From a virus (taxonomy: Duplodnaviria; Caudoviricetes), in IMG/VR virus record IMGVR_UViG_3300034073_002726, positions 1-58,460 of that record: a DNA stretch of 58,460 bases. One strand, given 5' to 3'. Position numbers and translations under genes: made by a program. Every line of letters begins with the position of its first letter. Within the stretch, counting starts at the first letter, position 1. Under the pieces are notes generated by a model that saw nothing but the letters and a program-made list of their open reading frames with translations, searched no databases and was not told the DNA's origin. This document shows positions 1 to 58,460 of this stretch, one piece after another.

Positions 1-3000
1 TTCTTCTGGTTGAAGCGCTGGATCTCCTGCATTGCTTCGGCCCGTGCCTCGGCATCCTTGGCCATGGTGGCGCGTGCTGCCTTGGCCAGCAACTCCTGGC
101 GGCGCTCGCCCAAAGCACGGTCCTGCTGGTAGATCGCGCTCTTGCCCTCAGTGGCATTGCGCACTTCCGAGGGCGAGAAGCCCAGGAACTGACCCGCCAC
201 TCCAGCCAAGCTCACCTCATCCTGGATGACCACTCCGGTTTTGTCCTGCACGCCCTCGGACTCGTAGCGAATCGCTTTGATTGGCCCTCGCAGTGCTGCG
301 GGCATCATGGCTTCCAGCCCGCGCGCATATTGCCCCTGGGACATATCCTGCAGGCCCTTGAGCACGTTGATGCCGATACCAGCCACCGGACCCAGCGCTG
401 CAGCCATAGCGGCTTCACCCAGGCGCTGCCCTTCCAGGCCCTCCTGCACGTCAGGGAAGATCAGCCGATCCAGGCCTACCCGGCCGGAAATGTCCCATGG
501 CGTCAGGCGCGACAGGCCATGCGCCAGAACTTCTGCTGGCTTCTGGCCCAAAGTGTCGGCCAACATGTTCTGTAGCGCCACCTTGGCATCCCATGGCTCG
601 TCGTCATCCCCGCCAATCATCGAGGCAGCCGCCAGCAAGGTTGTCACCATGGGCAGGCCCAGCACCCCGGCGGCTGCTGCATGGGTGGCCAGCAACCCGC
701 CCAGCGCCTTGCGCGCCTGTGCACGGACTTCTGGCGATTCGCCCTTGATGGCCTGCTGCGCATTGCGTGCCAGGGTATAGACCATGTTCTGGCCATACTG
801 CTTGAACAGCAACAGGACCTTGGCCACATTGCCTTGCATGAACCGTGGGCGATTTGCCGCGCCGTAGTCGAAGTGGCCATCGTAGGTTGCCTTCGTCGCT
901 TGCTCAAAAGCCGCTTTGTGGTCGGCACCCGCCTCGCGCGCCAGCCGGTAGGCCGCCACAAACGTCACCTGGCGGTTGAAGCGCTCGGCGTGGTGGAACA
1001 GGAACGATGCCCAGCGCATTACTGGCCGGATCTTCCACATCACCCCCATGTCCTCGCCCTGGGCGATCCCGGCCAGGTCGTGCGCCATGGTCACGTCGAT
1101 GGTGCCCGCGCGCACCGCCTCGTTGTAGGCCGCCAGCTCGTCGGCATTGAGCGATGCCGTGATGTCGTTCTTGCCCTTTGCCGCTTCGGCACTGGCCTTG
1201 AGCAACGCGGCGCTGGCCTTGCCATACCCCCACTTGGCCCCCATGATCGGGTACGCCACCAGCGCCGTCTGGCTCAGGTTGACCATGGCCGATGCGGGGG
1301 ACAAGCCCAAGTGGAACACGAACCCCAGGCTGGTCAGCGCTGTGGAAACCGGGTTGCTCTTGGGGTTCATCAGCGACTCATGGCGCTTGTTCATCTCGTC
1401 CACCACACGCTGGGCACTGTTCTGGTCGAAGTCCTCCACCTCGCGCCAGTCGTCCACATGCCGCTGCATCGCAGCCAACTCGTCCTGCATCAGGTCCGAG
1501 TAGCGCAGCTTTGCCAGATACCGGGCGCCGTGGAACATGTTCTGCGCGAACGCCCGGCGTGCGTCCTGGCTGAACCCCGGCGTGCCCTTGCGGTGAATGC
1601 CGTGCTTGGCCCAGCTCAGGTCAGGCAGGCTCGACAGGTACAGCTGGCCCAGCGTGTCCTCCAGCTCTGCACGCTGTGCCGCGTCCATGTCCTGCTTATC
1701 CAGCACCTGGTACAGCTCGGTCATGAAGCCGCGGCCCACCGCGTCACGGTCAGCGATGAAGTCCTTGGACAGCATCACCCGGCCCACGGTGAAACCTTTG
1801 TCGCGCGGGAAGGCCGACAGCAGGTTATTGCGCAGCGCCTCGGCCTCGGCCTTGGTTTCTGCCCGGCTCACGCTCTCCACCTTGCCGTCTGGCCCCTTCA
1901 CCGTCACCGCATACTGGCCAAAACGCGCCAGAGGGAAGTACACCCCCTTCACCGCCTTGAAAAACTCGTCGTCCATCTGCTTGAGCAGCGCCGCCTTGCG
2001 CTCGCCCTTGATCTCGCTGCGCTCGATCCGCTCCTTGATGGCGCTGCGCACCTTGGCGTGGTGCGACTTGTAGGAATCCCGCGTATCGGCGTAAACCTTC
2101 TTGGCATCGTCGCTCAGCAGGTTGTACTTGCGCCGCAGCTCCAGGTACTTGCCCTTGTCGTCGCCATCCACCAAATCCTCGGCAGGGTCGATCTGCGCCA
2201 AGGTGGCATCGTGCATCAGGTCGGCTAGCTTGGATTCATCCTGGAGCTTGGACCAGCGCGTCACCAGCTGGTCAGCTTCGGCACCGCCCTCGTTCTTGTC
2301 GGCTTCCATCTGCTGCACCAGCCGGTTGTACTCGGCCAGCGGCACCAAGTCGCCGTAGATGTCCACGATCTGGCGGCGGCCCAGGGCCTGCAGCCCAATG
2401 CCCAGGTAGTCCGTCAGCTTGAAGCCAGCGCGCTGCTTGACGTTGGAAACGGTGATGGATTTGATGGCGGCGCCAATGCGGGCGCCTGGGCCGTCGTCTA
2501 CGCTGCCTGCAGTGCGGCTGTAGAAGATGCGCTCATCCGCGCCAAACGCCTCGCCTCCATCTCGGCCACGACCAAGCCGGGATACATCCTCGCCTGCCCG
2601 AGCCAGAAGGCTTCCTCGTTCGGGTAGTTGCCGCGCGCCATCAATGGGTGTGGTTTGGAGGTGTCGGAATAATGCTGCTCGCGCAATAGTTCGCCAACCC
2701 GCTTGTCCCGCTGCTCCTGCTCCATGAGCCAAGCGATACTCGGAGGCGGATCGCTTGAGAACGAAAGCCAGTTGTCCGCGAGCCAGAGAACGTCCGGTGT
2801 CGGTTCGGTAGAAGCCTCGGTCGGGGTCATATGCGATAAGTTTGGAGGTCGGCATTGCATTATCCAGCGCCTTCACGCTGGCCGCAATCATTCTTTCTAC
2901 GTTGCCCACGTCGTCGCCATACACCCAGCGCAGAGGTGGAACGCCATCGCCGCCGCGTACCTGATCGGGGTGTGGTGCCAGGTGCGCTGTGGTGCCGAAC

Positions 3001-6000
3001 TTGAGGGCGCTGGACAGCATCTGCTCCAGGCGGCGGCGCAGCGCTATCGTGCTCAGGCCGGCCGGGTCGCCAATGAAAATCTTTCCTGTGTTGTGGGCGT
3101 AGTTCGTGGCGATGGCGTAGACCTTCTCCCCACCCTGCCCGGGCTTAAGCAGCGACACATCCAGCCACACATCTCCTGTGCGCGGGTCCACATCCTCGGG
3201 GTTCTCCCCGGGGCGCTCAGTGATCTGGTCGGTGATTTCTCCGTCCACCTGGTTGTAGCCATACAGGCTGGGGCCGTAGGGATTGCCGGTGCGCTCTGTG
3301 ATGCGCGCCACGCCGAAGTCAGGATGGTTCAATGTGTACATTGTCTCCCCGGGCAGGCGCGTCACGCGGACAGCAATCTTGGAGTCAATGTCAGCAGCGA
3401 TCCCCGCCACCGTATCTTTGCCAGACTTCGGCAGCGCAAACAACTCGTCCGCCTTGGCAAACTCGGCCAACGCCTTCTTTCCTGCATCCTCACCCAGGCT
3501 GAATGCTGGCTCAAAACCGCCCTGAACCTCAGGGGCTGCAACGGTAGCCGCGCGCCCGCGCTCCACAAAGCCGCGTGCGGGAATGATGTAATTATTCACA
3601 ATCTCAGCATCAGTTAGCTTGAGGTTGTTGAAGTACGGGACGTTTTCTCTCAGCCACGTCCTGATAACTGCGATCGCACGTTTTACAAAGCCGATGTCTG
3701 GCCGGACCTGTGAAAGTTCAGCCAGCACTTCCTCGGCCACCTCTCGGCGCTGCTTTTGCACCTTCAGGTCTTTCCCATACTCCTCGGCCTTGGGCTTCAT
3801 CAGATCGGGCCGGGCCATGGCGATCTGGTCCAGGATGCCGTCCAGGTCTTTGCCAAACATGGCGCGCAGGCCGTGGTGCCCCAGCGCTTCGTGGAACAGG
3901 GTTTCTGCAGCGTCACGCACGCTCGTCAGGCCATCTGCCACCAGATACACCTGGCCGCGGTAGTAGAAGCCACGGGGCGAACCAGTGGCGCCGCCTGCAC
4001 GCTGGCGGGCATCCTCCAGGCGCGCAGCCTCTGGTACGCGCATGTCCTGCATATTGGGCACCACGATGATCGTCGGCGCCTGGGCCCAGCGGGCGGCGAT
4101 GGTGTCGGCCACCTGGCGCACAGTGGTTTCGTTCATGGCGCCGGGGGCACCACGGCTCATCATTGGGGAGTCGCCTTCAGGCTTCAGGTACACCTCGCGG
4201 ATAAACCAGCCCCCATCCTTGCGGAAGGTGAACGGGTCAATCTTCTGCGCCTCGTCCTTCAGCAGGTCTGTGCGCACGATGCCGGTCAGAACCTTGCCCT
4301 TGCCGGTGGTGTGCGTGATGATTTCCGCGCCGTTGCGGTCCACCGTGCCCACGGCGTCAGGGTTGGCGGCTTTGGGTGCCTTTGGTGCTGTTGGCTTGCC
4401 TTCGACCTTCGCCTGGGCCCGCTCTGCCTTCTTGGCTTCGCGCTCGGCCTGCTCGCGTTCTGCCTGGGCTGCGGCCTCCTGCTCGGCTGACATTGCCCGC
4501 GGCGGCATGCTGATGTCTTCGATTTCGTCAAACAGCTGGCCAATGTCTTTGGTGTCGCTCAGGTCAATGGCTGGGCGGGCATTGGGCGCCTTGTCCTTGT
4601 TCGACTGCTTTTCCAGAATGACGATGCGCGTGACCACCGCCGTGCCGGCGCGTTCAAACGTCACCTGCGGCAGCTTGATTTCGGCCACCATGTAAACGCC
4701 GTCCGCGGGGCGGAACTTTTCTACACGCGGTCCTGGCTTAATGCTCTTGGCCAGGGTCAGCGGCTTGCCTGCAAACCGATCCTCGCCAGGCGCACGGAGA
4801 AAGTCCCCAGATGCGGCGCGGTCCACGCGATCCGCAACAACGTCAATCGCACGCCCCATGAACTCCACCGTTACGGTATCGCCGCGGTGAATCTCTCCCA
4901 AAGTTGGGTGTTTGTAGATCGGCTTGGATAGGCGCTCAGTCTCGCCATACATCCACTGGTCAAACCGCTTGTCAGCAGCTGGGCCAGTCGGGATCAGCGC
5001 AGCAATCCGGCCACCGTCACGCAGGTGCTTCACCGCTTTGGCCAGGTGCTCAATGGCCGTCTTGCCACCCACACCAAAGGGCGGGTTCATCGCAATACCG
5101 TCATATTTGTTGACGATGTTGTGATCCTCAAACGTGCCGTCAATGATCCGGTCCTTGCTGGCATCCATGGCCATGGCCAGGCGGGCGCGCAGCGTGGTGG
5201 ATGGCTCAATCACCGTGCGGTTGCTGATTTCCGGCAGCCAGCGCGCAATGGCCCCGTGCCCGGCGCTGGGCTCCAGGGACGATTCGCCGCCTCGCAGGCC
5301 CAGCCACTCAGCCATCTTGAAGCCCACGGGCTCAGGCGTGGCGAAGTAGTCCACACCCTCCTGCGCCTTGGTCTTGCTGTTCTTTTTCTGGGTCGCCCAG
5401 TAGTAGGTTTTCGCGCGGTCGTAGGCGGTAATGGCGGCATTGGCCATCTGGTCCCGCTCCTTGCCGCCCTTGCCCTCGCCTTCGTGGCCTGGAGGGTAGG
5501 TGTCCGACTCCTCAAACGCGGAAATGAATGAGTCTTTGAGTGCGCGGGCTTGCTCGCCCATGCCCAGGTTCTCGGCAGTGCTGGCGCGGCCTGCAATGGT
5601 GGTGGCAAAAGTCCACTTCTCCCAGTTGGTGCCGGTGTTCAGGTAGCGCATGATGGCGTCGCTGACCTGACCAGTGCGGTAAATCCGGCCCTCTTGCTGG
5701 ATGGCCAGCGTGGGCGCAGTAGGCTGGCCCAGGTTAATCAGCACGCGCTGGTGCTTGCCCGTGGTGTCGTGGCCGCTCCAGCCCTTGTTTTTGGCCGACT
5801 GCACCAGCATCACCTGCGGGCCGCTGGCGTCGTCCTGGAATCGCTTGTAGCGCTCCAGCAGATCCGCCTTTTTCTCGTCGCCGTTCACCAGCATGGTGTC
5901 GGGCAGCTCACGCTTGAACACCTCGATCGGGCTATCCAAGTCGCTCAGCGGTGCGTTCACCAGGCGCTTGAAGCGGGAACGGAACTCTGTCAGCGCCTCT

Positions 6001-9000
6001 TTGTAGGCCTCAAAGTCGGCTTTGCGCTCCTCGGGGAAGTCCTCGGGGAGTGTGCGCGGCACCTCAATATCGAACGGGTTGAACCCCCCGCCCTTCTTGT
6101 AGTCGTGGAACACCACCACCTTGCGGCCCAGGCCCAAGTGCTGGCGCACGATAGGAATCACCTCGGTCGCCTTGATGGCCTCCAGCAGGTAGCGGCGGCT
6201 CAGGAAGTCGAATTTCTTGCTGATAACGTCGCGCAGCGCTGAATACCCGTTCTTGTTGGCGTCCTCGCGGGCCATTTCAGAAACCCAGTTCAGCGCCTCG
6301 TCAATCTGGTTGCCAATGCCAGAGTCCACCAGCACAAAGCGGCGGTCATAGTCGGCGGGCACATCCAGCATACGGGCCGACAAAGAGCCCTTCTTGCGCA
6401 GCCAGCCGTTGAAATTGCGCTGCAGCAGCCCCGTATCCACCTTGGCGGGGTCCGGCTTGGTCAGCTTGTTGTAGCGCATCGAGTAACCGAAGTGCTGCAT
6501 GAAGAAGCGCTCGCGGTTGTCGCCCTGGTTGTAGCCGCGGGACTCGGTCTTGTCGCTGGGTTGGCCCTCGTTGTAGTCGAACAAGTAGCCATTGGCCCAG
6601 TCCACAGTGAACTCGTAGGCAAACGGCGTGGCCGACAAGGCCAGCAGGCGGGCGCGCTTGGCGCCCTGCATACCGTCCACCTCAGCCTGCACAGCCTCCC
6701 GCGCCTCGCGCAACTTGGCGGCCAGCGCATCGGCCTCGCGCTGCAGCTTGGCGTTTTCCTGGCGCACCGACTCCATCATGGCGTCCATCGTGTCCAGGTT
6801 GTTGAGGATCTTGTTGTTGCCCTCAATCCGTGCTGTCAGGTCACGCTGCCGGTTCAGATCATCCCGGTTCAGCATGGTGTGGCGCTGGCTCGCCCCGTCC
6901 GGGTGGTGGGTGATGGCGCGCAGGTTGGCCAGGTAGGTTGTCACCTTGCCGTCCGCCGACTGCATCAGCGTGTGCGATTCATCCGCCACCACCAGATCCC
7001 ACTGGCGGCGCGCCAGCGCATCGTTCTCACCCAGGTTGGCGTATGTCGTGATGACGATGCCCTTGCCTGCGTCCTGTGTGTCCTTCAGCTTGGTGATCTT
7101 CAGGCCCAGCGGCTCACCAGACTCCACCCAATCGGCGGCGATCTTGTCATCAGGCACCACAATCAGGGTGTTGGTCTTGCCCTGGCGCTGCATGCGCTTG
7201 ACCACGCCCAGGCCAGTGAAAGTCTTGCCCGTGCCCGTGCCATTGGTGAACAGCATGCCGTAGCCGTCAGGCACCGCGAAACGGTCCTCGGCCTTCTTCA
7301 CATCCTCCTGCTGGCCTGCAAGCAGGTAGGGCAGCGTCGCCTTGATGTTGTCCAGGTCGCCGGGCTTGACCGGCACCTTTTCAGCGGCGCGCTGGCGCTC
7401 CAGCTTGCTTAGCTTGTCATTGCCTGTTTGAGCAACTGCGTCAACTTGCGCTGCTGGAATGGGGTCAATGGATACTCCATCGACGCCAATGTCACTGCCT
7501 CGTTCACTGAAGTCACTTCCGGCAGAGACATTCGCAGCATCGGCTGCTGCGTTTCCTCCAGGTAAGAGGAAATCGCCTCGGTTTCCACCAGCAGCGGGGC
7601 CACCAGTCGGTACGCCAGCACCACGCGGTTGTCGGCCCCGGCCTTCTCCAGTGGCTTGTCCACCAGCTTGTCCAGCTGGGCGGGTAGCTCCTCGGGCGTC
7701 AGCCGGAACAGCGTCGCCCATGGCTGGCTCAGCGGCTGCATCGCCGCGATCTGGTTCCACACTGCCATTGGCACCTGCTGCATCTTGGTTCTCCTGCGCG
7801 GTAATCGCGTCCACATCGGCCGATTCAACGGCGGCCGCGCTGTCCATGCCGTCCAAACTTGCGGCACGCGGGTCATATTTGACACCCATGTACCACGATT
7901 TCAAATAGGGCCGCACACCGTCGCCCAAGTCTGCCAGCATGGCGCTGGCATAGGCGGCGAAGGTGCGGGCACCCTTCTCAATGTGATAACCGGCCAGCGT
8001 GATGCCGTCGATCATCATTTCTGGGTCAATCCCACTATTGAGGCGTCCCAGCTTCTTCTTCAGGCGCTCACGCGCCTTGGCGGCGGCGTCTTCGGTAAAC
8101 ACCGTGTTCGCGCTTACAGCTGGTGCCGGCGCTGGTGCTGGCGCCTCGGCGGGCATGTCAAAAATATTCGTCTGCCCGGTCAGGCTGTCCAGCGCGTCCT
8201 GGCCCAGTTCAAAGTTATCCGCTGCACGCTCTGACGCCTGGGCAATGCGCTTGCGCTCCTCGGCCTGGCGCTCTTGCTCCCGCGCCTTGCGGTCGGCTGC
8301 TTCCTGCTCGCGCTTGGCTGCCTCGGCGGCGTCCTGGCGGGCCACGATTTCCTCGGGGGTTTGGGCGGTCAGCAGTGGCTCGGGCTCGGTAGGTGGAGCT
8401 GCCTTCTCTCCCTTCAAGCGCGCGGCTGTCCTGCGCTCCAACTCGTCAAACTGCGCATCGGTGACATCCCATTCGCCATCTTCGTTTACGCCAATGCCCA
8501 TTTCGGCGGCTACGGCAGCCTGCGCTTCGGTGTAGTTCTCGCGGCCTTCGGCTTTGCGCTTCAGTTCAGCCTGTGCTGCAATCGACAATTGACGCAATTC
8601 AAAACCGCCAGCCGCTTGCACAACCTCATGGGTGCCAGTCAGGTCATAGCGCTCCTGAAATTGCTGCGCGCTGATTTTGGATTTGAATGGCTTCCCGTTT
8701 TCTTGGCGAACCACACGGTCAGACCGCAGGCGGCGCACCACTGCGTCGCGTTCTTGGCTTGCCGCCCAGGCGTTGTAATCCTTGGGCAGACCTTCTACTG
8801 GCTTGCCGCCCTGCTCCACATATTTGACGTAGGCCGCAGCCTTTTCGTCCATGGCTAGGCCATCAAATGCACTTGACCCCTTGACGCTTGCAGCCTTGTA
8901 GAGCTTGGCAGCCTCGCCACGCTCCAGTAGGTTGTTGAGAATCTGCGTCGGGAATGTGCGGAAATCGCGCTCCAACTGCTGGGCCGCGTCTGATGGCGTT

Positions 9001-12000
9001 GCTGCTGGCTTTTCTGCCTTGGTTTTTGAATCCTTTGCCGTCTTCGGCTTCGCCGCCTTCTTGGGCTTCTCGGCCTTTACACCTGCGGCTTGTGCTTCAG
9101 GTTCGCCGCGCTGTCCTCCTGGGGCAGCGGCTGCTTGGGCGCCATTACCTTCTTGGCCGCCTGGATTGCCTTGGCCATCTTGCTGTTGGGCTTGAGCCTG
9201 GGCATTTTGTCCGGGTTGGCCTCCGCGATCTTGATTAGATCCAGGCCCGCCTTCTCCTGCTGCTTGTCCCCCGATTCCCGGCTGGCCTTCACCAGGACCG
9301 CGCCCAGTATCGACGCTGCCAGCGGGTTGTCCTCGGCCTTCTTGGGGTTGAGCTTCTGCATTGCCTTGTCCTTCATTGAGTCGGTTGACGATTGTCGCAA
9401 GAATGTCCCCAGCCGTCACCACGTCGCCAAACATGCCAGCGTCTGCGCTGGTCGTCATGGCGCCCTGCACATAGTCGGCCAGATGCTGGGTCAGCTTTTC
9501 CTTGCCAATGGCGCGGGTCAGGTACTGGCCGCTGTAGAACAGGCGCAGCATGCCCACCGTCATCTCGGCGGGAGTCTCGCCCGTCATCAGATCCGGCTGG
9601 TTCACCAGGTCGTACAGGCTCATGCCGTCGCGGCGCGCCTTGCGGATCAGGCCAATGGCCTGCAGCAGGTTGTCGGTAATGTCGGTTTGCGGGTTGATGG
9701 CGTTCAGGCGGGCAGAGTCGCGCATGTTGGCCCACTGCCCGGCCACGGTTTTCAGCGCTTCGCCAATCGCCTTGATGTCCGTATCGGTGGAGTCAAACAT
9801 TTCTTCCACGATGTCGGAATCACCATAGGCGGCCTGCATCAGCGCGGCCTGGATGCGCTTGCGGCCGTCTTGTGACAGCTGGCCGTCTGCCGTCATCATC
9901 CCGGCCACATCCTGGCCAGCGCCCTGCAACTTGCCAATGAAGGCCCGCACAAAGTCGCGATTGGCAGCGCTGGTCACTTCGCCAGGCTGGTACACCGCCA
10001 GCACGCTGGAGTCCATCAGCGGTGCATCCTGGCGCGCCAGCTCGGCAGGGCTCATGCCCAGGCCTTGGCCCTGGCTCTTGGCGGCCATGCCTGCCGTGTT
10101 GTCGCTGTCCGAATACACCCGCACCAGGGCGGCATTCGGCGTGCGCGCAATGATGTCGGGCGAAATCCCGTGCATTGGAGTGTCAGCCTGCATGGCCTGC
10201 ACGTACTCGCCAGCCGTGCCAAGTTCGTGGGCACCGCGGATGCCCGCCGTGCGGCCATTGTTCAGCGCCTTAAGCGTGCCCGGCACCGTAGAGTCGAACA
10301 ACTCGTTGCGGCGCCCGTCTGCAAAGTTGGAAGGGTTCACCTTGGTGGCATCCACCACGGCATAGCGGAACGGCACCCGCTGGCCGTCGCTCATTACCGC
10401 CACATCCTCACGGCCATAGGCGTCAGGCGCAATGTCCTTCAGGTCGTCGCCCACGGCAAACACCATGGGCGCTCCACTGTCCGGTGTGCGGCTGGGGCCC
10501 AGGCGCATGTAGTCGGGGTTGCGCGCAATGTCGCTCATTTGCACCACCGAAGCCGCGCGGCCGCGGTCGCGGTTCTGCATGTTCACGTCTTGCGGCGCTT
10601 CCAGCGGCGGCAGCACAGGCGCAGCGCCGCCCTTGAGCGAGTCGTACTCGGCTTTGAGGGCGGCATGCTCGGGTGTGCCCACCTTGATCTGGCCTGGCGT
10701 GAACCCCTTGGACTTTGCAAAACTCCAGAAGTCGGCCGGCGCGGATTGCGCTACCGGGCCAGCCTGTGCGGCCTCTACCCCAGCGGCTTCCACCGCCCCA
10801 GCTCCCGCTGCGGGTACTCCGGCGGCTGGGCCTGCGGGCTGTGCTCCCACAGCTTGCGGCGCTTGGCCTGGCTGGCTGATAGCTGGGGCTGCTTGAGGTA
10901 CTTGGGGTGCTTGCGGTACGTCTTGGACATTCACGGGCTCCTGCGGGCGAACGACAAAGCCACCCGCCACGGGCACCACGGCACCGGGCGTCTTCTTGGC
11001 TGCACGGTCTGCTGCCATGCGGGTCTTGAACGGCTCACCGGCTGGGTTCAGGATGTCGGTGGGCGCTGGCGTAGCGCGTTGCGATACAGCCTGGCGCAAG
11101 CGGTCTGCCACAGGGTCGGTCTGGGCGGGCGCTTCGGATGCCGCGCGGGCAAGGCGCTGCTCTGGCGTCAGGCCCTTCTCGGCCTGCATGCGCTGCTGCA
11201 CATCGGCGGGCGTGATGCGGCCAGCGTCGAAGTCGCGCACGTAAGCGCGGGCTGCTGGCGTGTTCACGCCGCGCAGGTTGTCCAGATAGTTCTGCACCGG
11301 GTCTGTTTGCAGATCCAGGCCCACACCATCTGTGCGGGTGCGTGGCGCACGCTCCACGGGCGCGGCATCAGCCTGCTGCATGCGGGCAATCGTTTCGTTC
11401 AGCCGGGCCTCGCCCTGGGCGGCCATGTCTGGCGTCACCCAATTGGGCGGGACCAGCACGAAGCCACCTGCAGGATGCTCGGCCACAGCCAAATCCAGCC
11501 CACGATTGCGGGCTTCGTCCAGCATGCGCGCAGCATCGCTGGCGGGCATCGGGGGGCGGCGTTCGGCCACATTGGCCACGTTGGTGATGGCCGCGGCTTG
11601 CGCTTCATTGTTCATTCCCAGCGCGCCAGCCAACGGGTCGGCCCGCCCGGCCATGCCGCCGCCACCCAGCATGGAGCCCATGTCGGTATCGGTCAGGCGT
11701 TCGCCCAGCACAGGAGGTGGTGCATTCTCAGCCAGCAGCCGATCCAGCAATTTGCGGTTGAGTTGGAGTACACCTTTCGCCGCATCCGGCCGATTCAGAA
11801 CCGCATAGGCGCGCAAGGCGTCCTGGCGGGCGCCATCGGGCAGGGCGAGAATCTGATCGCGCACCGGGTCATCCACAGGCTCGGGCACGGGCTCGGCTGC
11901 CGCCTGCTCATCCACCAGCGGGGCGCCAGCCTCTACCGCCTGCGCCTTGGCCTCCACGCCTGCATTCACCGCCTTGGTCAGCGCGCCGGACTCGGGTAGC

Positions 12001-13115
12001 TTCTCGGTGGCTCGGATGGCGTCGGCGGCTTCCTTTGCGGGGTTAACGGCTGGGTCTAGCGCTGCCGCCTGACCTTCAAGCGGGCCGGTAATACCACCCA
12101 ACAAACCACCAATCGTGCCTTCCATCAGGCCTTGACCTACCACGCCTTGCATACGTCGCTCTGGCGCCAGCACACCGGCGTCCACCGCCGCATCATTGCC
12201 CGCAAAGCGCTCTTGCGCGCCTTGGCCGCCTTCAGTCGCAAATTCTTTGCCAAAACCCTTGGCCACGGAAGACATCACGCCCGATTGAACGGGCTTCTTG
12301 CCAGCGCCAAGCAAGGTGCGCTCAATCGGCCCGGTGGCAGACGCCACACCACCAAGTACACCACCAAGCACCTGCTGCATCGTGCCTGCGCCGCCATACT
12401 CCTGCGCTTGCGCGGCCAGCGCGCGGGCTTCCTCTTCTGGCATGCCTTGCTGTCTGGCGTTCTCGTAGGTTTGCTCGAACTGGGAGCCCTTGACCGCGCC
12501 AACACCCTGCACGGCGCCCAGGCCAATGTTGGTTTTAAAACCAAACTTTGCGGCTTCCTCGACCGCTTGCTTGGCGGCACCGGATGCTAAAAACACATCC
12601 TTGCTCACGCCTGCCGCTTTGGCCGCCTGTGCCAGCTTGAGGGCCTGAGCCACTTTGCCCACACCCAAGGTGGCGAACGATCCCACCCCTTGTGCGATCA
12701 TCTCGGCCGGCTGATCCCACAACATCCCCAGATAGGCCTGCGCCTCATCTAGTTTGCTGCCCGACGCTTCCGCCTCTTTGATGCGGGCCATGCTGGCTTG
12801 CGTCGCGGCCTGAGACTGTGCGCTTTTTTGTGCGAACAAGAACTTTGACGCATCATCCAGCCCACCCGATACAGGGTTGTCCGCGCCCAAAAAGTCGCTG
12901 ATGGACTTGAACGAGCCCAAAGCCCCCTGCCCCAGCGACAAACCCACATCGCCAATGCGGCGGGCTACGCTGGGTTTTTCGGCTGCAACAGGCGCCGCAG
13001 CAGAGGCCGCCACTGGCGCATCAGCAATCCCGGCCCACTCAAAATCGGCAGGATCGGCATCTACCCAACGGGCTTTTTTCTGAGCGATCTGTCCTACTTT
13101 GGGTTTGGTTGCCAT
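1..13115 (-). CDS. Giant polyvalent (DarB-like) internal virion/ejected protein, >4370 aa, 3' end beyond window
   Basis: ATG at 13115 (MATKPKVGQIAQKK) with AGGA SD. The frame is still open at position 1 (...EIQRFNQK) and is absent from the ORF track, consistent with no stop codon. Motifs: ddrB/ParB-like (QNRDR...NNGRTAG, ~9400-10600), SF2 helicase (NGTGTGKT ~7230, VADESH ~6980, QQEGRIYR ~5690), N6-MTase (LEPSAGHG ~5265, NPPF ~5080), metallopeptidase (FHEALGHHGLR ~3880), GNAT-like (~2900-3200), YFPLARFG (~1930). Confidence 0.9.
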   Translation of the reverse strand, partial: MATKPKVGQIAQKKARWVDADPADFEWAGIADAPVAASAAAPVAAEKPSVARRIGDVGLSLGQGALGSFKSISDFLGADNPVSGGLDDASKFLFAQKSAQSQAATQASMARIKEAEASGSKLDEAQAYLGMLWDQPAEMIAQGVGSFATLGVGKVAQALKLAQAAKAAGVSKDVFLASGAAKQAVEEAAKFGFKTNIGLGAVQGVGAVKGSQFEQTYENARQQGMPEEEARALAAQAQEYGGAGTMQQVLGGVLGGVASATGPIERTLLGAGKKPVQSGVMSSVAKGFGKEFATEGGQGAQERFAGNDAAVDAGVLAPERRMQGVVGQGLMEGTIGGLLGGITGPLEGQAAALDPAVNPAKEAADAIRATEKLPESGALTKAVNAGVEAKAQAVEAGAPLVDEQAAAEPVPEPVDDPVRDQILALPDGARQDALRAYAVLNRPDAAKGVLQLNRKLLDRLLAENAPPPVLGERLTDTDMGSMLGGGGMAGRADPLAGALGMNNEAQAAAITNVANVAERRPPMPASDAARMLDEARNRGLDLAVAEHPAGGFVLVPPNWVTPDMAAQGEARLNETIARMQQADAAPVERAPRTRTDGVGLDLQTDPVQNYLDNLRGVNTPAARAYVRDFDAGRITPADVQQRMQAEKGLTPEQRLARAASEAPAQTDPVADRLRQAVSQRATPAPTDILNPAGEPFKTRMAADRAAKKTPGAVVPVAGGFVVRPQEPVNVQDVPQAPQVPQAAPAISQPGQAPQAVGAQPAGPAAGVPAAGAGAVEAAGVEAAQAGPVAQSAPADFWSFAKSKGFTPGQIKVGTPEHAALKAEYDSLKGGAAPVLPPLEAPQDVNMQNRDRGRAASVVQMSDIARNPDYMRLGPSRTPDSGAPMVFAVGDDLKDIAPDAYGREDVAVMSDGQRVPFRYAVVDATKVNPSNFADGRRNELFDSTVPGTLKALNNGRTAGIRGAHELGTAGEYVQAMQADTPMHGISPDIIARTPNAALVRVYSDSDNTAGMAAKSQGQGLGMSPAELARQDAPLMDSSVLAVYQPGEVTSAANRDFVRAFIGKLQGAGQDVAGMMTADGQLSQDGRKRIQAALMQAAYGDSDIVEEMFDSTDTDIKAIGEALKTVAGQWANMRDSARLNAINPQTDITDNLLQAIGLIRKARRDGMSLYDLVNQPDLMTGETPAEMTVGMLRLFYSGQYLTRAIGKEKLTQHLADYVQGAMTTSADAGMFGDVVTAGDILATIVNRLNEGQGNAEAQPQEGRGQPAGSVDTGRGPGEGQPGIGGQAAGEGGPGSNQDRGGQPGQNAQAQAQQQDGQGNPGGQEGNGAQAAAAPGGQRGEPEAQAAGVKAEKPKKAAKPKTAKDSKTKAEKPAATPSDAAQQLERDFRTFPTQILNNLLERGEAAKLYKAASVKGSSAFDGLAMDEKAAAYVKYVEQGGKPVEGLPKDYNAWAASQERDAVVRRLRSDRVVRQENGKPFKSKISAQQFQERYDLTGTHEVVQAAGGFELRQLSIAAQAELKRKAEGRENYTEAQAAVAAEMGIGVNEDGEWDVTDAQFDELERRTAARLKGEKAAPPTEPEPLLTAQTPEEIVARQDAAEAAKREQEAADRKAREQERQAEERKRIAQASERAADNFELGQDALDSLTGQTNIFDMPAEAPAPAPAPAVSANTVFTEDAAAKARERLKKKLGRLNSGIDPEMMIDGITLAGYHIEKGARTFAAYASAMLADLGDGVRPYLKSWYMGVKYDPRAASLDGMDSAAAVESADVDAITAQENQDAAGANGSVEPDRGDAAAEPAMGDAVPADARGATRPAGQAGGQATGEGRGRQPRGAGVPTGGPAAGGNRGDFLLPGGNAAADAANVSAGSDFSERGSDIGVDGVSIDPIPAAQVDAVAQTGNDKLSKLERQRAAEKVPVKPGDLDNIKATLPYLLAGQQEDVKKAEDRFAVPDGYGMLFTNGTGTGKTFTGLGVVKRMQRQGKTNTLIVVPDDKIAADWVESGEPLGLKITKLKDTQDAGKGIVITTYANLGENDALARRQWDLVVADESHTLMQSADGKVTTYLANLRAITHHPDGASQRHTMLNRDDLNRQRDLTARIEGNNKILNNLDTMDAMMESVRQENAKLQREADALAAKLREAREAVQAEVDGMQGAKRARLLALSATPFAYEFTVDWANGYLFDYNEGQPSDKTESRGYNQGDNRERFFMQHFGYSMRYNKLTKPDPAKVDTGLLQRNFNGWLRKKGSLSARMLDVPADYDRRFVLVDSGIGNQIDEALNWVSEMAREDANKNGYSALRDVISKKFDFLSRRYLLEAIKATEVIPIVRQHLGLGRKVVVFHDYKKGGGFNPFDIEVPRTLPEDFPEERKADFEAYKEALTEFRSRFKRLVNAPLSDLDSPIEVFKRELPDTMLVNGDEKKADLLERYKRFQDDASGPQVMLVQSAKNKGWSGHDTTGKHQRVLINLGQPTAPTLAIQQEGRIYRTGQVSDAIMRYLNTGTNWEKWTFATTIAGRASTAENLGMGEQARALKDSFISAFEESDTYPPGHEGEGKGGKERDQMANAAITAYDRAKTYYWATQKKNSKTKAQEGVDYFATPEPVGFKMAEWLGLRGGESSLEPSAGHGAIARWLPEISNRTVIEPSTTLRARLAMAMDASKDRIIDGTFEDHNIVNKYDGIAMNPPFGVGGKTAIEHLAKAVKHLRDGGRIAALIPTGPAADKRFDQWMYGETERLSKPIYKHPTLGEIHRGDTVTVEFMGRAIDVVADRVDRAASGDFLRAPGEDRFAGKPLTLAKSIKPGPRVEKFRPADGVYMVAEIKLPQVTFERAGTAVVTRIVILEKQSNKDKAPNARPAIDLSDTKDIGQLFDEIEDISMPPRAMSAEQEAAAQAEREQAEREAKKAERAQAKVEGKPTAPKAPKAANPDAVGTVDRNGAEIITHTTGKGKVLTGIVRTDLLKDEAQKIDPFTFRKDGGWFIREVYLKPEGDSPMMSRGAPGAMNETTVRQVADTIAARWAQAPTIIVVPNMQDMRVPEAARLEDARQRAGGATGSPRGFYYRGQVYLVADGLTSVRDAAETLFHEALGHHGLRAMFGKDLDGILDQIAMARPDLMKPKAEEYGKDLKVQKQRREVAEEVLAELSQVRPDIGFVKRAIAVIRTWLRENVPYFNNLKLTDAEIVNNYIIPARGFVERGRAATVAAPEVQGGFEPAFSLGEDAGKKALAEFAKADELFALPKSGKDTVAGIAADIDSKIAVRVTRLPGETMYTLNHPDFGVARITERTGNPYGPSLYGYNQVDGEITDQITERPGENPEDVDPRTGDVWLDVSLLKPGQGGEKVYAIATNYAHNTGKIFIGDPAGLSTIALRRRLEQMLSSALKFGTTAHLAPHPDQVRGGDGVPPLRWVYGDDVGNVERMIAASVKALDNAMPTSKLIAYDPDRGFYRTDTGRSLARGQLAFVLKRSASEYRLAHGAGAAGQAGWRTIARAALFRHLQTTPIDGARQLPERGSLLARAGEDVSRLGRGRDGGEAFGADERIFYSRTAGSVDDGPGARIGAAIKSITVSNVKQRAGFKLTDYLGIGLQALGRRQIVDIYGDLVPLAEYNRLVQQMEADKNEGGAEADQLVTRWSKLQDESKLADLMHDATLAQIDPAEDLVDGDDKGKYLELRRKYNLLSDDAKKVYADTRDSYKSHHAKVRSAIKERIERSEIKGERKAALLKQMDDEFFKAVKGVYFPLARFGQYAVTVKGPDGKVESVSRAETKAEAEALRNNLLSAFPRDKGFTVGRVMLSKDFIADRDAVGRGFMTELYQVLDKQDMDAAQRAELEDTLGQLYLSSLPDLSWAKHGIHRKGTPGFSQDARRAFAQNMFHGARYLAKLRYSDLMQDELAAMQRHVDDWREVEDFDQNSAQRVVDEMNKRHESLMNPKSNPVSTALTSLGFVFHLGLSPASAMVNLSQTALVAYPIMGAKWGYGKASAALLKASAEAAKGKNDITASLNADELAAYNEAVRAGTIDVTMAHDLAGIAQGEDMGVMWKIRPVMRWASFLFHHAERFNRQVTFVAAYRLAREAGADHKAAFEQATKATYDGHFDYGAANRPRFMQGNVAKVLLLFKQYGQNMVYTLARNAQQAIKGESPEVRAQARKALGGLLATHAAAAGVLGLPMVTTLLAAASMIGGDDDEPWDAKVALQNMLADTLGQKPAEVLAHGLSRLTPWDISGRVGLDRLIFPDVQEGLEGQRLGEAAMAAALGPVAGIGINVLKGLQDMSQGQYARGLEAMMPAALRGPIKAIRYESEGVQDKTGVVIQDEVSLAGVAGQFLGFSPSEVRNATEGKSAIYQQDRALGERRQELLAKAARATMAKDAEARAEAMQEIQRFNQK
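2498..2830 (-). CDS. Putative overprinted (+1 frame) 110-aa protein nested in giant gene
   Basis: MTPTEASTEPTPDVLWLADNWL...; protein-like composition; upstream TTGCGG-N17-GATAAT promoter-like element; no clear SD. Confidence 0.5.
   Translation of the reverse strand: MTPTEASTEPTPDVLWLADNWLSFSSDPPPSIAWLMEQEQRDKRVGELLREQHYSDTSKPHPLMARGNYPNEEAFWLGQARMYPGLVVAEMEARRLARMSASSTAALQAA
7409..7783 (-). CDS. Putative overprinted (+1 frame) 124-aa helical protein nested in giant gene
   Basis: AGGAG SD (7791-7795) 7 nt before ATG; MQQVPMAVWNQIAAMQPL... looks globular while the host frame is a low-complexity linker. Confidence 0.65.
   Translation of the reverse strand: MQQVPMAVWNQIAAMQPLSQPWATLFRLTPEELPAQLDKLVDKPLEKAGADNRVVLAYRLVAPLLVETEAISSYLEETQQPMLRMSLPEVTSVNEAVTLASMEYPLTPFQQRKLTQLLKQAMTS
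9077..9361 (-). CDS. Putative overprinted (+1 frame) 94-aa basic protein nested in giant gene
   Basis: AAGGA SD 7 nt before ATG and TGcGACAAT extended -10-like element at ~9391-9399; MQKLNPKKAEDNPLAASILGAVL...; host frame is a G/Q/A-rich linker. Confidence 0.6.
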   Translation of the reverse strand: MQKLNPKKAEDNPLAASILGAVLVKASRESGDKQQEKAGLDLIKIAEANPDKMPRLKPNSKMAKAIQAAKKVMAPKQPLPQEDSAANLKHKPQV

Positions 13116-13157
13116 GGGTCGTGTCCTGCGTTGCGCCCGCGCCGGGCCGTAACGGTC

Positions 13158-13187
13158 ACTGTCGCCTGGCTTTCCTCGGAGTCAACG
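13158..13187 (-). promoter_or_regulatory. Phage late promoter motif copy (giant gene)
   Basis: CGTTGACTCCG; TTGACT-N16-GACAGT. Confidence 0.75.
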
Positions 13188-13202
13188 CCAGCGGCGCCAC
13201 TG

Positions 13203-13232
13203 AAAAAACAAAACCCGCCGAAGCGGGTTGTG
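13203..13232 (-). terminator. Rho-independent terminator
   Basis: AACCCGC-TTCG-GCGGGTT followed by a T-run on the minus strand. Confidence 0.8.
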
Positions 13233-13304
13233 ATTTGGTGGGTGTAATTGGGCGCCGTCAACGCACCAGGGCCGACTGGTGGGCGCGCAGCTTCTCCACA
13301 CAGG

Positions 13305-15074
13305 TCAACGGCCAAAAACAATACGGCGAATTTCTGCCTTTTGGGCGGTCGGTAGCGAGTCAAAACCCGGCATGTCCTGCACGGCTTGGGCGGCCGATGG
13401 GTCTTTGCTGGCAAGAGCGTCTGACGCCGCTTTGGTGACGGCTGCAATTTTCTGCATTTGTTGCTGTTGCGCAGCCTTCTGTGCAGCTTCGCGTGCGGCC
13501 TTCGCCTTACCAGCCGGGCTGTCTGCGGGCGGAACATATGGAGCAGGAGCGGGCTTTGGACTTGGATTTACCGTATCTGTCTTGCCGCCTGTTGCAGCAT
13601 CTTGCTTGCTTGCGGGCGCTTCCTGCTTCTGCGCCGCAGCCGTCGATACATCCACAATGACCTTGGCTCCGTTGACCACCACGTACTTGAAGGCCATACC
13701 AGATTCCGTATCCACCTGAGTGCGAATACTCTTTGGCGATACTTCAGCCTGCACCATGGCAGCGCGCAACTGGGGCGCGGTCAGCACATTGCCAAACTGC
13801 GCGTTGGTGGAAAACAGGGTGTCCGCCTTGGCCAGCGCCTGTGTGTTGCTGGCCTGGATTTTTTCGGCCTCTTGCGGCGTCGCGGCCGTATCGGCGCTGG
13901 GGAGCAGCTTGCCAAAATCCCCCAGCACCTCGCGCCGCTCCTTCCACCCAGCCGCACCAGCACCCGAGGCTCCACCGGAACCGGAGCCGCCGCCACCATT
14001 TGCCCGCGCTTCCAACGCCCCAAGGCGCCGCTCGGCAATATCCGCATTGCGCTCGGCCACAGCAGTCTTGCGAGCGTCAATGTTGTTCTTGAATTCGTTT
14101 TGGCTCCAGCTATACAGAGCCATCGGGTCATTGAACGAATTGAGCACAGACAAAAGCTGCCCAGTGTCCTTCATGGTGTAGACGGGCAAGGCTCGCCCGT
14201 CCAGACTCTCACGCTGGATCACCAGTTCACCACCAGCCCCGCGCTTCACATCGGTAACACGCGCCCCATCGGGCACGAACTCGTTGTAAAACTCCTTGAC
14301 GGCATCCAGGTCGCCAGAGGCCAACGCAGCCGCAGTCCGCCCCAGCGCCTCTTTGCGCTGCGCCCCCTGCAGTTGAATCTTCACCAGCGACTGCGCAGCG
14401 TAGTCCTTCAGCACCTGCCCGGCCTGGTCAATCTTCCCGGCGCCCATCAGTTGGGCTGCCCGGTACTGGCTGGCAGCCAAGTGGTCATCCACAGTAGGTG
14501 CGCGCTCGGTGCCATCAGGGTTCTTCAATCGCCCCTTGAACCAGTCGCCCACCTGCGCGTCGAGCTTCTCTGCAAACGCCTTATCGTTTTCGGCTTCTGT
14601 CGCGGTTGCATTCTCCCGTTCCCAGCGCTTGTCATCGCGCTCGCCCTGCTTCACCTCACGCTGCAGGCGCATGCCTTGGATGGGGTCATATTTCGAGACA
14701 ACATCGGCCATGGCCTTGAACTTGGCACTGCTCACTTGTTCTGGGGTCATCGTGCCAGGCGTGCGCTTGCCAAGAAGCTCGGTCATGGGCACAGCCGTGG
14801 CAATCTGTTTTGGCTGGGCTGGGCCCATCTCATTTTCGCCAAGTTTTGGCGTGGCCATGTACGCCTTGGCTCCTGTGTCGTAGCCGATCTGTTGCGTCGG
14901 GTCTGCGGCCGCTGCCTGCACCTTGGCGCTTGCATCGTCGCTCAAAAAGTCTGCGTTCACCGGCTGGGCTTTGGAGATTTCATCCAGCTCACGGCGTTGC
15001 CGTGCGTCCCGGTAGGTTTCTATCAAGCCCTGCGCGAACTTCTGGCCCGCTAAAAACTGTTCCGCAAAGCTCAT
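13305..15074 (-). CDS. Internal virion/ejection protein
   Basis: 589-aa helical A/Q-rich ORF, ATGA-coupled to the upstream gene, in the podovirus ejection-protein position. Confidence 0.7.
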   Translation of the reverse strand: MSFAEQFLAGQKFAQGLIETYRDARQRRELDEISKAQPVNADFLSDDASAKVQAAAADPTQQIGYDTGAKAYMATPKLGENEMGPAQPKQIATAVPMTELLGKRTPGTMTPEQVSSAKFKAMADVVSKYDPIQGMRLQREVKQGERDDKRWERENATATEAENDKAFAEKLDAQVGDWFKGRLKNPDGTERAPTVDDHLAASQYRAAQLMGAGKIDQAGQVLKDYAAQSLVKIQLQGAQRKEALGRTAAALASGDLDAVKEFYNEFVPDGARVTDVKRGAGGELVIQRESLDGRALPVYTMKDTGQLLSVLNSFNDPMALYSWSQNEFKNNIDARKTAVAERNADIAERRLGALEARANGGGGSGSGGASGAGAAGWKERREVLGDFGKLLPSADTAATPQEAEKIQASNTQALAKADTLFSTNAQFGNVLTAPQLRAAMVQAEVSPKSIRTQVDTESGMAFKYVVVNGAKVIVDVSTAAAQKQEAPASKQDAATGGKTDTVNPSPKPAPAPYVPPADSPAGKAKAAREAAQKAAQQQQMQKIAAVTKAASDALASKDPSAAQAVQDMPGFDSLPTAQKAEIRRIVFGR

Positions 15075-16171
15075 GGCGTTTCTCCAACTTGTGTCACTTC
15101 GATACCCAGGGCGCCATAGTCCACAGACATGAAGCCTTCCTCATTGGTGTGCACCGCCGATGGCATCACCTGCAGCACCTCGTCAGCCATCACACCACGC
15201 CAGCGCTCGTGCGGTGCGTCCTTGTAGGCAAACTCGTAGAGGCTCAAGCCGGTGCGCTCGTCGCGGCCCACCAACTCGATGTTTTGTTTCAGGCGGCGGT
15301 CGGAATACTTGCCAATTGCCGCCGCACCAAGCTGCGCACCAGCACCCAGCAGGGCGCCCATTGGGTTGCTCGAAGCCGCAATCTGGTCTTGTTGGTTCTT
15401 GTAGCTGGCCTGCGCTCCGAACATATTGGTGGCGTTCTGCCCCATCTGCCCCGCCATCGTCCCGGCTGCGCCGAACCCGCTGTTCATCCCAGCCAGCCCC
15501 TGGTTGGAAAGATTGATGCCCGAAGCGCCGAACCCAGCGCCAGCCCCGGTGGCCTGCATGCCCATGGCTGGATAGCCAGAAAGCGCATTCGTGGCGCGGT
15601 CGGTCAGCGCGTAACCCTCCGTGCGTGCGCGGTCCCGTGCGCCAGTTCCAGCGGCGGCCAGTGCGGTCGCCTTGGCAATCGCGGTCTGGTTTCCCATTGC
15701 CAGCGCCTTGCCGCTGGAAGGGTTCACGCCCATGCGAGCGAGTGCGCGGCTCTGCTGCCCCTCGGCATTGGCGAACCCCTGATTGACATCGGCCATGGCC
15801 TTGCCAGCCAGCTCGTTGGCCTTGTCCTCGGTGTTGAAGGAGCGCGCATCTTGTGTCAGCGTGTCCTGCATGGTGGTCAGCGCCCCGCGCCGGTCCAGCA
15901 TCCAAGTGCGATCCTCCTGCGACTGGTCGTAGGCCGTGCGCGAGCTGTCCAGACCGAACTGCAACTGCTCCTTTTGCAGGGGCAGCATGTCCTCGGACTG
16001 CTGCATGATGCGCTTGATAACGTCATCCTGAATGCCCATGGAGCGGATTTGCGCCTCAATCAGCCGCGGATCTGGGGGTGGCGCGGAGTTGCCCTTGCCG
16101 CCATACAGCCGCATACCCCCGCCTGGCCTGGGCTCAAAAGCGCCCAGTGGCAACATCAAGTGTTCATACAT
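15071..16171 (-). CDS. Ejection (pilot-like) protein with C-terminal peptidase S74/intramolecular chaperone domain
   Basis: G/A/Q/M-rich body; C-terminal SDRRLKQNI...GVMADEV...VDYGAL. Confidence 0.75.
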   Translation of the reverse strand: MYEHLMLPLGAFEPRPGGGMRLYGGKGNSAPPPDPRLIEAQIRSMGIQDDVIKRIMQQSEDMLPLQKEQLQFGLDSSRTAYDQSQEDRTWMLDRRGALTTMQDTLTQDARSFNTEDKANELAGKAMADVNQGFANAEGQQSRALARMGVNPSSGKALAMGNQTAIAKATALAAAGTGARDRARTEGYALTDRATNALSGYPAMGMQATGAGAGFGASGINLSNQGLAGMNSGFGAAGTMAGQMGQNATNMFGAQASYKNQQDQIAASSNPMGALLGAGAQLGAAAIGKYSDRRLKQNIELVGRDERTGLSLYEFAYKDAPHERWRGVMADEVLQVMPSAVHTNEEGFMSVDYGALGIEVTQVGETP

Positions 16172-16586
16172 ACCGGCAGTCCTTTCGCCACATCACGTAA
16201 ATCAGCACGTCGCCGCCATCCGGCGCCGCGCCTTTCAAAGTCGCCTCCACCTGGTAGCCAAAGTGCTCATTCAGCCGCCGCGCTGCCAGGTTGGAAGAAT
16301 TCACATAGCCGCTCAGGCGCTGCACCCCGCACACCAGGAATGGGTACGCGAAACCGGCACGCAAGAAATCGCGCGTCATCCAGTGCTGCCCAGGCACGCC
16401 AGCCAGGTGCACCCATATGTTCTGCCCATTGAATCCCTCGTACACGGCAGCCGCTACCAGCTCGCCGTGCTTACGCAGCCCGATACAGCGCATGCCATCG
16501 GAGCGGGCAAGGCCTGGTATCAGGGACTGCACAAAGGGCAGCACCTGGTCCAGGTCGTAATCAAAGGACTGGGATGGAACGAGCAC
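16164..16586 (-). CDS. GNAT-fold acetyltransferase (virion module)
   Basis: GELVAAAVYEGF...SNLAARRLNEHFGYQVEATL; GTG start with GAGGG SD (TTG at 16598 is an alternative). Confidence 0.8.
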   Translation of the reverse strand: MLVPSQSFDYDLDQVLPFVQSLIPGLARSDGMRCIGLRKHGELVAAAVYEGFNGQNIWVHLAGVPGQHWMTRDFLRAGFAYPFLVCGVQRLSGYVNSSNLAARRLNEHFGYQVEATLKGAAPDGGDVLIYVMWRKDCRYV

Positions 16587-16623
16587 AGGAACCCTCAAAG
16601 TGGCCCGGCTGGGCCTTCGGGTT

Positions 16624-16653
16624 ACTGTGTCCGAGGAATGCTCGGAGTCAACG
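16624..16653 (-). promoter_or_regulatory. Phage late promoter motif copy (GNAT/ejection operon)
   Basis: CGTTGACTCCG; TTGACT-N16-CACAGT. Confidence 0.75.
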
Positions 16654-17070
16654 TCAGCCAGGCGCCACCGGCCACACGATGTTGAACGGGTCGGACTGCA
16701 GCGTCACATCCCGCAGGGCCTGCCGGTAGATGGCCCACGTCTCTTTGGTTGCTAACGGCACGTCTGGTAGCTGTGTCCAGTCCGATGCGGAGAGCAGAGC
16801 GTTGCGCTGGGAGCGCACCACGGGCCACTGGGTTTGCTCGGTGCGGGGGTCAACCCACTGTTTGGTGGTGTAGTCGAAGATGTGGTGCGCAGAAGGGGGT
16901 GGTGGCTTCAAGATGAATACCTCGCCGTCCCAGTAACTCGGCGCGTTGGGAGGAAGTACCCCTATCAAGCGCAGACACCCTTGTGGCGGCTCAGGCAATA
17001 CCTCCGCTTTTCCATGGCGCACGACTTCGCCATCTGAGGTAACTACGGTGTATTCTCTAATTTCGGTCAT
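16654..17070 (-). CDS. Tail fibre assembly chaperone
   Basis: RNALLSASDWTQLPDVP...WAIYRQALRD...WPVAP motif. Confidence 0.9.
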   Translation of the reverse strand: MTEIREYTVVTSDGEVVRHGKAEVLPEPPQGCLRLIGVLPPNAPSYWDGEVFILKPPPPSAHHIFDYTTKQWVDPRTEQTQWPVVRSQRNALLSASDWTQLPDVPLATKETWAIYRQALRDVTLQSDPFNIVWPVAPG

Positions 17071-18938
17071 TATCGTTTTCTCACAAATGCGATGAGCGTT
17101 GTCTCGACGCGGGGCTCGCCGCCTGGGAAATACAAAGAACAGGACAACGTGTTTGCGCCTGGGGACAACGTTACGCGCGACGACCTACTTAAGGATGGGA
17201 TAGGGAAGTTTGAGTACCCATCATTACTAGACGGGGTGACAATAGAAAACAACGACCATGGCACCCCCCCAGTAATTTCATATCTTGGCTCATCGCTGCC
17301 TGTGGCCCAATAAGTAGCCGACTGGAGCCCCTGCCACGAAGCCAGCAACTGTGCTTCCCATACCTCTCCTTCTGGCACATTCACAACAATTGTCGCAGAC
17401 CTGTTGCCCGTGTCTGTGAACATGGTGCTGACCGCGTTGCCTGCGATGTTGACGGTGCTCACCGCGTTGATGGCGTCCGCAGTCAGGGTTCCTGAAAAAG
17501 AACCGCTCGCCGCCTGCAGCGACCCTTTGAACGTGCCAGTGGCCGCCGACAACTCGCCTTTGAATGTGCCAGTGGCCGCCGACAACTCGCCTTTGAATGT
17601 GCCAGTGGCCGCAGCCAGCGCCCCGGAAAACGTGGCGTCCCCCTGGATGTTGAGCTTGGTTCCGCTCCAGGTGAGGGCCGACCCCAGCGAAAACCGCCCA
17701 TCGTTGCCAAGGTAGAACCCAGGCCCCACACCATAGGGCGCCGTTCTCAGGCCGTCCTGGTCGATCGCAATGCCAGAAATCGCCCCGTAGTTGGCAAACA
17801 CGCCGCCGCGCACAACCACCTCACGGAAGTCTGCCAGGCCATCGCCTGTGATGCGCCACCCTTTGGTGTTGGTGGGGTTGTAGGTTGAACTCTGGATGTA
17901 CTGCCCGACAGCGATGGACCCGGCCTTGATCTTGTCTGCCGACAAATCCTTGATCTTCGCGTCGTCGATGGCCGCATTGGCGATCTTGGCATTGGTGATC
18001 GTGCCGTTTTTGATAAAGCCGTCTTCGATGTACACACCGGCAGGCACCTCCACGCCGTTGATCGTCGTTGGCGTTGTCTGCACAATGAACGGCCGGGTGG
18101 AGCTAATCGCACCATCGGTAGATGGCGCCCCCACATAGAACCTGTTGGCCAGCACCCCGAAGTCGATGCTGGGCCCGCGCTCTGCGCTGTTCGTGCCCAT
18201 AAGGCCATATCCGCCGATCAGCTTTTTGCCATCGGCCGCCACCTGCACGCGCATACCGTACTGCGTGGCCAGGTACTTCACCCCCGCCATCGAGTCGTCG
18301 ATGACTTGCGACAGCTCGGTGTTCAGCTCCGAGCCAGTGATTTGCCCATTGAGCGCATCCAGCAGCCGCTGCACATCTTCGCCCGTGCGCACCTGCAGGC
18401 CATTGATGCCGCCTGCAGGTGTGACCGACTCCACGCCGTCGCGCGTGCGCCAGGTGATCCACATGTGCCAAATCGTGGCCGGGTCAGTGGGGTATCCGTA
18501 AACCTCCCCGATGAAGTCCGCAATTCTCGTCGCCTGGGCAAAGGTTGGCAGCGGGTCGCCACTGTTGCGCTTGGCGCCATAAACAATGGTTCGGTCATGG
18601 CCACGCCCCTGAGTGTAGGTCGGGGCATCGTGCGTAATGAACACATTGGTAATCCCGGCGTCCAGCGCGAACCCCGTGGGCGTTGGCGGCGGCGTCAGAT
18701 CCTCCGTCTGGTCTTCTGTGGGGATGTTTGGATACACGCGCCCCGGCCGAATGGTCGTGTTGGGCCCACGACCTCCACCATACTCAAGCAGCCCAATATC
18801 CGTCAGGTCGCGCAGAGTCAACCCTTTGTCCAATGGGTCGCCGCGCAGGCCCATGTAAACCTGCAGCGTTTCCCGAATGCGTGCCTCAAAGTTGGGCGAG
18901 CCAGGGGCTGGGATGTCTAGGCGCTTGTCTTCACTCAT
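17070..18938 (-). CDS. Tail fibre/receptor-binding protein
   Basis: ATGA-coupled start MSEDKRLDIP; fibre motifs ITNAKIANAAIDDAKI, GTFKGELSAAT repeats; lower-GC C-terminus. Confidence 0.8.
   Translation of the reverse strand: MSEDKRLDIPAPGSPNFEARIRETLQVYMGLRGDPLDKGLTLRDLTDIGLLEYGGGRGPNTTIRPGRVYPNIPTEDQTEDLTPPPTPTGFALDAGITNVFITHDAPTYTQGRGHDRTIVYGAKRNSGDPLPTFAQATRIADFIGEVYGYPTDPATIWHMWITWRTRDGVESVTPAGGINGLQVRTGEDVQRLLDALNGQITGSELNTELSQVIDDSMAGVKYLATQYGMRVQVAADGKKLIGGYGLMGTNSAERGPSIDFGVLANRFYVGAPSTDGAISSTRPFIVQTTPTTINGVEVPAGVYIEDGFIKNGTITNAKIANAAIDDAKIKDLSADKIKAGSIAVGQYIQSSTYNPTNTKGWRITGDGLADFREVVVRGGVFANYGAISGIAIDQDGLRTAPYGVGPGFYLGNDGRFSLGSALTWSGTKLNIQGDATFSGALAAATGTFKGELSAATGTFKGELSAATGTFKGSLQAASGSFSGTLTADAINAVSTVNIAGNAVSTMFTDTGNRSATIVVNVPEGEVWEAQLLASWQGLQSATYWATGSDEPRYEITGGVPWSLFSIVTPSSNDGYSNFPIPSLSRSSRVTLSPGANTLSCSLYFPGGEPRVETTLIAFVRKR
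17523..17611. repeat. 33-bp tandem repeat (~2.7 copies) in tail fibre
   Basis: cctttgaa(c/t)gtgccagtggccgccgacaactcg repeated, encoding GTFKGELSAAT. Confidence 0.85.
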
Positions 18939-21637
18939 ACCGCAGCAAGCTCCTGAATACTGGTGGCCAGAATGACTGCCTGAATGGCGGCTGCGCCAGT
19001 GCACTGCACTTCGATGGCCCAATCCATGGCCCGGAACCCCGCGGGCAGACGCAGCGGCTCACGGCTGTGCACCTCTGCAGAAAACCGCTGCACCCCATCG
19101 GCTAGGATGGTCAGCCGCACCGGGTAAGCGCTGGCCACCACCTCTGCGCAGGAGAACGTGGTCGGCTGTGGCTGCCTAAAGGTCTTTGACCGGAACGTCG
19201 CAGACATGAAACCCTCGGCCGCGTCCCACTTCAGAATTCGCGTCCCGCGCAGCACATACAGTTGATCCTGTGAGCTATCAAAGTGCGCAGCGTCAAACCC
19301 CTCACTCAGGAAGAAAATGCCAGCGCCACCGGCCGGGTCCACCATGAACCCTTTGCGCGGGGCCCCTGCTGCTGGCTCATAGCTGCCAAAGTACAGGCCT
19401 TCGTACATTTGCCCAATGATGGTTTCAGGGCGCAGCTTGAGCCAGTCCTCACGCAGCAGCGCGCTGGCCGTCAACACCCGTGCACCGCCTGCGCCGTACC
19501 AGCACAGCCCATCGTTCGATGCCCAGGCCACGCCAGCGCCCATGCTCACCACCGAGCGCGGCGCAATGCAACCCTGCGGGATGTCCAGGGGCGCCTGGTC
19601 CAGCGAGTCCGGGGAAGAACCAGACACCAGGATAGGCTTGCCAGTGGTCAGCACCAGCAGGTTCTGCCCAAACACCCCCAACCCCACCGCGCGGCCGTCA
19701 GGTGGCACTGCGTCGTACTCAATCGGCCAGGCGTAGGGCACATAAGCCTCACAGAATCGCACCGCCCCATTGGTGATGCCTGCCAGCATGCCGTTCCACA
19801 TCGGCGTGAGGGTGTGCAGGTTTTGCTCGGTAAAACTCACAGCACCGCCGCGAGGCACACCTGGCGCAGGTAGCCAATTCTTGGTGGTCAGCACTTCGCC
19901 AATCTTCTGGCCCGTGTCCTTCACCGTGGAAACCGACGCAGCCGCCTCCAGCAGAAAGAAGAAATCTGCGCTTCCGGTTGTGCCAGCCTGGGTGCGGTAC
20001 ACGCGCACGCGATTGATGTTGTAGCCACCGCCAGGTGGTGACGCCAGGTTGGACAGAATCGCCGTTTCGTCAATGGTGCGCTCCACCGCGGCACTCACTG
20101 GGCTCGGCGCACTCTCCCAGCCCCAGTCATTCACATAGGTGTAAACGTAGAAGTAGTCAGCCACCTTGCGCTTTTTGGGGCCGATGACCGTGGCAGCTGC
20201 CGCCTCGCCCCACACCTTGGTGGCCGCAGGCGTGATCTTCTTGATCGTGATGCTCGCGCCAGAGCCAATGGCCTCGATGCGAAGCTGGGTAGATCCGCCT
20301 GCAGATTCCTCTGTGGCGACGATTTTTGACACCGCAGACAGCGCCTGCTTGAGTGAGGCAGGCGTCACCGCTGGAGGGTAGGTGTTCGCCCCCGCCGTCA
20401 GGGTGATAGCGACTGGTGCCGCCTGGCCGATCTGCACCTGCCACTTGTCACCACCCTTGGCATTGGCGGCCAGCCAGGCCTGCGTGATGACCAGCGCGGC
20501 AGTCGCCCCCGATGATCGTTGAATCTCCACCGTCGCCGCGGTAGAAGTGGCCCCAACATTGATGCGCACACCACCAGGCTGGCCCTCGTAGTTCCCGCTG
20601 GAGGCTTCGCTGTAGTCAGCAACTCCACCAGGGACGTAATCTTGCGCTGTGGCCTGCACGCCGCCAGCCGTCAGCGCGGCCACTACACTGGAGCGGCTTT
20701 TGCCTCCAATAGTCACGCCAAAGCGGAAGTCCCCAGAAACCGTGCAGGTCAGCGTGTCTCCGGCCGCCAGGGTTTCCAGCATGGCGTCGGTGATGACGAC
20801 ATTGAACCCCGCGCTGGTGGTGGCCGTGGCTCTCAGCAGAGTGGCTGTCGGCCCAATGTTCCCCACCGATGAAAACAGCTGCGTCAGCGTGGCAGCAGCA
20901 GCATCGTAGTTTTGCGTGGTGCCAGTCAGGCGCTCCAGCGTGAAAGCCTTGCCCACCTCTGTGCCCGTCACCTTGACGCCCAGTGGCGCATCCTCGTCTT
21001 TTTCATCAGCGACAACGGCCTTGATGCCCTGCAGCCCGGTCAGCACCACCGCCAGCTCAGCGGCAGAAACCTTGCTCGTCTCCGTGCCGGGCAGCGTGAA
21101 TGTCTGGGCGTCGCGCCCCGCCACAGAAAGGCGGTACTCGCTGCCACCAGTCAGGGCGGCCACCTGCTTGGCGGAAATCAGCAGCCGGTACTTCCCCTCG
21201 TCTGGGTCTGGTGCCGCCAAAACCACGTTGGCGAACAGCGCTGTGGCTGGTGCAGGCAGCCCGAGCGGGCGGCTCACTGTGGGGTTGGTTGTGGGCTGGT
21301 TGCTGCTCAGCGCCAAATTGCTTGTCACCTTCGGCGCTCCGTCACCAGTGTAGGCGGTGCGCTCTGTGGTGTCCTCCGCATCAAACCCCAGGGCTGTGTG
21401 CACCACATTTGGCCAGGCAAGCCAGTACAGCGTGTCACTTGCGACGCCCCGTCCCATGCGGTAGATGGTCTTCGTGCCGCCAGGCGCAGTAAACACCTGG
21501 GCAGGCTCGCGCCACGGGCGCAAGTCACCACGTCCTGGCTTCTGGTTCAGCGATACCGCGCCCTGCCCGTCTGGAATCAGCTTGGGCTCTGCCGCGCGGT
21601 TCTCACCCAAAAAGCTGGAAATGGCGATGACTGTCAT
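18935..21637 (-). CDS. Tail nozzle/tubular protein with inserted beta-rich domains
   Basis: 900 aa; YVYTYVNDWGWESAPSP and FCEAYVPYAWP motifs of podovirus tail proteins. Confidence 0.7.
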   Translation of the reverse strand: MTVIAISSFLGENRAAEPKLIPDGQGAVSLNQKPGRGDLRPWREPAQVFTAPGGTKTIYRMGRGVASDTLYWLAWPNVVHTALGFDAEDTTERTAYTGDGAPKVTSNLALSSNQPTTNPTVSRPLGLPAPATALFANVVLAAPDPDEGKYRLLISAKQVAALTGGSEYRLSVAGRDAQTFTLPGTETSKVSAAELAVVLTGLQGIKAVVADEKDEDAPLGVKVTGTEVGKAFTLERLTGTTQNYDAAAATLTQLFSSVGNIGPTATLLRATATTSAGFNVVITDAMLETLAAGDTLTCTVSGDFRFGVTIGGKSRSSVVAALTAGGVQATAQDYVPGGVADYSEASSGNYEGQPGGVRINVGATSTAATVEIQRSSGATAALVITQAWLAANAKGGDKWQVQIGQAAPVAITLTAGANTYPPAVTPASLKQALSAVSKIVATEESAGGSTQLRIEAIGSGASITIKKITPAATKVWGEAAAATVIGPKKRKVADYFYVYTYVNDWGWESAPSPVSAAVERTIDETAILSNLASPPGGGYNINRVRVYRTQAGTTGSADFFFLLEAAASVSTVKDTGQKIGEVLTTKNWLPAPGVPRGGAVSFTEQNLHTLTPMWNGMLAGITNGAVRFCEAYVPYAWPIEYDAVPPDGRAVGLGVFGQNLLVLTTGKPILVSGSSPDSLDQAPLDIPQGCIAPRSVVSMGAGVAWASNDGLCWYGAGGARVLTASALLREDWLKLRPETIIGQMYEGLYFGSYEPAAGAPRKGFMVDPAGGAGIFFLSEGFDAAHFDSSQDQLYVLRGTRILKWDAAEGFMSATFRSKTFRQPQPTTFSCAEVVASAYPVRLTILADGVQRFSAEVHSREPLRLPAGFRAMDWAIEVQCTGAAAIQAVILATSIQELAAV

Positions 21638-21714
21638 GTCACTCCTCTGAGTTCAACGCACGCTCTGTATCAACCTGCTTTCGCAACAGGACTACTTAGG
21701 CCACGCCTCGCGCG

Positions 21715-22137
21715 TCACTTGCTGACGCCCTTCACCTTCTCAAACGTCCGCGCCCCGGCAATGCCCAGCATGCCTGTCAGGATGACCCACAAAGCATCCG
21801 TGTCCAGCATGGGAGGGTGCGCCAGCGTTCCGGGAATCCATCCCTTAGCCTGCATGAGTGCCCACGCCCACACCATGAACGGGTAAAGCAGGAACTGGTA
21901 AGCCATCGCAGCCGCGCCCACCCACCCGCAAGCTGGCCGCCACCCGGCCACCCATATGGAGGTGTGCCCAGCTTCGGCCTTGTTCACCTCCATCTGTGCC
22001 GTGAGCAAGCTGGCGTCAATCTTGGCAAGCTCGATCTGGGCGTCCATGCGCTCTTTGTCGGTGGTGACCAAGTCGTCGATCACATTGCCGATGGTGCCGA
22101 TGATTCCGCCCACGGCGGAGACTGCCAGAGGGTTCAT
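21715..22137 (-). CDS. 3-TM holin family protein
   Basis: WVAGWRPACGWV, GMLGIAGARTFEKVKGV motifs; next to endolysin. Confidence 0.85.
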   Translation of the reverse strand: MNPLAVSAVGGIIGTIGNVIDDLVTTDKERMDAQIELAKIDASLLTAQMEVNKAEAGHTSIWVAGWRPACGWVGAAAMAYQFLLYPFMVWAWALMQAKGWIPGTLAHPPMLDTDALWVILTGMLGIAGARTFEKVKGVSK

Positions 22138-22640
22138 GCTGCTTCCTTCAAAACACGCCTAACCCAGCCCAGTAAGAAGCCGCGCTGCGAGCTGTCGCGT
22201 GTGATGATCTGTTCGTACCGGGCCAACTTCGCCAGGGCGTAGCGGGCCAGAAACAGATCGGGGTCGTAGTTGTTCAGGGCCGTAAGGGTCTTAGGCCCCA
22301 TCTTCCCGTCAGGGGTGGTGCCCACCACGATCTGCGCCAGCTTGGCAGCCGTACCGGTGCCAGCGTTCACGGCGAAGTCGAACAGCGTGCGGGCCACGTC
22401 CTGGCTCTGCACCTCTTCCAGTCGTAGCGGCGTCCAGAAGTTGGATCGGTAGAAGCCGCGCACCATTTCAGCCGGTGGAGTGTCTCCAACATCGATGGAG
22501 GCCCACCCTGCCCACTTGGGCCAAGCGTTGCGCGCAATGCCTGCGTATGTCTGCCCGCCGCGGTCGTTCTGGACGGTGTGCAGAACGTACCCACCCTCGT
22601 TGACGATCATGCGTTCGTAGGCTTGAAGAAAGTCGCTCAT
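22134..22640 (-). CDS. Endolysin, GH108 with peptidoglycan-binding domain
   Basis: EGGY...DRGGQTYAGI, FDFAVNAG, DGKMGPKT, FLLGWVRR; ATGA-coupled start. Confidence 0.92.
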   Translation of the reverse strand: MSDFLQAYERMIVNEGGYVLHTVQNDRGGQTYAGIARNAWPKWAGWASIDVGDTPPAEMVRGFYRSNFWTPLRLEEVQSQDVARTLFDFAVNAGTGTAAKLAQIVVGTTPDGKMGPKTLTALNNYDPDLFLARYALAKLARYEQIITRDSSQRGFLLGWVRRVLKEAA

Positions 22641-22966
22641 TTCGGTGTCACTCCGCTTTTCACAGAAGTCCAGAAGGCATACATCGAGGCGCAAAAGCCC
22701 GCGATGTAGCCTATTGGCTTTGCGGCCTTGCCGATCCACTCCAGCACTTTCATGGCCCCCTTGAAGCTGCGGAAGGCTTCCAGCAGCTCGGCGGTGTCGG
22801 CCTTGATCGAGTTGGTGGCGTCGGTGTTTTCTTTGAGCAAGCGCCGGGACTCGGCTTGCTCCAGCTTCACGGCGGTGATTTCGTCGGCGAGGGAGTTCAT
22901 GCGTTTGTCTCCCGTTCTCAGCTCTTTGGCGACGTAATCGTTAAATTCTTCGGGTGTGCGTGGCAT
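22637..22966 (-). CDS. Small coiled-coil membrane protein (lysis-associated?)
   Basis: GAGGA SD; C-terminal hydrophobic helix. Confidence 0.65.
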   Translation of the reverse strand: MPRTPEEFNDYVAKELRTGDKRMNSLADEITAVKLEQAESRRLLKENTDATNSIKADTAELLEAFRSFKGAMKVLEWIGKAAKPIGYIAGFCASMYAFWTSVKSGVTPK

Positions 22967-22973
22967 GACTTCC

Positions 22974-23306
22974 TCAACCACGGTGCACCCCGTTCGGGTC
23001 GATGTTGTCTAGTAGCGCAGTGCGAATTGCGATTGCAACCCGTTGACGCCAGCCATCACCTTCACTGTGCCGCGTGAGGCGGGCAGAGACTGTGAACTCT
23101 TTTGGAAGCTCAAGAAAGAGCGCCGTTGCAACAACGGTATTGACGATCAAGTCCAGCAGCAATCCGACAACGAGCGCCGGGTAGCCGATTGCCTTCATTG
23201 CAGTGGTCAGTTGCCCAGCATCGCGCACTTGCATCAAGCGCATGACAGCGACGTAGTGCACCCAGAGCAGGTACACGCACAGCAGAGTAATTAGGGCATA
23301 GGTCAT
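22974..23306 (-). CDS. Phage membrane protein
   Basis: GGAGG SD; two hydrophobic segments. Confidence 0.7.
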   Translation of the reverse strand: MTYALITLLCVYLLWVHYVAVMRLMQVRDAGQLTTAMKAIGYPALVVGLLLDLIVNTVVATALFLELPKEFTVSARLTRHSEGDGWRQRVAIAIRTALLDNIDPNGVHRG

Positions 23307-23352
23307 TGCAGTACCTCCACGAAGGACAACGAACCCGAGGATTTGATTGCCA

Positions 23353-24864
23353 TTACTTTCCTTTCAATTGATCCACCTCGGACTTGAGTTCCTTGATGGC
23401 TTCAATCAGGAGGCCCACGAGGTTCCCGTAGGCCACCGCGAGGGTTTCCCCGTTGTCCATGACAGCCTCAGGCAGCACCTTTTGCACCTCTTGGGCTACA
23501 ACGCCGGTTTGGCGTGCACCTGTGTCCTTGCGGGTGTAGGTGTAGCCGTTGATGGCGCACACCTTTCCCAAGGCGCCCTCGATCTTGGTCAAATCGGTCT
23601 TGAGGCGAATATCGGATGCCGCAACGACATTTCCGATAGCGGTGAAGTTGCCAGACCCGTCCCATGTAAAGTTATTGAGGTTGCCTACGGACATTGTGAC
23701 GACCATGCTCCCCTCGTAAACATGCATCGCCGCAACGTGTCGCGCTCCCCAGCGTGTCGCTCTCCAGACCATGTAAGCCGCATTTGAGTTTGGGGTATCT
23801 AGCTGCATTGCCGGAACAGTAGTATCAGCGGTCCAGTTCACAAAGGCCGCGCCAATGTCTCCACTCTGCCGCACGGCGCTTGTGCCTGCTGTTTGCTGGA
23901 AGGTCTGGGCAGCACGACCGCTGATGCTGATGGGCCACGAAGTGCCGAAGTTGGTGGCATCTACTTGGCACAGCAAACCACTACCGTCAGTAGCCCAACC
24001 TATAAAAACCTTGTTCGTCCCCTGCCCGGTGGCCCCACCTTGTTGGACGGGTGTGAAGCCGAGAGATGCTTGTTTGCCATCCAGCGCAGCCTGCAAACCC
24101 GAGGTGTCGGCAATGGTATGGCCGTGATAAGTAGCCGCCTTGCCGTTCAGGGCTGTTTGGGTGGCTGTTGAGATGGGCTTGTTGGCATCGCTTGTGTTGT
24201 CAACGTTACCTAGCCCCACCTGCACCTTAGTGACACCATGAGGGTTGCTGGTGTTGCCGGTGTGACTAGTCAGCGTAGCGAGGTTGTCGGATACCTGTTT
24301 TTGCAACTTCCCGAGCGCAGACAAAACCGTGTCCGTAGCGGTGATGACTGCGTTTGTCGCAGTGCTCAGTCCGGCAAGCGTCGCTGCACGAACATCGGTG
24401 AAGAAGTCGCGCCAGGTCTTGTCACCTCGCCAATATTTCTCTGTAGGTGCGGATACAGGTGCTGCGATTACTGACTCTTTTGTAGCCAGGTCTGCTGGCT
24501 GCGAAAAGTTTTCAGCCGTGCCTTTGGTAATGCGCAGCGATAGGTAATCTCCTGCGACAAATGCTTTTGCAGAAGTCCCTTCCTGGGCGCGCTGCACGGT
24601 AATGCGGCACTCTCCTGGAATAGCGTTATTCACGCCAGTCACGCGCATTACTTCGATGTTGGATTCGACGCTGCCCAAGCGCTTAAAAGCCGTCAGCAGG
24701 TAGTAATCACCATCAGTTGGGTTGATAAGCGAACCCGCAGCGCCGTCAGAAATGCGCAGCACCCCATAATCCAGCTCAGTTTCAGGCGTGCCGCTAGATG
24801 GCGCATCCTTTACCGCCGCAATAAAGGTGGATGTGAAATTATTAAGAAACCGCTGCTTTGCCAT
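23353..24864 (-). CDS. Second tail fibre/spike with C-terminal S74 chaperone
   Basis: NPHGVTKVQVGLGNVDNTSDANKPIS, HGHTIADTSGLQAALD, SDIRLKTD...GVVAQEVQKVLPEAV. Confidence 0.88.
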   Translation of the reverse strand: MAKQRFLNNFTSTFIAAVKDAPSSGTPETELDYGVLRISDGAAGSLINPTDGDYYLLTAFKRLGSVESNIEVMRVTGVNNAIPGECRITVQRAQEGTSAKAFVAGDYLSLRITKGTAENFSQPADLATKESVIAAPVSAPTEKYWRGDKTWRDFFTDVRAATLAGLSTATNAVITATDTVLSALGKLQKQVSDNLATLTSHTGNTSNPHGVTKVQVGLGNVDNTSDANKPISTATQTALNGKAATYHGHTIADTSGLQAALDGKQASLGFTPVQQGGATGQGTNKVFIGWATDGSGLLCQVDATNFGTSWPISISGRAAQTFQQTAGTSAVRQSGDIGAAFVNWTADTTVPAMQLDTPNSNAAYMVWRATRWGARHVAAMHVYEGSMVVTMSVGNLNNFTWDGSGNFTAIGNVVAASDIRLKTDLTKIEGALGKVCAINGYTYTRKDTGARQTGVVAQEVQKVLPEAVMDNGETLAVAYGNLVGLLIEAIKELKSEVDQLKGK

Positions 24865-24865
24865 A

Positions 24866-25141
24866 TCAGAAATCCTTGATCCGAACTTTCAGCTCCACCT
24901 CTTTGGCTCGGCCGTCATTGGTGTAGGCCACCACCGTTACCTTGTAGGTCGCGCCAATCACGCCGTCCTGAATCCACACCTTCACGCGAGGGTGCTGAAT
25001 GGCGTAGGTCACGGTCAGGCCTGCGGGCGCCACGGTCACGGCGGCAGTCAACACCCTGTCACCCACGGGAAACCACTCACCAAAATCAATGTCGTAGTCC
25101 CGCACATCGCGGGGTTGTTGGGTCACGGTCCCGAGGAGCAC
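24866..25141 (-). CDS. Fibre-tail adaptor-like protein
   Basis: DVRDYDIDFGEW...VKVWIQDG...YKVTV motif. Confidence 0.7.
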   Translation of the reverse strand: MLLGTVTQQPRDVRDYDIDFGEWFPVGDRVLTAAVTVAPAGLTVTYAIQHPRVKVWIQDGVIGATYKVTVVAYTNDGRAKEVELKVRIKDF

Positions 25142-25144
25142 GGC

Positions 25145-25762
25145 TTACCTCACATAGAAAACGTTGTCGGAGAAGCGCACCACAAAGGTCTGCGCATCCA
25201 CGGCGTACTCATCGAACTGCACACGCTTGACGGTGCCTGGTGATGCGTAGATTTCGGCCAGTGCCGCAACATCCACCACAGAGCTGACTTTTGCTGTCAG
25301 CAGAGCCTGGATCTGCGCAGTAGCCAGGGTAGGCGCGGACTCACCAGTGCGGCGCACGGCGTTCACGCCAGCCTGCGCCAGCCCTGCGGCCTCCAAAGGC
25401 GTGCGCTGCACACGTCGAGCAACTACCAGGATCTGGGCAGCGGCCGCAGCGGCGATGGCAATTTGCACCGCTGGCCGCAAAACAGTCGCCACTGCGCTGG
25501 CCAAGGCTGGCACTACAGCGCTGTGGATGGTCTTGGGCACAGCTGCAACCAAAGCAGCAGCCGATGCACCTACCGCGGCTGCCAGCTTGGCGCGGGCAGT
25601 GACGGTAGGCTGTGCCTTTGCAGTGGATTCCAGCGCAGCGCGCCGCAGGGCTCGCGGCGTCACGGTGGTCAACGCATCGGCAAGCACATTCACCGCCACC
25701 CGGACCGTAACGTCCAGGCGCGTTTCATTGATTGCTGCCTCGTTGATGCCGTGGGTGTTCAT
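25145..25762 (-). CDS. Ala/Val-rich virion structural protein
   Basis: INEAAIN N-terminus, beta-repeat-like body; structural gene context. Confidence 0.65.
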   Translation of the reverse strand: MNTHGINEAAINETRLDVTVRVAVNVLADALTTVTPRALRRAALESTAKAQPTVTARAKLAAAVGASAAALVAAVPKTIHSAVVPALASAVATVLRPAVQIAIAAAAAAQILVVARRVQRTPLEAAGLAQAGVNAVRRTGESAPTLATAQIQALLTAKVSSVVDVAALAEIYASPGTVKRVQFDEYAVDAQTFVVRFSDNVFYVR

Positions 25763-25764
25763 GC

Positions 25765-26181
25765 TTACACCAGGGTCAGCGTGAAGTCACCAGATGCGCC
25801 CTGGCTGCGAACGGCATAAATGTCGTTCACCGTCAGAGTCTTTGGCGTGGGCAGTGCCTCGCTATAGAGCAGCGTGGCTGTCGGATCTGTCGGGCTCGCA
25901 CCTTCCACAATGCCGATATGGGTCAAAGTCACGGGAGAGCCGATGACAGGGGGGAACTCCACATTCACCCCGTTGTAGCTCACACCGTTGGCAGGCGCAG
26001 CAAATGCGCCAGTAGCCCGGCGCTGATACCAAGCAGCGCTGACTTCGGTGCCTGCCGTGAACGCATCTGTGGGGTCTGCCGTGAACAGGGCAAAGTAGGT
26101 TGTGCGGATCGCTGGGAATGCCTGGCCGCGCAAAGTCGCGTTGATGATGGCATTGGCAAGAGATGTGGAAAAACCGGCCAT
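25765..26181 (-). CDS. Virion structural (fibre-associated) protein
   Basis: YFALFTADP...YQR...THIGI motif; AGGAG SD. Confidence 0.7.
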   Translation of the reverse strand: MAGFSTSLANAIINATLRGQAFPAIRTTYFALFTADPTDAFTAGTEVSAAWYQRRATGAFAAPANGVSYNGVNVEFPPVIGSPVTLTHIGIVEGASPTDPTATLLYSEALPTPKTLTVNDIYAVRSQGASGDFTLTLV

Positions 26182-26196
26182 GGTGGCTGCTCCTTT

Positions 26197-26853
26197 TTAA
26201 GTCTGGGGCGCCACGGTGCTGGAGGCTTCCAGCTGAATGCCCGCGGCGTTGTTGAACAAGGCGAGATGGCTGGCAGCAAGCTGCGCATTGCCCGCGACTT
26301 CCGCGTCCTTTGAATAGGCGCGGTAGAGCACGTAATTCAAAAGCGGGTTTGCCCACTCGTCTGGCAGATCAATGTTCCCGCTCACCGTTGCCGCCGCTGG
26401 CCCGCTGGCAGTCGCTGTGGCCGCGGGATAAGCGGAATACACCAACTCCAGTGCCGCTGTTGTAGCGGCAGGCGGGTATGTCAGGAACGCTCGCGGCTCG
26501 CGCAAGTCGTGCATGAAATGCTGAATTTCTGCAGCCGGGGCCATTCCTTGCCAGTCGCGCACCGTGGCGTCCAGCAACACCTGGTCCACCTTGGTAATGG
26601 CACGCTTGCGGACTCCTGCGTTTCGCGGGATGTCGATGAGAGAAGCCGCTGCTGCGGGCAATGTGTGCCGTGCACCTGCCGCAGCTGGTGTGAACGTCAC
26701 AACAGTAGCCGTGGTGTCTGGTCGCATTTGCGCAATAGCGCGCTGCCCATCGTGCAAGTATTTCACCAGCTCAGTGGCCGGCCAGCGTGTGCCAGACACA
26801 TCGAGCAGAGCAATCTGCACGTCAAGGATGATGGACTGGGCGGGAGTGGGCAT
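26197..26853 (-). CDS. Head-tail adaptor protein
   Basis: RWPATELVKYLHDGQ, LLNYVLYRAYSKDAE motifs. Confidence 0.75.
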   Translation of the reverse strand: MPTPAQSIILDVQIALLDVSGTRWPATELVKYLHDGQRAIAQMRPDTTATVVTFTPAAAGARHTLPAAAASLIDIPRNAGVRKRAITKVDQVLLDATVRDWQGMAPAAEIQHFMHDLREPRAFLTYPPAATTAALELVYSAYPAATATASGPAAATVSGNIDLPDEWANPLLNYVLYRAYSKDAEVAGNAQLAASHLALFNNAAGIQLEASSTVAPQT

Positions 26854-26877
26854 GGTGCAATCGGGTTAACGATTGCA

Positions 26878-26907
26878 AGAATCCGCCATTTTTTTCCGGA
26901 GTCAACG
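26878..26907 (-). promoter_or_regulatory. Phage late promoter motif copy (adaptor/tail operon)
   Basis: CGTTGACTCCG; TTGACT-N16-GATTCT. Confidence 0.75.
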
Positions 26908-27516
26908 CTACAGGTACGTTGGCCTGCTGCGCATCTTGGCGGCTAGAACACCGCGGCTGTGCTTTGCCGCAATAGTGGACACGCGCGCCTCAAACATGGC
27001 CTGGTGCATGGGCGATGCAGCCAGGTCAGAGAACGGCTGATTCGGCACGCGCTTGAGGGATGCAATAGCACCGTGGGCAATGTCCTGCATGTGCTGTTGT
27101 GCCAGGGCATCATCCAGAGTGTTGGATGTGATGCTAGGCGCCACTGCAACCTCGGCAATCACCTCAATGCCCGCTGGCCGGATGGGGTACACCACCAGCG
27201 TGCGGCCATCTTGTGTGAAGGCAAACTCACGGCCTGGGTTGGTGCGTGAAAGCTCCAGGCCGTGCGCTGCTTCCACTAGTGGGAAATCGCTGTCACCCAC
27301 AGTCACCGATTTGATCTTGATGATCTGCGTATCCATTGGAGCTTCCAGCGGCACCAATGCGGTTCCTTCCGTTACCACTGGCTCTAGCACCTGCCGATAT
27401 GACAGCGTGCGCCGGAAGAAATCAATGGCTGCCAGTTTGACGTGCTGGTCCATGACAGGCTGAGGGCAGCCGATCACATAGGGCAACACATAGGGGCCGA
27501 AGTCAGACCACTTCAT
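26908..27516 (-). CDS. Adaptor/tail tubular A-like protein
   Basis: PYVIGCP...AAIDFFRRT; IAHGAIASL motifs. Confidence 0.7.
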   Translation of the reverse strand: MKWSDFGPYVLPYVIGCPQPVMDQHVKLAAIDFFRRTLSYRQVLEPVVTEGTALVPLEAPMDTQIIKIKSVTVGDSDFPLVEAAHGLELSRTNPGREFAFTQDGRTLVVYPIRPAGIEVIAEVAVAPSITSNTLDDALAQQHMQDIAHGAIASLKRVPNQPFSDLAASPMHQAMFEARVSTIAAKHSRGVLAAKMRSRPTYL

Positions 27517-27712
27517 CGTCGTACTGGCGGTGGGTCAGGTAGCGCAGTTGGATACGAATCTTGTCATCGTCCATGCGCTCCAGCTCCGAGCGAGCCAGCC
27601 CGCGGCGGTGGGCCAGCGCACGCAGGTCACTGCCAGACAGCTTCTCGGGGTTCTCCCGGTCCGCTGCGGACAATTCCTGCGCAGGCTCAGCAACTTTGCG
27701 CGGGCGGGCCAT
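27503..27712 (-). CDS. Small hypothetical protein
   Basis: TGATG-coupled 69-aa ORF. Confidence 0.65.
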   Translation of the reverse strand: MARPRKVAEPAQELSAADRENPEKLSGSDLRALAHRRGLARSELERMDDDKIRIQLRYLTHRQYDDEVV

Positions 27713-28167
27713 CAGGCGATGCCTACAGTCACGGGACGGCAGATCAGCGTTGCGCGGATCGTCTGCCCGGCTGCGGGGTTCGCGCCCAGGAACTTGATAC
27801 CCCAGCCGCGCTCCGAAGCGTCGGATGCGATGGCATTCACGTTCTTGGAACGGCGAATCACGCCAGCCGTCGCGGCGGCAGAGGCGGCGAAGAACTCGCT
27901 GCCCATGGTGCGTGCGTTGTCGGCCTTGCCGTAGGTGCCGCTGATGACGCCAGCGTCCAGCGTGGCCGAAGCGCCCAGGGCGCCGTTGTCCACGATCAGA
28001 TCCACAGGCACGCAGTTCTGGGGGATTGCGCCGAACTCCACGATGTCATTGATGGCATCGCCGGTCACGGTCACATACTCGCCGGTCACCACGATGGGTT
28101 CGCTTGCCTCGTAGGCGGTAGGGGCTGGCAGACCCGCCAGCACCTGCTTGGATTGTTTGAGGGCCAT
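27712..28167 (-). CDS. Capsid decoration/cement-like protein
   Basis: 151-aa beta-rich ORF immediately after the capsid gene; AAGGA SD. Confidence 0.65.
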   Translation of the reverse strand: MALKQSKQVLAGLPAPTAYEASEPIVVTGEYVTVTGDAINDIVEFGAIPQNCVPVDLIVDNGALGASATLDAGVISGTYGKADNARTMGSEFFAASAAATAGVIRRSKNVNAIASDASERGWGIKFLGANPAAGQTIRATLICRPVTVGIA

Positions 28168-28195
28168 GTTGGTATTCCTTCAGGTGAGGGTTGCG

Positions 28196-29305
28196 TTAGA
28201 CGGCGGCGGTGTAGGCCGTGTCCACAGTGATCTGGCCGTAGTCCATACCGTCGAACTGGGACTTGTCAGCACCAAAAATCATCTCGAAGAACAAGATGTG
28301 ATCGTGCTTGCGGTCGTCCATGTCCTCGTCCAGGCTCACCGACATCCCATCGGCCATGCCCTTGGTGCCGTGGGCGATGGACACAGCATTGGAGCCCATG
28401 AACAGCGAACGGGCTGCAGCGACATTGCCGCCAGAGCCGTAGTCGTTGAACTTCACGCCCACTTCCATTTCGTCAATCAGCACGCCGTTGAACATGCCGG
28501 CGCCACCCTTGAAGATTTCCGACTCCTTGCCAACCGCAGTGGTCAGAGCCTTCTGGGCTTCAAACCAGCCTTGTGCGCCCACGTCGTCGCGGATGTCCTG
28601 CATCACTTCTGGCAGCACAGCCAAAATGAAGCAATCCTTGCCGCCCTTGCGGATGGGGGTCATCTTCACAGGCTTGTCCTTGCCGCCCAGCATCTTCTTG
28701 GCCTTGGTGCGCAGCTTGTTCACCGTGGCAAGAATCATCTTGTCAGTGCCTGCCAGGGTGGCCTTGGCCTTGGAGCCATCTGTGCCCACAAACAGGTGAG
28801 CGGTATCAGGCGCGCGCAGGGCGTTGGGGTAGCCTGCGTAGTCCGTGCCGAAGTGGCTGATTTCGTCGCCTACACCACGGGCGCCGGATGCAGCGGTCAC
28901 GATGACCTGCTCATACAGCTCCTTGATGTACTCGGTCAGCTTCTCGCGGCCCTGCTTCTTCAGGTTGTAGCCCACGCGCGACTGCTCGATGCGGGCGCCA
29001 ACGTTCACGCCATGGCGGAACTCGTTGATGCGCATCGTGTGTGCGGCGTGCTGCAGCTTGAATTCCTGGCCCGCCAGCTTCTGGCCTTCGGTGATGGGTG
29101 CGCCACGAAACTTGGCCACCAGTGCGGTGGTCACTTCGTCGCCAGCGCCCTTTTCCAGCTCGGTCTTCTTGATGACGGCAGAGCGGGAACCTTCTTCACC
29201 CACCAGGCGGGCGAAATACTGCTCCTGGGCAGCGTCGTTAGCTACTGCCGCTGCCCAGGCTTTACGCTTGTTTGGGTCGTTCGGCAAAATTGTCGTGCGG
29301 CTCAT
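28196..29305 (-). CDS. Major capsid protein (N4-gp56/DUF4043-like)
   Basis: ELEKGAGDEV, IFKGGAGMFNGVLI, DYGQITVDTA motifs; AAGGAG SD. Confidence 0.9.
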   Translation of the reverse strand: MSRTTILPNDPNKRKAWAAAVANDAAQEQYFARLVGEEGSRSAVIKKTELEKGAGDEVTTALVAKFRGAPITEGQKLAGQEFKLQHAAHTMRINEFRHGVNVGARIEQSRVGYNLKKQGREKLTEYIKELYEQVIVTAASGARGVGDEISHFGTDYAGYPNALRAPDTAHLFVGTDGSKAKATLAGTDKMILATVNKLRTKAKKMLGGKDKPVKMTPIRKGGKDCFILAVLPEVMQDIRDDVGAQGWFEAQKALTTAVGKESEIFKGGAGMFNGVLIDEMEVGVKFNDYGSGGNVAAARSLFMGSNAVSIAHGTKGMADGMSVSLDEDMDDRKHDHILFFEMIFGADKSQFDGMDYGQITVDTAYTAAV

Positions 29306-29375
29306 GTGTTACTCCTTGTCCAGCACATTGACGCACTCCTGCGCGCCGAAAAACCCCCAGCGGAATGCCAGGGCC

Positions 29376-29582
29376 TTACAAAGCTGGCTCAGTTCGCCGC
29401 CTGCTCTCGGGCTTGCCCACCCTCACGGAAGGGCTTGCCTGAATACGCACGCGGGCCTTGCGCCCATCTTTGGATTCGAGTATTAGCACAATTTTTTCGG
29501 AGTCAACGCCATTGATTCCGCGCAGGCAAACCGACTCGCCCTCGCGTATTTCAACGACCAGCCCCGGCTTGTGTTGCGCCAT
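29376..29582 (-). CDS. CsrA/RsmA-fold-like small protein
   Basis: GLVVEIREGESVCL...KIVLILESKDGRKARVRIQASPSVRVGK aligns by eye to CsrA beta-strands. Confidence 0.55.
   Translation of the reverse strand: MAQHKPGLVVEIREGESVCLRGINGVDSEKIVLILESKDGRKARVRIQASPSVRVGKPESRRRTEPAL
29479..29508 (-). promoter_or_regulatory. Phage late promoter motif copy (capsid operon), intragenic
   Basis: CGTTGACTCCG; TTGACT-N16-AATACT. Confidence 0.75.
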
Positions 29583-29583
29583 A

Positions 29584-30447
29584 TCAGTCGGCATCCAGCA
29601 GCGCTGCCTTCTGCGCTGGCGTCAGCTTGTCAAAGGCGGCCTCGTAGGCTGGCCCCTTGAGGCGTGCAATCTGCTCGATCACTCCGCCCGTGTTCGGCGT
29701 GGACGCACTGGGCAGGCTGCGCAGCGTCACGGGCACATCGCCTGCAGGCTTGCGCTCTGGGGCGGGTGCCTTGGGTGGAGTCTGCACACCACGCATAGCC
29801 TTGACCATCTTGTGCGCATCCTCAATCAGGTCGGCAAAGTCCTTGCCAGCATTGGCAGGCTGTGCGGCCAGCACCTGCAGGCTGGTGTCGAACTGCTGCT
29901 GCGCCGTGGCATCCGCGGCATAGTCCACCTCGCTCTTGGTGTTTGCAATCAACCGCTGAATGGCGCGGGCTTGATAGGCCTGCTGCGACTGGGCATTGGC
30001 TTCCTGCAGCGTCTCGGCGCGAATGCGGGCAGCGGCCAGGTCTTCCAGGGCCTCGGCCACTCGCGCGTCTTCGGCCGCAAAAGTTTCTGCGTCGATTTCA
30101 CCGTCCATCAGCTGCTTCATGGCGTCGGCCTTGGCCTTCATCAGCTCTGCACGCTGGGCCTTGTAGTCCTGGGGCACCTCGGCTTTGTATGTAGGCAGCT
30201 CGGCTGCTTCGGTGCTGGCTGCTGCGGGGGCAGGATCAGCTTCAGCCTGCTCTTCCTCGGCAGCCGGCGCATCGGCTGCGGCCTGATCTGCTTCGGGTTC
30301 TGCTGCAGCCTCGGGGGCTGGCTCGGGGGCTGGCTCGTCTGCGTCAGCCTCCACGGTCAGCGGTTCATCATCGCCAAAAGGGTCTTGCCCAGCGGCCTGC
30401 GCGGCGGCAATAGCTTCCAGTGCTTTGAGGTCTTCGGGTGTGCTCAT
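29584..30447 (-). CDS. Capsid scaffolding protein
   Basis: Acidic A/E/P-rich helical protein between portal and capsid genes; AGGAG SD. Confidence 0.8.
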   Translation of the reverse strand: MSTPEDLKALEAIAAAQAAGQDPFGDDEPLTVEADADEPAPEPAPEAAAEPEADQAAADAPAAEEEQAEADPAPAAASTEAAELPTYKAEVPQDYKAQRAELMKAKADAMKQLMDGEIDAETFAAEDARVAEALEDLAAARIRAETLQEANAQSQQAYQARAIQRLIANTKSEVDYAADATAQQQFDTSLQVLAAQPANAGKDFADLIEDAHKMVKAMRGVQTPPKAPAPERKPAGDVPVTLRSLPSASTPNTGGVIEQIARLKGPAYEAAFDKLTPAQKAALLDAD

Positions 30448-30477
30448 GATTCTCACTCCTGCGAGGTTGGTGGTTGG

Positions 30478-30864
30478 TTATTTGTTGGCCAGCTGGCTGC
30501 GCAGCTCGTAGCCCATCAGGGGCCAGATGCGGCTCACAGCGTTCTGGCGGGCAATCTTGCGGCCCACATCGGCGTCGAAGTTCTCAGGGCTGGCGCAGGC
30601 GCTCTCGCCGGTCACGGTGAAGCCGTTGCGCAGGACCAGCACGCAGAAGGTGAGAAGGCCCAAAGGCGCAAGATCGGCATTGCCCTCCACGGGACGCTCC
30701 CTGCCCACGTACGTCTCGTTTGTCAGCGCACCCAGCCTGCCGTCTCGGGCCGTGAAATAGTGCTCGCTGGCGATGTTCGCCTCAATGTCCGCAGGCGTCA
30801 CGCGCGGCGCTGTCAGGCCCTTGGCCTGGATCTCTTGCTCGATGGATTCGTCGGTAGTGCTCAT
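30478..30864 (-). CDS. Gp49/Gp66 family protein
   Basis: TFCVLVLRNGFTVTGESACASPENFDADVGRKIARQNA. Confidence 0.9.
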   Translation of the reverse strand: MSTTDESIEQEIQAKGLTAPRVTPADIEANIASEHYFTARDGRLGALTNETYVGRERPVEGNADLAPLGLLTFCVLVLRNGFTVTGESACASPENFDADVGRKIARQNAVSRIWPLMGYELRSQLANK

Positions 30865-30908
30865 GTAAACCTCGGTGTTCATGGGTGGGGTTGGTGAAAT
30901 TACGCAGG

Positions 30909-31133
30909 TCATTGGCAGGCTTCACAAGTGCCGTCGCCCGACAGGTCACAGGCCTGGCCCAGCGGGAAGTCGTCGGCCTGAGCCACCAGGTCCAGTTCGC
31001 CCAGTCGATGCAGCTGGGTCTGGCCATCCCATGCGCACAGGGCCTGCTGGCCAGCCAAGCTGGTGACGGTCATGTCTGGGCCTCCGCTCTTGTGGCGCAC
31101 GGTGTCGCCTGCGGAAATTGGGGTCGCTGTCAT
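30909..31133 (-). CDS. YodC/DUF2158-like protein with Cys-rich tail
   Basis: GDTVRHKSGGPDMTV...CAW; C-terminal ACDLSGDGTCEACQ. Confidence 0.7.
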   Translation of the reverse strand: MTATPISAGDTVRHKSGGPDMTVTSLAGQQALCAWDGQTQLHRLGELDLVAQADDFPLGQACDLSGDGTCEACQ

Positions 31134-33322
31134 TGCTGTGGTGGTAGTGGTTGTTCAATCAGGCTTTGCTCTACGCCGTCCGCCATCGGTGTCTGGCTGC
31201 CCACCATGCCGCCGTCCATCTGCTGCATGTCAGGGATGGGCTCTTGCATGGGGTCTGGTTGCGCTGCGGGCGGCTGCATCGCAGGCATGGCGGCCGGATC
31301 AATCACACCCTGGCCATTCATGTCCTTGAACCCCACCGACTTGAGCAGTTCGTCGGCCACGGGGGTAATGCCGGGTGCCGTCATCAGCACCTGAGCAGCC
31401 TGAGCCGACAGGTACAGCCCCTCCAGGCGCTTGGCCATGGCATCGGCCTCCAGCTTCTCACCCTTGGCCTGGGCTTCGCGGATCTGCGCTTGGAGCTGCG
31501 CCATCTGGGCTTCAAACTGGGCCTGCGCCATCTGCTGCTTCTGCTGCATCTCGGCTTGCTGCTCGGGCGTCATCTTCCCGGATTCATCGGCCTGGCCATT
31601 CACCGAACGGATGCGCTTCAAGATCGCCTGCTTGCGCGGCAGGTTCGGGTGCATCTCGAAAATCACGTCCAACAGGTTCACCACGATCTGCGGCGCTGCG
31701 CTGGCCAACTGGGTCATCACCTGCATCAGCTGCTCAAAAGCCGCTTCGGCAAAACTCTGCTTCCATGCCTGCTCGCCCACCGTGAAATGCGCCTGGCGCT
31801 GGGTGATGTCGTTCAAGTAGGTGCCGTCTGGCTGCGGCTGATTGATCCGCGTGTACTCATTGCGCCCGTTGTCGCCGCTGGTGCGCACCGTCATGGGCTG
31901 GGTAATGAACTGCTCGGCCAGGCTCAGCGCCATCTCGCCCTCCATCTGTCGGGCAAACAGCAGGTTGTCGAAAAGCTCCATGGTGATGAGGCTGCCCTGC
32001 TCCTGCTTGGCCAGCACGGCCTTGCCGCTGGTGGCATTGGTGTCCAGGCCCCGGTTTTCCCCGGTCACGCCAGACATTTGGCGGATGGCATTCAGGTCGT
32101 ATTGCGCCAGGTTCAGTTGGAACTGCGCCGACTGGTTGTTGTCCCGGTCACGCACCTTGCCACCGGCCAGGGCACCGCGGGCAAACACCGCCGTGCCGTG
32201 CGGGTCATCCAACTCACGCCGGATCTCGTCAATATCCATCACCTCGGGGTTGAATGAATCTTCCTCCATCAGCAGCTGATTGGCGCTGGCCTCATACAGG
32301 CTACGGCTCATGCGATGGTTCAGCGCTTCCTGTGGCCCCATCAGCTGGCAGATTGGGCTATACGGCAGGCCTGTGCGCTTGTTGCGGTAGGCCCAGTACG
32401 GGATGAACGGGAACCGGTCGTGCTTGAATGGGCTCCAGGACTCAATCAGCGTGTCCTTCTCCGTCATGATGGAGCACATGATCCGCCACGTCATCGGGTC
32501 GGCAATGCCAAACGGTCCGGGCTCCTTGTTGTGGAAAGGCTCACGGCTCCAGCACTCCAGCAGCAGCACACGCTCGCGGGTGTTGAACATGTCCACGGGC
32601 TTGGCGGTCAGGTAGTCCAGCTTGTCGTCCTGGCTGCTGAAAGCGTCCAGCCCGGCAATCAGCCCGGTGCCCAGCCAGTTGCGCAGAATCTCGGCATCGT
32701 CGCCGTTCTGCGCGCAGGCCTCCAGCTTGTCCTTTTTGTCCGGGAACAGCGCGATAGCTACATCCAGGTCCACCACCTTGATGCGGAACAGGTAACGGGC
32801 GTCTGACAGATCCCGCTTGGTGGCCATCGAGTCCCACAGGATGTTGCGCCACGATTCCGCCCCGATGTAGATGGGCGCACCGTTCTTGTCACCGCGCAAA
32901 CCCACTTCGATCCAGCCAATGCCAGCCTTGAAAGCGTCCTCGGCCGCGTAGCTGCGCTCAAAGCTGGCCCGGTTCGTCTCGTCCAGGTACTTGAGCAGCT
33001 TGGTTTTGAGTGATGCGTCGTTGTCAGCTTCCTCGCCTTCGTCGTCCGCCACCACCAAAAAGTCCACCCGCGTCTTGCGCTCGGTGCCGATCAGCCAGTC
33101 GATGGTGGGCTTCACCTCGTTGTACACAACCACAGGCTGGCCACGGTCACGCAGCTCCTGGGCGTCCTCAAACTCGTACTGGTTGCCGTCATAGAACGCT
33201 TCCGACTTGGCCATCATGGCCCGGTTGGCCGACTGGCGCGAAGCCTCAGCCAAGAACCAGGCTCGGCGCTTATCGTGTCGCTCCTGCACTGCGGCAGGGC
33301 TGGTGTCGAGATTGGATTTCAT
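31130..33322 (-). CDS. Portal protein (P22-like)
   Basis: FYDGNQY...RGQPVVVYNEVKPTIDWLIG; NATSGKAVLAKQEQG; Q-rich barrel. Confidence 0.9.
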   Translation of the reverse strand: MKSNLDTSPAAVQERHDKRRAWFLAEASRQSANRAMMAKSEAFYDGNQYEFEDAQELRDRGQPVVVYNEVKPTIDWLIGTERKTRVDFLVVADDEGEEADNDASLKTKLLKYLDETNRASFERSYAAEDAFKAGIGWIEVGLRGDKNGAPIYIGAESWRNILWDSMATKRDLSDARYLFRIKVVDLDVAIALFPDKKDKLEACAQNGDDAEILRNWLGTGLIAGLDAFSSQDDKLDYLTAKPVDMFNTRERVLLLECWSREPFHNKEPGPFGIADPMTWRIMCSIMTEKDTLIESWSPFKHDRFPFIPYWAYRNKRTGLPYSPICQLMGPQEALNHRMSRSLYEASANQLLMEEDSFNPEVMDIDEIRRELDDPHGTAVFARGALAGGKVRDRDNNQSAQFQLNLAQYDLNAIRQMSGVTGENRGLDTNATSGKAVLAKQEQGSLITMELFDNLLFARQMEGEMALSLAEQFITQPMTVRTSGDNGRNEYTRINQPQPDGTYLNDITQRQAHFTVGEQAWKQSFAEAAFEQLMQVMTQLASAAPQIVVNLLDVIFEMHPNLPRKQAILKRIRSVNGQADESGKMTPEQQAEMQQKQQMAQAQFEAQMAQLQAQIREAQAKGEKLEADAMAKRLEGLYLSAQAAQVLMTAPGITPVADELLKSVGFKDMNGQGVIDPAAMPAMQPPAAQPDPMQEPIPDMQQMDGGMVGSQTPMADGVEQSLIEQPLPPQQ

Positions 33323-33819
33323 ACTTCGGCCTCATGCAACACCTTGCCGGTGTCCTTGTTGGTGGCTGTCACCTCCCACATCGGGGGCGTGTCCAGGGCT
33401 TGTTTGATGTGCTTGGGCGTGGCTGGCATCAGCACCAGCTCGGGCGCGAACGTCACCACCACGTCCACCAGTTCATGCAGCGCGGCCTTGTCGTTCACGT
33501 CCTTGCCCAGCAGCGGCATAGCCTCGCGCGCCTCGCGGAAACAGTGCGCCGATGGCCCGCCCGTGCACTTGTCGTCCTGGTTGAAGCCCACGAACTCAGT
33601 GATGCAGTTGCGGGTGATCGTCCAGATACCTTGGCCTTCGCCGGTCACAAAAACATTGCTGGCAGGCCAGATGCACATCGCGGCACGGGTGTGCTTGCCC
33701 AGGCGAATCCACTCCAGGCTCACGACATAGCCATGCTTCACGGCGGTCTTGTAGGCCTGGTTGCCACCCACGGAAAACATAGGCTCTCCGCTCGGGCTCA
33801 GGACAGGGGAAATGTTCAC
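33319..33819 (-). CDS. Hypothetical protein
   Basis: 166-aa ORF between terL and portal; GGAG SD, GTG start, coupled to portal. Confidence 0.75.
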   Translation of the reverse strand: MNISPVLSPSGEPMFSVGGNQAYKTAVKHGYVVSLEWIRLGKHTRAAMCIWPASNVFVTGEGQGIWTITRNCITEFVGFNQDDKCTGGPSAHCFREAREAMPLLGKDVNDKAALHELVDVVVTFAPELVLMPATPKHIKQALDTPPMWEVTATNKDTGKVLHEAEV

Positions 33820-33822
33820 GGC

Positions 33823-35100
33823 TTATCTCCAGCTGCGTTTTCGGTTTTTGAATGCGGTCACGGAGTCGCTCACCGTGCTGGTCATCAGATCCACGGCTTG
33901 GCCCAGGTAGCGGAAAGCGTCGGCACCATGGCTGTACTCGTCGTGCAGCGGGGCGCCCGGCTCGTTCGTCTTTTGGTTGATGTCGCGCCGGTAGCGTTTC
34001 AGGCACTCCACCAGGCGCAGCGTCTTCTCTTGGTCGAAGTAGCATTTGGGGAACAACAGGCGCGCAGCCTTAATGCCTTCCTCAATGCTGGTCTGCGGCA
34101 GCACATGCACCGTGCGGCCCATGTCTTTGAGCAGCTCCTCGGTGCTTTTGCCGGTCTGAAAGTTGCGCGTGCGCCCGTCGTGGGGCAGAAAGTCCGTGCC
34201 CCAGCGGTACGGGTGCCTCTCCAGCTGGCCCACATACCAATCCAGCGTGCGGTTGCTGTCCTCGATGTAGCCGATCACCCGCACCTCGCGCGGCCCGCGC
34301 TGCGCCAGGATGATCGTCATGGCGTCGTTCCAGCCCAAGTCCCAGATGCTGTGCACAGGCAGCTCTGGGTCGTATGGAACCAGCGTCACGCGCTTGTCCG
34401 TGTAAAGCTGGTCAATCTCATGGCGGTAAATGGCGCCCTCGGCCACGCGGCGGGGCTTACCTTCCCAGATGTGGTCATAGCTCACTGGGTCCAGCGCCTG
34501 CGCCTTCACCCGCTCCTGCTCCAGCACCGCAGGGAACCACGGGTTGTCGCGCCAGTTAATCTCGCACGTCCAGGTGTCCGGGCTCGGCGCTGCAATGAAG
34601 CGCTGCCACGTCTCGTCCGTGTCCATGTCTGGGTTCAGCGTCAGCCAAATTTCCGACTCAGGTTTGCGGATGGTCGGAATCAGGGTGTCCCAGCTCTTTT
34701 TGCTCACGCCATGGGCTTCTTCCACCCACACAATGTCACAGCCTTCAAAGGACTTGATGGAGTCCACCGTGTGCGCCTGCAGGCCAGTGAACAAGAACAG
34801 TGAACCGTTGGCACCGCGGATTTCGTTGTCCAGGATCTCAAACTCGTCGGTCAAGTTCAGCGCCACCACCTGGTCTTTGAGCAGCCGGTGCACCGAATCG
34901 CGCATGGACTTCTGGACCTCACGGGCGCACAAGATGCGCAGCGGTCGGTCTGCAGCCATCAGCAGCAGCGCACGGGCCACGGCCCATGACTTGCCGCCAC
35001 CACGGCCGCCGTGCATCACCTTGTAGCGCTTGGGCTGGAAAAGAGGGCGCAACTTCGCCGGGAACTCGGCGCGGATGTCGATGAACGCCTCGGCAGTCAC
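33823..35100 (-). CDS. terL: Terminase large subunit (PBSX type)
   Basis: GGRGGGKS Walker A, WVEEAH Walker B, WDLGWND, SHGADAFRY. Confidence 0.95.
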   Translation of the reverse strand: MTAEAFIDIRAEFPAKLRPLFQPKRYKVMHGGRGGGKSWAVARALLLMAADRPLRILCAREVQKSMRDSVHRLLKDQVVALNLTDEFEILDNEIRGANGSLFLFTGLQAHTVDSIKSFEGCDIVWVEEAHGVSKKSWDTLIPTIRKPESEIWLTLNPDMDTDETWQRFIAAPSPDTWTCEINWRDNPWFPAVLEQERVKAQALDPVSYDHIWEGKPRRVAEGAIYRHEIDQLYTDKRVTLVPYDPELPVHSIWDLGWNDAMTIILAQRGPREVRVIGYIEDSNRTLDWYVGQLERHPYRWGTDFLPHDGRTRNFQTGKSTEELLKDMGRTVHVLPQTSIEEGIKAARLLFPKCYFDQEKTLRLVECLKRYRRDINQKTNEPGAPLHDEYSHGADAFRYLGQAVDLMTSTVSDSVTAFKNRKRSWR

Positions 35101-35741
35101 TTTGCAACCACGTCCACGAAGTCGAGAATCACACGCTTGCGCTGCGCGCCCGACTGACTCTTGTCGTCATCGCCCTCAATGCCATAGGCTTCACGTTCTA
35201 GGCCGATAAGCACTCGCATGGAGTCGCCCAGGTCTTTCATCGTCTTGACGCGGCTAGGAAGGCTGATGACTTTTTGGTAAATCTCAGCCAACTTGTCTTG
35301 CCCCTTATCGTCAGGGCTGCGCATCAACTCACCCAAGTCAGCCAACATGGCGGCAGCATCAGGCCCAGTCTGCAACTCCAATTCCGTAAGCAGATTGGCG
35401 GCAACACTTCTAGCGCGCGCAATGTCCTTGCGATGGCTAATGCGAACCGAAGCGATTTGCGTGGCGTTGTCTTCAATAACCTGACGCTCTGGAACTGCGG
35501 GCTGGGGCGTAACCTTCCCCGTAACCATGGCCTGCGTAACCATGGCATCCGCCTTGGCGCGGATCTTTGCGGCTAGATCCCGGTCAATCCCAGCCTTCTT
35601 GAAGTGATTGACGATGGCTGCATGCGAAACCGGGTCGCCTGTTTCCTCGGTGTACTGGGCGGCAAGTTGGCGTGGGCTGAGTATTCCGGCGCGCCAACCA
35701 GGCTCAATGCGGGCGTAGTCAACCTTTTTAGTGGCTGCCAT
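35097..35741 (-). CDS. terS: Terminase small subunit
   Basis: N-terminal HTH (YARIEPGWRAGILSPRQLA), LIGLEREAYGI; directly upstream of terL; GAGGTGG SD. Confidence 0.75.
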   Translation of the reverse strand: MAATKKVDYARIEPGWRAGILSPRQLAAQYTEETGDPVSHAAIVNHFKKAGIDRDLAAKIRAKADAMVTQAMVTGKVTPQPAVPERQVIEDNATQIASVRISHRKDIARARSVAANLLTELELQTGPDAAAMLADLGELMRSPDDKGQDKLAEIYQKVISLPSRVKTMKDLGDSMRVLIGLEREAYGIEGDDDKSQSGAQRKRVILDFVDVVAK

Positions 35742-36396
35742 ATTCCACCTCTTCCAGCCTGGCGACAATCTCCAAGCGCGCCACTGCACCATTCTCCAAA
35801 CCTGTGGCCCACGCTAGATCCTCATCGGGGATGGACTCCAGGATGGCTGGGCAGCTCGCAATAATGGAAAGCAGATAACGCCTGCACTCCTTGTCCACTT
35901 GTTTTAAATAGGCCTCAACCCGCGCCAAGTCATCTAGGGCCTTTTGCAGCGGGTCGATTGGCTCAAACATCCGCTCGAAGACTTGCACAGATGGGATGGC
36001 CAGATTGCACAGGACATCGTGGTGCCCGCGAATCAGGTACGCCTCGTACCCTTTGGCAAAGACGTCATCAGAGCATTGCAAGAAAAGCGTGTAGCGCAGT
36101 CGGGGGCCGATGTGGCGGATGTATTGCGACTTTTCCGACAGATCACCTTGCATGGCGATCTTTGCGTGGTCGGTGGCTCTGCGCCCAATACCCTTACCGA
36201 CATAAAAGACAGTTCCGTTATCCAGGCAAAGCCCGTATACGTAGTGCTCCCATTGGCTTGCATCGACTGCGGAAACAAATTCCTGCTCGGTCAGCAAATA
36301 CTTCGCAGCCAAGAACTCGCCTTGATCCCAAGTGCGCTTTGGTGGTGTGTCGAGATGCTGTACCGGTGCCGCACTCCAGCGCGACTGTGATGCCAT
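35728..36396 (-). CDS. GIY-YIG (LEM-3-like) nuclease
   Basis: HYVYGL...FYVGKGIGRRATDH. Confidence 0.75.
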   Translation of the reverse strand: MASQSRWSAAPVQHLDTPPKRTWDQGEFLAAKYLLTEQEFVSAVDASQWEHYVYGLCLDNGTVFYVGKGIGRRATDHAKIAMQGDLSEKSQYIRHIGPRLRYTLFLQCSDDVFAKGYEAYLIRGHHDVLCNLAIPSVQVFERMFEPIDPLQKALDDLARVEAYLKQVDKECRRYLLSIIASCPAILESIPDEDLAWATGLENGAVARLEIVARLEEVEYGSH

Positions 36397-36426
36397 GAGA
36401 AACCCCGTTGAATTGACTATCTGCCA

Positions 36427-36456
36427 ATTGCAACGGGGTTTTCTTCGGAGTCAACG
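36427..36456 (-). promoter_or_regulatory. Phage late promoter motif copy (packaging operon)
   Basis: CGTTGACTCCG; TTGACT-N16-TGCAAT. Confidence 0.7.
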
Positions 36457-36477
36457 CTTATGACTTCGCAAGCATGC

Positions 36478-36702
36478 CTACCTCCAAGGCGCGACTGGTA
36501 ACACTTTGCGCCAGTAAATCCGCTCATTCTTGGCCGCCTTCATTTGAGCGATTTCTGCGGCCTGCTCTGCGGTGTAGTGGGGCCAAGCTGGCTGGGACCA
36601 TTGCACGCCATCCCACCACCTCCATGCGTTGTGGATATTGGGGCGATATGCTGCGTTGTACCAGCCTGGGCAAGGCGGTGGGTTTCCATTCCAAAGGCTC
36701 AT
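36478..36702 (-). CDS. Trp-rich small protein (DUF2510-like motif)
   Basis: GGAGG SD; PGWY...RWWDGVQWS. Confidence 0.65.
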   Translation of the reverse strand: MSLWNGNPPPCPGWYNAAYRPNIHNAWRWWDGVQWSQPAWPHYTAEQAAEIAQMKAAKNERIYWRKVLPVAPWR

Positions 36703-36703
36703 T

Positions 36704-36925
36704 TCACACCTCCACCCAGTATTTCGGCTGTTGCAAGCTCCCACAGCTCTTGACCTTGCCCAGCTGGCACAGCCGCTCGATGTGCCTGCGCGCTTTTGTC
36801 TTGCTGCTGCGGCACGCGGCCACGGTGTCGGGGTGGCGCTCGATGTCCCGGGCGGGTGCCGGGCCAATGGCGATGATGACCTGGCGGATGGTTTCGATGG
36901 CTCCCTGCAGGCGTGGTGTAGTCAA
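36704..36925 (-). CDS. Small winged-helix-like protein
   Basis: TTG start with AAGGAG SD overlapping the upstream stop; ARDI...ARRHIERLCQLGKV...YW. Confidence 0.55.
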   Translation of the reverse strand: MTTPRLQGAIETIRQVIIAIGPAPARDIERHPDTVAACRSSKTKARRHIERLCQLGKVKSCGSLQQPKYWVEV

Positions 36926-37215
36926 GACAGTCGCTCCTTGAGGTTGACGAGGTACTCGGGGTTGCAGCGCCCCTGGCGCGTCATCTCCAGTCTTTTCACC
37001 TGGGTGCAGTCGGCGCACATCGGGAAGTCAAAATTGAAAGTGGCAGATCCGTCCTGGGCGATGCGGATCACAGTGGGCTCATTGCGCTGGTTCTGTGCTG
37101 CTGCTGCACTTTGCAGGTACTGCATCCAGCCGCTGCGGTTGAAAAAGCACGGCGGTGGCGGTGGCGCCAGGTCATCCACGGCGTCTTTGAGGTTGATGCG
37201 GCACTTTGTGGTCAC
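36922..37215 (-). CDS. Cys-rich hypothetical protein
   Basis: PPCF...CADC...RC. Confidence 0.7.
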   Translation of the reverse strand: MTTKCRINLKDAVDDLAPPPPPCFFNRSGWMQYLQSAAAAQNQRNEPTVIRIAQDGSATFNFDFPMCADCTQVKRLEMTRQGRCNPEYLVNLKERLS

Positions 37216-37478
37216 TGGTAAGCCCTTTTCACGGTTTCGTTGATTGCCTGAATCTCATTGATGCGGCGCAGCTTCCAGCGCAGCCGGGTGCCATGCCAGC
37301 CATCAGGGCCACGGTGACAAGCGGGGCACAACGGCATGGATGCAAACCACAACCCCTGCTCGGGTTCGTGCACCTCACTGGGGCCTGGTTCGTCGCACAC
37401 TACGCACGGCAGGGCTGCCAATCGCTCGATGTGCCGGCGCTCTGCAGCGGTGGGAGTTGGTTTGTTTTTGCTACGCAT
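37212..37478 (-). CDS. HNH-like Zn nuclease (Ref/DUF1364-like)
   Basis: LPCVVC...EVH...PLCPACH. Confidence 0.75.
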   Translation of the reverse strand: MRSKNKPTPTAAERRHIERLAALPCVVCDEPGPSEVHEPEQGLWFASMPLCPACHRGPDGWHGTRLRWKLRRINEIQAINETVKRAYQ

Positions 37479-37962
37479 AGATCTCCCCCGTATCCGGGTC
37501 CATCTGCATGCCCTCCCACTGCTGGAACGTGGCCGGGAATGTCACCCCCAACTCTGTCGCGGCGAAGGCACTCACCCGGTCAATCAACTGGCTGTAGCCC
37601 TTTACGCCCAGGTCTTCGGTGCTCACACGCACGCGGCGGCGGATCTTCTTGCCCGTGATGGGGTTCTTGGTGGTGACGGTCTTGTGCCCCAGGTACTCGG
37701 CCCTGAAATACTCTTTCCACACAGCGATCGCGTGCTGCTCACCATTGGGCTTCGCCTGCTGCGCAATGGTTTTGAGCACCACCCCGTGGTAGTACCGGCG
37801 CTGGCGGTCCGTCTTGGCATCCTCATGCAAGCGCACCTCTACGTGCAGCCGGTGGCCAGCGGCCCACATGGATTTGCACCAGGGCGCGAGCACGTTCTTG
37901 AAGTGCTGGCCAGCCTGTACCGGCTCATTCCATGTGGCTTGCAAGGCGAGTTGGGCGCTCAT
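37471..37962 (-). CDS. NinB-like recombination protein
   Basis: KTDRQRRYYH...WKEYFR...STEDLGVKGYSQLIDRVSAFAA. Confidence 0.75.
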   Translation of the reverse strand: MSAQLALQATWNEPVQAGQHFKNVLAPWCKSMWAAGHRLHVEVRLHEDAKTDRQRRYYHGVVLKTIAQQAKPNGEQHAIAVWKEYFRAEYLGHKTVTTKNPITGKKIRRRVRVSTEDLGVKGYSQLIDRVSAFAATELGVTFPATFQQWEGMQMDPDTGEIYA

Positions 37963-38306
37963 TTCGTCACCCTCACGTCAATACCGTGCAGGGCTTTTGC
38001 CATGTGGCGCTTAGCAAGACTCAAGGGCGTTTCCATACCCTTCGTGTCCTCCCAGACAGTGACGCCCTGCTCTTGGTAGCAGAAGTCCACCACCAAGCGG
38101 ATTGCAGGCCGGGCGCGCGCTGCGCCCCAGAGCTTCACGCCTGGCACCAGCTCGATAGGCACTTGGCGGCGCAGGTTGGAAATCCTGCCCGCGCGCTCCA
38201 AAAGCTGCAGCTCACCGTAGCGGCGCGCTTCGGCCTTACTGTCAAACGTCAGCCCGGCAAACTGGGTCTTCTTGTTTCCGTACTTGCGGTGGACGCGCTC
38301 AGACAT
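37959..38306 (-). CDS. DUF1064 family PD-(D/E)XK nuclease
   Basis: KYGNKKT...FDSKAEARRY...DF...EDTKG. Confidence 0.85.
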   Translation of the reverse strand: MSERVHRKYGNKKTQFAGLTFDSKAEARRYGELQLLERAGRISNLRRQVPIELVPGVKLWGAARARPAIRLVVDFCYQEQGVTVWEDTKGMETPLSLAKRHMAKALHGIDVRVTK

Positions 38307-38424
38307 GGCTCACCCAATCCAGATAGGCATCCTTCGGGGTGTAGCCCACGCCGATGCGCTTGTTTGGGATTCCGCGGATACCGCAGTGCCAGATTCCCAG
38401 GACTTTGCGGAAGTGGGGTTTCAT
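38299..38424 (-). CDS. Small hypothetical protein
   Basis: GGAGG SD, ATGA coupling; GVGYTPKDAYLDW. Confidence 0.6.
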   Translation of the reverse strand: MKPHFRKVLGIWHCGIRGIPNKRIGVGYTPKDAYLDWVSHV

Positions 38425-38663
38425 GCGCCCTCCTTCGTGCCTCGGGCGCGGATTGCCGCTTCGAGCTCTACGCTTCCACCGTGAAATGCCACAAGGTCTA
38501 TGCACTCCAATGCAAAGCGCTCCCGCTCCTTGGCTGCTACCAGGGCGGCGAAGCTGGCAAGCTCTTCGTCAATCTCGCCATAGACGTTCGTGGCTTTGAT
38601 GGCGTGCTCAGTTACCTCGAAGCCAGCCTCTTTCGCCATGGCGATGATTTCGTTTTGGTTCAC
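38421..38663 (-). CDS. Hypothetical protein
   Basis: IIAMAKEAG...FAALVAAKERE...AAIRAR, a common phage accessory motif. Confidence 0.7.
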   Translation of the reverse strand: MNQNEIIAMAKEAGFEVTEHAIKATNVYGEIDEELASFAALVAAKERERFALECIDLVAFHGGSVELEAAIRARGTKEGA

Positions 38664-38667
38664 GCTG

Positions 38668-38883
38668 TCACCCCCCACTCTTTGGCCGTGCGGGTGAGGA
38701 TTGCTTGGCGAGCCATGTAACCCTGCCCTGCACGATTTCCGGCGCGGCCTGCGTGTGCTTTTTGCAGGTGTGCTGTGGAGGCATGAAAGTCCAGCGCGTG
38801 CCCAGGTTGCACAGGGCCATGCGATGGCGGGACATTTGCCCGGATGCTTTGGGGTTCCAGTGGGTGCAAGTGCTGCATGTCAT
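38668..38883 (-). CDS. Cys-rich hypothetical protein
   Basis: CSTCTHW; ATGA coupling. Confidence 0.65.
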   Translation of the reverse strand: MTCSTCTHWNPKASGQMSRHRMALCNLGTRWTFMPPQHTCKKHTQAAPEIVQGRVTWLAKQSSPARPKSGG

Positions 38884-39104
38884 GCCACCTTCCGTTCCTG
38901 GCGTTCGCGCAGCGTGGCGCGCACCCGGTCGGCTGCGTCATGGCAAGCCTCTGATGTGCCGAACACGATGGGCACGTAATCCATGCGACGGTCTTGCACG
39001 AGCGCTGTCGCGTTGGTCTGCAGCATTTCCTGAACTGTCTCGATGTGCATGGCGCACTGGCTCTGACTCCAGAGCAATACATGTGTTTGATCTGTCATGG
39101 TCAT
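38880..39104 (-). CDS. Hypothetical protein
   Basis: AAGGA SD; follows dnaB. Confidence 0.65.
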   Translation of the reverse strand: MTMTDQTHVLLWSQSQCAMHIETVQEMLQTNATALVQDRRMDYVPIVFGTSEACHDAADRVRATLRERQERKVA

Positions 39105-39107
39105 TCC

Positions 39108-40463
39108 TTAGAAGTTGGCGCCACGGCCAGTGGCTTCTGGTTTCTTGTGGACTGGTGTTGGCCCCATCCAGTCGCCCATCTGCTGGTACTTGCCGACGAA
39201 CTCCAGCGGGATCACTCCCTGCGGGCCGTTGCGGTGGGCGACGATCTCCATTTCGGAGTAGCCCTGGAACTCGGGCAGGCGCTTGCTCAGCGGGTGCGCC
39301 CAATCGGTGAACAGCACGGCGATCTGATCGGCTGCGGCTTCGATGGCGCCAGAGTCCCGAAGGTGGGTCATCGTTGGACGTCCGTAGTGCTCGTCAGCCT
39401 TGCGGCTCATCTGGCTGAGCAAGACCACAGCGATATCCAGATCCATGGCCATGGACTTGATCCCGTTCACGATCACGTCCAGCTCTCGATTCCGGTTCTC
39501 TTCACCTGCTCCGTTCATGAGCTGCAGAAAATCGATGAACAGCACATCAAGGCCATGGGCCCGGCGCACCTGAAGGGTTTTGCGCCGAATGTCCATCAGG
39601 GTCAGCGCACACTGGTCATCGTGAGTCAAGTGCAGCTCGCCCAACTTGCGCGCAGCTTCTGTGACGGCCGTCCACATTTCGGTGTCGGACGCCTTCGCGG
39701 CCAGAATGCGGGCCAGATCAAACGGGCCACTTGCAGCCGTATGGCGGTGCATGAGCTGGTTGATTGGCATTTCCTGGCTCAGAAACAGCACGTTGTATCG
39801 GCGTGCGATGTTGCGGGCCATGGTCAGAGATAGCGCCGTCTTGCCATGCTTCGGCCTGGCTCCCAAAACGAAAACCTCACCCTTGCGCAGACCGCCATTC
39901 AGGATGGAGTCAAGTCCACCAATACCGGTTGGAATGGCTGGGTTTTTGCCTTCGCTCATGTCCTGCAGCAGCTGCAGGTAGTCGGACAACGATTCGTGGA
40001 TGTGCTTTGGGTCGCGCTTGGCCTTCACTGTCGCCAGCTTGGCAAGCATCATTTGGGCCTTGTCGATCTGCTCGGCCGCCTTGCTTCCCGGCATCAGCGC
40101 CAAATCGGAAATCTCCGACCCTGCCTCCATCAACTGGCGCAGCCGGTAGGCATCCATCACAACGCTGGCGTGACGGCGAATGCTGGCGGCGCTGGGCACG
40201 TACTGCGCAATCTCGTTCAGCTCGATCAAGTCCACAGGACGACCGGTGTTCTTCAGCTCCGTGTACACCGACACAGCGTCAAACGGCTGACCCACCACAG
40301 CAAGGGACTGGATGGCGCGAAAAATAGCGGCGTGAGTCTCGTTGTGGAACGCCTCTGCAACCAGATCAGGAACGCGGTTGATCGCCTCGGGATCGAGCAT
40401 CAAGCCGCTCAGAATGCCCGCCTCAGACTCGGGGCTAGAGGGGAATTGGCGGTCTTCACGCAT
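39108..40463 (-). CDS. dnaB: Replicative DNA helicase
   Basis: GARPKHGKT, IDFLQLM, LSQMSR, LRDSGAIEAAAD, HRNGPQG. Confidence 0.95.
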   Translation of the reverse strand: MREDRQFPSSPESEAGILSGLMLDPEAINRVPDLVAEAFHNETHAAIFRAIQSLAVVGQPFDAVSVYTELKNTGRPVDLIELNEIAQYVPSAASIRRHASVVMDAYRLRQLMEAGSEISDLALMPGSKAAEQIDKAQMMLAKLATVKAKRDPKHIHESLSDYLQLLQDMSEGKNPAIPTGIGGLDSILNGGLRKGEVFVLGARPKHGKTALSLTMARNIARRYNVLFLSQEMPINQLMHRHTAASGPFDLARILAAKASDTEMWTAVTEAARKLGELHLTHDDQCALTLMDIRRKTLQVRRAHGLDVLFIDFLQLMNGAGEENRNRELDVIVNGIKSMAMDLDIAVVLLSQMSRKADEHYGRPTMTHLRDSGAIEAAADQIAVLFTDWAHPLSKRLPEFQGYSEMEIVAHRNGPQGVIPLEFVGKYQQMGDWMGPTPVHKKPEATGRGANF

Positions 40464-41430
40464 TTGCGGCCTCCCGTTGTTCGTGGTGGTACTTGCCAGA
40501 CAGAACCTTCTCGAAGTTCGCCGCCGTCACCAGCCAGCCCAGGTCGCAGGACTGGAATTTGCCGTTGCGTCCAGACAGGAAATCGCTGTCCGCCACGTAC
40601 TCGAAGTACCGGGAAAACCACGCCCGGCCATCCTCGGCAGTGGTCGCCAGCCGCTCGCCTTTGCGCTCGCCGCGCTCATGCTTGGCGGTCATCACCCATC
40701 GCCACCGCGCCCGCAGCGCTTTCCCGTTGGCACCTTTGGCAAAAAGCGAACGTCGAACGGTTGGCAGAACGGGCAATGCAGCCTCGTAGCTGTCGATCAA
40801 GCTGTCGAACGGGCAAGGCGGAACGCCGTCTTCAGGCTCGTCTGGTTCCGTCTGCTGCGAAGAAGCGGACAAAGAAGCGTTAGCTTCTTCTTTATCCTGT
40901 TCCTGTTCCTGTTCCTGATTCGCCATAGGCTTTGGCGAAGGCTTTGGCGAAGGCTTTGGCGAAGGCTTTGCAGAGTCCTTTTTCTCGCTTGAAATTACCT
41001 CGTCAAAGGCTTCCACGTAAGAGTGGCCAATGTCTTCCAGGGCTTTGCGCATGCCTGCAATTGCCTCACGCTTGAGGTCACATTCGGGCAGCAAATCAAG
41101 CTCAACGCGCCAGCCGCGAACCACGTTGGGCGACTCTGGTTTGTTGTGCTGAATAGCCTTTGGCAACCATACCAACTTGGCTTTGAAATCGGCTTTCACC
41201 ATGCCTTGCTCAAAGACTTCCTGAAAGGCTTCGTCAAAGGCTTCCAACTCCCAATTCAGTTCCTCCGCCATCGCTGCACGGCCAGCGCGGAATAATCCTG
41301 GAATGGCGGTGGTATGTGGGCCTGTCAAAAGGAAGAACCACAATCCTTGCCCGGACGGAGGAATAGCCGACAAGGCGCGGAATTTCTCATCCGACCATGT
41401 GCGCACTTCGATTTTTCGGTATCTGCTCAT
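40456..41430 (-). CDS. Replication initiator protein
   Basis: RYRKIEVRTWSDEKF N-terminus; C-terminal DLGWLV...NFEKVLSGKY; central repeats; upstream of dnaB. Confidence 0.85.
   Translation of the reverse strand: MSRYRKIEVRTWSDEKFRALSAIPPSGQGLWFFLLTGPHTTAIPGLFRAGRAAMAEELNWELEAFDEAFQEVFEQGMVKADFKAKLVWLPKAIQHNKPESPNVVRGWRVELDLLPECDLKREAIAGMRKALEDIGHSYVEAFDEVISSEKKDSAKPSPKPSPKPSPKPMANQEQEQEQDKEEANASLSASSQQTEPDEPEDGVPPCPFDSLIDSYEAALPVLPTVRRSLFAKGANGKALRARWRWVMTAKHERGERKGERLATTAEDGRAWFSRYFEYVADSDFLSGRNGKFQSCDLGWLVTAANFEKVLSGKYHHEQREAANA
40895..40971. repeat. Putative ori iterons within initiator gene
   Basis: (aggctttggcga)x3+ next to (tcctgt)n; related tcgtcaaaggcttcca copies near 41000 and 41230. 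Confidence 0.65.
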
Positions 41431-41517
41431 GCTCACCATTTCATGCACCCACAAAAATCACGCACGGCAGGCAGTGGGTGAGGCTGCTTTTCGGTAGCGA
41501 ACCTAGCCGGGTGAAAC

Positions 41518-41634
41518 TCATACGCCCAAGCGCTCCGCAATCGCCCGCATGGCCTCGGCGTACTGCTCAGACGTTGCGTTGGGATGCGCGGCAATCCAGG
41601 CGCGCTTGGCGGCTTCGTAGGCTTGCCAGTTCAT
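41518..41634 (-). CDS. 38-aa hypothetical protein (below ORF-track cutoff)
   Basis: MNWQAYEAAKRAWIAAHPNATSEQYAEAMRAIAERLGV; TGATG coupling. Confidence 0.65.
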   Translation of the reverse strand: MNWQAYEAAKRAWIAAHPNATSEQYAEAMRAIAERLGV

Positions 41635-41870
41635 CAGCGCACCCCGCCCACAAGTCGCGCCAGCTTGGCCTCGTTGGCCAGCCTCTGCTCGCGGTTCTCG
41701 ATGGTGATTCCGCTCGTGCGGCGCTCCAGGCTCACCGTCTGGCGGCCATTGCTGTCCAGCAGCAGGTGCACATTGCCGACCTTGGGGGCTTTGCTGTGGT
41801 TGGTCTTGCGCGGTGCCTTGGAGGGCGCGGTGTCTTGCCCGCGTGGGCGGGCCATCTGGAAAGCATTCAT
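41634..41870 (-). CDS. Hypothetical protein
   Basis: GGGAG SD, ATGA coupling. Confidence 0.55.
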   Translation of the reverse strand: MNAFQMARPRGQDTAPSKAPRKTNHSKAPKVGNVHLLLDSNGRQTVSLERRTSGITIENREQRLANEAKLARLVGGVR

Positions 41871-42082
41871 GGGGTCACTCCCGTGTCATCCGACAGCAGC
41901 GGATTGCCCTGCAGGCAGCGGGCGACGACCATTGCTTCATGGCCTACTTTCACTACCTCAGCTTTGAGCACAGCTTCGATGTAGGCGTGGCGCTCCATGC
42001 CCTTTGCCATGGCGATGGCGTCCAGTGCCTGGAGCAGGTGGGTGGGGGCGAGCTGGCGCAGCTCGGACTTGTCGGCGGCCAT
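41867..42082 (-). CDS. CII-position regulator
   Basis: Small helical ORF directly downstream of cro. Confidence 0.6.
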   Translation of the reverse strand: MAADKSELRQLAPTHLLQALDAIAMAKGMERHAYIEAVLKAEVVKVGHEAMVVARCLQGNPLLSDDTGVTP

Positions 42083-42085
42083 GGG

Positions 42086-42316
42086 TTACGCGGCCTCTTT
42101 GGGTTCTGCCGCGTCGCCACTCTCTTGGGCGGTTGCTGCCTCCACATCGACGCCGGAAAGCGCGCCGGGATGCGCCACCTTGAGGTACATCATTCGGGCT
42201 TTGGGAATGCCTGCTTTCTTCCAAGCACTCACAGATGGCATACGCACATCGAAGATACGAGCCACTTCAGCTGTTTCACCGAGCGCTTCAATGATCTTGG
42301 TTGCATGTTGGTTCAT
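42086..42316 (-). CDS. Cro-like HTH regulator
   Basis: ALGETAEVARIFDVRMPSVSAWKKAGIP; divergent from CI. Confidence 0.85.
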   Translation of the reverse strand: MNQHATKIIEALGETAEVARIFDVRMPSVSAWKKAGIPKARMMYLKVAHPGALSGVDVEAATAQESGDAAEPKEAA

Positions 42317-42386
42317 GCGCCAATATTAGCCTGGGCTAGCATCAAAAGCAAGCCCAAGCTAACAAATGAATTGGTAGGCTAGGCTA
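42317..42386. promoter_or_regulatory. OR/PR/PRM region with three operators
   Basis: TTAGC-N4-GCTAA-like sites at ~42326, 42350, 42375; PR on minus TTGCTT-N17-TAATAT; PRM -10 TAGGCT. Confidence 0.8.
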
Positions 42387-43187
42387 ATGGACTCAAAGCC
42401 CTTAAATCTGCAGGAACGCTTGGCCTCTGTTTTCCCAGACCCGCTGCCTCGCGGGTTGATGGCAGAGATTGCCGAAGTCTGCTCAGTGAGTAGGCCAACC
42501 GTTTCCAACTGGTTCAAAAACCAAGAGAAAGTCGCCACCATCAGCAGAAAGCACGCCGAGATGTTGGATCGGCACTTCCACCTTGGTGTGTCTATCCCAT
42601 GGCTGGCGGAAGGCGAAGGCAGCCGCGTGGATTCGACTCATCCAACGGCTGGGCTGCTGCCACCAGTCGGCCTAAAACAGCAGCACTTGCCATCAGCCGC
42701 GCCGCATGATGCGCCGGCGAGTGATGGGGGCACTGATCCAGATCTAGTGATAACCCAGTATGAGGACACCGGCGGAGCAATGGGCCACGGGTTCAATCTG
42801 ACAGACCACCCTCCGGGCCACATCAAGAGCTGGAGAGTCACCCACGAGTGGCTGCGCCTCAATGTCCCGAACCACACAGGTGTAAAGAACCTGGCAATCG
42901 TTACTGGCTTCGGCCCATCAATGAAGCCGATGTTCAACCCCGGAGATCCATTGCTCGTGGATGTGGGGGTGAAGGTCATCGACCACGAGGGCGTTTACTT
43001 TTTCAGGGTGGGTGATGAAGGGTTCATCAAGCTGATCCAGCGCGTGCCCGAGTTTGATGGGCCCGGCGTCCGCCTGCGCGTGATCTCAAAAAATCCAGAC
43101 TACCCACCGTATGACATTTCGCCGAAAAATCCGCATTTCGAGGTTTTAGGCAAGGTGCTGACCGTGTGGCGGAGCGAACAGTTTTAA
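42387..43187 (+). CDS. CI-like repressor (HTH + S24 peptidase)
   Basis: SVSRPTVSNWF HTH; GPSMKP and FIKLIQ S24 residues. Confidence 0.92.
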   Translation: MDSKPLNLQERLASVFPDPLPRGLMAEIAEVCSVSRPTVSNWFKNQEKVATISRKHAEMLDRHFHLGVSIPWLAEGEGSRVDSTHPTAGLLPPVGLKQQHLPSAAPHDAPASDGGTDPDLVITQYEDTGGAMGHGFNLTDHPPGHIKSWRVTHEWLRLNVPNHTGVKNLAIVTGFGPSMKPMFNPGDPLLVDVGVKVIDHEGVYFFRVGDEGFIKLIQRVPEFDGPGVRLRVISKNPDYPPYDISPKNPHFEVLGKVLTVWRSEQF

Positions 43188-43233
43188 GCCAGAAAGGCGG
43201 CCTGGCACATCGCCGCCAAACTAGAGAGAACCC

Positions 43234-43356
43234 ATGAAATTCATCATTGCCATCATCATCACCACGGCCAGCTTGGCAGCCTTTGCGCACTCAGGAGGCA
43301 CAGACGCCGCCGGCTGCCACACAAACAGGACTACCGGCGTTTACCACTGCCACTAA
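43234..43356 (+). CDS. Secreted YHYH-motif peptide (40 aa)
   Basis: MKFIIAIIITTASLAAFAHSGGTDAAGCHTNRTTGVYHCH. Confidence 0.85.
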   Translation: MKFIIAIIITTASLAAFAHSGGTDAAGCHTNRTTGVYHCH

Positions 43357-43468
43357 CGTGCAGCACATCAGGATCGTGGGCACCATGGTGGAGCACCGCA
43401 AGTATCGGCGGACACGGTAGCGATACGGCCGCTCAGTCCAATCACATCTTTGCACCAAAGAGCGCATC

Positions 43469-43825
43469 ATGACACCGCAAGAGCACGAACTGCTGAAACT
43501 CAAAATTCAATCCATTGCGCAAGACGCTTTGATCAAATGGCTGGCTGATCTTTGGCGTGGGCGACTGGCGGTGACCAGCGAGCCTGAGCGTTCAATGACT
43601 CTAGCGGCGATGGAAGCAAAGCTACGATCAGGTGCATTGGAATATTCAACACTGACAATGCCTTGGCTTGATGCGGCATCTTCGGACATGCAGGCTTCAT
43701 TGTTTCAAGAGGCATATGAGGAAATCTCCAAAAAGATCTTGGGCATAGTGGAAGCTGGCTTGACCCCCGAGGAAGAAGCGAGATTGCGCGCAGCTTTGCC
43801 TGGGGGCACTGACAGACAGACGTAG
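43469..43825 (+). CDS. Moron hypothetical protein in immunity region
   Basis: 118-aa lower-GC ORF followed by tandem terminators. Confidence 0.65.
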   Translation: MTPQEHELLKLKIQSIAQDALIKWLADLWRGRLAVTSEPERSMTLAAMEAKLRSGALEYSTLTMPWLDAASSDMQASLFQEAYEEISKKILGIVEAGLTPEEEARLRAALPGGTDRQT

Positions 43826-43846
43826 CCGGAAGCCCCGCACCGCTCC

Positions 43847-43903
43847 AAACCGCCCACCGAGGCGGTTTTTCTTTGCCCAGGCCCGCCCCGAGCGGGCTTT
43901 TTT
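43847..43903 (+). terminator. Tandem Rho-independent terminators
   Basis: aaaccgcc-caccga-ggcggttttt and gcccgc-cccga-gcgggctttttt. Confidence 0.8.
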
Positions 43904-43933
43904 GCGCCTGCGGGATGCTGGCGTGGAGAAATT

Positions 43934-43988
43934 TTAGCCAAATAAATTAGCTCAGGCTATTGACATTAACTTAGCTCAGGCTAACAAT
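43934..43988 (+). promoter_or_regulatory. PL promoter with OL operators
   Basis: TTGACA-N17-AACAAT; two TTAGCTCAGGCTA sites matching OR. Confidence 0.85.
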
Positions 43989-44656
43989 TCACCCATCGCA
44001 GCAGTGATTGCGGCGACGGGTGCCAGTGATCGAGCTACGCACCGCAGGTTCTTTCACAAGTCAGCCGCCGATGTTGCTGGCCCCACCTGCGGGGCCTTTG
44101 TCCGGCGAAATAGCTCCAACGGGCATGGGCCGTTGTTCTGCGCCGCCGATACCGAGGCGGTTCCCAGTCCGCCAAAGCGCGGTAAACGGGTAGGGAACCC
44201 CGCAAGGGGCTGACACCACGGGACGGTGCTGCATGTGGATGCAGCGACACGGCTACCAGATGCCGGGATGCCCTCGCAAGAGGGCCATCACATCAGTGTC
44301 ACGAGCTGGCATTGATGTGATTGCGGACTTTGTGGGCCACAGGTTGGCTTGTGTTGCCGCATCAAGAGCTGGCCAGGGCAATCCTGGCATCGGGCGCAGC
44401 AGGTGGAAGCCCTGCACCAGTTTCGGGGCGGCAACGCCGCGCGGATTGCACCCGCGACACCTTGTCAAAGACCTCGGTGTTCGTTGGCAGAGCCGACTAC
44501 GGGAACCGCCGCGCGCCGGGCTGAGAAAGCCTCGCCGCCCCACCCTCTCCCTCCCCTCCTGCCATGCGCAGGGGTTTGCCCACCTCGCGTGGGCTTTTTC
44601 TTCCCCACCAGCCCACCACCGCGTGGGCTTTTTTATTTCCACTCATGGGAACCAAC

Positions 44657-45361
44657 ATGGCTCAGCAGAAAAAGTACGAATTTGTCCCTGGCGATGAAAA
44701 AGTGGTTGCGCCAGGACGCACGGTGAAGCGCATCCGGGCGCTGGTAGCAATAGCCGCATTGGGCGTTGCTCCCGGAGAACTAGGCGGGTACATCGAGTCG
44801 GAGGGCAATCTACAACAGGTGTCCGGCAATGCGTGGGTGTCCGGCAATGCGCAGGTGTCCGGCAATGCGCGGGTGTCCGGCAATGCGCTGGTGTCCGGCA
44901 ATGCGCGGGTGTACGGCGATGCGCTGGTGTCCGGCAATGCGCGGGTGTCCGGCAATGCGCTGGTGTCCGGCAATGCGCGGGTGTACGGCGATGCGCTGGT
45001 GTCCGGCAATGCGCTGGTGTCCGGCAATGCGCGGGTGTCCGGCGATGCGCTGGTGTCCGGCAATGCGCGGGTGTCCGGCAATGCGCGGGTGTCCGGCAAT
45101 GCGCTGGTGTCCGGCAATGCGCTGGTTGAAAGCCAAACCGACTGGCTACTGGTTGGCCCCGCAAAAAGCAGCGGCCGCTTCACTACAGCGTATCGGGACA
45201 CAAAGATTGGGGTGCGTGTTTCGTGCGGCTGCTTTACCGGCACGGCACAAGAGTTCTCTGCACAGATTGAGGCGACACATGCAGGCAACCAACAGCATTT
45301 TCAGCAATACCGATTGTTCTGCCAGTTGATCGCTTTCAGCTTTGACATACAGCCCGCCTGA
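44657..45361 (+). CDS. Hexapeptide-repeat (left-handed beta-helix) protein
   Basis: RIRAL...GELGGYIESEGNL plus 17x VSGNAx plus VSCGCFTG. Confidence 0.88.
   Translation: MAQQKKYEFVPGDEKVVAPGRTVKRIRALVAIAALGVAPGELGGYIESEGNLQQVSGNAWVSGNAQVSGNARVSGNALVSGNARVYGDALVSGNARVSGNALVSGNARVYGDALVSGNALVSGNARVSGDALVSGNARVSGNARVSGNALVSGNALVESQTDWLLVGPAKSSGRFTTAYRDTKIGVRVSCGCFTGTAQEFSAQIEATHAGNQQHFQQYRLFCQLIAFSFDIQPA
44819..45124 (+). repeat. 18-bp tandem repeat x17
   Basis: gtgtccggcaatgcgcnn units. Confidence 0.95.
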
Positions 45362-45461
45362 GCGGGCTTTTCCTTGTGTAAACCGCTATCACATTGATAG
45401 CTACTAGTAGCCCACCCACACACAGCCCTGCAATGCGGGGCTTTTTTCATGGAGCACCAAC

Positions 45462-45749
45462 ATGAGCTTTGAGCTACTGATGCGCGATTGCGCAGCCGAA
45501 GAAGACCGCCGCTCAAAGCGCGACGAGCTGATGCAGCGCGAAGAAGCCAGACTCGCAGCTATCGCCTTATTTGAAGCGCGCCTGGGCAATTACGCCCGCC
45601 TGCTAGACGGCCTGAGCTACCGAGACAACGACGAGCAAGTGATTGCAGCCCTGATGGACGGATGCGAGGCTGGCGTGCCTTCGTGCATTGCGGTGGTGAA
45701 GGCACTGGCAGACAAACATGGATACCACAGAGCGGAGGTTGACGAATGA
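45462..45749 (+). CDS. Hypothetical protein
   Basis: GGAG SD. Confidence 0.7.
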   Translation: MSFELLMRDCAAEEDRRSKRDELMQREEARLAAIALFEARLGNYARLLDGLSYRDNDEQVIAALMDGCEAGVPSCIAVVKALADKHGYHRAEVDE

Positions 45750-46099
45750 GCAACTCAAAACACACGCCGGGGCCGTGGACGTTGCTGCCAGAAGAGGCCG
45801 ACAAGGACTATCTGCGCATTCGTGGAACGCGGCTCGGCGGGCGCTACAAGGTCGCCAACGTTAACCACATCAGGTACGAAGGCGTGCACGCGGTTGTGCG
45901 CGAACGCGATGACGCGGAGTCCATGGCAAACGCTCGATTGATCGCTGCAGCCCCTGAGCTGCTGGAGGCTCTGAAAGGCTTGGACGAAGCGTATTGCAGA
46001 GCTGGCACACCACTGACCAGAGCAGAGCGCCACGAAGACCGCAAGCGGTTAATTGCTGCCCGTGCCGCCATCGCCAAAGCAACAGGAGACACCCTATGA
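45746..46099 (+). CDS. Phage accessory protein
   Basis: KHTPGPW...ANARLIAAAPELLEAL...ARAAIAKATG. Confidence 0.85.
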   Translation: MSNSKHTPGPWTLLPEEADKDYLRIRGTRLGGRYKVANVNHIRYEGVHAVVRERDDAESMANARLIAAAPELLEALKGLDEAYCRAGTPLTRAERHEDRKRLIAARAAIAKATGDTL

Positions 46100-46383
46100 C
46101 ACGCGCCCCCTCATACCTAGACGACAACACAAGCACCTTCGCCCGCACCTGCCCCGGCTTTGGCAAAACCGCTGCTCAGATGGCCGTGGCAATCGAGGTC
46201 TACAAGACACCAATGCACAAGCGCGCACTGTGGGCCTTCTGCCGCCACGGCTGGCTGATCGTTCCCGCAGTGCTTGCCGTGCTGGTTTTCAGCGGCTGCA
46301 CAAGCGATGTGGACACGTATGCAGCGATGCAGGCTGATCTTGCTGATGCGGTTGCGACTGCAGCGAAGGAGGCGGGGAAATGA
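46096..46383 (+). CDS. Hypothetical membrane protein
   Basis: AGGAG SD; one TM segment. Confidence 0.65.
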   Translation: MTRAPSYLDDNTSTFARTCPGFGKTAAQMAVAIEVYKTPMHKRALWAFCRHGWLIVPAVLAVLVFSGCTSDVDTYAAMQADLADAVATAAKEAGK

Positions 46384-46482
46384 AGCGGCTAAAAGATTTC
46401 GCCGCCCTGTACCGCATCTATCGCCAATGCCACAAGCCCATCGCAGCCGCTCGGTATGCGTGGGTTGTATCGGGCGGGTGAC

Positions 46483-46680
46483 ATGAACTGCCCAAGCGGA
46501 AAAGTAGTGCACACGCTGGCGACGGCCAAAGCCGCCAGCAAACGTGCCAGGCAGCGCACTGAAAAGCCACTCGCACCCTACCGCTGCGCCCATTGCGGGT
46601 TTTGGCACGTAGGGCAGAACACCGGGCTCAAACAGCCCGTCAAGACCATCCGAAACAACCACCAATTGAGGTTTTTATGA
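46483..46680 (+). CDS. Zn-ribbon small protein
   Basis: CPSGK...YRCAHCGFWHVG. Confidence 0.7.
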   Translation: MNCPSGKVVHTLATAKAASKRARQRTEKPLAPYRCAHCGFWHVGQNTGLKQPVKTIRNNHQLRFL

Positions 46681-47213
46681 TCTTTGCCACCAAAGAAAGC
46701 ACAGCGAGCCCAGAGGTCGCGGCCCTGGCGGTGCTTCGTCATTGGCTGCTGGAGTTTTTGGCCTACGACCAAATCACTGGTTCGTTTACCTGGAACACAT
46801 CCCCCGCAAAGCGCTTTCCCGTGGGCATGAAAGCGGGATCAGTCAATGACAAAGGCTACATCGTCATTCGCTGCTTCGGACGCCTGTATCACGCCCATCG
46901 TCTTGCATGGCTACTGACGCACGGGGCTTGGCCAGCTGGCGACATCGACCACATCAACGGCATCCGCACAGATAACAGGATTGCCAACCTGCGCGACGTG
47001 AGCCGCTCAGTGAACCAGCAGAACCTCAAGACGGCCCGTAGAGACAACCAGACTGGATTGCTTGGAGTCAAAAAAACGCGCTGCGGGACGTTCGAGGCGC
47101 GAATCAATCTCAACGGCCGCTACGTCCACCTTGGGACTTTCCCGGCAGCCGCCGAAGCCCACCAGGCTTACATCACCGCAAAGCGTAAACACCACGAAGG
47201 ATGCACGATATGA
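46677..47213 (+). CDS. HNH homing endonuclease with AP2-like domain
   Basis: AHRLAW...IDHINGIRTDNRIANLR...HLGTF. Confidence 0.9.
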   Translation: MIFATKESTASPEVAALAVLRHWLLEFLAYDQITGSFTWNTSPAKRFPVGMKAGSVNDKGYIVIRCFGRLYHAHRLAWLLTHGAWPAGDIDHINGIRTDNRIANLRDVSRSVNQQNLKTARRDNQTGLLGVKKTRCGTFEARINLNGRYVHLGTFPAAAEAHQAYITAKRKHHEGCTI

Positions 47214-48160
47214 GCAACGCACTTGCCACCCTCACCCGCACACTGGCCACCAAACTCGACATGGGCGACGGCGCCGACCTGATCGGCACGCTTAAGGCCA
47301 CGGCCTTCAAAGGCCAGGTGAGCGACGCGCAGATGACCGCCCTGCTGGTGGTTGCCAACCAGTACGCGCTGAACCCATGGACCAAGGAAATCTACGCCTT
47401 CCCCGACAAGAACAACGGCATCGTGCCCGTTGTGGGCGTGGACGGCTGGAGTCGGATCATCAATTCACACCCGCAGTTCGATGGCATCGAGTTTGAGCAG
47501 AACGACGAAAGCTGCACCTGCATCATCTACCGCAAAGACCGCAACCGGCCGATCAAAGTGACGGAGTGGATGGCCGAGTGCAAGCGCAATGGCATGGGTC
47601 CCTGGCAATCGCACCCGCGCCGCATGCTGCGCCACAAAGCCATGATCCAGTGTGCACGCCTGGCCTTCGGATACGGCGGTATCTATGACCAGGACGAGGC
47701 AGAGCGCATCGTAGAAGCCGCACCAGTCAAGCACATGGGCACGGTAGAGGATGCAGCCCCACAACCCGCCTACACCCCCGAGCAGTTCGCCCAGCTGCTG
47801 CCCAGCTGGCGCAAAGCCATCGCCGCAGGCAAGGCCACGGCAGACGGAGTGATCGGCAAGATCAAAACCAAGGGGACGGTGACAGCCGAGCAGGAGGCCG
47901 CCATTCGCGCGCCCATCGAGCAGCCAGCACCGCAACCCATGCAGCAGCAGGCCGAAGCCGTGACCGATGTGCAGCCCAAGGGTGAACCCGAGCCGCAGTC
48001 CATCACCGAGAAGTCAGTGGGCGACAAGCTGCACGCAGCCGCCACGCTGGACGCACTGTACGAGGCGGCCGACCTGATTGGCGAAGTCACCGATGCAGAA
48101 GGACGCGCACGCCTGACCGCCTATTTTGAAGAACGCCAGTTCGCGCTGGAAAGCGCCTGA
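47210..48160 (+). CDS. bet: Phage single-strand annealing protein Bet/RecT
   Basis: LNPWTKEIYAFP, VGVDGWSRIIN, RMLRHKAMIQCARLAFG. Confidence 0.93.
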   Translation: MSNALATLTRTLATKLDMGDGADLIGTLKATAFKGQVSDAQMTALLVVANQYALNPWTKEIYAFPDKNNGIVPVVGVDGWSRIINSHPQFDGIEFEQNDESCTCIIYRKDRNRPIKVTEWMAECKRNGMGPWQSHPRRMLRHKAMIQCARLAFGYGGIYDQDEAERIVEAAPVKHMGTVEDAAPQPAYTPEQFAQLLPSWRKAIAAGKATADGVIGKIKTKGTVTAEQEAAIRAPIEQPAPQPMQQQAEAVTDVQPKGEPEPQSITEKSVGDKLHAAATLDALYEAADLIGEVTDAEGRARLTAYFEERQFALESA

Positions 48161-48170
48161 GAGGAACAGC

Positions 48171-49946
48171 ATGTACACCCCGCTTGAAAACGCCCCCCAA
48201 GGTTCAGCCGCCTGGCTGGCCGCACGAGCCAAACACTTCTGCGCCTCGGAAGCAGCTGCAGCCCTTGGAATGTCCAAATACGCCACCCGCGACGAACTGC
48301 TGCGCCAGAAAGCCACCGGCCTGGCCGAAGAAGTCAGCCCAGCCAAGCAGCGCATCTTCGATGCCGGGCACGAAGCCGAGGCACTGGCCCGCCCAATTGC
48401 CGAGGGCATCGCTGGCACCGAGTTCTTCCCCGTAGTGGCCACGCGCGAGGTGGACGGCCTGCCACTCCTGGCCAGCTTTGACGGCATCGATGTGCTGGAC
48501 GACCTGATCTGGGAAAACAAGCTGCTGAACCAGTCGCTGGTGCAGCAAGTGCAGGCGGGCGACCTGGAGCCGCACTACTGGCTGCAGCTGGAGCACCAAT
48601 TACTGGTCAGCGGCGCATCGCGCGCCCTGTTCACCACCAGCGACGGCACGCCGGAGGGCACGCACCCACTGTGGTACGAATCCAAGCCCGAGCGCCGCGC
48701 CCAGCTGATCGCAGGCTGGAAGCAGTTTGCCGCCGACCTGGCCGCATGGGTTCCGCCCGAGGCCAAGCCCGCGCCCGTAGTTGGCAAGACCCCCGACAAC
48801 CTGCCCGCACTGCTGATCCAAGTGACCGGAGCCGTGACGGCCAGCAACCTGCCCGAATTCAAGACCCACGCGCTGGAGGTTTTCAAGGGCATCAACCGCA
48901 CCCTCACCACCGACCAGGACTTTGCCACCGCAGAGAGCACGGTGAAATGGTGCGCCGATGTGGAAAGCCGCCTGGCTGCAGCCAAGGAGCATGCCCTCAG
49001 TCAAACGGCCACCATTGACGCGCTTTTCAAGACCATTGACGACATCAGCGCCGAGGCCCGCCGCACGCGGCTGGAGCTGGACAAGCTGGTGAAGGCCCGC
49101 AAGGAAGAAATCCGCGGCGAGATCGTGGCCGGTGGCATCGCGGCGCTGCGCGAACACATCGCCCAGCTGAACGCGGCCATGCCCGCCGACTACATGCCCC
49201 AGGTGCCCGCCGACTTCGCCGGGGCCATCAAAGGGAAGCGAACGGTCGAAAGCCTGCGCAGCGCAGTGAACGACGAGCTGGCCCGAGCCAAGATCGAAGC
49301 CAGCAACATCGCCACCCGCATCCATGCCAACGTCAAGACGCTGAAGGCCAGCGGCCTGGTGGTGCCAGATGCTGCCACCCTGGTGCTGAAAGCGCCCGAC
49401 GACCTGGCCGCCATCATCGCAACCCGTAAGGCGGCCGAGCAGCAGCGCCAGGAAGCAGAGCGCGAGCGCATCCGTGCCGAAGAAGCCGCACGCGCCGACC
49501 GCGAAGCACGGGCGAAGCTGGCGGCCGAACAGCGCGCCGCCCAGGCCGAGATTGCCCAGGCCGCCCAAACCGGCATGCTGGCCGCGCCCGTGGCGGCAGA
49601 CCTGGGCACGCTGGTGCAGGAGAAGCACGCCGAAGCCGTGGCCGGGCTGGATGCACAGCAGGTGATTGGCACGGCGCAGCGCGCGGCAGCAGCAGGCCCG
49701 GCAGTGGTTCCGCTGCGCACCGCTGCGCCAGCAGAGCGCACCAGCACACCAACGCTCAAGCTGGGCACGATCAACGAACGCCTTGGCGGTGTGCTCACCA
49801 TCAGCGCAGACGGCCTGCGCAGCCTTGGCTTTGAGATCGTGGCCCGTGAACGCGGGGCATGCCTGTACCACGAAGCCGACTTCCCCCTGATGCTGGCCGC
49901 GCTGGTGCGGCACATCGAGGGTGTGCAGGCGAAAGCGGCAGCCTGA
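48171..49946 (+). CDS. YqaJ/lambda-Exo-like exonuclease with coiled-coil extension
   Basis: QGSAAWLAAR...ASEAAAALG, LASFDG, WENK, YWLQLEHQ. Confidence 0.9.
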   Translation: MYTPLENAPQGSAAWLAARAKHFCASEAAAALGMSKYATRDELLRQKATGLAEEVSPAKQRIFDAGHEAEALARPIAEGIAGTEFFPVVATREVDGLPLLASFDGIDVLDDLIWENKLLNQSLVQQVQAGDLEPHYWLQLEHQLLVSGASRALFTTSDGTPEGTHPLWYESKPERRAQLIAGWKQFAADLAAWVPPEAKPAPVVGKTPDNLPALLIQVTGAVTASNLPEFKTHALEVFKGINRTLTTDQDFATAESTVKWCADVESRLAAAKEHALSQTATIDALFKTIDDISAEARRTRLELDKLVKARKEEIRGEIVAGGIAALREHIAQLNAAMPADYMPQVPADFAGAIKGKRTVESLRSAVNDELARAKIEASNIATRIHANVKTLKASGLVVPDAATLVLKAPDDLAAIIATRKAAEQQRQEAERERIRAEEAARADREARAKLAAEQRAAQAEIAQAAQTGMLAAPVAADLGTLVQEKHAEAVAGLDAQQVIGTAQRAAAAGPAVVPLRTAAPAERTSTPTLKLGTINERLGGVLTISADGLRSLGFEIVARERGACLYHEADFPLMLAALVRHIEGVQAKAAA

Positions 49947-50118
49947 TCGGCCAGCCCTTTGACCTTGCCGCAGGGAATGCGCCACCGCTTGCGCTGCGCT
50001 GCTGTTTTGGACTACACTGCGCCTGCCCGCAAGGGTGGAGCCTGATAACTCCTTGGATAAGCGGCATAACCGCGCCCGATAGACAGCGGTTTTTTTGCGC
50101 CCGTGCGTACCAGTTTTG

Positions 50119-50208
50119 GTATGGCCGGGAGGGCGACGGCCATACAACACCCGCAAGGGCAAAACCGTCCGCCTGGCTTGTCCCAGGTTATCAGCCTCCC
50201 GGCCATGC
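50119..50208 (+). ncRNA. c4-like antisense RNA (immI/P4 CI type)
   Basis: Outer stem atggccgggagg/cctcccggccat; GTTATCAG and GCTTGTCC complementary to upstream ctgataac/ggataagc (50042-50062) and downstream ctgataac (50225); precedes the antirepressor. Confidence 0.8.
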
Positions 50209-50272
50209 CAACCGGGATCAGCGCCTGATAACGCCCCCAGTTGGTCTTTCAAGACTCGACAAGGAGCGTTTC

Positions 50273-51337
50273 ATGCCCGCATCCCAAGGCGCACCCGCGC
50301 ACGCCACATTCACCCCCGCCGCCGACCAATCCACGGTCAAACACCTGCGGCTCACGGTCATCAGCGCCACCCCACTGCACCCCCACGGCCTGCACCTGCA
50401 GGTGCGCTGCGGCGACGTGGGCTTTCCAGTCAACATCACTTCCCCAGGCGCCCCGGCCATCCGGCCCGGAGACGCACTGGTCATGGAACACCGCAAGGGC
50501 GACAACCCCTTGACCTGCCAGCCCACCGCCATCTACCCCGCCCACCAAAAGCCCGAACCCCGCAAGGAGCCCGCCGTGAACCTCGCCATTGCAACCAACG
50601 CCAAGACCATCACCATGACCAGCCTGGAGCTGGTGGACTACATCAACAGCCAGCGCGGCGAGGGCGAATCCGAACTTCGCCACGACAACTTCATGGCAAA
50701 GGTGCCAAAAGTTCTGGGCGAAGCAGCTCCTAAATTTTTAGGAACTGCTTTTTACACGAACGGAACAGGCGCGCAGGTGGAACGAACCATCTACCGCTTC
50801 CCCAAGCGCGAGGCCTGCCTGATGGCCATGTCGTACAGCTACGACCTGCAGGCCAAGGTTTTCGACCGCATGACCGCGCTGGAGCAGCAGGCCTCCCAGG
50901 GCTTCACCATCCCGCAGACCATGGGTGAGGCCCTGCGCCTGGCCGCAGACCTGGCAGAGCAGCGCGACCAGCTCGCACTGGAGAACAAAGCCCAGGCCGC
51001 AGCACTGGCAGACGCGCAGCCCAAGGTTGCAGGCTTCGACCTCATCACCGCTGGCGAGAAGTCCATCACCATCCGCGAAGCGGCAAAGCTGCTGGGCATC
51101 AAAGAAAATCGACTGACCTCCTGGCTGCATGAGCATGGATGGACATACCGGCTCAATGGCCGCTGGGTTGCCAAGCAAGAGCACATCCAAGGCGGGCGCC
51201 TCATCTACAAGGAGGCCAAGTACACCGACGAGAAAACGGGCCATGAGGTATACGCCCCCTACTGCCACATTACCCCGAAAGGGCTTTCCAAGCTGGCGCG
51301 GGTGTTTGGTAGCAGCCCGGAAGAGCTTGCCGCATAA
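50273..51337 (+). CDS. Antirepressor (Rha-like N-terminal + KilAC/AntB C-terminal), second in-frame start at 50576
   Basis: AAGGAG SD before both ATG 50273 and GTG 50576; TMTSLEL, ACLMAMSYSYDLQAKVFDRM, AQPKV...ITIREAAKLLG...ITPKGL. Confidence 0.85.
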   Translation: MPASQGAPAHATFTPAADQSTVKHLRLTVISATPLHPHGLHLQVRCGDVGFPVNITSPGAPAIRPGDALVMEHRKGDNPLTCQPTAIYPAHQKPEPRKEPAVNLAIATNAKTITMTSLELVDYINSQRGEGESELRHDNFMAKVPKVLGEAAPKFLGTAFYTNGTGAQVERTIYRFPKREACLMAMSYSYDLQAKVFDRMTALEQQASQGFTIPQTMGEALRLAADLAEQRDQLALENKAQAAALADAQPKVAGFDLITAGEKSITIREAAKLLGIKENRLTSWLHEHGWTYRLNGRWVAKQEHIQGGRLIYKEAKYTDEKTGHEVYAPYCHITPKGLSKLARVFGSSPEELAA

Positions 51338-51442
51338 CGCTATCAAATAGATAGCTGCTAGCGCTTAACCAGTAAGCGCTAGGTGACAATTTAAACAACA
51401 ACCCAAGCCCGCCACCCAGCGGGCTTTTTTATTACCCACCCC

Positions 51443-51790
51443 ATGCCAAATGGACACGCCACCCCGCCCGAGGTCATCGAGCAAATCAAAGAACTGGCAG
51501 AGCAAGGGTTTGGCCTGAGCGCCATTGCCCGGCAGTTGAACAGGCCAAAATCAACCGTTCACGTCATCCTCAAAAGGTTGCCTGGCTACAAACCCAAGCC
51601 CAAGCCGACGACCATTTCCATGGTCAACCGCAAGAAAAAAGGACTGACGCTGAAAGCCGACTCGCCCGTGGACGCCAGCCAGGCCACCGTCACACGCATT
51701 GAACTGCCCACAGATTACGGGCGCGTGTGCAATGCAGCCCAGCGTGCCCCCTACGTGCCGCGCGAATTGAACTACCGGGGGCGGGCATGA
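51443..51790 (+). CDS. HTH protein
   Basis: GFGLSAIARQLNRPKSTVHVIL. Confidence 0.75.
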   Translation: MPNGHATPPEVIEQIKELAEQGFGLSAIARQLNRPKSTVHVILKRLPGYKPKPKPTTISMVNRKKKGLTLKADSPVDASQATVTRIELPTDYGRVCNAAQRAPYVPRELNYRGRA

Positions 51791-52302
51791 GGGGGCCTTT
51801 TGCACCCCTGCCGTCTGCGCGCGAGTTGCGCCGCGCTGCCGCCCGCACCAAGCCACGAACCGCTCACAAGAGCCGCCGCGCCAGCAGCCTGATCGAGGGC
51901 GTGGTGTTCAAGATGCGTATTGCCAAAGACGTGGCCAGGCTGCGAACCGGGGCAGGCCTGCACGCTTTCATGGGGGCCGACGCCGCTGCGCTGTGCAACC
52001 TGACAGGGCGGCTGATCTACATCACAGCGTTCGCTGTGGGCAGGCAGTGGGGCGAAACCGACCGCCCTGATGCCCGAATCCTTCTTGGCGCTGCCAGTGC
52101 CCTTGGCGACCTGATGGAGCACCCAGGCGACCTGGAGCGCCACCGGGGCGCGATTCAGTCAGGGCTTGGCGCGATTGACCGGCTGATGCCGGAACTCAGT
52201 GAATGGGCGCTGGCCGAGGGCGCGCTACGCCTGGACCAGCTACTGCAAACGACCGATGGGCTCACCACCGAGCACGTCCGCGCAGCGATGAGGATGGAAT
52301 GA
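51787..52302 (+). CDS. Hypothetical protein
   Basis: ATGA coupling. Confidence 0.65.
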   Translation: MRGPFAPLPSARELRRAAARTKPRTAHKSRRASSLIEGVVFKMRIAKDVARLRTGAGLHAFMGADAAALCNLTGRLIYITAFAVGRQWGETDRPDARILLGAASALGDLMEHPGDLERHRGAIQSGLGAIDRLMPELSEWALAEGALRLDQLLQTTDGLTTEHVRAAMRME

Positions 52303-52496
52303 CCACCCGCGTGCGCAACCTGCAGCCCGGCCAGCGCTTTCGGCTCAAGCGCACCGGCGACCTGTACGATTTTTTGGGCCACAAACGAGACACCCCAGGC
52401 GGCACGCAGTACGTTGTGCGGCGCTCCGGCTTTGCCAAGCCCACAACCTTGCATCACTCCTGTCACGTTGAAATCATCAAGGACGACCCATCATGA
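52299..52496 (+). CDS. Small SH3-like hypothetical protein
   Basis: VRNLQPGQRFRL; coupled at both ends. Confidence 0.65.
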   Translation: MTTRVRNLQPGQRFRLKRTGDLYDFLGHKRDTPGGTQYVVRRSGFAKPTTLHHSCHVEIIKDDPS

Positions 52497-54025
52497 CAAA
52501 CCCCACCCCACACGGGCAAGTGCCCGAGGCGTTAATTGATCTGATCGACGCCTACGCAGAGACACGTCACCGCTGCGGCGGTATCTACAACGCCAGGACA
52601 GAGGCTGCGCGCAAGGCTGTGATCGAAGCATTGAGCGGGATGCAGGCACTCAGCGCAGCGCCACCGGCGCTGCCACCCTACCCGCCGCTACCGATGCAAT
52701 TCGCTTGCTCTGGCGTGTTCGCTGTCTACTCGGCGGATCAGATGCGCGCCTACGTTGACGCCGACCGCGCAGCCCGTGCCCCGGCAGACAGCGTGGCAGC
52801 GCCAGCGATAGGGGATGAATTGCGCGATACGCTTGTGGCCGTCAGCGCGGCAATTGCAGAGCAGGACGATCGGACTGCACAGAAGATGATTCGTGAAATT
52901 TTGGAAGCATCACCCACGCCCCAAGCAGAGCAAGCCACTACTACCGAAGCTGCTACTCCCAAAGCTGGAGTTACTACCGGAGCAGCTTTGGGAGGTGTGT
53001 ATGCGGAACTTCCGAGGGCCGGAGCAATTGGGTATGCATCCGTAGTTGATGTAGATAGCTACGTCACACGTATGACTATTGGGCCGCGTCTTCCTGGCGT
53101 CCGAGATATTGCACTCTGGACAACCGACCAGCTGCGCGACTTCGCAGACCGCACCCATGCACTGCGCATGCAAGCCGCCCCCAAGGCAGTGCCAGGGGAG
53201 CAAAACACCGTACCTGCTGAGTGGCTAGAGCAGGCGTACCGCGAAGGCTGGGCAGCGTGCCGTGACGCAGAGACTATCGGGGAAGAAGCAGAGGATTGGG
53301 CGTTTGGAAATAGCACAGCAAACAGCCGGATGATTGACGCGCAGCAGGCAGCACCCAAGCAGGAGGTGCAGGAGCCTCATGGATGGCTGTACGAATGGAC
53401 GCATAGCAGCGCAACAGGAAAGCCAGATTCGACTTACACCGCATTTACGACAGACGAGGCGCATGCGCGCAAGCACGACAACTGCCGCGCCATCTACACC
53501 GCACCCCAGCCAGCACCAGCCACCCAGCAAGCGGGGGATGTGGTCGCATATCTGGATGTTGGCGCAAGCGGTTACCTGGACTTGGGGGCCGCACTCTCGG
53601 AAGATGCTCTGCAGCAGTTGCCCAAAGGGCGGCATGCCCTGGTCATTGCTGGGACCTATGGCATTGACGGTTATGTAGCCGCACCCCAACCCTCGCCCAC
53701 CACCAAGCCAGCACCCCAGCAGGAGGTGCAGGAGCCGGTGACTTGGGAGTCCACCACACCCGGTTACATCAAGTACATCACGCAGGCCCGATACGAGAAG
53801 TTCTCGCCAGCGGTTCGGCGCTGGTACAAGCCATACAAATGTTCAAACTGTTCAGCGCCCCAGCCAGCTCCTGCGCCGCTGAGTGAGCAAGACGTTTTAG
53901 GCGGCTTGATGGCAACCCCCAACTCTGTTCTGGAAAACTGCGCAGATGCCTTTGAGGCAGGTGTTCGATTTGCAGAGCACGCCCACGGAATCACGCAGAA
54001 GGGAGGCCAGCATGGCGCTGAGTGA
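52493..54025 (+). CDS. Mosaic multi-module accessory protein
   Basis: Modules joined by repeated APQP / QEVQEP linkers; YSADQMRAY motifs. Confidence 0.75.
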   Translation: MTNPTPHGQVPEALIDLIDAYAETRHRCGGIYNARTEAARKAVIEALSGMQALSAAPPALPPYPPLPMQFACSGVFAVYSADQMRAYVDADRAARAPADSVAAPAIGDELRDTLVAVSAAIAEQDDRTAQKMIREILEASPTPQAEQATTTEAATPKAGVTTGAALGGVYAELPRAGAIGYASVVDVDSYVTRMTIGPRLPGVRDIALWTTDQLRDFADRTHALRMQAAPKAVPGEQNTVPAEWLEQAYREGWAACRDAETIGEEAEDWAFGNSTANSRMIDAQQAAPKQEVQEPHGWLYEWTHSSATGKPDSTYTAFTTDEAHARKHDNCRAIYTAPQPAPATQQAGDVVAYLDVGASGYLDLGAALSEDALQQLPKGRHALVIAGTYGIDGYVAAPQPSPTTKPAPQQEVQEPVTWESTTPGYIKYITQARYEKFSPAVRRWYKPYKCSNCSAPQPAPAPLSEQDVLGGLMATPNSVLENCADAFEAGVRFAEHAHGITQKGGQHGAE

Positions 54026-54254
54026 CGCAGACTTGCGAGGGATCGCAGCACGTCAAGAACCAAGAGTCCTTCTTCACCACGAAGTCGTCAAATTCGCTCG
54101 CGCAATCGAAGCCGAAGTGCGCAAGCAAGACGATGCGCTGATACAGCAACTGGTGGAGGCGCTGGAGTACCACCGCGCCCAAACGCGCCCGATTGAACTG
54201 GCGGACGAGGCAATCACCGCAGGCCGTGCGCGGCTGGGGAGGCCGCATGACTGA
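54012..54254 (+). CDS. Hypothetical protein
   Basis: GGGAGG SD; KFARAIEAEV. Confidence 0.65.
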   Translation: MALSDADLRGIAARQEPRVLLHHEVVKFARAIEAEVRKQDDALIQQLVEALEYHRAQTRPIELADEAITAGRARLGRPHD

Positions 54255-54699
54255 AAGCACCGTGTGGCGCGTGATGCACCCTGACGGCTCGCGCACCGTC
54301 GTGGGCCACTACCCGCTGGCCCTGGCCTACGCCAAAGGCGACAGGTCACGCATCGACGAAATCACGCTCGAACTGCACCCCGGCCCGCTGGCGCGTGAGC
54401 TGAAAGTGATGCGCGGCATGGCCTCCTGCGGCGGCGATGACGAATCCATCCAGCAGGCAGAAATCGACCTGCACCGCTTACAGCACATCGAATCCGCCGC
54501 GCTGCTGGCGCTGGGCATGCTGTGGATGACAGAGCGGCACGGCCCCAACGCGCAGGCGGCATTCCAGACGCTGCGCAATGCGCTGGGCGGCCAGGATGCG
54601 CTTCGCAGGGGCATCGAGGCGGCGATAGATGCCGGGTTCGAAGCCGACCACCCGCCGGGCGCGGACTGGTGGGCGGGGAAGAAGGAGGGCAAGCCGTGA
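54247..54699 (+). CDS. Hypothetical protein
   Basis: GGAGG SD. Confidence 0.7.
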   Translation: MTESTVWRVMHPDGSRTVVGHYPLALAYAKGDRSRIDEITLELHPGPLARELKVMRGMASCGGDDESIQQAEIDLHRLQHIESAALLALGMLWMTERHGPNAQAAFQTLRNALGGQDALRRGIEAAIDAGFEADHPPGADWWAGKKEGKP

Positions 54700-54950
54700 G
54701 CACCTACACACCACCCGACAAAATCGAAATCTATGCATCAGCGCTGCAAAGTGACATCGGCGCTGAGCGGTTTGAAGTTGTCGAGGGCGGGAAGCTGCGC
54801 AGATACTGGATAGGCACCGTGTACGGCGGAGGTGTTGCCACGGAGCGCGGCTACAAGTTCGCCACGCCAGAGAAAGCATGGCAAAACGCTTCGGATTTTG
54901 TCGAGCGATGCGCAGAGATTGTGAGCGAGCGTCGCAGGAGCACGCCATGA
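54696..54950 (+). CDS. Hypothetical protein
   Basis: AAGGAGG SD, GTGA coupling. Confidence 0.65.
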   Translation: MSTYTPPDKIEIYASALQSDIGAERFEVVEGGKLRRYWIGTVYGGGVATERGYKFATPEKAWQNASDFVERCAEIVSERRRSTP

Positions 54951-55046
54951 GCCGCCGCGCCCGCACGCGCCGCGACAAGCGAGCGCCCATCCCTGATTTT
55001 GACGATCCACAGCCCCGCATGCCGGGGCTTTTTCATTTCTGGAGCC

Positions 55047-55249
55047 ATGACCGCAATCGACTGGCCCGCAGCAGACGCGGCCTACCGGCAGCACCACACC
55101 GCCTGCCCCCAATGCCGCGCGGCAGGCACAAGCCCAAACACCCAGCAGCGCTGCCCAGAGGGGCGCAGCTCTGGGCCCAGTACAACCAGGCGGGTGATCC
55201 GCCGCATTTCACTTGGCTGAACAAACGCCAGCGAGGAAGGAAGCCATGA
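55047..55249 (+). pseudogene. Frameshifted small Cys/His protein
   Basis: MTAIDW...HHTACPQC...RCPEG continues as AQLWAQY... only if one G is added to the G-run at ~55160. Confidence 0.5.
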
Positions 55250-55545
55250 CCACCAAAGAAAAGGAAATTTTCACCACCGAAGAAGCCGCCGAAATGATGG
55301 GCTGCTCACCGTCCACCATCGAGGAGCATGCGCGCAACCGCGTGCTGCCAGGCCTGCGCATGGGCCACGAATGGCGGTTCCCCCGTGAGGCTTTCATGAA
55401 AGCCATCAACACCCTGGCCATCACCGGGGAGTTGCACCGCAAGTCAACCAGGCGTGCAGTGCAGGCCGTGGCCAACACCAAGGAGCGCAAACCCGGCCGG
55501 CGCCGGGATATACCTACGCTGCCTACATTGCACTCAGTCGGCTAG
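55246..55545 (+). CDS. xis: Excisionase (HTH_17/MerR-like)
   Basis: FTTEEAAEMMGCSPSTI...LPGLRMGHEWRF; convergent with int. Confidence 0.85.
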   Translation: MTTKEKEIFTTEEAAEMMGCSPSTIEEHARNRVLPGLRMGHEWRFPREAFMKAINTLAITGELHRKSTRRAVQAVANTKERKPGRRRDIPTLPTLHSVG

Positions 55546-56740
55546 ACAGGTCTTCACCACGGAGCGACGCATAGCGCAGCACCATGCTGTAGTCGCTCCA
55601 GCCCATGATCTTGCAGATTTCCACATCGGAAAACACCCACCGGCCATCCTTGCCGCGCAGCTCAAACCACCGGCAGCAGGCTTCATGGCGCAAGTCGTGC
55701 TCCTTCATGTCGGGCAGCTCCACATGGCGGAACAGACTGCGAAACCGTGAGGTCAGCTGGTTTGTGGTGCGCTTCATGGTGTCCTTGTCGCCATCCCAGT
55801 AGCCAAAGACCAGTCCCACGCGGCCCGTGCACCAGGCGCGCAGCTCGGCCGCAATGCCGGGTTTCAGGGGCACCGTGCGAGGCTTGGCCGAACCGCGGTG
55901 CCCCTTGGAGCCCTCCACGTTGATAAAGCCACGGGCAAAGTCGATTTGGGACACGCGCAAGGTGTACGCCTCTTTCATGCGCAGGCCGGTATCAAGCACC
56001 AGCCGCAGGAACATTTTTGCCTCGGGGTCGGGCGCCAGGGCGCGCAACTTGCCCGGCAGCTTGATGCCATCCAGCGCCTGCAGCAGTAGCGATTCTTCAC
56101 TCGGGGCAAGCCTGCGCTCTCGGGTAGTGTCCTTCTTGGCGCCCAATCCCGCACGCGCGGCCTCTGCCGTGTCCTTGTCAGAATAAACACTGTACCCACG
56201 GGGGAGCTGGCGCAGCGGATTGGGCGGGATGCCCTCCCCGGCCGGCACCGTGCGCCGCCAATGCCAATCCATCACCCGAGCCAACGCGCCCACCCTCTTG
56301 CGGATAGAGCCCGGCGCCAGGTTCCCCACCTTGCGCCCGAACGCCCCACGAACATCCCCCCTACCCGTTTTCAGTTTCCGAACATAGTCCTCCACCCACC
56401 GGTAGGTTATGTCCGCCACCGTCACGCCCTGCAGATCATCGCGCTGCATGACGGTCAACAGTTCAGCCTCAGTGGGCGCCACAGGCGCATGGTTCAGATA
56501 GCCCTGCACCACGGCAGAGAGAAACTGTGAATTCTGGGTAGCCTTTTCGTGCTTCTGCTTGGCCTGCGCCTCGTCCATCAGCACCTGGGGCACAACGCCC
56601 TGTTTCAACAACCCATCCACTTGCGCCTTGAACGCCTCAGCTTCTGCCATGGTGTCGAAGGTGTAAAAAAGTGGCCTGGGCAGCACCTTGTTCTTGATTC
56701 GGAGCTGAAACTTGCCCCCGCGCGGTTGAATGCTTGCCAT
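55523..56740 (-). CDS. int: Tyrosine integrase
   Basis: TGLRMKE, HDLRHEA, MGWSDYSMVLRYA. Confidence 0.95.
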   Translation of the reverse strand: MASIQPRGGKFQLRIKNKVLPRPLFYTFDTMAEAEAFKAQVDGLLKQGVVPQVLMDEAQAKQKHEKATQNSQFLSAVVQGYLNHAPVAPTEAELLTVMQRDDLQGVTVADITYRWVEDYVRKLKTGRGDVRGAFGRKVGNLAPGSIRKRVGALARVMDWHWRRTVPAGEGIPPNPLRQLPRGYSVYSDKDTAEAARAGLGAKKDTTRERRLAPSEESLLLQALDGIKLPGKLRALAPDPEAKMFLRLVLDTGLRMKEAYTLRVSQIDFARGFINVEGSKGHRGSAKPRTVPLKPGIAAELRAWCTGRVGLVFGYWDGDKDTMKRTTNQLTSRFRSLFRHVELPDMKEHDLRHEACCRWFELRGKDGRWVFSDVEICKIMGWSDYSMVLRYASLRGEDLSSRLSAM

Positions 56741-56886
56741 GGGGCGTGATGGTAGCGGGTAGCAGCGGGTAGCGTGCTACCTTTTCCGGGTAGCCAACTA
56801 CCGATTTCCAGCCTATTCTGGGCCAAAAACAAAAAAGCCCGCTACAGTTTTAGTAGCAGGCTTTCCAGTATTTACGCGGTGTTGGG

Positions 56887-56931
56887 TGGTAGGACGTACA
56901 AGATTCGAACTTGTGACCAACGGATTAAAAG
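56887..56931 (-). other. attP core: 3' half of tRNA-Lys(TTT)
   Basis: Minus strand CTTTTAATCCGTTGGTCACAAGTTCGAATCTTGTACGTCCTACCA; no 5' half; GGTAGC/GCTACC arm-like repeats on both sides (56751-56794, 56838, 56968-56988). Confidence 0.85.
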
Positions 56932-57074
56932 GCCACAACGGCCTTTTAAAATCAAGCACTTACAAAACCGCTACCTTTTGCGCTACCCAAAACCGTGTTT
57001 TGCCCCCCATTTTCCCGCGATCTGAAACGCTGACCATCATTGTCAGCCATGCAGGCGGCGCATTTAACCGCCCG

Positions 57075-57104
57075 CGTTGACTCCGGCGAAATCCCTCTGA
57101 AACT
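57075..57104 (+). promoter_or_regulatory. Phage late promoter motif copy beyond attP
   Basis: CGTTGACTCCG; TTGACT-N16-GAAACT. Confidence 0.7.
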
Positions 57105-57110
57105 TTCTCT

Positions 57111-57230
57111 TGTCAAGGTGGCGGAATCACCAGACAATCGCACCAGAGCCCTTACTCATGCGTTCCTGCCTTCAATGGCAGGTGATTCCGCCACCGGAAC
57201 GCAGTAGTAAGGGCTTTTGCGTTTCTGGGT
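57111..57230 (+). ncRNA. Candidate structured RNA (kissing-loop/pseudoknot)
   Basis: 57117-57131 perfectly complementary to 57181-57195; 57130-57166 complementary to 57196-57228. Confidence 0.55.
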
Positions 57231-57288
57231 CAGGGCGCCATGCTGTACTGCGACTCTGGATTTCATCAACAAGACGCCGATTTGTCAC

Positions 57289-57687
57289 ATGCCACTCAGA
57301 TTCCAGCCAGCGCCTGGCACCATATTGAACTGCGACTTTTCGGGCTACATCGTCCCGGAGATAGTGAAAACACGGCAAGTCGTGGTCATCTGGAAGCACA
57401 AGACAAATGCCAAGCTGGTGTACATCGTTCCGCTGTCCACCACGGCGCCGCACACGCCTGCGCTGGCGCATGAATTGGCCCGCGTTCCGATACCGAGGCA
57501 GGGACAAGACCCCGACACCAAAGTATGGGTGAAGTGCGACATGATCTACACGGTGTCCACTGACCGCCTGAGCATGCCGGTCAACAGGGCATCACGGCGA
57601 AACGCGGCGCCCATCAACATCAACCTCTCTACCCCCGACCTGATGGAAGTCCGCCAGCGCATTGCGAAGGCGTTGCGCCTGGGGTAA
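57289..57687 (+). CDS. PemK/MazF-family endoribonuclease toxin
   Basis: PAPGTILNCDFSG..PEIVKTRQVVVI...IVPLSTT...WVKCDMIYTVSTDRL. Confidence 0.85.
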   Translation: MPLRFQPAPGTILNCDFSGYIVPEIVKTRQVVVIWKHKTNAKLVYIVPLSTTAPHTPALAHELARVPIPRQGQDPDTKVWVKCDMIYTVSTDRLSMPVNRASRRNAAPININLSTPDLMEVRQRIAKALRLG

Positions 57688-57690
57688 AAT

Positions 57691-57812
57691 CAGGCCGTAC
57701 CCGCAAGGGGCTGCAAGTCTGGTCCGTTTAGGCGTTGACCAGCCAGCATGAGACGCGATGACAAGCCCTCCTGCTGAAATCAAGGGGCACTTCGGTGCCC
57801 CTTTGTCTTTTC
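57691..57812 (+). ncRNA. Candidate structured RNA downstream of toxin, ending in a terminator
   Basis: ccc-GCAA-ggg, ctggtc/gaccag, cagca-gag/ctc-tgctg stems; aaggggcac-TTCG-gtgcccctt terminator. Confidence 0.5.
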
Positions 57813-57858
57813 TGGGTGGTGATGTCTATCACCCCTTGGGGATGTCATGGGCGGGAGG

Positions 57859-58191
57859 TTACTGCCCGAATTTCTCATGGCACACCTGCAGCCCAGCACG
57901 GACACCTTCTTTGGTGGGCGCCTTGCTGGCCTCTGTTCTGCAGGAGTCGTAGCGCCATCGGTCGATTGGGCCTAGCTCGCGCTTGGGAGGTGGCTCTACC
58001 GCTTCGAGATTTTTCATTAACTGCTGATAAGACGCTTGATCCATTGGGGCGACTTGCCCAGCCTTTGGCGCTTCTTCATATCGCAGGCCCTGTTTTATCA
58101 GGTCCTCGATAGTTGCTGGCTTTCCCCCTTGCTGCGCCACTGCAGCAGTACAAGCGATCAAGGCAGCCGCCGCCCAAAGAATTTTCGTCAT
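57859..58191 (-). CDS. Secreted/periplasmic moron protein
   Basis: GAGG SD; signal peptide MTKILWAAAALIACTAAVAQ; C-terminal Cys pair. Confidence 0.75.
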   Translation of the reverse strand: MTKILWAAAALIACTAAVAQQGGKPATIEDLIKQGLRYEEAPKAGQVAPMDQASYQQLMKNLEAVEPPPKRELGPIDRWRYDSCRTEASKAPTKEGVRAGLQVCHEKFGQ

Positions 58192-58248
58192 AGCGTCCTC
58201 GTCACAACTGGGGATACTCTTACATTCTGCATCACCAAAGGAGTCTGC

Positions 58249-58460
58249 ATGTTCGGTTTGCTTCGTATCGTCCGAGGAATCATTGGCGTCCTCTTTGTGT
58301 TCCAGCTTTTCGGGATGCTGCCGGTGCTGACCTGGCTCCAGAACCCGGAAGCAATCGGCGGGCACCATGTTGTCCAGTTGGTCGTCAAAATTTTGGCCGC
58401 CGCCATTTTTGGCGCATTGTTCTTTGGGATGCGGTCTTTCATCAACTGGCTGCACCAGAA
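58249..58460 (+). CDS. Membrane moron protein, truncated at window end
   Basis: AAGGAG SD; MFGLLRIVRGIIGVLFVFQLFGML... two TM helices; open to the edge. Confidence 0.75.
   Translation, partial: MFGLLRIVRGIIGVLFVFQLFGMLPVLTWLQNPEAIGGHHVVQLVVKILAAAIFGALFFGMRSFINWLHQ

Follow-up and report, generated by a model that had tools for sequence, protein, structure and literature searches.

Among the embedded spanin genes Rz/Rz1 of lambdoid and many other phages, a larger gene encloses a complete small gene that is read from the same strand in the +1 frame and has a separate start. Both products are made, and the embedded class is described as annotated in Bcep22-like phages themselves (PMC9144972). 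The locus analyzed here shares the nested layout, but its host gene encodes a product exceeding 4000 aa instead of a similar-sized partner, the overlapped host frame is a low-complexity linker rather than a functional domain, and three putative nested genes are found in one host gene. The translations of these three frames, termed ORF1, ORF2, and ORF3, contain no cysteine, which excludes a lipobox and a lipoprotein nature. We therefore rejected an identity as Rz1-type embedded o-spanins, which is judged by the lipobox cysteine of a lipoprotein signal peptide.

Overprinted genes are familiar from small viruses, as in A/B/K/E of phiX174 and the accessory proteins of RNA viruses. There, one DNA stretch is reported to serve two frames under asymmetric constraint (PMC3494269, PMC8227390). 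The giant gene likewise combines two-frame coding with asymmetric constraint, but nothing obvious points to genome compression as the driver, given genomes of ~53–63 kb in its relatives from the phage collection. It also differs in that the nested small gene is the structured and constrained frame with normal codon usage. The usual picture of a disordered new gene within an old gene is reversed here, with the frame of the large gene being the disordered and free one.

The Dar antirestriction system of phage P1 comprises DarB and the helper proteins DarA, DdrA, DdrB, and Hdf, and these helpers are separate genes. P1 DarB is described as requiring additional small proteins, and mass spectrometry was reported to associate a giant protein homologous to the one encoded here with the virion of phage JC1 (PMC9144972). 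The likeness to P1 Dar lies in the DarB-like annotation of the relatives and in the ddrB-like ParB domain and helicase modules of the giant protein. For ORF1–3, no sequence similarity to a PHROG or Pfam family was found: no significant profile match was obtained from Pfam, PHROGs, NCBIfam, or PADLOC (the best were PHROG E = 0.027 for ORF2 and Pfam E = 0.16 for ORF3, with none from NCBIfam or PADLOC), and no fold match at E <= 0.001 was found for the nested proteins in PDB or BFVD. With its LPD37, LPD39, helicase, and ParB-like domain, the giant gene is typical of the polyvalent proteins of phages and conjugative elements, for which we found no description of genes nested in linkers in the literature searched. 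Prokaryotic genomes are considered to contain very few long same-strand nested genes (bioRxiv 10.1101/724807), a layout that gene callers forbid.

Architecture of the giant gene

The window, which is the whole 58,460-nucleotide stretch of viral DNA analyzed (IMGVR_UViG_3300034073_002726), carries the following features. The sequence also occurs in runs labelled RNA, but these probably represent DNA, and translation cannot be read from contigs.

3..13115, minus strand: giant polyvalent virion-protein gene, an ORF of >4371 codons with an open 3' end that runs off the window
10113..10592, minus strand: ddrB-like ParB domain, giant aa 842-1001, Pfam match
9375..9818, minus strand: U domain (our own name), giant aa 1100-1247, directly upstream of ORF1
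9364..9374, minus strand: Shine-Dalgarno-like GAAGGA and AAGG upstream of the ORF1 start, anti-SD pairing -5.4 kcal/mol
9077..9361, minus strand: putative nested gene ORF1, +1 frame, 94 aa, pI 9.9, stop included
7794..8108, minus strand: domain X, giant aa 1670-1774, directly upstream of ORF2
7791..7795, minus strand: AGGAG Shine-Dalgarno sequence, 7 nt upstream of the ORF2 ATG, anti-SD pairing -7.4 kcal/mol
7409..7783, minus strand: putative nested gene ORF2, +1 frame, 124 aa, pI 4.9, TAA stop included
5301..7421, minus strand: SNF2/ResIII-type helicase module, homology starting at the ORF2 end
2658..3182, minus strand: LPD37, giant aa 3312-3486, Pfam match, C-terminal end overlapped by ORF3
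2498..2830, minus strand: putative nested gene ORF3, +1 frame, 110 aa from the conserved ATG at 2830, pI 4.9
1932..2453, minus strand: LPD39, giant aa 3555-3728, Pfam match, downstream of ORF3

The giant protein thus contains ddrB-ParB, SNF2/ResIII helicase, LPD37, and LPD39 domains and a C-terminal PLxRFG domain; the U domain is conserved among relatives, and domain X shows widespread conservation in DarB-like giants. Each of ORF1–3 lies wholly inside the 13115..3 ORF, on the same strand and in its +1 frame, as a preliminary description of this DNA had claimed, and their overprinting is now supported by codon usage, selection, and the conservation of the ATG and, for ORF2 and ORF1, of a Shine-Dalgarno sequence. 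The good Shine-Dalgarno sequences that it ascribed to two of the ORFs were recovered as the AGGAG of ORF2 and the GAAGGA of ORF1. Its internal sigma70-like elements were not borne out, as we found one site in 2300..9700 where 1.4 +/- 1.2 are expected, without any excess. It was right in placing ORF2 before the helicase and ORF1 after the ddrB-ParB domain (the ORF1 start is ~250 codons past the end of the Pfam match), but the "GNAT-like" domain assigned beside ORF3 is LPD37 according to Pfam, and no sequence relative was found in PDB. The degeneration of the giant frame into linker, described for two of the sites, holds for all three, where the giant frame reads as a low-complexity linker of G, A, P, Q, R, E, and D. 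Sequence comparisons show that this linker is a tether, free in sequence and constrained only to remain open.

Codon usage and selection in the nested frames

The stop-to-stop extents of ORF1, ORF2, and ORF3 are 9415..9077 (112 aa), 7900..7409 (163 aa), and 2872..2498 (124 aa), with ATG start codons inside these stretches at 9361, 7783, and 2830. A G+C-rich gene whose linkers are poor in hydrophobic residues could contain such open frames by chance, leaving the ORFs meaningless, and the composition of such linkers removes +1 stops by construction. ORF length is compatible with this explanation: open stretches of at least 100 aa number seven in the +1 frame and seven in the +2 frame, 14 in all, the longest being a +2 stretch of 203 aa, and synonymous-codon shuffles (n = 1000) gave a longest +1 stretch of 144.9 +/- 21.1 aa against the observed 163 aa, which 18.8% of the shuffles reached. 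Length by itself is within chance expectation.

Composition is beyond chance in the three stretches. The GC3 of the giant frame drops from 0.74 overall to 0.38–0.42 exactly across the three ORFs. With a codon-usage log-likelihood score derived from 13 other ORFs in the window, only three of the 39 off-frame open stretches of at least 60 aa scored positive, and these were ORF1–3, with values of 0.571, 0.227, and 0.223 per codon against -0.170 for the next-best stretch; the giant frame scored negative only across the same three ORFs. Control off-frame ORFs showed the opposite conservation pattern; at 5638..5210, the off-frame peptide is 62% identical and the giant frame 84.5% identical. These observations, together with the selection in the +1 frame, the conserved starts, and the confident fold and large family of ORF2 described below, make chance a highly improbable explanation, and we rejected it for ORF2 and ORF1 on the grounds of selection, codon usage, and conserved starts.

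The comparative evidence is strong for ORF2. Its +1 peptide matched 36 of 38 related loci, whereas the peptide read from these bases in the giant frame matched 11 of the 38, and an HMM of the family detected ORF2 in 37 of the 38, the single miss being a locus without upstream DNA. In all 36 loci matched by tblastn, an ATG is present at the aligned start or within two codons of it, the +1 ORF is closed by a stop codon, and the giant frame is open across the homologue. Among the 28 distinct upstream regions of ORF2 homologues, 27 showed anti-SD pairing at least as strong as -5 kcal/mol, compared with 17% of 2284 control ATGs (p = 1e-15). Amino-acid identity is higher in ORF2 than in the giant frame in 99.8% of 662 pairs. 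In pairs with 80–95% nucleotide identity, dN/dS is 0.05–0.4 for ORF2 and >1 for the giant frame, close pairs (90–95%) giving 0.05–0.27 and 1.3–13, respectively. When whole giant genes were scanned by codon position in an unbiased manner, the ORF2 region was flagged in eight of eight close pairs. The family comprises 562 clusters (E <= 1e-3), mostly of 118–140 aa with the match starting at residue 1, for which there is no Pfam model. The AlphaFold model of ORF2 has an all-helical fold (pLDDT 89.4, pTM 0.84). The preliminary description expected annotation to miss such genes, and all eight annotated phage records under the ORF2 match list the giant CDS alone.

The evidence for ORF1 as an overprinted gene is good. 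It has 28 homologues with an invariant start, corresponding to the ATG at 9361, and the conserved motif K-A-x-[DE]-N-P-L-A-A. ORF1 is nested in the +1 frame at seven distinct loci, and the giant frame is open over its homologues in 10 of 10 locus rows. Identity is higher in ORF1 than in the giant frame in 28 of 28 pairs, and close pairs gave dN/dS of 0.18–0.36 for the nested frame vs 1.2–5.4 for the giant frame.

For ORF3, which extends over the last part of the Pfam LPD37 match and the LPD37–LPD39 linker and has few DNA comparators, the evidence is moderate. The conserved ATG at 2830 has no clear Shine-Dalgarno sequence (anti-SD pairing +0.7); an alternative ATG at 2860 would give 120 aa with a weak one (-3.5 kcal/mol). 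In three pairs only, dN/dS was 0.37–0.63 for ORF3 vs 0.97–1.23 for the giant frame, and pN/pS in the L008/L053 pair was 0.47 vs 1.2. The +1 frame is open for 91–124 aa with a common motif at this site in four further lineages. The giant frame is open over ORF3 in loci L043, L008, L053, and L055, and in L057 the ORF3 homologue is intact while the giant frame carries two stops, with the break upstream. Part of the conservation of ORF3 is common to the giant-frame motifs GWRTIARAA, IFYSR, and YD, the last supplying the ORF3 ATG. The core of the predicted structure reached pLDDT 84–93, and ORF2 and this core are predicted to encode foldable helical protein. The preliminary description had suggested a check of dN/dS in the +1 frame of relatives, and in all three cases the nested frame fell below 1 and the giant frame at about 1 or above, for ORF3 in three plus one pairs only.

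The substitution patterns show that purifying selection acts on the +1 frame in these stretches, where the codon usage is the normal one of the phage. The same resemblance to a true coding frame would be expected if the +1 stretches were part of the giant polypeptide, joined to it by programmed frameshifting or by compensating indels or sequencing errors. We consider this hardly credible. Both cultured phages and 36 independent contigs show the nested arrangement, every locus has a stop closing the +1 ORF, and a +1 stop immediately precedes the ORF2 ATG in many loci (e.g., L017-L020, L023, L025, L026, L029-L031). No stop interrupts the giant frame across the ORF2 homologue in any of the 36 loci, whereas openness by chance, estimated from the stop density of the +2 frame, would be ~0.03 per lineage, and no conserved giant-frame start codon was found after the nested stop. 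A programmed-frameshift extension of the G/GT type, in which the +1 segment is startless, was rejected as the ATG and the Shine-Dalgarno sequence are conserved. ORF1–3 are very probably real small genes, each lying in an interdomain linker of the giant virion-protein gene and read in its +1 frame.

Possible roles of the nested proteins

The small proteins would be made by independent internal initiation on the mRNA of the giant gene, from a conserved Shine-Dalgarno sequence and ATG for ORF2 and ORF1 and without a clear Shine-Dalgarno sequence for ORF3. The nested proteins might be immunity, inhibitor, or superinfection-exclusion partners of the adjacent enzyme modules, each pair moving as a cassette. 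All three ORFs are found at module boundaries, and a database protein joins an ORF2-like domain with domain X in a single frame. The co-occurrence of each ORF with its neighbor, which the preliminary description had anticipated, held in part: ORF2 accompanies this helicase type in 37 of 37 loci having upstream DNA, a count biased by the selection of loci for helicase homology, and ORF1 follows the U domain in eight of eight distinct loci where this domain is at least 52% identical, but in eight loci with a distant U domain an ORF2 homologue follows instead and ORF1 in none. ORF2-like domains are also fused in frame to unrelated sequences, none of the neighboring modules is a known toxin, and PADLOC and Pfam gave no hint of such a role. 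The fused ORF2-like domains and the replacement of ORF1 by ORF2 weaken a strict model of one module and one partner, and we regard partner cassettes as unlikely.

The nested genes might also be functionally independent, for example in anti-defence or host takeover, having been engulfed at gene fusion and kept for their own use. The nested frame seems to be the older, family members occur outside this context, in other fusions, L057 keeps its ORF3 homologue despite the broken giant frame, and equivalent linkers in other phages hold different, unrelated families. Against independence, the position of ORF2 directly before the helicase is strictly conserved over 13 lineages with <60% identity, and none of the loci examined showed a copy that stands free and is not overlapped. 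Such independence appears rather improbable, albeit conceivable.

We tentatively favor, as a possibility of nearly even weight, that the nested proteins are accessory factors, such as chaperone, packaging, or regulatory partners, for the giant protein or its adjacent module, with which they would share a transcript. We suggest this role because of the phage P1 precedent, in which DarB requires small helper proteins, and the likeness to P1 Dar is only an analogy.

Possible origin and generality of nested genes in giant phage proteins

The small genes might represent the older frame, as suggested by their codon usage and the out-of-context family members rather than by a rooted phylogeny. The linkers would have been born when neighboring module genes fused by read-through of the small genes in another frame. 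If the giant protein fuses through functional small genes, then the "linkers" would be overprints of older genes. A comparable case exists in Bcep22 gp75, where exactly one of 46 off-frame ORFs has a positive codon-usage score. This nested ORF is conserved in 41 phage records vs 10 for the giant-frame peptide, is unrelated to ORF1–3, and stands out likewise in relatives of Bcep22.

DarB-like polyvalent virion proteins might grow by module fusion through still-functional small genes, and the engulfed genes might form a hidden layer of module-specific accessory factors, without which the injected giant protein would not be folded, packaged, or activated. This generalization is speculative and, in our judgment, somewhat doubtful. 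The hidden layer would span many podophages, including this clade, Skulduggery, Parlo, ZX1, and marine Vibrio and Ruegeria phages; in Bcep22-like and Ralstonia phages it would consist of unrelated families.

In summary, one giant gene very probably hides three small genes, one of them founding a family of 562 clusters without a Pfam entry, and well-studied cultured phages (Bcep22, JC1, Skulduggery) appear to carry a comparable unannotated gene. The detection recipe, combining the codon-usage likelihood of off-frame ORFs with codon-position substitution scans, recovered such genes here and could serve for other long phage genes. The arrangement suggests a route to very large multidomain proteins, in which read-through in another frame makes the intervening gene a disordered tether while the gene itself is kept, and it makes the nested genes candidates for the helpers through which injected antirestriction proteins are packaged or controlled.

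The giant gene and its off-frame reading frames

The giant gene is a single open frame on the minus strand that extends from 13115 to 3, comprises more than 4371 codons, and runs past the edge of the window. The domains of its product, a polyvalent DarB-like virion protein, and the three small open reading frames (ORFs) nested in the gene are as follows.

Domains of the giant protein (minus strand, 13115..3) and nested reading frames
Giant protein residues 842-1001: ddrB-like ParB domain
Giant protein residues 1935-2060: ResIII/SNF2 helicase
Giant protein residues 2424-2534: Helicase_C_4, under the Pfam cut-off (21.4 v 30.5 bits)
Giant protein residues 3312-3486: LPD37
Giant protein residues 3555-3728: LPD39
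Giant protein residues 3724-4371: PLxRFG domain (NCBIfam)
9361..9077, minus strand: ORF1, 94 aa, basic
7783..7409, minus strand: ORF2, 124 aa, TAA stop at 7411..7409
2830..2498, minus strand: ORF3, 110 aa counted from a conserved ATG

Between the helicase module and LPD37, the translation of the giant protein (P0001) contains an HExxH motif (HEALGHH), which presumably marks a zincin-like peptidase module; Pfam gave no match to this region at E <= 0.01. The label "GNAT-like" in the preliminary description was not borne out by a PDB sequence search with the LPD37 region, which returned zero matches. In named phages, relatives of the giant gene carry the annotation "DarB-like antirestriction" or "PLxRFG protein", and the homologous giant protein of phage JC1 is reported to be virion-associated by mass spectrometry (PMC9144972).

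The giant gene is divided into three ORFs of 1166, 2849, and 754 aa in the related contig L001 (5128-19787), and into four of 878, 462, 251, and 3391 aa in L031 (4083-19051), so the fusion state varies within the clade. These different split places show that giant-gene fusions are plastic. The two contigs are the closest relatives, and their split points differ from the positions of the nested genes. A 16-kb contig from sequencing run X5 matches window positions 4007-8389 (14 differences) and 9032-9600 (22 differences), and has no match to 8390-9031 at the 85% likeness threshold; this gap suggests that what lies between ORF1 and domain X (giant aa 1670-1774, upstream of ORF2) has been subject to mosaic exchange.

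A frame check placed ORF1, ORF2, and ORF3 all in the giant gene's +1 frame, as previously described. Their lengths are indistinguishable from chance under shuffle nulls: the giant gene contains seven open stretches of at least 100 aa in +1 and seven in +2, and each of the three longest +1 stretches was equalled or exceeded in 12-31% of shuffles (1000 synonymous-codon and 1000 codon-order shuffles). Composition, unlike length, is evidence for the three ORFs. GC3 in the giant frame is 0.74 overall and falls to 0.38-0.42 exactly across them, where GC2 is low and GC3 high in the +1 frame, as is normal for a coding frame. We scored all 39 off-frame open stretches of at least 60 aa with a per-codon log-likelihood measure of codon usage (LLR) whose training set was 13 other long ORFs from the window. 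The three nested ORFs alone were positive (0.571, 0.227, and 0.223 per codon), the next stretch scoring -0.170, and the giant frame scored below zero only in their intervals, being positive in the remaining 36.

A 203-aa +2 stretch (11034..10423) and the stretches 9792..9373, 10182..9820, 5638..5210, 6681..6346, and 6775..6461 were rejected as genes, with the giant frame better conserved and LLR negative in each. Across window positions 3..13115, off-frame stops lie below the synonymous-shuffle level in both +1 (147 vs 164 +/- 5.4) and +2 (121 vs 147 +/- 9.5), a deficit for which the three nested ORFs can account only partly.

Conservation and selection in the nested frames

ORF2 was compared across 30 viral and 8 genome contigs that had been selected with the helicase module as the homology query. 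Of these 38 loci, 36 match the +1 peptide and 11 the giant-frame peptide from the same bases; in L001 the respective identities are 68% (E = 1.6e-56) and 55%. A family HMM detects ORF2 in 37 loci, missing only L035, a contig that begins at the helicase, with no DNA upstream of it. In all 36 loci matched by tblastn, the giant frame is open throughout the match and an ATG stands at the aligned start or at most two codons away, in many loci with a +1 stop immediately before it. Frame arithmetic in L001, L009, L012, and two annotated phage records placed the match in the +1 frame of the long ORF. Anti-Shine-Dalgarno (anti-SD) pairing of -5 kcal/mol or better was found for 27 of 28 distinct upstream regions vs 17% of 2284 control ATGs (Mann-Whitney p = 1.3e-15), and the window itself has AGGAG, 7 nt, and ATG.

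The 37 ORF2 sequences form 13 groups at 60% identity. Amino-acid identity is higher in the nested than in the giant frame for 99.8% of 662 pairs (means 0.42 vs 0.29), and pairs at 90-95% nucleotide identity have dN/dS of 0.05-0.27 in the nested frame vs 1.3-13 in the giant frame, the purifying pattern expected of the +1 genes that the preliminary description had proposed. Substitutions are concentrated at the nested third codon position, and an unbiased scan of codon-position differences along whole giant genes (2300-4060 aligned codons, dominated overall by position 3) flagged the region in all eight close pairs. We are thus nearly certain that ORF2 is an overprinted gene. The expectation that annotation would miss it also held: only the giant CDS is called under the tblastn match in all eight phage records (Skulduggery, Parlo, ZX1, Ruegeria 45A6, Vibrio D274, and Vibrio 1.232.O, with RefSeq duplicates for two). 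The family's stop (window 7409-7411) is read in the giant frame of most loci as CTA (Leu) followed by a purine; CTA is seldom used for Leu in G+C-rich genomes.

The ORF1 case follows the same lines. Its 28 database homologues have the start in common, as well as an N-terminal block in which 14 residues are invariant, and at the DNA level homologues are nested in +1 in L008/L009, L010, L011, L012, L039, L040, and L053. In these stretches the giant frame encodes a run of G/Q/E/P/R/D; over ORF1, G+A+P+Q+R+E+D make up a fraction of 0.88 in the giant and 0.49 in the nested frame. The nested frame has the higher identity in 28 of 28 pairs, dN/dS in closer pairs is 0.18-0.36 in +1 vs 1.2-5.4 in the giant frame, again in line with the earlier proposal, and the codon-position scan of L010/L011 independently flagged ORF1. 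We consider it very probable that ORF1 is overprinted as well.

ORF3 is the weakest case among the three. The database holds only six homologues, all from short contigs, and two DNA comparators were available, L043 and L057; additional scans of viral contigs added one contig, and a metagenome scan gave one locus. No SD precedes the conserved ATG, and conservation coincides in part with motifs conserved in the giant frame: SSTAA at the C-terminus is the giant-frame IFYSR read in +1. The AlphaFold model reached a mean pLDDT of 75.4, with a helical core at 84-93. Selection points the same way as for the other two ORFs, with dN/dS of 0.37-0.63 nested vs 0.97-1.23 in the giant frame (three pairs). 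In L057 (1162-1548), a 2.2-kb metagenome contig, the homologue is intact at 103 aa, and the homologous LPD37-like giant frame upstream of it has two stops; the sequence after it is not LPD39-like. The ORF3 peptide gave no tblastn match in the distant LPD37 homologues L008, L053, and L055. These carry in the same place a +1 ORF of 91-120 aa that begins with MT and has the common motif W..W[LM]E..K[RL].GE.LRE, and pN/pS for L008/L053 at this site is 0.47 nested vs 1.2 giant. ORF3 is probably an overprinted gene.

Overprinting of the three ORFs is thus supported, and the data show DNA coding in two frames, with selection acting on the small frame and the large frame just kept open.

Nested frames in other phages and occurrence of the window sequence

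We applied the same self-trained LLR scan to other giant genes. In Skulduggery gp28, one of 30 off-frame stretches was positive, and it is the ORF2 homologue. In gp75 of Burkholderia phage Bcep22, exactly one of 46 was positive:

L061 (Bcep22) 12278-12598, inside gp75, +1 frame: unannotated nested ORF of 107 aa, directly after domain X

Its peptide matches 41 phage records (10 Burkholderia and 31 Ralstonia), always under a DarB-like CDS, whereas the peptide that these bases encode in the giant frame matches just the 10 Burkholderia records, with lower identity in each. Homology of this protein to ORF2 was rejected (hhalign probability 0.6%). A further, different nested ORF is suggested by a +1 open stretch of 94 aa in the giant gene of L015 (8526-8810), also present in L016: between this pair, substitutions fall 7/1/0 at positions 1/2/3 of the giant codons. 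PHROG gave no match for it, and the ORF1 family HMM found nothing in either contig. Searches of the literature on DarB, polyvalent, and PLxRFG proteins and on Bcep22 gp75, covering mainly abstracts, found no account of genes nested in such proteins.

DNA nearly identical to the window is present in subsurface and soil sequencing runs, from which the window itself may derive, and wastewater, drinking-water, and unlabelled samples hold 36-61% of the sampled window words. Runs labelled RNA that hold the window sequence are probably DNA.

Predicted expression, possible functions, and proposed origin of the nested genes

Ribosome-binding sites are conserved for ORF2 and ORF1, and the small proteins are predicted to start by internal initiation on the transcript of the giant gene. 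Internal sigma70-like promoters, which the preliminary description had noted, do not exceed chance (1 site vs 1.4 expected). Frameshifting that would fuse the +1 segments into the giant protein was rejected because stops precede the ATG and the SD is conserved, and termination-reinitiation into the helicase was rejected because no giant-frame start codon is conserved at the ORF2 stop.

ORF1 follows the U domain (giant aa 1100-1247) in all eight distinct loci where this domain is at least 52% identical; in eight loci with a 37-43% identical copy, an ORF2 homologue comes next instead. The nested proteins might tentatively be accessory factors of the giant protein, the function that we rank first. 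That they are independent genes engulfed by it ranks second and seems rather unlikely, and immunity or inhibitor partners, as originally proposed, rank third as an improbable option.

The ORF2 family also occurs outside this setting. A word-indexed search found 114 homologues, mostly of exactly 124 aa, and a profile search retrieved 562 cluster representatives at E <= 1e-3 (447 at <= 1e-10), most of 118-140 aa and matching from residue 1. Some members are longer in-frame fusions. ORF2-like domains stand in frame with other sequence in the database proteins P0158, P0256, P0184, P0278, and P0202, in one of which domain X of the giant protein follows and in one acidic repeats; one has a hydrophobic tail that, judged by eye, looks as if it spans a membrane. 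Pfam matched none of these five and none of ten tested family proteins, and ORF2 itself has no family match in Pfam, PHROG, NCBIfam, or PADLOC. The AlphaFold2 model of ORF2 (37-row alignment) has eight helices, with pLDDT 89.4 and pTM 0.84; Foldseek searches with it found no match in PDB or BFVD at E <= 0.001, and the ESM Atlas gave nothing usable for ORF2 or ORF1.

From the phage-normal codon usage, the folded product, and the family outside this context, we infer that the small genes represent the older frame. The linkers of the giant protein would then have arisen as module genes fused, reading through the small genes between them.

Follow-up and report, generated by a model that had tools for sequence, protein, structure and literature searches.

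A small gene in the head module of the window, i.e. the whole 58,460-nucleotide stretch of viral DNA analysed here, encodes a protein that profile homology and a predicted fold place in the CsrA fold, as a divergent member lacking the helix. In the same stretch, hairpins of one design lie where head and packaging genes begin, and those at the scaffold and capsid genes are, judging from sequence comparison among relatives, real and evolutionarily maintained RNA structures. The best explanation, to which we give about even chances, is that the CsrA-like protein and this set of hairpins would together constitute a phage-internal control of late morphogenesis genes.

RESULTS

Gene neighbourhood

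The CsrA-like gene of the window fills the slot between the scaffold-like gene and the PF13252 capsid gene, with a P22-type portal gene upstream. The features used below are as follows (bit scores are those of the covariance model R1).

30452..30465, minus strand: hairpin 1, CUCGC-AGGA-GUGAG, with the Shine–Dalgarno (SD) sequence of the scaffold-like gene as its loop, 27.9 bits
29584..30447, minus strand: scaffold-like gene for an acidic, Ala-rich protein of 287 aa; it lies between portal/gp49_66 and the capsid gene (phrog_8246, E 3.8e-29)
29376..29582, minus strand: CsrA-like gene, 68-aa ORF; an alternative ATG at 29594 gives 72 aa (29376-29594)
29355..29373, minus strand: terminator-like hairpin with U-run, between the stop codon of the CsrA-like gene and hairpin 2
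29330..29347, minus strand: hairpin 2, GGCGCGC-AGGA-GUGCGUC, in the capsid leader, 33.9 bits
29312..29323, minus strand: CUGGAC and the AAGGAG SD, which add two GGA motifs to the capsid leader; read from the sequence
28196..29305, minus strand: major capsid protein, Bcep22 type (PF13252, E 1.1e-43; phrog_334, E 2.5e-72)
36368..36385, minus strand: hairpin 3, GUCGCGC-UGGA-GUGCGGC, within ORF 35728-36396, where it spans codons 5-9, 30.0 bits
35728..36396, minus strand: first gene of the packaging module, coding for 222 aa and carrying hairpin 3 (phrog_5356, E 2.6e-6)
35097-35792: small terminase gene, the next gene after 35728-36396 (phrog_1206, E 1e-51)

The internal ATG at 29582, which gives the 68-aa form of the CsrA-like protein, is one base past the scaffold stop codon, and the capsid protein encoded downstream is 35% identical to that of Bcep22. 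For the terminator-like hairpin it is structure, not sequence, that is kept in related loci. Sequencing runs with the window stretch or its relatives come from subsurface, groundwater and wastewater. Contigs from RNA libraries cover the region, some of them bridging the CsrA-like gene and the capsid leader; as these contigs belong to relatives, they say nothing about transcription, transcript ends or strand.

A divergent member of the CsrA family

Two profiles were used for the homology searches, a narrow one built from 32 close homologues (A1) and a wide-family one with 79 members (A2). The window protein by itself gave no match to the Pfam CsrA family PF02599 at E <= 1 or at E <= 10, below the membership level of that family (gathering score, 27 bits). 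PF02599 was matched by 12 of the 32 close homologues, all below threshold (best E 0.0032), and by 47/79 members of the wide family (best E 4.1e-7). For phrog_8397, a 'CsrA-like regulator' family, the window protein reached E 0.01, and 31 of the 32 close homologues matched, the best at E 6.6e-6. When the A2 profile was compared with the PDB, it found RsmE 2jpp (E 3.7e-7), CsrA 1y00 (9.3e-5), 2bti (9.8e-5) and 5z38 (1.3e-4); besides RsmE 2jpp, eight sequences of CsrA, RsmA, RsmE, RsmF, RsmN or truncated CsrA were found at E <= 0.0045. Neither the A1 profile nor the single window protein retrieved a CsrA structure from the PDB, hence the homology to CsrA is carried by the wider, transitive profile. 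Moreover, hhalign of the window family with Bcep22 gp54, annotated as 'CsrA-like regulator', gave 98.2% at E 5.6e-14, and a tblastn search of the window protein against 50,697 GenBank phage records returned nothing at E <= 1.

Two other resemblances were set aside. The 'ZZ4' repeat protein 9lx4, the top PDB match in the single-sequence and narrow-profile searches, is a low-complexity resemblance through a short KDGRKAR-like stretch, and weak Pfam TraI_2B matches of the small protein vanish in the wider family (1/79).

CsrA contacts RNA through residues of strand 1 (L2, L4, R6, R7) and strand 5 (V40, V42, R44). The initial annotation had aligned the ORF with CsrA by eye, and all of its residue matches hold in an HMM alignment to RsmE/CsrA: L12~L2, R17~R7, G19~G9, E20~E10, G44~G27, R48~R31, A53~A36, V57~V40, V59~V42 and K61~R44. 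The equivalents of R7, G9, E10, G27 and R31 are invariant in 32/32 close homologues. Of the contact residues, L2, R7, V40 and V42 are kept, and the L4-equivalent is kept as V/L. The R44-equivalent is K or R in 31/32 close homologues (K 18, R 13, M 1) and basic in only 47/79 wide-family members. The basic residues K42, R48, R50 and K/R61 are kept invariant.

The AlphaFold (AF2) model of the CsrA-like protein has a beta-strand core (pLDDT 87.4), which, by profile and by predicted fold, the window protein has in common with the CsrA/RsmA/RsmE family (RsmE 2JPP of P. fluorescens, E. coli CsrA 1Y00). A Foldseek search with this model placed CsrA, RsmE and RsmA chains at all of ranks 1-11, with probability 0.85-0.99 and TM scores of 0.43-0.56 by query and 0.55-0.72 by target, the E-values of the CsrA-family chains being only 0.4-1 and none <= 0.001. 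The protein departs from the CsrA family as follows: no C-terminal alpha-helix follows strand 5 in the AF2 model, a median of 6 residues being left after the R44-equivalent among the 32 homologues; about 6 residues are inserted between strands 2 and 3; and the R6-equivalent is hydrophobic (I/M/L). Only three strands were assigned in the monomer model, as might be expected of a chain that needs a partner for strands 1 and 5; a homodimer prediction scored 0.40 against a mark of 0.42 and speaks neither for nor against a dimer. The proposal that the 68-aa ORF is CsrA-related is thereby borne out by profile homology and predicted fold, though without a Pfam match of its own, and the structure search returned the CsrA-like fold that the proposal had called for.

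Hairpins in the window

The initial annotation had described AGGA-loop hairpins at the scaffold SD and in the capsid leader, and both are present at those coordinates. In hairpin 1 the AGGA is 9 nt before the scaffold ATG (30447). Hairpin 2 has a full stem of 7 bp (29347..29330) around an inner GCGCGC-AGGA-GTGCGT (29346..29331), and 28 nt separate the end of its CGC...GUG core from the capsid ATG (29305). On its 3' side follow CUGGAC, the AAGGAG SD (29317-29312) and then the capsid ATG (29305); a GGA-containing SD is also present in related capsid leaders. Covariance model R1 finds three sites in the window (33.9, 30.0 and 27.9 bits), the next best match being 16.3 bits. Hairpins 1 and 2 both appear in minimum-free-energy folds, with unremarkable single-sequence folding z-scores (-0.79 and -1.28). 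Exact CGCWGGAGTG occurs 3 times in the window against 0.59 +/- 0.79 expected, a count reached by 3/100 shuffles, and with one mismatch it occurs 26 times against 13.8 +/- 3.5 (0/100 shuffles reach 26). Thus, within the window alone the evidence for the hairpins is only suggestive, and the strong evidence is the comparison with relatives.

An Rfam search of positions 28000-37000 gave no family match at E <= 1. Just upstream of hairpin 2 no sigma-70 promoter was found in the window, unlike in isolate phages. A leader-peptide uORF (ATG/GTG) 3' of hairpin 2 was considered and dropped, being not conserved among relatives.

Conservation of the hairpins

Related loci were gathered with the A1 profile, with single representatives and by capsid-protein alignment. 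In the scaffold hairpin (16 sequences) 96.3% of alignment cells are paired as against 80.1% in shuffles, none of 500 shuffles reaching 96.3%; changes on both sides occur in 2/5 pairs, and slid controls are 12-62% paired. For the capsid hairpin (21 sequences) the corresponding values are 93.6% and 84.7% (0/500 shuffles), with changes on both sides in 3/7 pairs. Compensatory changes, the pattern on which the hairpins were to be judged, are thus found in both structures among related contigs. It is the outer pairs that vary in this way, while the top of the stem, C-G, G·U, C-G, is invariant. The G·U pair is kept in 20/20 distinct capsid-site sequences and therefore points to RNA rather than DNA.

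Among 36 loci whose capsid proteins are 40-97% identical, the capsid-leader hairpin is present in 35: in 32 it lies 36-84 nt before the capsid ATG, in 3 an inserted gene precedes the capsid gene and the hairpin lies before that gene, and 1 locus is without it. Only 1 opposite-strand match was found across these 36 loci. In the window's clade the hairpin core ends 26-30 nt before the capsid ATG. The CGC/GUG stem top and the W-R-G-A loop are kept across capsid proteins only 32-35% identical; for 44 distant capsid loci (L100-L143), the strict hairpin filter passes over 4-bp and variant versions. Five related records together contain 14 copies of the 10-mer and none of its reversed control.

The initial annotation had given both of its hairpins an AGGA loop. 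The loops in the window do read AGGA or UGGA, but GGA is not universal among relatives: AAGA is found in L009, L056, G003, G004 and LASTA, AUGA in Atu_ph08, POI1126 and L058, and AGAA in L063. To our knowledge, canonical CsrA would not be expected to tolerate loops without GGA. The candidate sites resemble CsrA targets in having GGA in hairpin loops and SDs, and differ from them in that the loop has 4 nt, the CGC/GUG stem beneath it is invariant and includes G·U, and the first G of GGA can be A or U in relatives. By eye, no simple pattern linked loop type to protein residues across the isolates. In its context, C-AGGA-G, the loop is similar to the CAGGAUG repeats of CsrB, and the Bcep22 capsid-leader site itself reads CAGGAUG; a second GGA near the SD is missing from Bcep22. 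In Bcep22, Eline, LASTA, POI1126, Atu_ph08 and L059/L060 the capsid hairpin lies ~15-25 nt 3' of a sigma-70-like promoter (TTGcAa, 17 nt, TAnAAT). The scaffold-SD hairpin occurs only in the closer clade and is absent from Bcep22, Eline and LASTA.

A third site at the packaging module

A circuit of scaffold and capsid had been suggested. Hairpins at both genes stand, but they are not confined to these two, as hairpin 3 lies in the first gene of the packaging module; therefore the putative circuit would be wider than scaffold and capsid. ORF 35728-36396 is 3' of a terminator-like hairpin and upstream of the small terminase gene. Hairpin 3 recurs at the same place in four related genomes, G005, G007, G003 and G004. 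The last two were not in the R1 training set; their third sites, at 21 and 25 bits, are 4.6 and 5.7 kb upstream of the scaffold site. The packaging-gene site is thus present in at least 5 genomes of the window's clade, its conservation being partly explained by coding constraint, because a change of AGG to AAG in the loop is also a conservative R/K change.

Co-occurrence of protein and hairpin

Hairpins occur in phage lineages that encode a CsrA-like protein. The capsid-leader hairpin stays in place where the CsrA-like gene is elsewhere (Atu_ph08, POI1126, G008-G010, G012 and G013, all of which encode a CsrA-like ORF). L080 is without gene and without hairpin, and its near relative L079 has both. 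In 933W and Vibrio phage D96a neither gene nor hairpin was found, the gene being sought with the A2 profile only, which also missed the POI1126 gene. G011 has the hairpin, and neither profile found a CsrA-like ORF in it. The gene mostly lies next to the capsid hairpin; linkage instead of function could account for their co-occurrence and for their joint loss in L080. That the circuit is self-contained, as first proposed, is plausible, since two bacterial genomes with related prophages have no PF02599 match.

DISCUSSION

Alternative explanations

We consider it about equally probable that the CsrA-like protein binds these hairpins and that it does not. A clearly less probable, though still substantial, explanation is that the hairpins are functional RNA elements independent of the protein, serving as 5'-proximal stabilisers, as RNase processing sites or to present or mask the SD, the protein having host mRNAs or other phage RNAs as its targets. 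Stem-loops near the mRNA 5' end protect transcripts, and in isolate phages the sigma-70-like promoter places the capsid hairpin near that end; loops without GGA, the lack of a second GGA near the SD of Bcep22, and G011, with a hairpin and no detectable CsrA-like gene, point the same way. For a plain stabiliser, however, there would be no need for the C-G, G·U, C-G top to be invariant or for the loop to stay W-R-G-A, nor for one motif to recur at three kinds of position (SD, leader and early codons). As to action on host mRNAs, the JC1 (PMC9144972) and CSP3 papers treat the CsrA-like gene as a 'moron', which would accord with such a role. Against this, CsrA, and by inference Csr sRNAs as well, is absent from related hosts, which leaves a host-network role without an obvious substrate (an absence of CsrA is noted for Burkholderia hosts in PMC7366521), and the CsrA-like gene keeps a fixed place in the head module across very distant phages.

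It is improbable, in our judgement, that the small protein, instead of regulating RNA, serves chiefly in the virion or in assembly, having a CsrA-like beta fold and no relation to the hairpins. Its gene is among head genes, it is missing the helix that canonical CsrA uses, and JC1 gp47 was detected in CsCl-purified virions, but by one unique peptide, evidence that the authors themselves call weak (PMC9144972). The invariance of K42, R48, R50 and K/R61 fits nucleic-acid binding, and every one of the best structural matches is an RNA-binding CsrA chain. We hold it very improbable that the motif acts as DNA, with a phage transcription factor using it as operator or promoter element. The motif is an imperfect inverted repeat close to promoters in isolate phages; yet the G·U pairs that are invariant or common in the stem would be mismatches in DNA, the matches are almost exclusively on the coding strand (1 opposite-strand match in 36 loci), the compensatory changes preserve pairing and not half-site sequence, and one copy overlaps an SD while another is inside a coding region.

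Proposed mechanism

In the phage-internal control that we favour, dimers of the CsrA-like protein would bind the hairpins, and binding would control ribosome access to, or stability of, the mRNAs of late morphogenesis genes, with no need for a host Csr system. In the capsid leader a dimer may bridge hairpin 2 to the GGA in the SD, ~21 nt away. At the scaffold-SD and packaging-gene sites putative repression is the default guess, these sites being on or next to the ribosome-binding region; at the capsid site, upstream of that region, the effect may instead be stabilisation or activation.

A more elaborate version, which we regard as unlikely, is drawn by analogy with Hag-FliW-CsrA of B. subtilis, in which CsrA controls translation of a self-assembling structural subunit via two sites, one of them at the SD. 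The likeness is in the two-site control of a structural subunit, and a coupling to assembly in the present phage is speculation. The free regulator would repress translation of scaffold, capsid and the first gene of the packaging module, and head proteins, unassembled or in the course of assembly, or procapsids would titrate it, which fits the single virion peptide of JC1; synthesis of structural proteins would then track head assembly.

Relation to known systems

Translational operators are familiar in phages, e.g. the MS2 coat protein at the replicase hairpin, where a dimer binds a hairpin, T4 RegA and the autoregulation of P22 scaffold. As in those cases, a phage-encoded protein would act at the ribosome-binding region of phage mRNAs. 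The protein folds are unrelated, the putative regulator of the window is a separate small gene, and several late genes share one motif.

In Bcep22, JC1, CSP3, Eline and LASTA, a CsrA-like gene immediately ahead of a capsid gene of this type has already been annotated. Their products (Bcep22 gp54, JC1 gp47, CSP3 orf23, Eline gp35 and LASTA gp20; phrog_8397) are homologous to the window protein, and the genes occupy the same slot, upstream of the PF13252 capsid gene in a head module with P22-type portal (PMC9144972, PMC10269572). Bcep22-type phages have the same capsid-leader hairpin as the window; the window clade, unlike them, adds the scaffold-SD hairpin and the packaging-gene site. With PF02599 scores of 32.3 bits (Bcep22) and 31.7 bits (Eline) those proteins reach or approach the threshold, whereas the window clade has diverged further. 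A search of the accessible literature turned up neither function nor targets for the annotated phage CsrA-like genes.

Significance

Phage CsrA homologues have been catalogued and annotated, and the searchable papers treat them as morons whose role is unknown. With a conserved cis-element near the beginning of head and packaging genes, in phages whose hosts apparently lack CsrA, the label 'CsrA-like regulator' becomes a bench-testable hypothesis of a phage-internal translational regulon for morphogenesis. Should the hairpin be independent of the protein, it would still be an undescribed RNA motif, with no Rfam match and widespread in Bcep22-like phages. If the proposed control is true, the protein would be a minimal helix-less CsrA scaffold and a natural case of CsrA-fold specificity that has drifted from strict GGA recognition. 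The assembly-coupled version would amount to a phage-autonomous post-transcriptional regulon in hosts without a Csr system, one that recognises a non-canonical determinant, a W-R-G-A loop on a stem top containing G·U, and is common to a large group of Bcep22-like phages.

Results

Head module and the CsrA-like protein

The window is a near-complete viral record (98%) of 58,460 bases, and its head module is transcribed from the minus strand:

28196-29305, minus: major capsid gene, PF13252 (Bcep22-type)
29376-29582 or 29376-29594, minus: small CsrA-like ORF, between the scaffold-like and capsid genes
29584-30447, minus: scaffold-like gene
30478-30912, minus: N4 gp49/Sf6 gp66-family gene (PF13876)
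31130-33322, minus: P22-type portal
33823-35100, minus: large terminase
35097-35792, minus: small terminase

On re-reading the window, the positions and sequences that the initial annotation gave for the small ORF and for one hairpin each at the scaffold and capsid genes proved correct. The DNA of the PF13876 gene is ∼71% identical to 'anti-CRISPR protein' genes of Pseudomonas phages vB_PaeS-D14C and P7869.

Searched alone, the small ORF gave no convincing Pfam family match and no CsrA structure in PDB, and it matched phrog_8397 ('CsrA-like regulator') with an E-value of only 0.01. A word-indexed search returned 105 homologues, 52-87 aa long and none below 66% identity. Of 32 of these, 31 matched phrog_8397 (best 6.6e-6) and 12 matched PF02599 below threshold, and a narrow profile of the 32 again found no CsrA in PDB. 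From 1.84 billion representatives a profile search recovered 86 relatives, and in the wide-family alignment A2 (79 sequences) PF02599 was matched by 47 members (best 4.1e-7). The A2 profile matches RsmE 2jpp (3.7e-7), CsrA 1y00 and 2bti, RsmA, RsmF and RsmN, and Bcep22 gp54 scored 98.2% against A2 in hhalign. Modelling with AlphaFold on the A2 alignment gave a pLDDT of 87.4, and the best eleven Foldseek matches of the model in PDB are all CsrA-family chains, at E-values of only 0.4-1 for chains this short. Based on the profile matches, the alignment to gp54 and these structural results, the small protein is very probably a CsrA-fold homologue.

Compared with canonical CsrA, the window-clade protein lacks the C-terminal helix, carries an insertion separating strand 2 from strand 3 and has a hydrophobic residue at the R6-equivalent position. 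The R44-equivalent is K in the window protein (K 18, R 13 and M 1 in the 32 homologues); across the wide family, only 47 of the 79 sequences have a basic residue there. K42, R48 and R50 are basic residues that are family-specific and near-invariant.

Hairpins at the scaffold and capsid genes

The ORF is accompanied by a scaffold hairpin (30452-30465, minus) and a capsid hairpin (29330-29347, minus). Both recur, with compensatory changes, 5′ of the corresponding head genes in two bacterial genomes and in 24 viral contigs to which the protein led. The three innermost pairs (C-G, G·U, C-G) and the loop W-G-G-A are constant there, while the scaffold-site outer pairs vary with compensation (CU/AG, AG/CU, CA/UG, AU/AU), as does the fourth pair of the capsid site (G-C versus U-A or A-U). 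Pairing reached 96.3% at the scaffold site against 80.1% in shuffled alignments, and 93.6% against 84.7% at the capsid site; 0 of 500 shuffles attained the observed value at either site, and slid controls fell far below it.

A GUGC(Y) element lies 2-6 nt 3′ of the capsid-leader hairpin in about two thirds of loci, judged by eye (window 29321-29329, minus). Its sequence duplicates the beginning of the 3′ arm of that hairpin, so the element could act as a second site of recognition or serve as another partner for pairing. In the window, the interval from the CsrA-like stop codon to the capsid-leader hairpin contains a terminator-like hairpin whose tail is U-rich (29355-29373, minus), and a stem-loop of differing sequence occupies that slot in every locus from L001 to L024.

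Across 36 related loci with capsid proteins 40-97% identical to that of the window, the hairpin lies 36-84 nt ahead of the capsid ATG in 32 and ahead of a gene inserted before the capsid gene in 3; the remaining locus, L080, has neither hairpin nor CsrA-like gene. Only one opposite-strand match occurred across these loci, and this strand bias together with the conserved G·U pair argues for hairpins acting as RNA.

At L080 an unrelated 82-aa ORF occupies the slot of the CsrA-like gene; L079, whose capsid protein is likewise ∼54% identical to that of the window, has both gene and hairpin. At L065, L066 and L072 the leader with the hairpin now belongs to a ∼175-aa gene inserted between the CsrA-like and capsid genes (∼580 nt ahead of the capsid start). 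The product of this inserted gene in L072 starts MARTT..., as the capsid protein does, and a new leader free of the hairpin precedes the capsid gene there.

For more distant CsrA-like genes, reached via three representatives, the hairpin stands in the next leader at all 12 loci, with loops AGGA, AAGA, AUGA and AGAA. Isolate phages Bcep22 (AGGAU), Eline (AGGA), LASTA (AAGAC), POI1126 (AUGAC) and Atu_ph08 (AUGA) each carry a version of the hairpin, with a sigma-70-like promoter shortly 5′ of it. In Atu_ph08-like phages (L027, which is Atu_ph08, L102, L109, L117, L121, L122, L125, L130, L131, L140) a divergent promoter region carries the motif on each strand, once in the leader of the capsid gene and once in that of the gene transcribed in the opposite direction.

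A third site at the packaging module

A covariance model built from 33 sites gave exactly three strong matches in the window (33.9, 30.0 and 27.9 bits; next best 16.3 bits), a gap which alone is no independent test, since all three were in its training set. The third site (36368-36385, minus) covers codons 5-9 of the first gene past a terminator-like hairpin, 5′ of the small terminase gene. Related genomes G005 and G007 have a hairpin at the same place, as do G003 and G004, whose sites have loop AAGA and score 21 and 25 bits, neither of them in the training set. Because the loop variants here also translate as R, K or W, conservation may lie partly at the protein level.

Upstream of this gene, a conserved -35-like TTGACTCCGA(A/G)A is found (window 36396-36460, minus; L048, L040, L050, L051); beyond it, the window as well as G005 and G004 have a strong terminator-like hairpin immediately ahead of the ATG. 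Such an arrangement resembles a late promoter with a terminator behind it that requires antitermination, as in lambda PR′-tR′. In some relatives a fourth site of the same type encloses the SD of the N4 gp49/Sf6 gp66-family gene (L003:739-762; L066, 2255 nt before the capsid start); the window's own copy (30478-30912) has no such SD hairpin.

Discussion

Bcep22 gp54, Eline gp35 and LASTA gp20 are annotated 'CsrA-like regulator' and either adjoin the capsid gene on its 5′ side or are separated from it by a single inserted gene. JC1 gp47, adjoining capsid gp48 and with one virion peptide, is a CsrA moron according to its authors (PMC9144972), and CSP3 orf23 is treated likewise (PMC10269572). A 2020 survey lists 30 csrA-positive phages and notes that the Burkholderia hosts have no chromosomal csrA (PMC7366521), and phage RsmA/CsrA homologues also appear in a 2021 paper (PMC8450108). 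In the literature searched, we found no paper naming RNA targets within a phage's own head genes. The gene type is already known; what appears new is the set of conserved cis-elements and their arrangement at three sites.

The host Csr network is an unlikely target of the phage protein, because PF02599 had no match in either of two genomes bearing related prophages (a Rhizobacter sp. MAG and a beta-proteobacterial MAG). The main rival explanation, which we consider possible but rather doubtful, is that the hairpins function without the CsrA-like protein; their 5′-proximal position in isolate phages and the occurrence of loops other than GGA speak for it, and, as gene and capsid hairpin adjoin, their co-occurrence may be linkage. 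Where the capsid gene is split from the scaffold/CsrA-like pair, the hairpin has remained at the capsid gene, and a CsrA-like ORF is still present in the genome (Atu_ph08, POI1126, G008, G009, G010, G012, G013), except in G011, where the hairpin is present and no CsrA-like ORF was detected. Phage 933W and a Vibrio phage, with capsid proteins 24-26% identical, have neither hairpin nor CsrA-like gene, the absence of the gene being the result of one profile only.

Each of the three sites in the window is on or close to a ribosome-binding region: the scaffold hairpin loop is the SD itself, the packaging-gene site lies over the first codons, adjoining the start codon, and 28 nt separate the capsid site from the ATG (26-30 nt in the clade as a whole), its loop GGA being ∼21 nt away from the GGA of the SD, which suits bridging by a CsrA dimer. 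The interpretation initially proposed, a self-contained circuit setting scaffold:capsid stoichiometry, is partly supported: the CsrA-type protein is supported by profile and fold and the hairpins are maintained in relatives. The hairpin-binding circuit stands as the best reading, to which we give roughly even chances, and its effect on stoichiometry is a conjecture. On this best reading, the CsrA-like protein would bind the hairpins and thereby control translation or stability of late morphogenesis mRNAs.
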